Positions 1 through 20,000 of a DNA stretch of 20,000 nucleotides are shown here, in pieces (the first letter of the stretch is position 1; every line of letters begins with the position of its first letter). The notes beneath the pieces are model-generated. The model was not told where the DNA came from. It searched no databases and saw only the letters and a list, made by a program, of their open reading frames with translations. A program made the translations under genes and the position numbers. The stretch comes from an uncultured virus (IMG/VR IMGVR_UViG_3300011334_000440) (lineage: Duplodnaviria; Heunggongvirae; Uroviricota; Caudoviricetes). Where the stretch lies: the IMG/VR virus record IMGVR_UViG_3300011334_000440, one strand, 5' to 3'.

Positions 1-3000
1 CTCTCCCCACACTTGAGGCGATACCAACTTTACATACTGATACATATCAGAAATCTTTTTGTTTCGAATCATTCCGACCGGATAGAGGGGTAGGTCTTCA
101 ATTAACTTATTGAGCTTCTTGCGTTCTTCTTCTCTAAGCTCGGGTAACCCAAGTTGAGAATGCATCTGCGCAAACACTTCGCTATCTGTTAAAACCCCAA
201 GGTTAGTGGCCTCAATCAATCTATCTAGAGCTGAACGCATCTTGCGCGTCTTCTTTTCTTTTTTCGCCTCAAACCCTTTCTTAATTCTCTCGAGTTCCTT
301 CTTACGCTCGCTGGCAATAAGCTCAGTCAAACCTTCGCGCAAAAAGTCGGTTACTTCTTTCTTCTGTGCTTCGTTGAGTGTTGTGTTCTGAGTGAGCAAC
401 GCGCCCATTTTATTTTCAAAATCCATGATATCGCCCTTGCTCGAGCGTATGAGACCACGAACATTTGTTTGGGGTCCGCCAATTGATTCAAGGGATCGAA
501 CTGCCTGCTTTAGGCTTGATACTGTAAACGGACGGCCAAAGGCTTCGTCGATGAAGGGCTCGAGGCCAGAAAGTTCCTCTTCGCTATAAACTTCTTTTAA
601 GGAGTCGCGCACATTGTCGATGAACTCCATGACGTCGGGATACTTTTCAATCCTATCTCGAAGAACTTCAGCTTCAGTTGGCTTTGGCTCTGGTGTATAG
701 GTAGGTTGAAGCCCACCCTGTTCCTTTGTCCTCTGCGCGATCAGTCTGCGAATTCGGGCGGCAAACTCTTCGAGCTGATCTTTTTTCTTTGGCTCTTGTT
801 GGAGACGGGTTGCTTGCTTTTGCAAAGCTTCTGCTGATGCCTCCGCCAAAGCTTCGAGCCTTGAGCTAGCTTCGGTCGGGATTGCAACAGGAGCCTGATC
901 TTTGGCCTTTGCCTTGGCGTCGATAACACGACGGATCGCTTCTCCCCGGGTTGCGGGTGGCTGAATGCCTTCACGGGCGCGGGCTTCTCCGAGAGCCTGA
1001 GCCGAGAAAATTTCAAGAGCGTTAGTCAGGGCGGCGTCAAAATAAAGATCGAGTTTACGGCGAACGTTTTCTTGATTCTTGGCATCACGCAAAGCTGGTG
1101 TCAGCATAAGCAAACTTTTAATCTGATCTTCGGAAGCTGCCGTTACGCTAGGGTTCTCGGAGCGTTTAATGATCTCAAGTATCATTCGGCTCAGTGCGGT
1201 GGTTTGTTCCGGGTTAAGGCGAATGCCATCAGCATCACTTCCCTCAACTTCAGGTGCGGCGGCGAGATCCGCCCCAAGAAACTTGGATCCATCGGCTACT
1301 GCCTGCTCACTGCTAATATATTCTGCTACTGCCACCTCTAGTTCCGCAACAGTTGCTTCCTTTTTATTTAGTTCGACAATCTTCATAAGCTTTTCGATAG
1401 TCGACTTAGTCTTTTTACTCGTGATCAGTTTTTCTACGGCCCGACGACTTGAGTCAATAAGACCAGAAGAAATGTCGCTTTCTTCATTTGCAAATCCGGC
1501 TAATCTTCCCCGAATCGCAGAATCAATTTGTCTTCCAACGAACATCTTCATGGCTTCTGGATTGTTAGAGAGTTCGCCAAGCGCGTTCCATAGATCAATG
1601 GTGCGTCCGGGTTCGGTTCCATATTTCTTGCTTAATAAAAGCATTACCTCTGCCAACTGTTCCTTAGCGTATAAATCTGTCTTGGCTTTTTCTCCGAGGG
1701 CCTTGGCTAACTCAAATCCAATTGCGCCCTGCAACGGTAAAGAACTCTTGATGTTTCCACTCAAGAAAGCACTAAGAGAATTCTGTACACCGTTAGTTGC
1801 TATGTAAGATCTGGCATCAACAAATTGTTGATCGCGAGGTATTGATTGATAATACCAAGCATCCAATAATTTATCTTTCTTTTCCCCTTCGGGTAGCACG
1901 TCAACAAACTTGGTGATGATATTCTTTATAGCTCGGCTCTCGCGAATCTCGGGGGCTGGCGCCGGAGAAATAACTTTGGCAAACTTCCCATACCCAGCAT
2001 CACGAAGAGCTGCAATTAAAGGGCCTGGGCTAGTATAACGTTGGCCGTTATAGTTAACTACTTCCTGTCGTTCAAACAATCGGATAACGGCATTGGCTGT
2101 AGCCTTCGCTTCCGAAGAGGCTGTCGTTGGGACGGCTATGTTGCCGGGAATCTTAACACGATACTGTTGGTATGTTGGTTCAGTCTCAAAGCTTTGTTCG
2201 TTACTGGTGACTTCAGCGGGTGCGGAAGTTGCAACAAAAGCTGCGACAGGCAACGACCTTCCAGCTTCTTCCATATTCTCCGCCAACTCAAGGGCTTTAT
2301 TGGCAATGGCTGGAAGACTTGCCCGGCCTCCGTCCATGACGGCTTGAGTTGCAGATCGGAAAAGATCCCTCTCGTCAGCCGTAATAATCCCACGGCGTCG
2401 GCTAATATCGAGAGCATCTAGCCACTCCTCTACGCCAACGGTCTTGAATAAATCGTCAGCAACCGTTACTCCAAGTACGCCTTCAGTTCTTCCCTCAAGA
2501 TGATTCTCAATCATGCGGTAGATTCTTAGGTCATAAGAATCAAATACGGTTGATGGACGCGGAGCAGTTGGAGAAGTGCCGGGGGCTGGAGCTGGTATAG
2601 CTAGAGTCTCTCCGGCTTGAATAAATTCGCTTGATGTTTTGCGTAGGGAAGAGATTGCTTCCTCGATGCTTTGACGCATTACCAATCGATCCTTTGCGTT
2701 CGGGGCCAATCCTAATCCACGCTTGACCACTGTAGCCATGCTGTCAAACCACACGCCAAGTCTCGCAAGAACAGATTTATTCTCCGATTTTAAAATATCC
2801 TTGAGACGCTGAGTCGCCCGAGCAATGTCGTTTGCATTAATAGAGCTAACTTGCTCTGTGATACCACCTGTTAATTTCAACTGGGATAGCTGACGAATTC
2901 CCTCCATGGCTACAAGATAAGAGTTATTCGACAGAGCTTTGATTTGTGCTTGCACACTGGGGTTGGTAATGTCGGACCCTAAGGAAGAGTGGTAAAGTCT

Positions 3001-6000
3001 TCCAATCGCTAGTTTGGAGGCTTGTGACAGCGAGTCACCGATTGCGGTGAGTTCTTCTATAGGATCAAGACCAAGCTCGCGGTAATACCGGAGCGTCTCC
3101 ATGTGGATTGTTTCTTCGATCAATGCCTGAGTCAAATAAGATTTATAAGCTTCAGGAGAAAGTCTATTCTTTCCTTTCTCTAGAAGTGTTGGATTCATTA
3201 CAATAGTGTCAGAATCATTATCTGATCCAACAACAACAGCCATCGAGTGGGTGAAGTTAGGATCAATTCTTACGTTGTAGTTGTGAGCTTGGCCCTTGGC
3301 ATCGCGGAATGTAATTACATTGTTGTTGTAATCTTTTCCGAGAACTGACTTTAAAATGTCATCGGTAGTTGTGATTTGTTCAGGTGTTGCCTCGACTGTG
3401 GACTTTACTGGAGCTACAGTCTCGGTAGGCTTAATTTCTTCAGCCTTCAGACCTTCAAACCCAGCACCAGTGGTGGCATCCAATAAGCGAAGCTTGGCTC
3501 GCATCCTGTCAATGTTCTGCTGATCGACCTCGGCTTTTGATTCCAAGAAGATAAGATTGGGTCGGCTTGCGCTATCAGTACGCCATACCCGATAAACAAG
3601 CTGAACGGCCTGAATCGCGCTGACGGGTGGCGACATGATAATCATATCCCGAGGCTTGTCGCCGAACTTATCATCCAACTCAATTCCAGTCCCGCCCATC
3701 TCCTTGGTGGCGATCAGAACATCAGCTGCATTCTCATTGAAGGCGGCCAAGGCTTGTTCTTTTGTCTGGCCCGATCCTGTGTACATCTTTGCAATTCTTA
3801 GATCTGGAGCAAGACGAAGGATTGCCGCCTCTACCGCAGCTGAAGTAGGGTCAACCGTTTCTCCGCGGGCATTTGTCTCAGAAACAAATCCTACATAGAT
3901 AACTGGCTTTCGCCCTTGGCGAATAGATTTGATTGCCCGTTTCGCTGCGGAATCTACTTTATATTCTTCTAGTGCGCGTTTCTGGGCAGATACTAGCTTT
4001 CGCAATGAAGCAATGTCGGTATTCTGTGTACCGCCATACATGTTCTTAATATCTTCAAGTTGCTTGGTGATCGCGGAATCAAGTGGAACATCTTGGAACT
4101 CGACATTTACTCCGTCCAATTTGAGTGAGCGGGAACGCAGGATTCCATTCTTTACCAGTCCGTCAAGATAAACCTCGAGACGATCTTGCATCTCTGTTTC
4201 GGTAACTCCAGGCGATAGCGTCCAATAAGATTTCTTTCCGCCCCGAAGATATTGTTTTTCAAAACCAAGTCTCTTGATCAAGGCATCGGGGGATTCGGTA
4301 TCAAAAATACCAAGTCGGCCAAGCGAAAGAAGCTGATCGGGTGTTTCAAACGGAGTTCCAGAAGCCATCAATACCCTACCGGCTTTCTGTGAAATATCAT
4401 TCATCAAGATCGACCAGGCGCGGCTCTTGCCCTCTTGAATTGCTTTGTGCAGATTCCGTCCGGAATGTTGTTCGTCAAAAATAACAACCGTCTTTGCGTC
4501 TACTAACGGAAGAATATTTTCTAAATACTGTGAGGTGTAAGTTGAGACAACTACTTTTCCGGGCACATTCTCAATCGGAAGACCGCGACCACTCTCACCT
4601 TTACCTCCACGAGCGGCAATCGGAACGCCCATCAATCCCGCATCTTTCTCAATCGAACCGCCAATTGTGTTAAGATCCCAGTTCGGAGTTACCGCATCGG
4701 GGGCCGTCAAATAAAATACATTGAATCCTTTGTTGAGATAGTATTTAGCTGTTGCTAGTAATACTCGAGTCTTGCCAGTTCCGGGACCATTAGCCAAGTA
4801 AAAAGCTTTGTGCTTGGAGCTTTCCATCGTGGTGATGGATGCCGCCACATCTTGCTTCTGTTCGGGGGATAAAAGTCTGACTGTATCCGATCCAATCGGA
4901 TCTAGAACTTTCTCGCTGTAAGGTTTGCCTAACTGGTTGCGGGATTCGACGAAGGACTTTGGGATGGGGACGCCACGAGCGCGTTCAGCTCCAGGTCTCC
5001 CGACTCCGGTTGCCCCACCTGTAACAGCTGGTCCCACTTCTTTCCGCTCAGGGGGAACGGTTTCTTTAAGAACTCGCTTTGTGATGGCAGCACGTTCGGC
5101 TTGGATTTCAGCGAGTTTCTGGCGAGCTTCCTCACGTCGATCATCGGCTGTTTTGGCTTGGGGTTTTGGGGTTGGTTTAGTTGTTGGTTCTTCATATGTT
5201 CCCTCCTCGTTTATTTTAATTCCGCTATCGGCCAGAATCTGGTCGTTGACCTTTAGCAGATTTGATCGGAAGGTGGCGGCAATATTATTCTTTGCCTGAC
5301 CCTCTTCCATTGTTTGAGAAGCCAGATAAGGCTCCGCAAGTTTGTTTAATTTGTCGATATAGTCATCGGACTGGGCCTTGGAAATGTTTCCGTCATCGAG
5401 GGAGGTTTTTAAATTGCTATCGACAGCCTCGGATAATTCGGTGATGCTCTCGGGAGAAAGTTTAGAATCTACTGTAGATTCCAGAAATCCCTCGAAAGCT
5501 CGCAGCATATTAACGGAGCGGGAGGTTTGAGTTTGCTCAAGTAAAGCTTTGGCTGAAGCTAGTTCCACATCATCAAAGAAATCATCGGCCTGAAGTTTTC
5601 GGAACCGCTCGATTGCCGGCTGAATTTGTTTAGCCGTTAGATTTCCTTCGCGAACAATTCCTTCTGGTTCCACGACTTCTCGAACTGGAAGAGTTCCAGC
5701 TTGCTGATTCTTACGGAACTCGGCCTGTAATGCCGAAACAAACTTCTGCTGAACGGCCGGCTTTAGCGCATTGATGTTGTCAATGGTAGTCCCAATCTTA
5801 GCTGCATCCTGAGCGCTGGCTCCTTTACCGGAAGCAACGGAGTCAAATGCGAGTCTCTCCGCTTCCGTCCCTAGGGACTGCCTAAAGGGAGCTTGGAGAT
5901 TCTGGGCGAGAATGGATAGGGCTTCCTGCCTCTGAGCTGGCGAGGGAACGTCAGAGGGACTGGTAATTTGGTTATCTACTTCTGTGGCACCAATCTGATC

Positions 6001-8961
6001 TAGAGCTTCGTTGATAGCCCCGGCTACAGCGGGATTGATTCCCTGCTCTTCGGCCAGAGTCTCGGAGTCGACGGCGTTTACCCGAAGTCCTGGAGTCTCA
6101 AGGCTGACAGCCGCGCCAATGCCCACACCAGCCCGCATCCGGGGAACTGCCCTGCGGATAAAATCGCGGAGTCGGCTATTAAAGATCGTGCTTAAGGATA
6201 GATTGTTCTTGCCCTGTCTAAGTTCGTATAAGAAGCTGTTGATCGTCGCGGCGGATACTTCATCTGCAATATTGTATTTTTGATATCCGGCGAGAGACTT
6301 ACTTTGCAAATAAGATTTCTTGCGATTTACGTAAGCCAGAAGAGTTTCGGCTGGGGTCATTATGTTGCGACCATTCTCATCAATCGCGCCAAGACTTTGG
6401 AGTAGCTCGATTGTCGCGGGATTCTTTAAGTTAAATACGACGCCAAGGGCTTGGCTCGAATTCTCTCGATCGTCCGGCTCAAGCTTTTGGTATTTCTGGA
6501 AAGCCTCGCTTTCGGGATTATTGATTGGCAGGACGATATCCGGTCTAGCCTCCAATTCGGGGGCAAGCTCACCGGTTCTAGCTTCTTTTGTGGCTTCACT
6601 CTCGAATTGCTGAACTAATTTAGATACCGACTCTTCTCCACGGACTAGACGGGCGGCCTGTCCCTCAACCTGCATGGCCTGAAGTCTTGCAAGTTGTTCC
6701 CGCATGGCGACGGCTTCATCCGCTGGAGCTTCTTTTATTTTGGTCTCAAGAACATTGATTTGATCTTGAAGTTTTTTAGCGTTGATCTCTGCTGGTTTCT
6801 CCTGCTCAATCAGCTCTTGGCCTTTAGCTAGCTGGCTTTCTAGAGCAACTTCATAATCGGTTGGCCCGAGATATTTTCGGGCAACTTCCTCGATGGCATC
6901 ATCCGTTCCAGCTTTCTCAAGCTCAGAATTCATCTGATCAATCTCGTCAGTCTCAAGCCCGATCTCTTCCGCTCGCATGACAAACTGATCCTTCAACTCT
7001 TGCTTAAATTCAATTGCTGGAGTTCCCTGTAACCAATTACCGGCGTCCGTTTTTACATTGGTTACTGAATAGGTCTTTCCATCCTCAGACAGTTCACCAA
7101 TGACACGACCCTGACTCTCGAGCCACTGAATCTTCGAAGCATTGGCCGGAGAATTATCCAGCTCGATGGTCGTGGCGCCTTTCTCAAATACACCAATCAA
7201 CTCATTAAGTGCAGAAAGTTTTTCTTCTTCGGTTTCAGGAACTCTGGTTTCAATAGTTGGCGGTACACCAATCTGTCCCTCCGCTTTTGTAATCTCTTGC
7301 GAAAGCATGGATTCAACCGATCCTTGTTTAGCAGATTCTACTGCTTCATCTGCTACCTTTGTTGTCTCGGGAGTGGTTACCGTATCAAGAGAAGAACGAA
7401 CATTGACGGCGTCAAAGAGGGCTTGGGCTTTCGGGGAAGTTAAAGACTGACGAAGCTGGGTCATTTGCTCCATCTTTTGTTGGTCATTAAGATTTGGATC
7501 AACCTTAATGTTTGATACTGTTTGCTCTAAAGATTTTGCAAATCGATCGTCTGCTAGTTTATATATCTTGGCTCGACGAACTGCGATAGAGGCGGCTCCG
7601 GCAACTCCTGGGATCGCCATGCCGAGTCCAATACCTCCCGATACAGCCAAGTTCTGGAGCAGGGGCTCAACGGGATCTTGCCCACGTAGGATGGCTTCAA
7701 TTTCTTCTGATGCGGTTTCTCCGAGAGTAGTTCCCACCACTCTGCCCGTGCTCCCAACTAGGGGGGCTAACGCAGGAATTTTCGTGGCCAAGGCTTTTGC
7801 GGCTACGTGGTTGGCCAGAGCGTTATCGATCGAGTTTTCTAATTTGTTTCCAGCTCCTTCAGCTAAACCCAGAACAGCACTCTCGCTGAATATGGAGGAC
7901 AAGCGTTGGGGGACGGTTAGATTCCGTGGGTCGCCCTCGAAAGATTGCGATGCTCCGATGGTTGCATACGTTGCTCCCTTGGATAGAACAGTCGGAACTT
8001 TAATAGCTTGATCCGCAATCTGGCCAGCTTTACCCAATAACTTTGTGGCGCCAGCACCAACTCCAATAAACGAACCCACAGATCCGAGGGCTGCCCCGGC
8101 AAGAGTCCCAGTCATGTAATCTTTTTGAATTGTATTGTTGATCGAGTTTGATAGGGCGGCCCGGCGAGCAACCTGATCGGGATTGTTCTCGTCAACTATG
8201 ATGTCACCGAGAGAAACAAAAGGTAGGAAGGCGTCGCCGGATTGAATCGCAAAGTTTCGCAGGCTGGCTGATCCCAATTTTTTAGAACGATCGCTTTCGA
8301 GATCCCGAAGATAGTTTTCGGCCATTGCCAAATTCATTCCAAGCTTGGCTGTTAGAGGTCCTGTGCCGAAAGCCATCCCCGGTTTTTCGTCCTTAGGGGC
8401 AATTGATTTTCCGCTAGTTAGTTCGTCTTCGTAAAAATTTCCAAGCTCCAAAGCTTTGGCTGCCTGTGCTGGATCGGTGATTGTTCCTACATAGTTACGG
8501 GCAGCAAAACTTTTTTGCGTTGCTTCAGCCTCCTCATTTGTAATCCCAAGGCCACCTTGCAAGTAAGCTCCAATAGTTTTACCAACACCAAGAAGGGCAA
8601 GTTTGGTTAGTTCACCCCAGTCACCTTTTTTCTCTGCATCTAAAATCTTTTGGTTGGACTCAATCGAATAGTTACGGACATTGTTTTGAACGTCTTCCCA
8701 AGCCTGAGTGTTAAACGGAAGTTTCTTTTCCTTAAATCGCGTAGCCAGTCCACCTATGAGATCGGTCGACTGCGGGTCATCCCTAAGGGCAATTAGATTT
8801 TGAGCTTGAGCCAAGTTAGTGGGCGGGGCTGAAAACAGAGAGTTAATCTCTTGCTCGGGGGTAACTCCGGAAGGAGCAAACAAGGCGTCAATAGCTTGTT
8901 GCTCACCCTGGGGGAGACTAGCTATATCAAGCTCTGTCTCGGGGTTAAATGGATCCGCCAT
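1..8961 (-). CDS. Giant polyvalent virion/ejection protein (>2,987 aa, 3' end beyond the window) containing an SF2 Strawberry-notch-like helicase and a zincin-like domain
   Basis: Manual translation from ATG 8961 (MADPFNPETELDIASLPQGEQQAIDALF...) stays open to base 1 (...MYQYVKLVSPQVWGE) with no stop seen. It is missing from the ORF track, presumably because it has no stop in the window. It follows two ejection-type genes, the position held by T7 gp16 and P22 gp16. Helicase motifs: GPGTGKT (4768-4788), DEQH (4465-4476), SGT (4354-4362), QLVYRVWR (3580-3603). Confidence 0.92.
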   Translation of the reverse strand, partial: MADPFNPETELDIASLPQGEQQAIDALFAPSGVTPEQEINSLFSAPPTNLAQAQNLIALRDDPQSTDLIGGLATRFKEKKLPFNTQAWEDVQNNVRNYSIESNQKILDAEKKGDWGELTKLALLGVGKTIGAYLQGGLGITNEEAEATQKSFAARNYVGTITDPAQAAKALELGNFYEDELTSGKSIAPKDEKPGMAFGTGPLTAKLGMNLAMAENYLRDLESDRSKKLGSASLRNFAIQSGDAFLPFVSLGDIIVDENNPDQVARRAALSNSINNTIQKDYMTGTLAGAALGSVGSFIGVGAGATKLLGKAGQIADQAIKVPTVLSKGATYATIGASQSFEGDPRNLTVPQRLSSIFSESAVLGLAEGAGNKLENSIDNALANHVAAKALATKIPALAPLVGSTGRVVGTTLGETASEEIEAILRGQDPVEPLLQNLAVSGGIGLGMAIPGVAGAASIAVRRAKIYKLADDRFAKSLEQTVSNIKVDPNLNDQQKMEQMTQLRQSLTSPKAQALFDAVNVRSSLDTVTTPETTKVADEAVESAKQGSVESMLSQEITKAEGQIGVPPTIETRVPETEEEKLSALNELIGVFEKGATTIELDNSPANASKIQWLESQGRVIGELSEDGKTYSVTNVKTDAGNWLQGTPAIEFKQELKDQFVMRAEEIGLETDEIDQMNSELEKAGTDDAIEEVARKYLGPTDYEVALESQLAKGQELIEQEKPAEINAKKLQDQINVLETKIKEAPADEAVAMREQLARLQAMQVEGQAARLVRGEESVSKLVQQFESEATKEARTGELAPELEARPDIVLPINNPESEAFQKYQKLEPDDRENSSQALGVVFNLKNPATIELLQSLGAIDENGRNIMTPAETLLAYVNRKKSYLQSKSLAGYQKYNIADEVSAATINSFLYELRQGKNNLSLSTIFNSRLRDFIRRAVPRMRAGVGIGAAVSLETPGLRVNAVDSETLAEEQGINPAVAGAINEALDQIGATEVDNQITSPSDVPSPAQRQEALSILAQNLQAPFRQSLGTEAERLAFDSVASGKGASAQDAAKIGTTIDNINALKPAVQQKFVSALQAEFRKNQQAGTLPVREVVEPEGIVREGNLTAKQIQPAIERFRKLQADDFFDDVELASAKALLEQTQTSRSVNMLRAFEGFLESTVDSKLSPESITELSEAVDSNLKTSLDDGNISKAQSDDYIDKLNKLAEPYLASQTMEEGQAKNNIAATFRSNLLKVNDQILADSGIKINEEGTYEEPTTKPTPKPQAKTADDRREEARQKLAEIQAERAAITKRVLKETVPPERKEVGPAVTGGATGVGRPGAERARGVPIPKSFVESRNQLGKPYSEKVLDPIGSDTVRLLSPEQKQDVAASITTMESSKHKAFYLANGPGTGKTRVLLATAKYYLNKGFNVFYLTAPDAVTPNWDLNTIGGSIEKDAGLMGVPIAARGGKGESGRGLPIENVPGKVVVSTYTSQYLENILPLVDAKTVVIFDEQHSGRNLHKAIQEGKSRAWSILMNDISQKAGRVLMASGTPFETPDQLLSLGRLGIFDTESPDALIKRLGFEKQYLRGGKKSYWTLSPGVTETEMQDRLEVYLDGLVKNGILRSRSLKLDGVNVEFQDVPLDSAITKQLEDIKNMYGGTQNTDIASLRKLVSAQKRALEEYKVDSAAKRAIKSIRQGRKPVIYVGFVSETNARGETVDPTSAAVEAAILRLAPDLRIAKMYTGSGQTKEQALAAFNENAADVLIATKEMGGTGIELDDKFGDKPRDMIIMSPPVSAIQAVQLVYRVWRTDSASRPNLIFLESKAEVDQQNIDRMRAKLRLLDATTGAGFEGLKAEEIKPTETVAPVKSTVEATPEQITTTDDILKSVLGKDYNNNVITFRDAKGQAHNYNVRIDPNFTHSMAVVVGSDNDSDTIVMNPTLLEKGKNRLSPEAYKSYLTQALIEETIHMETLRYYRELGLDPIEELTAIGDSLSQASKLAIGRLYHSSLGSDITNPSVQAQIKALSNNSYLVAMEGIRQLSQLKLTGGITEQVSSINANDIARATQRLKDILKSENKSVLARLGVWFDSMATVVKRGLGLAPNAKDRLVMRQSIEEAISSLRKTSSEFIQAGETLAIPAPAPGTSPTAPRPSTVFDSYDLRIYRMIENHLEGRTEGVLGVTVADDLFKTVGVEEWLDALDISRRRGIITADERDLFRSATQAVMDGGRASLPAIANKALELAENMEEAGRSLPVAAFVATSAPAEVTSNEQSFETEPTYQQYRVKIPGNIAVPTTASSEAKATANAVIRLFERQEVVNYNGQRYTSPGPLIAALRDAGYGKFAKVISPAPAPEIRESRAIKNIITKFVDVLPEGEKKDKLLDAWYYQSIPRDQQFVDARSYIATNGVQNSLSAFLSGNIKSSLPLQGAIGFELAKALGEKAKTDLYAKEQLAEVMLLLSKKYGTEPGRTIDLWNALGELSNNPEAMKMFVGRQIDSAIRGRLAGFANEESDISSGLIDSSRRAVEKLITSKKTKSTIEKLMKIVELNKKEATVAELEVAVAEYISSEQAVADGSKFLGADLAAAPEVEGSDADGIRLNPEQTTALSRMILEIIKRSENPSVTAASEDQIKSLLMLTPALRDAKNQENVRRKLDLYFDAALTNALEIFSAQALGEARAREGIQPPATRGEAIRRVIDAKAKAKDQAPVAIPTEASSRLEALAEASAEALQKQATRLQQEPKKKDQLEEFAARIRRLIAQRTKEQGGLQPTYTPEPKPTEAEVLRDRIEKYPDVMEFIDNVRDSLKEVYSEEELSGLEPFIDEAFGRPFTVSSLKQAVRSLESIGGPQTNVRGLIRSSKGDIMDFENKMGALLTQNTTLNEAQKKEVTDFLREGLTELIASERKKELERIKKGFEAKKEKKTRKMRSALDRLIEATNLGVLTDSEVFAQMHSQLGLPELREEERKKLNKLIEDLPLYPVGMIRNKKISDMYQYVKLVSPQVWGE
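2720..3300 (-). other. Domain of the giant ORF: zincin-like metallopeptidase (MPTase-like) with a variant EExxH motif
   Basis: Beta strands (SMAVVVG..DTIVMNP) precede the helix ALIEETIHMETL (EETIH at 3103-3117). A downstream Glu lies in VAMEGIRQ (2902-2904), followed by a trailing amphipathic helix LARLGVWFDSMATVVKRGLG. Confidence 0.6.
3450..4880 (-). other. Domain of the giant ORF: SF2 helicase of Strawberry-notch (SBNO)-like type
   Basis: LSPEQKQDV...AFYLANGPGTGKTR; VVIFDEQHSGRN; RVLMASGTP; GILRSRSLKLDGV; GRKPVIYV; AFNENAADVLIATKEMGGTGIELDD..KPRDMIIMSPPVSAIQAVQLVYRVWRTDSASRP. This is collinear with SBNO consensus blocks as I recall them (GDGxGxGKGR, VFDECHxAKN, YxSAT, GISL, ELPWSAxxAIQQFGRTHR). 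Confidence 0.85.
4929..5195 (-). CDS. Candidate overprinted small protein (88 aa) in an alternative frame inside the giant ORF
   Basis: AGGAGG (5207-5202) lies 6 nt upstream of ATG 5195. The 88-codon ORF coincides with a low-complexity linker of the giant protein and ends just before the helicase domain. Confidence 0.35.
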   Translation of the reverse strand: MKNQQLNQPQNPKPKQPMIDVRKLARNSLKSKPNVLPSQSEFLKKPFPLSGKKWDQLLQVGQPESGDLELNALVASPSQSPSSNPATS

Positions 8962-8996
8962 GGCTGGTATAATTCAAGGGATTATTCAGCCGTTCG

Positions 8997-10559
8997 TCAA
9001 CGATTTTGTCCTGATTCGTCATATTGTTTTCCCGGTGAAACCACGCTAGAGGGAAGATCGACTCCGGGAATGGTGTATCCCCGGGCTTTTAGGGTTGCCA
9101 AAATCTCTCGGGCCGGTCTGCCGTAGATAACGGCATTCGGGTCTCGGCGATACGCTTCGGCAATGGTGGCTATAGTGGAATCCAAAATTTGGGTTGGTTG
9201 ATTTCTTGGGGTTATTGGAATGGAAGCGGTTCCCGATGTTCTGGGGGCTGTCCCTCCGGGAGCAGTTGCTACATTCGAAGAATCGTTGGGGATGAACTCG
9301 AGTTTCTTTATGTTCGGATTGGCCGGGGCTTCGGAGAGTGCTTTCCCGAGCATAGCTTGCATTGCGTTATAATCTCCACTCATTGCCCTAGTTAACATCT
9401 GATCGTAGTCAACAATTTCTTTTTGTTTGACTTTTGTTAACATCCCGGTTCTTCGGTCGATATCTCTATCGGTAAGGTTCATGTTGGGCATGGATCTCAC
9501 AAAAGTTGCCCTCTTCTCTCCGGTGATCGGATCGGTCGTCTCTACTCCTAAACTTGCGTTCTTCTGCACCAAGTTTTTTTGATCGACAGTAAATTTTGTT
9601 TTCATCTCGTCGAGATATGCTTGCTGACTGTCCTTAGTGATATCTTTTGCGAGACCACTAAGCTGATAGAAAGCGTCAGGATTCTCAATTCTGTCTTTCC
9701 AATTCGGAAACTGTTTCTTAATAACATCGTATCTGGCTTGGTATTTTGGGTCGAGAATATTTCCAGCTGCTCCGTCAGAATTTAACTGTGTGATACCATT
9801 AAGTACTGCATCATCGCGTAGCTTTGCTAAGGCAGCATTTGTTTTAGCCACAGCCTCAGAAAATTTATTAACTGTAGTATCTGTCATACCAAGACTGGCA
9901 AACTGTGCCTCAATGTCATTTAGTGCCGCACTTACATCGTCAGGAGCCATACGATCAACGGGAAGATTTGATACCCTTACTAGAAGTGCGTCGGCTTGCG
10001 GTTTTTTTTGTCTATTAGCTACTAGGTCATCGACCTTTCGTTTTCTTTCCTCGGCGATATCAAGCCTGTCGAGCATTGTCATTTTTGTTAGACTTGACAG
10101 AGCTGTATTGTCGAGTGCCGCTTCAGCCATGGCGATCTGGTCCGGATCCCCGGAATTCCTCGCATCTCGAATATAAGAATAGATTCTCCCCGACTCAGCA
10201 TCTTCTTTATTCTTTCTGTCAATCTCGTCTATCTTTTGTCGTTTTTCTTCTTGCGCGAGCTCAAATTGATCCGACGCTAAGCGATCGGCTGCGGCTTGAC
10301 GCTGTCGATTGTAAGCAAGACTTTCCAATTCGCGTTGATTTTTTATACCCTCAAGTTCAATTCTTTGGCTATCGAGATCGGCTTGCCTGGCTTGATTATC
10401 TCTTTGAGCCGCAAGTTGAGCATACCCTAAGCTTACTTGAGCTGTCGCCTGTTGTTCTTGTTGAAACAACTGCTGCTTTTTTAAATAGTCCTCGCGAAGA
10501 TCTCCAATGATTCCGCGGACCTGACTTACATAATCCGGAGCGTTAGGTGAGAGAGCCAT
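8997..10559 (-). CDS. Putative internal virion (ejection) protein, helical/coiled-coil, 520 aa
   Basis: Long ORF with a Q/E/A/R-rich coiled-coil N-terminus and no Cys. It sits between a Gly-rich pilot-like gene and the giant gene, the position of T7 gp15 and P22 gp20. Function is inferred from synteny. Confidence 0.7.
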   Translation of the reverse strand: MALSPNAPDYVSQVRGIIGDLREDYLKKQQLFQQEQQATAQVSLGYAQLAAQRDNQARQADLDSQRIELEGIKNQRELESLAYNRQRQAAADRLASDQFELAQEEKRQKIDEIDRKNKEDAESGRIYSYIRDARNSGDPDQIAMAEAALDNTALSSLTKMTMLDRLDIAEERKRKVDDLVANRQKKPQADALLVRVSNLPVDRMAPDDVSAALNDIEAQFASLGMTDTTVNKFSEAVAKTNAALAKLRDDAVLNGITQLNSDGAAGNILDPKYQARYDVIKKQFPNWKDRIENPDAFYQLSGLAKDITKDSQQAYLDEMKTKFTVDQKNLVQKNASLGVETTDPITGEKRATFVRSMPNMNLTDRDIDRRTGMLTKVKQKEIVDYDQMLTRAMSGDYNAMQAMLGKALSEAPANPNIKKLEFIPNDSSNVATAPGGTAPRTSGTASIPITPRNQPTQILDSTIATIAEAYRRDPNAVIYGRPAREILATLKARGYTIPGVDLPSSVVSPGKQYDESGQNR

Positions 10560-10562
10560 TGC

Positions 10563-11564
10563 TTATCCCATTATTCCGAAAGGTGTTTGTCTTTGACCGG
10601 GGGCAAGAGGTCTAGTTGTGACTCTTGATCCCGGTTGATAACCAACGAAAGAACCAGTCTTAATATCGAACTGACCGGGCAGAGCTTGAGTCTGATAAGC
10701 ATTAAGCAAGTTCTGGTTGGCAATCTGTTGATTGACGGAGGCTTGGTTGGCCGCCGTATCAAATACACTGCCAACAGCAATCGGAGTCATAGCCTGCATC
10801 GCTTGTTGCGCCAACATGGAAGACTTACTCAACAGATCCGCTCCTTGCTGCTGAACTTGCAATGAGCCCAATCCTAAATCACGGGCCAATAGATTGCGCC
10901 CAATTCCGGACCTACCACCAAGACCAGAGCTGAATCCAAGGGCCGCGGCTCCACGTCCAATCTGCCCAACCATATCACGAGAAAGTTGGCCAGTGGCCAT
11001 CGTGGCTCCGGCTTGCGATAGTGCTCGTGTTCCGGCTTCAGTCTGCGGGGCGAACTGTCTATACTGTTCCGCAAAAGGTTTGTTAGCTTCCATGGCTCTC
11101 TTGCCCATCTCTTCATAGTTAAGATTCAAGTCCGTTAAGGTTGGGGCTGGTCCCAAATAAAACTCTAAAGGTGCGGGTTGTCCCATAGAAATTGCTCCAC
11201 CACCTCCTCCTCCGCCACCGCCCCCTCCGCTCCTCGGTCTGCTCCCTCCGCTAATCCCGCTTGGATTATCTCGTTGAGAGGCCGCCGCTCGTGCAGTAGC
11301 AATTCCGGGTCCAGTATATGTTTTATTGAAAGCGTCTTGTTGCGCCCTCCATTCGTTCCAATTTTGGCCTGGAGCGCGGGGAATTTCTCCGTAGGACATA
11401 CTTGCTGGATTCCTAGATTCTTGTAACGAACGGTCATATGAGTATTGTTCATAGGATTTACCTGAACCCATGAAATTGCCGCTAGGACGATTGGTTGCCC
11501 CGGAAGATCCCCCGGAATAACCTTTCGCAGCATTCGCAAAAATTGAACTATAATCAGTCGCCAT
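10563..11564 (-). CDS. Putative Gly-rich DNA ejection/pilot protein, 333 aa
   Basis: Gly/Ser/Gln/Ala-rich with a poly-Gly tract and the segment GRGAAALGFSSGLGGRSGIGRNLLARDLGLGSLQVQQQG. Gaps to both neighbours are 3 nt. Position corresponds to T7 gp14 and P22 gp7. Confidence 0.7.
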   Translation of the reverse strand: MATDYSSIFANAAKGYSGGSSGATNRPSGNFMGSGKSYEQYSYDRSLQESRNPASMSYGEIPRAPGQNWNEWRAQQDAFNKTYTGPGIATARAAASQRDNPSGISGGSRPRSGGGGGGGGGGGAISMGQPAPLEFYLGPAPTLTDLNLNYEEMGKRAMEANKPFAEQYRQFAPQTEAGTRALSQAGATMATGQLSRDMVGQIGRGAAALGFSSGLGGRSGIGRNLLARDLGLGSLQVQQQGADLLSKSSMLAQQAMQAMTPIAVGSVFDTAANQASVNQQIANQNLLNAYQTQALPGQFDIKTGSFVGYQPGSRVTTRPLAPGQRQTPFGIMG

Positions 11565-11567
11565 AAA

Positions 11568-12809
11568 TTATGCCATCGCGGGGACTTCACCCATCGCGAA
11601 TGCCTCCATTTGAATCTGGGGTCTGCCAATGTTAGCTCCTTCGACCTCTTTGAGTTCTTCACGCAAGAGTTCGACAGCCTTCTCCTCGTACTTCATGGCT
11701 TCGTCCAGGTTATTGTTTTCTTCTTTTTCGATGGCTATCGCCATCATCTTTAAAGCTCCTAAATTGGTCACGATCAAATCGTCGTCATCGGTAATCACGG
11801 GGATAAACTTACGCTTCGCAAGCACGGTCACGGTAACACCTTCTTCTCTTTCATGACCAGGAATTGCATATCGTCGATACTGGGGCAACGTCTCGTCGGG
11901 CGCAAGTATGGCGATACAGTATTCAGCGCCCGTGGTCGGATCGACTGCATAGACGCGGACCCAACCTTTCGTTGCAGTTTTGTTTATTGCATCGATGGAT
12001 CGGAAAGCATTAACTGTGGTGCGGGGGAGTTCTGTGAAAGTTCCATAATCCCAAACAGATAACCATGGGTAAGCGGCAGTAGTGCCAAGACTTACATCTT
12101 CGCTATAAAGTCCCGTATAAACACTACTAGTAATATACCAAGTCAACCCAGGATCGACAGCCATCGTGACTTCATCGGTAGGATCTTGCTGGTTTATAAA
12201 TTTATATTTTGGATAACCATTTTGCGTGCCAATCCAAAAATAAACTCCATTGTAGGGAGCTCTTCCCCCAGTTAAACCAGAAACCAACACGCTGGAATTA
12301 CCAGACCCAGCACTCAAGTTCAAACGCTCACCATCAATGTAAGCTCCATTTTCCTGAGTCTGGACTCGGTTGTTGTAGGTATCCGATCCACGGAACAAAA
12401 TGGTTGAGGTAGCGTCTTCAATTAGGTCAGTATATACGCGGATATATTTTTGAGACTCAATCGAACGAAAGCATGGTACATAACCCCTGTCTTGCAATTG
12501 TCTCCACGCCCCGGCGGGGGACATTCCCGGACCATTAGCCATAAACTCATACCACTGGTTATAAACTTGGGCGGCCGCGCCGTCGTAGTTATATCCCAAA
12601 ATAGTTTCAAACTCGCGGGGCAACGTAATACATCCACCATAAACGCAAACGGAATAACGCCCATAAGTTCCGGCGTACAATCCCTTATTGAGTAAACGTT
12701 CTTGGGCTTCGTTGGTGCGTGCGAGCAACTGAGGATCAGTCGCGCACATCCCGTTCTGGGTAACGCGGGCCAGTTGTTCTTTAACCGATCCGTAAGTACG
12801 ACGGATCAT
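11568..12809 (-). CDS. Putative head-tail adaptor (tail tubular protein A / gp4-like), 413 aa, with an internal insertion
   Basis: The N-terminal helices (QLLARTNEAQERLL), the ITLPREF strand and the C-terminal helical pair (GALKMMAIAIEKEENNNLDEAMKYEEKAVELLREEL) are typical of podoviral adaptors. It has an ATGA-type overlap with the upstream gene. Confidence 0.65.
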   Translation of the reverse strand: MIRRTYGSVKEQLARVTQNGMCATDPQLLARTNEAQERLLNKGLYAGTYGRYSVCVYGGCITLPREFETILGYNYDGAAAQVYNQWYEFMANGPGMSPAGAWRQLQDRGYVPCFRSIESQKYIRVYTDLIEDATSTILFRGSDTYNNRVQTQENGAYIDGERLNLSAGSGNSSVLVSGLTGGRAPYNGVYFWIGTQNGYPKYKFINQQDPTDEVTMAVDPGLTWYITSSVYTGLYSEDVSLGTTAAYPWLSVWDYGTFTELPRTTVNAFRSIDAINKTATKGWVRVYAVDPTTGAEYCIAILAPDETLPQYRRYAIPGHEREEGVTVTVLAKRKFIPVITDDDDLIVTNLGALKMMAIAIEKEENNNLDEAMKYEEKAVELLREELKEVEGANIGRPQIQMEAFAMGEVPAMA

Positions 12810-13231
12810 TCGTAATACCCCACGTATACCTTATACTGCGCGTTTGTCGGAGCTACGGGAAGTGTCGGGGTCAATCTTGTAATCCCGTCCACAACATAAG
12901 TTGTATTTCCGATCCCCCAAGGTGACGAAACTGTGGCGTTGGCGTCAGTTAAAACGATATCACCAAAATTAAAAGGTGAGAATTCTTTCCACGAGCCCTC
13001 AGTATAAAGTCTTATTGCTTTTGGGAATCCCGCAACTCCGGCTTCTGTTTGAAACCAAACCTTATCATTGTCTTGCGAAGACGGGGTAGCACCAGAAACA
13101 ACAACTGAACTAAGATTTGAGCCTGCATTTACAGAGAGATATGACTGCAATAGTTGCAACAGACCCTGCATATTGGCGGGATATCCGGTGTTCTGGGGGA
13201 CGGTACCAGCGGATATTGTGTAAACGGCCAT
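12806..13231 (-). CDS. Small tail-associated protein, paralogue B (141 aa)
   Basis: Aligns by eye end-to-end with 13265..13717 (TVPxNTxYP, WFQT, PKxxRxY, GxWxEF, GD, PWG, TP, YKxYxGY). Confidence 0.75.
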   Translation of the reverse strand: MAVYTISAGTVPQNTGYPANMQGLLQLLQSYLSVNAGSNLSSVVVSGATPSSQDNDKVWFQTEAGVAGFPKAIRLYTEGSWKEFSPFNFGDIVLTDANATVSSPWGIGNTTYVVDGITRLTPTLPVAPTNAQYKVYVGYYE

Positions 13232-13240
13232 AGCTTAATT

Positions 13241-13268
13241 AGATTAACGTGTTGCTATTTTGTGTCAA
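13241..13268 (-). promoter_or_regulatory. Putative sigma70-type promoter, near-leaderless
   Basis: TTGACA (13268-13263), 16 nt, TAATCT (13246-13241), 9 nt, then ATG 13231. No Shine-Dalgarno site is present. Confidence 0.5.
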
Positions 13269-13717
13269 CTCTTTGAATCCCAATACCCAATATATGTTTT
13301 ATACTTAAGTCCGTCTGGCGGGGTGGGGGCTGCGGTTGGGGTATAATTTGGTAGACCCGTGTCTAGGGGAAAGCTGTAGGTAAATCCTTCCTCACCCCAA
13401 GGCGGGGATATAACTGCTTCTGCCGAAACAAGAATCCTATCTCCTTGGGACAATTGAGCGAATTCCCTCCACTCCCCATTCACATATGATCTTACTACTT
13501 TTGGCTCTCCGTATCCGGATACAGACTGTTTTGTTTGGAACCACAACCTCCCCTGATTCGTAGCTATTGGGGCCAAATCACTAACAGTATAAGACTGCGG
13601 GTTGCCGGGAATATTAAGCGTTGTGTAACCAGCGACAAGATTCAAGAGGGGCTGAATTGTAGGAGGGTAACACGTATTTGCCGGCACGGTTGCCATAGTT
13701 AGGGGATATTCGTTCAT
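13265..13717 (-). CDS. Small tail-associated protein, paralogue A (150 aa)
   Basis: Tandem paralogue of 12806..13231, located inside the tail gene cluster. Confidence 0.75.
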   Translation of the reverse strand: MNEYPLTMATVPANTCYPPTIQPLLNLVAGYTTLNIPGNPQSYTVSDLAPIATNQGRLWFQTKQSVSGYGEPKVVRSYVNGEWREFAQLSQGDRILVSAEAVISPPWGEEGFTYSFPLDTGLPNYTPTAAPTPPDGLKYKTYIGYWDSKS

Positions 13718-13734
13718 AAATTAGACTATAATGT

Positions 13735-14424
13735 TTAGATTTCTGCTGCAAGAAGTTTCCAGTTTCTTTGGGATCCGCTAACACATACACTTACCTCTTT
13801 TGGAGTATATCTTAGCCCATCTGGACCTATAATTTCTGGACCGGCTTGGTAAAAAGTTTCCTGTCCTCCGCCAAGACCTAATATTAAATGAGTTTCGTTT
13901 AAAGTTACTCCCCCAATGCTACCATCCAATTTTAATTCTGTTGGTGTGATAGACCACTCATCGTTTCCTGATTTACCTTTTAATCCTGTTATGCCGTCTT
14001 TTAAAAAAATCCCATCACCACTCGCGTTTGCTACAGTATCAAACCAGTTAATACTGCCTATTGCACCACCATTACAATCAGTACATCCAGAGGCTACTTT
14101 GCTGGCGAACAAAAGTGGTGGTTCTGGGTAATTATCGGCTTCAGGTGGAACGCATTGCTTACAAAAGTTAGAACTCGCTCCGCTTACGGGTACAGGAGCT
14201 GGCCCTGGGGCTACAACTTCGGGGGTCGGAACTTCTGGATTGCTTCCCGGGGGTGGCGTCGGATCTGGGGGAGTTACGGTTGGAGCATTATTGACTGGTC
14301 CAAATTTTTGTGGAGCTACGACGCGATTAAACCCAGGCAAAATAAGAAGATCTACGGTTCCTCCACCAAAACCCGGTAAACCGGAAGGAAGCGGATCTCC
14401 AGAATACTCCAATCTATCAGACAT
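13735..14424 (-). CDS. Pro-rich virion protein with two CxxC motifs and a beta-rich C-terminus (possible needle/spike), 229 aa
   Basis: Starts 1 nt after the nozzle gene stop. Contains a Pro-rich linker, CKQC, CTDC, short beta-strand-like segments and the C-terminus EVSVCVSG..WKLLA. Confidence 0.65.
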   Translation of the reverse strand: MSDRLEYSGDPLPSGLPGFGGGTVDLLILPGFNRVVAPQKFGPVNNAPTVTPPDPTPPPGSNPEVPTPEVVAPGPAPVPVSGASSNFCKQCVPPEADNYPEPPLLFASKVASGCTDCNGGAIGSINWFDTVANASGDGIFLKDGITGLKGKSGNDEWSITPTELKLDGSIGGVTLNETHLILGLGGGQETFYQAGPEIIGPDGLRYTPKEVSVCVSGSQRNWKLLAAEI

Positions 14425-14425
14425 A

Positions 14426-16360
14426 TTAACATTCTCCTAGGTCGCTGATATCTTTCCTAGAAGCATGGAATTTAAAAATCGCAAGTTTTGCGTATCCAAT
14501 CCAAGATACTCTAGGCTGAAACAAATAACCGAATCGGGCTTTCCTAGATACACCGATCACACAGGAATCTGATGGCTTTACTGTGCGAATCGTCCTATAC
14601 CCCAGACCAAGATCGGGCGGAGAACACGAATCTAATTCATTTGTTTGCGTGTCGAAATCAATAGTCCCGCTTTGGATTGGGAAATAAGACGGATAATAAT
14701 CTGGAGTAAAATCGAGAGCCCAAGAAACAGACCCGTAAATATCTGAAAAACTAATATCAGCTCGGACTAGTTCTTTAATTTCGTCCGGGGATTGAAAAGC
14801 CATTCTTCGGCATTCAACTTGGGCGGATACGGGAATAGAGGTTGTTCCATTCTGTCCATCTGGAACAGTGTCTGAATAGTCATCTGTAGTGATTTCATAC
14901 AATGCATTGTTTCCATCAGAGCCGCAGACTAAAGCAAAAGCTCTGCGGACTCCTTCAAAGTTGCCGACAACAAATTTACAAACCTGCAACCCAGTCCACT
15001 CTCCATCATAAACCGGTGGATAGTTTCCTTCATACACTCCTGGATTAAAATCCTGCGTTATAATTTTTGTAAAGACAATGTTGTAAGAGGAAGAACTTCC
15101 GTTCACTTTTTGAATTTTGGGGGTGCAGGCATATAATGCTCTGTAATCAAAATAAGCGGCTGTTGATAAATTCACCCACCGCTCAGTATCATAATTAATG
15201 ACTCGATCGGCCTCAACGCTGTCAACAAGGGTTACGTTAGCACTTTTTGAAAATTGTATAGTTTGAACTAGTGATCGAATACCATCCATCGACCGGAAAT
15301 AAACATCGTTATTTGTAACAACCATACAATCTGGGGAAGCGCCTCCCCCGTTGAGAAACATTTTTCTTTGCATTCCGGGGGTAGATTGCCAAAGTGTTCT
15401 ATCGAAAATATTTGCCCGAATAGCGGAAACCTCATTTTTTGTAAATACAATCAAGTCTCCTTGTCCGGTCGAGGTGTCTGATCCGGGTAGAAAGGTAAGA
15501 CCCGTGATCTCCGAGTCAAAGGAAAAGCTTCCTCCGCCGCTTAAATACTGTGTTTCCGAGAAGCGCACTTCAGATCCTTGATAGCTTCCAGCTAAATCTC
15601 CAGCGAATAATTGATTTCCATTGGCTACCCACAATCGACCATTCCCAAAAGCCATGATGTTACCAACTGGAATTGCCACATTTACTTGAAGGGGGCCCGG
15701 GGGAAAAAATTTGACCGTTGCGAGTGCAGTTAAAGTGCAATTTTTGCTGAGTGTAATTGCAGTAGAAGTATCAACTGAAACAATAACTGTATTGTCTTGA
15801 ATCCCTCTGGCCGCCTGTACTAGCATTCCCGGGAATAACCCAGCCGTCGAAGATACATTGACTCTTGGGTTATTTATACCCATCGTAATTTCAAGCTCCA
15901 CGTAAGAGGCTAATTCTTCTAATATATTCTTTGATCGGAAAGAACTAGCTCCTGTGTAAACAATCGCTGGATTTACGCCGTCCTGAGTTACTAGATAATT
16001 ATTTGCTGAAATCATTGATGCTCGTCTTGATACATAATTATTTGTTTCTTCCGCTGGAGTAATATCAAGAACAGCTGCACTCGATTCTGTTGCTTGAACA
16101 TTGTACAATCGCCCATCAATGAATGCTACTAACTCTTCGGTGGATGGAGTTTTAAAATAAGAAGCCGCCTGAATGACGCCATTGGGTAGGGCTTTCACAA
16201 ATCGAAATCCAGGACGTGTTTTTGGGTATCCCCCACGAACACATACATTTACCCCCCAGGAATATTGATTTGGCGGGAGAAGGGCGGGATCAACGCTAGA
16301 ATTCGCACCACCGATGAAGGTGGCGATACCTTCCATCAGGCGATTTGGATCGTTGATCAT
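14426..16360 (-). CDS. Putative tail nozzle / stabilisation protein (T7 gp12 / P22 gp10-like beta-propeller), 644 aa
   Basis: The N-terminus GGANSSVDPALLPPNQYSWGVNVCVRGGYPKTRPG is characteristic of these proteins. Propeller-blade-like motifs follow (MAFGNGRLWVANG, EITGLTFL, DLIVFTKN, NNDVYFRSMDGIRSL). Size and synteny fit. Confidence 0.75.
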   Translation of the reverse strand: MINDPNRLMEGIATFIGGANSSVDPALLPPNQYSWGVNVCVRGGYPKTRPGFRFVKALPNGVIQAASYFKTPSTEELVAFIDGRLYNVQATESSAAVLDITPAEETNNYVSRRASMISANNYLVTQDGVNPAIVYTGASSFRSKNILEELASYVELEITMGINNPRVNVSSTAGLFPGMLVQAARGIQDNTVIVSVDTSTAITLSKNCTLTALATVKFFPPGPLQVNVAIPVGNIMAFGNGRLWVANGNQLFAGDLAGSYQGSEVRFSETQYLSGGGSFSFDSEITGLTFLPGSDTSTGQGDLIVFTKNEVSAIRANIFDRTLWQSTPGMQRKMFLNGGGASPDCMVVTNNDVYFRSMDGIRSLVQTIQFSKSANVTLVDSVEADRVINYDTERWVNLSTAAYFDYRALYACTPKIQKVNGSSSSYNIVFTKIITQDFNPGVYEGNYPPVYDGEWTGLQVCKFVVGNFEGVRRAFALVCGSDGNNALYEITTDDYSDTVPDGQNGTTSIPVSAQVECRRMAFQSPDEIKELVRADISFSDIYGSVSWALDFTPDYYPSYFPIQSGTIDFDTQTNELDSCSPPDLGLGYRTIRTVKPSDSCVIGVSRKARFGYLFQPRVSWIGYAKLAIFKFHASRKDISDLGEC

Positions 16361-18204
16361 GAGGACGCAATTGCTTTGGTTACCAGTACCCCCACATTAT
16401 AAACTTGAGCGGTCCCAACTGCGTTAGATGTTCCGTTTGAAATTACAACCGTAACTACATCTGCCGCGCTTACATATCCAAACAATGTGGTATAAGTTGG
16501 ATTATTGGCTGGAACACTGGTATATGTCACTTGCACAAAATCGCCAACCTCGGCGTCTGTTACGGATATGGTAAAAGAATTTACCGAATTAGCGCCGGGG
16601 TCAATTGAGCTGGAGGCTCCTGTTGCGTATTTAAATTTTGTTAGGGTGGCATTTGAATCCCCCGCGGCAGCAATACGAAACCCTGAGTCTGATTGAGTAA
16701 TGCCAACAACATCTAAGGCTGTAGCGGGAGAAGCTATATTGATGCCCACTTTATGATTCGTAGTATCTACAATGAAATTATCTGAAGATACAGTGAGATC
16801 TCCAGAGATATTTGCATCTCCCGTGACGTCTAAAGCGGCTGTTGGGTTTTCCGTATTTACTCCAAGACCAACTCCAGGTTTTGCATATAATAAAGTTCCT
16901 ACATTTACATTGCCCGTAAAAGCGGCCGTACCATTTACATCTAAAGTTTTAGAGGGCGTGGAATCATTGATTCCAACTCTAGTATTAGTTGTATCAACTT
17001 GTAATACACCGCCCGCGACTGACACATCCCCAGATACGCCGAGGGTTGTCAGGGCAGAAGCTCCGCTAACAGCTAAATCTCCGGTCACATCTAGGGCAAC
17101 GGTGGGGGTTGTTTTATTAATGCCAACAAAATTTCCGGATACGTCCACTTTAAGAACATTTGTATCAACTGATAGATTTCCACTAATTGCTGTAGCCCCA
17201 ACAACATCAAGAGCAACTGTTGGGGTTGTTTTATTAATGCCAACAAAGTTTCCGGTTGTATCGACTTTAAGAACGTTTGTATCAACAGCTAGGTCTCCGC
17301 TAATCGATGTAGCTCCCGTGACATCCAGCTCGACTGTTGGCGATGCTGTTTTAATTCCAACACGGTTTGTAGTAGCGTTGACAATCAGGGGGACTCCGCT
17401 TGATGCCCCAAGAACTTTCAAAACTTCTACCCCGTTCGCTCCGCTTGGATTAACGAGCAGAGTTGTCGTTTGAGCCGCTCCGTTAACGTGAAGTAATTTG
17501 GCTGGGGCATTTGTTCCAACCCCAACCCTACCGGTTGCACCATCTACAACAAAAGTTTGATCGGATATAGAAGACTCAACAACAAAATCAGCACTACTTC
17601 CTGAAGAATTGACGGTTGCGCCAACCGTGAACTCAGCGGTCTGCTGGGCTCTAAAAGTTCCATTAACGTCCAAAGAAGTTTGTGGAGAGCTGGTAAGAAC
17701 ACCAACTCTGTCTGAACTACCCTCTGTAAATAGTAAGTATTGTTGTCCGTTTCCTTCTACCCTAAAATCAAACGAGCCACTATTTTCGTTGACCGTTACA
17801 TTCCCGTTTAATTGTGAAGGTCCGTTTACTGTTAATTGGGTGAGTGGATCCGAATACGTGGCGGAAGCGGATGGAGAAACCTTCAAACCAGAGTCAACTG
17901 TTTCGCCCTCATTTATCCCGTCTGTTCTTACCAGATCAGTATTTACTTCGTTTGTTCCGCCTAAAGAATTTACTGTATAAAACCCTGCCCCAGAAATATA
18001 AATTGTCTGCCCGACGGCAATCCACGCACTCTGAGCAACAGTGAAGGTAATTGGGTCACCAACTGCTGGCTGGGTAAAGTCTGCGGCTACAGTTGTAAAA
18101 GCATTGATCCCGTTGGTGCCGTTCGTGCCGTTAATACCAGCAAGACCCTGAGGTCCTGGGGCTCCGGCTTCTCCAACAACAAGTGTATTACAATCGCAGC
18201 TCAT
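16357..18204 (-). CDS. Tail fibre protein with a short collagen-like stretch and eight VGI..P...LDVxG repeats, 615 aa
   Basis: Gly-X-Y stretch GEAGAPGPQGLAGINGTNGTNG; eight repeats of the type RVGINxxxPxxxLDVxG; AAGGAG RBS upstream; ATGA overlap with the next gene. Confidence 0.85.
   Translation of the reverse strand: MSCDCNTLVVGEAGAPGPQGLAGINGTNGTNGINAFTTVAADFTQPAVGDPITFTVAQSAWIAVGQTIYISGAGFYTVNSLGGTNEVNTDLVRTDGINEGETVDSGLKVSPSASATYSDPLTQLTVNGPSQLNGNVTVNENSGSFDFRVEGNGQQYLLFTEGSSDRVGVLTSSPQTSLDVNGTFRAQQTAEFTVGATVNSSGSSADFVVESSISDQTFVVDGATGRVGVGTNAPAKLLHVNGAAQTTTLLVNPSGANGVEVLKVLGASSGVPLIVNATTNRVGIKTASPTVELDVTGATSISGDLAVDTNVLKVDTTGNFVGINKTTPTVALDVVGATAISGNLSVDTNVLKVDVSGNFVGINKTTPTVALDVTGDLAVSGASALTTLGVSGDVSVAGGVLQVDTTNTRVGINDSTPSKTLDVNGTAAFTGNVNVGTLLYAKPGVGLGVNTENPTAALDVTGDANISGDLTVSSDNFIVDTTNHKVGINIASPATALDVVGITQSDSGFRIAAAGDSNATLTKFKYATGASSSIDPGANSVNSFTISVTDAEVGDFVQVTYTSVPANNPTYTTLFGYVSAADVVTVVISNGTSNAVGTAQVYNVGVLVTKAIASS
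17086..17330. repeat. Approximately two copies of a 117-bp (39-aa) tandem duplication in the tail fibre
   Basis: ggggttgttttattaatgccaacaaa occurs at 17105 and 17222. The protein unit is LDVxGATxISGxLxVDTNVLKVDxxGNFVGINKTTPTVA. Confidence 0.9.
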
Positions 18205-18214
18205 TTAGTTCTCC

Positions 18215-19279
18215 TTATTTGTAAAATATAACTCTGCAAAAACCATTGGCTCCAGATCCACCAGCCCCGCCCGAACCGGAAGAATTACAAGCCCCTCCGC
18301 CACCCCCACCGCCGCCGGGTTGAGCTCCAGCTCCCCCTGTTCCGCCAGAAACTCCAACTGAAGTTGAAGAGCCTCCTCCGCCCCCTCCCGTCCCACAAAC
18401 AACAAAGAAAGAATTTGAAATTTGAGTTACAGCGGCTCCATTTGTTCCGTTTGAGCCACCCACAGCCCCACCCGCAGAACTTGTATTGTTTCCGCCCAAT
18501 GTCCCCGCAGCTCTACCCGCTGCCCCCGCAAAAGCGATATTTGTTGGAGACGTATTATCAATTGATCCTCCGGCCCCTCCTCCTCCCGCGTAAGAACCAC
18601 CCGCGCCATCTCTGCCAACCCGTAAAGTTGTACTGTCTCCACCAACTCCGCCAAGACCGACGTTGGGACTTGCTCGATCGGCAACACCAACCCCACCGAC
18701 TCCACCGACTCCACCAGCTGCTCTCACAACTTTTGAGGCACCAGAAAGAGTAACAACTGTTTGGCCGCCATCAGTGCCCGCGGTTCCGTCCCCAACAGCA
18801 ATGGGAGCGCCAGATCCTCCGGCTGTTATAGTTACAGCTATTGAGGTTAAACCGGTAAGAGAACTGGTTGGGAAGTTGACATCAACATAATCTCCTGCCC
18901 CACCACCTTGTCCCCCAAATTTATTGTTCCCAACTGTCGTATTTTTCCTTCCACTTCCACCGCCACCTCCTGAACCAACTGCTATAACTCGCAAATATTT
19001 ATAGGCGCTTAACTGAGTTGTTATTGCTAATGATCCGGAACTTGAAAAATCAGTAACACTTATTGATCCAATGTTTACGGAGGATTGCAACGTAGTAACG
19101 GAAGATTCCAACGCGGTAACGGAAGATTCCAACGCGGTAACGGAAGATTCCAACGCGGTAACATCATCATTTAAAGTATCAAGTTGAGCCTGAATTGTCG
19201 CAGGTGGGGGAGTAGTATTGGCCCCGGCTGTTCCGCAATCGCAATCTCGGGCGTAGTTGTCGGGATTAGGAAAACTCAT
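18215..19279 (-). CDS. Gly-rich fibre/appendage protein with an N-terminal coiled coil, 354 aa
   Basis: Heptads VTALESS x3 are followed by a glycine-rich domain (YLRVIAVGSGGGGGSG...GGGGGGGG...GANGFCRVIFY) of the kind common in phage fibres. Confidence 0.85.
   Translation of the reverse strand: MSFPNPDNYARDCDCGTAGANTTPPPATIQAQLDTLNDDVTALESSVTALESSVTALESSVTTLQSSVNIGSISVTDFSSSGSLAITTQLSAYKYLRVIAVGSGGGGGSGRKNTTVGNNKFGGQGGGAGDYVDVNFPTSSLTGLTSIAVTITAGGSGAPIAVGDGTAGTDGGQTVVTLSGASKVVRAAGGVGGVGGVGVADRASPNVGLGGVGGDSTTLRVGRDGAGGSYAGGGGAGGSIDNTSPTNIAFAGAAGRAAGTLGGNNTSSAGGAVGGSNGTNGAAVTQISNSFFVVCGTGGGGGGSSTSVGVSGGTGGAGAQPGGGGGGGGACNSSGSGGAGGSGANGFCRVIFYK
19095..19162. repeat. Perfect 21-bp tandem repeat (3.2 copies) encoding coiled-coil heptads
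   Basis: gtaacggaagattccaacgcg occurs at 19095, 19116 and 19137, followed by gtaac. A degenerate fourth copy lies at 19074-19094. Confidence 0.97.
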
Positions 19280-19286
19280 CGCAGTG

Positions 19287-19314
19287 ATTATGCCTGTCTA
19301 TAATTATGAGTCAA
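19287..19314 (-). promoter_or_regulatory. Putative sigma70-type promoter for leaderless mRNA
   Basis: TTGACT (19314-19309), 16 nt, CATAAT (19292-19287), 7 nt, then ATG 19279. No Shine-Dalgarno site is present. Confidence 0.5.
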
Positions 19315-19321
19315 GCAATCC

Positions 19322-19714
19322 CTACTTGAGAACTTTCCAATTATCCCGCCATTTGCAGTTGGGTTCCATATAGATGGACTTGGTGCGGGGGAGCTTTTCC
19401 CTCGGTATAATAAACATAGCATCCAAAGTTGTATGCAGAAATATGAATACGTCGCAGTCTCCTTTAGTATATAACCTCTTCTGCATATGCCCAAAACCTG
19501 GACCACGAATAGCAAAGAACTTTAACTTTCTCCTGCGACAGTCATCGCTTCCGCCCGTGGTTTTAACTTGGACGCGTACCATCCTACCTTTCCAATCTGT
19601 AACCAAGTCATACCCATCGTCATAGATGGGTAGGCTTACAAGAAAGCCCTGCTCCATCAACTTGGTGGAAACCTTTTGTACACCTATTGCTCCTAGTCTA
19701 ATATTGTTACTCAT
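19322..19714 (-). CDS. PD-(D/E)XK endonuclease of the group I intron-associated (PDDEXK_5 / I-Ssp6803I-like) type, 130 aa
   Basis: G..G..KV...LMEQGFLVSLPIYDDGYDLV......VRVQVKT and the later YTKGDCDVF match this family. It has an AAGGAG RBS and an ATGA overlap with the lysin gene. Confidence 0.85.
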   Translation of the reverse strand: MSNNIRLGAIGVQKVSTKLMEQGFLVSLPIYDDGYDLVTDWKGRMVRVQVKTTGGSDDCRRRKLKFFAIRGPGFGHMQKRLYTKGDCDVFIFLHTTLDAMFIIPREKLPRTKSIYMEPNCKWRDNWKVLK

Positions 19715-20000
19715 AACCAGCTCCTTGCGAGTATTGTACCAAGGGGTCGACGCTTGCGATAGACCCCATCCCCATCTCTACTACCATCGTCGTTCGTATT
19801 ACCCTCTATCGTTACAGCCCACTTTCCTTCGACTTTTTCGATGATACCCGTATGAGCCACGCGTTTAAGACTTTGAAAATAAATCCCAAAGGCATCGGCT
19901 CGATCTGGCTTCTTTCCGCGACCTCTGTCCCATGTAGGACTTTTAACGAAATCTGGGCTCCAAGCAGATCTCGGGAACGGGTTCTCTTTCTTGCCGAACG
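19711..20000 (-). CDS. CHAP-domain peptidoglycan hydrolase (probable endolysin), C-terminal part; 5' end beyond the window
   Basis: Manual translation gives ...AFGIYFQSLKRVAHTGIIEKVEGKWAVTIEGNTNDDGSRDGDGVYRKRRPLGTILARSWL*. The HxG and TIEGN motifs of CHAP are present, with the His at 19852-19854. The catalytic Cys would lie upstream of the window. This ORF is not in the ORF track. Confidence 0.85.
   Translation of the reverse strand, partial: FGKKENPFPRSAWSPDFVKSPTWDRGRGKKPDRADAFGIYFQSLKRVAHTGIIEKVEGKWAVTIEGNTNDDGSRDGDGVYRKRRPLGTILARSWL

Follow-up and report, generated by a model that had tools for sequence, protein, structure and literature searches.

A diverged sigma70-like module with predicted domains 2 and 4 inside a giant, putatively ejected protein of an uncultured phage

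To our knowledge, the sigma factors of phages are free proteins made after infection, and the virion-borne transcription tools known to us are whole RNA polymerases (RNAPs) or enzymes that modify the host RNAP. In phage T4, late transcription relies on the small proteins gp55 and gp33, both produced during infection and activated by the sliding clamp, and gp55 reads the -10 element only. Poxvirus VETF, a virion-packaged promoter factor that is joined to an SF2 ATPase and starts early transcription, acts for the RNAP that the virus itself packages and has no relationship to sigma; it is an analogy only. T4 gp33 is described as binding the β flap (PMC7824862), and D29 gp53 as a free 26-kDa protein, modelled on domains 2 and 3, that displaces SigA (10.64898/2026.10.05.756390). 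The comparison class for the protein presented here is that of the polyvalent proteins (Iyer et al. 2017, PMC5512222; P1 DarB, T4 Alt, and N4-like virion RNAPs); in the main text of that paper, the word "sigma" is absent and the cargo with a role in transcription consists of RNAPs or enzymes that modify RNAP, with no sigma-like initiation factor. A search of the open-access literature turned up no injected virion protein reported to contain a sigma domain.

The three peptides in which a first-pass annotation had seen a sigma70-like module (IADEV..DFIRR, aa 898-937; VSLETP; and LGTEA..VSAL, aa 1030-1078) sit where it had placed them, all within one minus-strand frame that extends from position 8961 of the window, a 20,000-nt stretch of DNA from an uncultured freshwater phage, to beyond base 1. 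The features of this frame and the evidence for each are as follows:

1..8961, minus strand: giant ORF, putative internal-virion/ejection polyvalent protein (gene position, for the virion location)
7552..8124, minus strand: Gly/Ala-rich, partly hydrophobic N-terminal stretch, aa 280-470 (sequence)
6361..6441, minus strand: conserved helix and loop directly before the sigma2-like domain, aa 841-867 (alignment, model)
6106..6360, minus strand: sigma domain-2-like helical bundle, aa 868-952 (fold search, residue counts, pN/pS)
6091..6108, minus strand: VSLETP, aa 952-957, the region-3.2-like motif of the first-pass annotation (homologue counts)
5962..6066, minus strand: acidic two-helix linker, aa 966-1000 (alignment, model)
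5713..5925, minus strand: sigma domain-4-like helix-turn-helix (HTH) with an acidic or neutral recognition helix, aa 1013-1083 (fold search, hhalign)
3469..4866, minus strand: Strawberry-notch-like SF2 helicase/translocase with Walker A and DExH motifs, aa 1366-1831 (Pfam)
2992..3264, minus strand: probable zincin-like (MPTase-type) domain, with putative identity and limits (motif)

Similar to the polyvalent proteins, the product is a very large chain (3,706 aa in the 65,968-bp genome, 2,987 aa of which are in the window) with disparate domains, including a SWI2/SNF2-like ATPase; no LPD family matched it. The ORF closes the particle-gene block: it is the last of the large genes and follows tail-fibre-like, virion-structural, and Gly/Gln-rich ones, and this position suggests that the protein is probably packaged in the virion and injected with the DNA. 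The Gly/Ala-rich stretch, with one 19-aa window of hydropathy >1.5 at aa 438, is as expected of an ejection protein that would enter the envelope. The SF2 region was matched by the Pfam families ResIII (E = 6e-6), AAA_34 (E = 3e-5), and Helicase_C_4 (E = 0.006), and the Walker A pattern and DEx[HD] are present in 49 and 50 of 52 giant homologues, respectively. The zincin-like domain has no Pfam match in the window, where its motif is EExxH (aa 1949-1953) and not HExxH; among the homologues, EExxH occurs in 42/52 and HExxH in 8/52. The DxDGD motif of multisubunit RNAPs is absent from the six giants checked, no RNAP or free sigma was found in 57 ORFs or parts by Pfam or in two six-frame searches, and no anti-sigma gene was seen. 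No cultured relative was found for the module, the capsid candidate, or the helicase, and searches of GTDB found no prophage; the matches of the terminase and DNA polymerase are ~21-27% identical over long stretches, and the capsid and portal candidates gave no identification by PHROGs or PDB sequence.

The module of ~250 aa is confidently predicted to fold independently, and its AlphaFold models rank sigma domains 2 and 4 first for the respective halves, in sigma order, as had been proposed. For the sigma2-like part, the top row of the VIA search is RpoE (5uxx_C; Z = 6.6, rmsd = 3.7, 81 aligned), which is tied with unrelated bundles; sigma factors occupy 7 of the 50 rows, and T4 7d7d_F is among the N-half rows (Z = 5.7, rmsd = 3.0, 81 aligned). 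In a second fold search, a mitoribosomal protein (9hny_Cb, Z = 7.6) ranks above sigma for this half. On balance, the models favour a domain-2 helical bundle for aa 868-952. C-terminal to it, as in sigma factors, a domain-4 HTH is predicted, for which VIA rows 1 to 6 and 8 of the first 10 are sigma factors (top row 2h27_D; Z = 6.1, rmsd = 3.2, 69/69 aligned). All fold scores are below the VIA caution line (Z = 8), and the best sigma rows are individually modest (Z = 6.1-6.6). The first 11 rows of Foldseek against the PDB are primary-sigma chains (E = 0.12-0.31), phage sigmas are on top in BFVD (E = 0.09), and chains of extracytoplasmic function (ECF) sigmas align end to end across both domains (6in7, 155 residues; 6jcy, 157/164). 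The preceding helix and loop (aa 841-867; pLDDT ~90), in which F, L, G, and A are invariant in 19/19 aligned members, are scarcely covered by the fold-search rows and have no clear sigma counterpart.

The profile evidence comes mainly from homologues. Of 18,950 NCBIfam families, TIGR02937 (sigma70-ECF) ranks first (E = 1.5e-4) for two of the 19 aligned members, the distant homologues L010 and L011, in which the matches span regions 2 to 4. In nine related genomes, this family matches nowhere but at the module, over model positions 34-162 and 52-163 (model length 165), with E values per genome of 1.6e-6 and 9e-6 and scores of 22.9 and 19.8 bits, below the cut-off of 42.9, whereas PF04542 and PF04545 match none of the nine. 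Neither the window nor the homologues reach the curated cut-offs of TIGR02937, PF04542, PF04545, or PF08281. For the window's own module, no sigma family was found in Pfam, NCBIfam, PHROGs, or PDB sequences; EgtD rows (E = 0.04-0.09) in direct searches and a 15-residue match to HA2_N were dismissed as chance. A custom HMM of 48 sigma factors matched the 19 members weakly (best E = 0.0016 in this database of 19; window, 0.37), six Escherichia coli sigmas matched only the sigma4 part by hhalign (E = 0.007), and a homologue search seeded with the sigma alignment yielded FliA relatives only.

When compared with 145 windows of the family alignment, a sigma4 profile built from the 48 sigma factors scores highest at the module (27.2; mean 11.3, sd 3.2; best window elsewhere 17.2; hhalign E = 2e-5). 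A LuxR-type HTH profile scores 20.8, above 22 of 25 sigma4 draws of equal size, and sequence alone therefore cannot tell sigma4 from other HTHs. Profile-profile comparison gives no support for the sigma2 half (global score 4.3, exceeded by 8 of 30 shuffles). The ESM Atlas places the module in sigma70 clusters (0.89-0.90 for the window and 0.95 for L010), with shared-feature counts of 113-146, fewer than the 170 that true family members typically share. The LuxR control, the negative sigma2 test, the unreached cut-offs, and Z values within the range of unrelated helical bundles would suit a chance resemblance, i.e., an unrelated bundle followed by a generic HTH. We regard this as quite improbable, given that the HMM on homologues, the profile scan, three fold libraries, and the language-model features each rank sigma70 first, and that the sigma70 signals fall on the correct sub-regions in the correct order. 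Homology to sigma is moderately well supported by these data, and the module very probably has a sigma70-family ancestor whose domains 2 and 4 are kept in the correct order inside the giant protein. The sigma reading of the first-pass annotation largely holds.

With the sigma2 register set by hand from the spacing, which underlies all region 2.2/2.3 equivalences, the equivalent of D403, a core-binding residue (10.1101/2020.09.07.285775), is retained in 50/52 homologues, the equivalents of Q406 and E407 are lost, and that of N409 is T or hydrophobic. The R-x-G equivalent to loop L3 is retained in the sigma2-like part. The region 2.3 melting aromatics Y430, W433, and W434 correspond to I, S, and R in the window, an aromatic residue is found at any of these positions in 1/52 homologues, and the module has no Trp at all. 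The melting residues are missing from ECF sigmas too, which are nevertheless reported to be functional (PMC8103513), so that the loss seen here is compatible with ECF-like melting. In the region-4.2 recognition helix, Arg is present in 2/52 homologues versus 42/48 sigma factors, and the helix is net negative in 45/52. Conservation extends to the D403 equivalent and the sigma2 R-x-G and not to VSLETP or the region-4 arginines. Fused into an SF2-helicase polyvalent protein and devoid of both melting aromatics and region-4 arginines, the module is not a canonical sigma.

The homologues P0053 and P0054/L010 retain a TVxRR recognition helix, which together with the TIGR02937 matches of L010 and L011 is what a full alternative sigma would display, one that reads both the -10 and -35 elements and is released from the polyprotein when the zincin-like domain cuts it; processing of polyvalent proteins by MPTases has been proposed (Iyer 2017, PMC5512222). 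The negative helix of most homologues, the EExxH rather than HExxH motif in the window's clade, and the lack of a common -35 hexamer in the candidate promoters (see below) make such an excised factor very unlikely.

The layout is closest to that of the ECF (group 4) sigmas RpoE (5uxx, 2h27), AlgU (6in7), and SigH (6kop), with which the module shares the predicted order of domain 2 and domain 4 folds, a variable acidic linker, no clear domain 3, and the equivalent of the region 2.2 Asp. Unlike them, it is fused in a 3,706-aa protein, is below every curated cut-off, has no Trp in region 2.3 and no anti-sigma gene in view, and carries a recognition helix that is Arg-free in the window's clade. 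Of the FliA/ECF-type layout that had been suggested, the ECF-like part stands and the FliA type does not, since region 3 and its region-3.2 finger are not supported. The "SLD.P" motif proposed for region 3 (S[LM][ED]xP) is present in 34/52 homologues but in 2/14 after thinning to 70% identity, and the VSLETP type is confined to the near clade. The acidic linker is variable, differs in length and sequence in the most distant homologues, where it is shorter, and contains no demonstrated sigma3 domain; the helices eligible as domain 3 come after S[LM][DE]xP, not before, and are shortened in distant homologues.

Among the homologues found, the module is always embedded in a chain of 2,200-4,600 aa. 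A search of homologues of 1,642-5,228 aa gave 47 matches, all of 3,406-4,629 aa; without length limits, 7 of 8 matches were of 2,241-4,629 aa, and the other is a 307-aa piece that begins inside the module. A stand-alone module was also sought among 7,996 candidates of 491-2,000 aa, none of which scored. Within the chain, the sigma2-like part has the lowest pN/pS of six segments tested (0.094; helicase, 0.134; linkers, 0.16-0.32), whereas the sigma4-like part (0.26) is constrained no more than the linkers.

Embedding of this kind would hinder normal sigma release, and together with the relaxed sigma4 part and the loss of the melting aromatics, Q406/E407, and the region-4.2 arginines, it would accord with a sigma-derived fold reused beyond initiation: a protein- or DNA-binding module of an ejection channel or translocase, or an RNAP tether by which transcription pulls the genome in. 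We consider such reuse somewhat unlikely. Both domains and their order are retained in homologues down to 25-30% identity, the equivalents of the core-binding Asp and of loop L3 are among the conserved positions of sigma2, and ECF sigmas are described as working without the melting residues (PMC8103513).

Two classes of promoter-like elements accompany the module. In 6/6 genomes, the first ATG of the putative early block is preceded at 75-82 nt by a G-rich/GTATA element, which has a second copy behind an intrinsic terminator in 5/6; the element could instead be a packaging or replication signal. The other class, TTGAC-N16, is absent from the coding strand of this 13-kb block. Rfam gave no matches in 78 kb, and RNA runs, which contain 0.09-0.12 of the sequence words, are evidence neither way.

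The explanation that best covers these observations, which we offer tentatively, is an ejected sigma-derived handle that recruits the host core RNAP to the first phage promoters without -35 reading. A diverged ECF-type sigma70, consisting of domain 2, an acidic linker, and domain 4, would be fused into a giant internal virion protein that, judging by its gene position, would be ejected with the DNA. The sigma2 part would dock on the β' clamp helices of the host core RNAP and set the enzyme at a -10-like element. With its fold kept but its DNA-reading arginines lost, the sigma4 part would hold the β flap at most and leave the -35 element unread. In this way, the incoming DNA would receive core enzyme at its first promoters, of which the G-rich/GTATA elements are the likeliest candidates, and the SF2 translocase of the same chain may supply energy for tracking or opening. 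A worn sigma copy in a probably injected protein could give the phage a hold of its own on the host RNAP, and redirection of the host enzyme by such a module, as the first-pass annotation envisaged, is plausible. This arrangement would resemble T4 gp55 and gp33 in combining a diverged sigma2 for the -10 element only with a flap-binding HTH, whereas here both parts are in one chain, probably packaged, beside an SF2 ATPase. A more elaborate form, which we find rather doubtful, would have the sigma2-sigma4 module wired to the SF2 translocase for ATP-driven opening of a phage-specific G-rich/GTATA promoter, with core captured at the entry site, the first genes transcribed without host sigma or phage RNAP, transcription perhaps pulling the genome in, and sigma4 decaying. 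A sigma built into an injected protein would allow a small phage to pick its first promoters before any gene expression, would demonstrate sigma function in a fused state and without -35 reading, and, in the more elaborate form, would add a third route to pre-early transcription beside the host holoenzyme and virion RNAPs. The small module, its confidently predicted fold, and the candidate promoters permit in vitro testing without phage culture.

Later genes would be served by the host holoenzyme at TTGAC-N16-YAnnnT promoters, of which the window contains two candidates found by pattern:

13241..13268, minus strand: host-type promoter candidate TTGACA-N16-TAATCT, before a 141-aa particle gene
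19287..19314, minus strand: host-type promoter candidate TTGACT-N16-CATAAT, 8 nt before the ATG of a 354-aa tail gene

In the six genomes, which are related, primary-sigma-like sites number 59 at spacing 16 versus 8-26 at six other spacings, with a pattern that was fitted after the sites were seen, and the replication and particle genes look as if they stand behind promoters of the host primary-sigma type. These sites bear on the idea of a sigma decoy, an injected module that fills the sigma sites of core RNAP, ousts host sigma, and silences host or defence transcription as D29 gp53 does. The retained RNAP-facing fold and lost DNA-facing residues would fit a decoy, and displacement by a sigma-like phage protein has a precedent (10.64898/2026.10.05.756390). 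Likeness to gp53 lies in a diverged sigma-like phage protein; core RNAP engagement is known for gp53 and proposed for the module, which is embedded and has predicted domains 2 and 4. T7 gp16, a protein of this kind, is reportedly present in few copies per virion, and few injected copies are insufficient to titrate the cellular RNAP pool. Sequestration of host RNAP, the other role suggested by the first-pass annotation, is unlikely because the phage's own replication and particle genes stand behind what look like host primary-sigma promoters and virion copies are few, and a decoy is accordingly an improbable reading. A site of the TTGACA-N16-TAATCT pattern is at the matching place in 6/6 genomes listed, and the transcript of the 354-aa tail gene is probably leaderless.

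The virus record is 65,968 bp long and carries direct terminal repeats; the window forms its final 20 kb. The minus-strand block opens with a terminase gene; genes with tail-fibre and virion-structural PHROG matches and two Gly/Gln-rich genes lie upstream of a giant ORF, and a glucosaminidase gene comes after it. In podoviruses, a large ejected internal virion protein occupies such a position, from which we infer that the giant protein is packaged and ejected. Searches of PHROGs and PDB sequences did not confirm the identity of the capsid and portal candidates. The features of the giant protein are as follows.

Start at window 8961, minus strand: giant ORF (ORF call), 3,706 aa long over the whole genome record
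aa 1366-1831, minus strand: Strawberry-notch-like SF2 helicase, the only Pfam domains found in the protein
aa 1949 (window 3103-3117), minus strand: EExxH motif match

The last motif reads EExxH in 42 of 52 homologues and HExxH in 8, which suggests a zincin-like protease domain that most family members may have in an altered or inactive form. Helicase motif VI is QLVYRVWR (aa 1792-1799, window about 3565-3590, minus strand), with a Tyr, conserved in the family, where Gly is usual in SF2. Two homologues, P0046 and P0048, carry an additional HATPase_c domain (PF02518, PF13589), showing that cargo exchange occurs in this family. In size, SF2 helicase and position among virion genes, and perhaps in the zincin-like motif, the protein fits the class of phage polyvalent proteins described by Iyer et al. 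2017 (PMC5512222); the word "sigma" does not occur in the main text of that paper.

The three peptides that the first-pass annotation read as sigma regions 2, 3 and 4 are present at aa 898-937, 952-957 and 1030-1078, within a module spanning aa ~840-1095. The window's own sequence matched no sigma family in four libraries (Pfam, NCBIfam, PHROGs and PDB sequences). Homologues of the module region (47 among the 3,872 candidates of a first search, and 8 from a search of 1.84 billion representatives) reach 25-30% identity and are giant proteins throughout, one fragment excepted; in these searches the module was not seen in the free-subunit state of sigma factors. Among NCBIfam families, TIGR02937 (sigma70-ECF) ranks first for 2 of 19 members (E 1.5e-4), and its only two matches in nine related genomes, both scoring under the cut-off, fall on the module (model positions 34-162 and 52-163 of 165).

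In the predicted structure of aa 841-1100 (pLDDT 84), primary-sigma chains fill rows 1-11 of the Foldseek PDB search (E 0.12-0.31), and phage sigmas top the BFVD list (E 0.09). For the domain-2-like part (sigma2, aa 868-952), RpoE domain 2 ranks first of 48,161 chains (Z 6.6, rmsd 3.7, 81 aligned), with sigma in 7 of the best 50 rows; in a second fold search with the N-terminal half, a mitoribosomal protein ranks above sigma (Z 7.6). The model of aa 1000-1095 (pLDDT 89), which contains the domain-4-like part (sigma4, aa 1013-1083), has sigma factors as its six top-ranking matches and as eight of its ten best, led by 2h27_D (Z 6.1, rmsd 3.2, 69/69 aligned), and sigma factors also head its Foldseek list (E 0.44). 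ECF chains align end to end over both domains in the fold comparison. In the ESM Atlas, sigma70 clusters score 0.89-0.90 with the window's sequence; with the homologue L010, and a named-cluster filter, they reach 0.95. Shared-feature counts are low.

We scanned the full-length family alignment, in 145 windows, with a sigma4 profile built from 48 sigma70-family sequences. All of the best five windows overlap the predicted site, with a top score of 27.2 (pairwise E 4e-5) against a background mean of 11.3 (sd 3.2) and a maximum of 17.2 away from the site. A LuxR-type profile of four sequences scores 20.8 there; of 25 sigma4 draws of equal size, only 3 score higher. The sigma2 profile does not find its site, which is absent from the top 12 of the 145 windows, and its global score of 4.3 is surpassed by 8 of 30 shuffles. 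All sigma scores fall short of curated or conventional thresholds. With different methods pointing to one family, the same sub-regions and the same order, common ancestry with sigma70 is very likely, the module being in all likelihood a real, diverged sigma2-sigma4; a chance resemblance is improbable. Regions 2 and 4 are favoured by folds, order and TIGR02937 in homologues. Region 3, read from an SLETP motif, is not supported, because S[LM][ED]xP occurs in 34/52 homologues but in 2/14 once these are thinned to 70% identity, and because the helices that might form domain 3 sit after it.

Residues are numbered as in E. coli sigma70. The sigma2 register was set manually, using the distance from the region 2.2 Asp to where helix 2.3 begins, and may be off by one turn. 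The study 10.1101/2020.09.07.285775 describes the roles of D403, Q406, E407, N409, Y430, W433, W434 and Q437. In the hand-set register, the Asp equivalent to D403 is kept in 50/52 homologues (12/14 thinned), the equivalents of Q406 and E407 are not conserved, and positions 430, 433 and 434 are I, S and R in the window's module, which lacks Trp. ECF factors are likewise without the melting residues and rely on loop L3 (PMC8103513); the loop matching L3 keeps R-x-G in 13/14 thinned homologues. The recognition helix of region 4.2 is net negative in 45/52 homologues and contains an Arg in 2/52 (P0053 and P0054, among the most distant) versus 42/48 sigmas. In a comparison with ten related loci, pN/pS is lowest in sigma2 (0.094), followed by the helicase (0.134) and the inner linker (0.156); sigma4 has 0.26 and the flanking linkers 0.235 and 0.32. 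The ratios are rough, pS being near saturation. By these ratios, sigma2 apparently performs a function guarded by selection, and sigma4 appears to be loosening.

We tentatively propose, at somewhat less than even confidence, that the module is derived from a sigma factor, enters the cell by ejection and recruits the host's core RNAP. Sigma2 would dock on the clamp helices and on a -10-like element, sigma4 would act as a flap-binding shell that does not read a -35 element, and the linked translocase would perhaps add ATP-driven help. Reuse of the sigma fold for a tethering or channel function is less likely. Release of a canonical sigma by proteolysis is very improbable; the recognition helix is mostly net negative, and the zincin-like motif is mostly EExxH. 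If working, the recruiter would resemble T4 gp55 and gp33 merged into one chain. T4 gp33 binds the flap (PMC7824862), and an alternative likeness is D29 gp53 (preprint 10.64898/2026.10.05.756390). We do not class the module in the sigma70 family, because its scores lie below the cut-offs, it was not found as a free subunit and the region-4.2 residues are missing. No report of a sigma domain within an injected virion protein was found in searches of the open-access literature.

A Pfam scan of the ORFs and six-frame searches turned up neither an RNAP nor a free sigma in the phage genome. Promoters were scanned in this genome and five relatives, with pieces not joined and one relative covered to 80,000 of 81,730 bases. 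With a 16-nt spacer, TTGAC[ATG]-N-YAnnnT yields 59 sites versus 8-26 at six other spacings, and the conserved sites lie ahead of replication and particle genes; they look like candidate host primary-sigma promoters.

Window 13241-13268 and 19287-19314, minus strand: TTGAC-N16-YAnnnT sites (about ten per genome)
L012:10835-10870 and L014:1745-1785 (pieces at genome 10.8 and 39.8 kb): back-to-back overlapping promoter candidates on TTGAC...GTCAA palindromes, conserved in relatives

The palindrome pairs are possible switch or operator sites. Several sites of this strict 16-nt class lie only 8-9 nt ahead of an ATG and probably yield leaderless transcripts; the class may help to point to the host. 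A module acting as a sigma decoy fits poorly with the phage's own candidate host-type promoters and is unlikely. No spacing-16 site was found on the coding strand of the small-gene block at genome 26.3-39.1 kb, a putative early block, an absence that is weak alone (about 1 in 10 by chance) because there are about ten sites per genome and the genomes are related.

The following features lie on genome piece L013.

L013:6300-6360 and 7510-7565 (genome 26.3 and 27.5 kb), plus strand: AT tract, G-rich run and GCGTATA, two copies
L013:9385-9440 and 12735-12795 (genome 29.4 and 32.8 kb), plus strand: structured intergenic element, conserved
L013:13319-16535, 17113-17907 and 18394-19101, putative early block: rIIA/rIIB pair, GP88 family gene and 8-oxoguanine glycosylase-like gene
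L013:3480-3810 (genome 23.5-23.8 kb), both strands: GGGTGGGGG/CCCCCACCC repeat cluster, non-coding, after replication genes

In 6/6 genomes, including the one with a module of 28% identity, the putative early block opens with an AT tract and a G-rich run followed by [CG]GTATA, at 75-82 nt ahead of its first ATG. A further copy, present in 5/6 genomes (a strict filter recovers three of the five), follows an intrinsic terminator and precedes an ATG by about 44 nt. No -35 hexamer is common to the copies. The pattern, which was fitted after the sites were seen, has 0 matches in 30 block shuffles and also matches one site within a particle gene. The element is a candidate early promoter, and may instead be a packaging or replication site. 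The structured element (TAGAC, a GC-rich hairpin that varies in sequence, then AGTCT[GA]GCCG[AC]T[AC]GGCTGGAA) has 11 copies over the six genomes and no Rfam match, and could serve RNA processing or antitermination or be ribozyme-like. The GGGTGGGGG/CCCCCACCC repeats are iteron-like and mark a possible origin.
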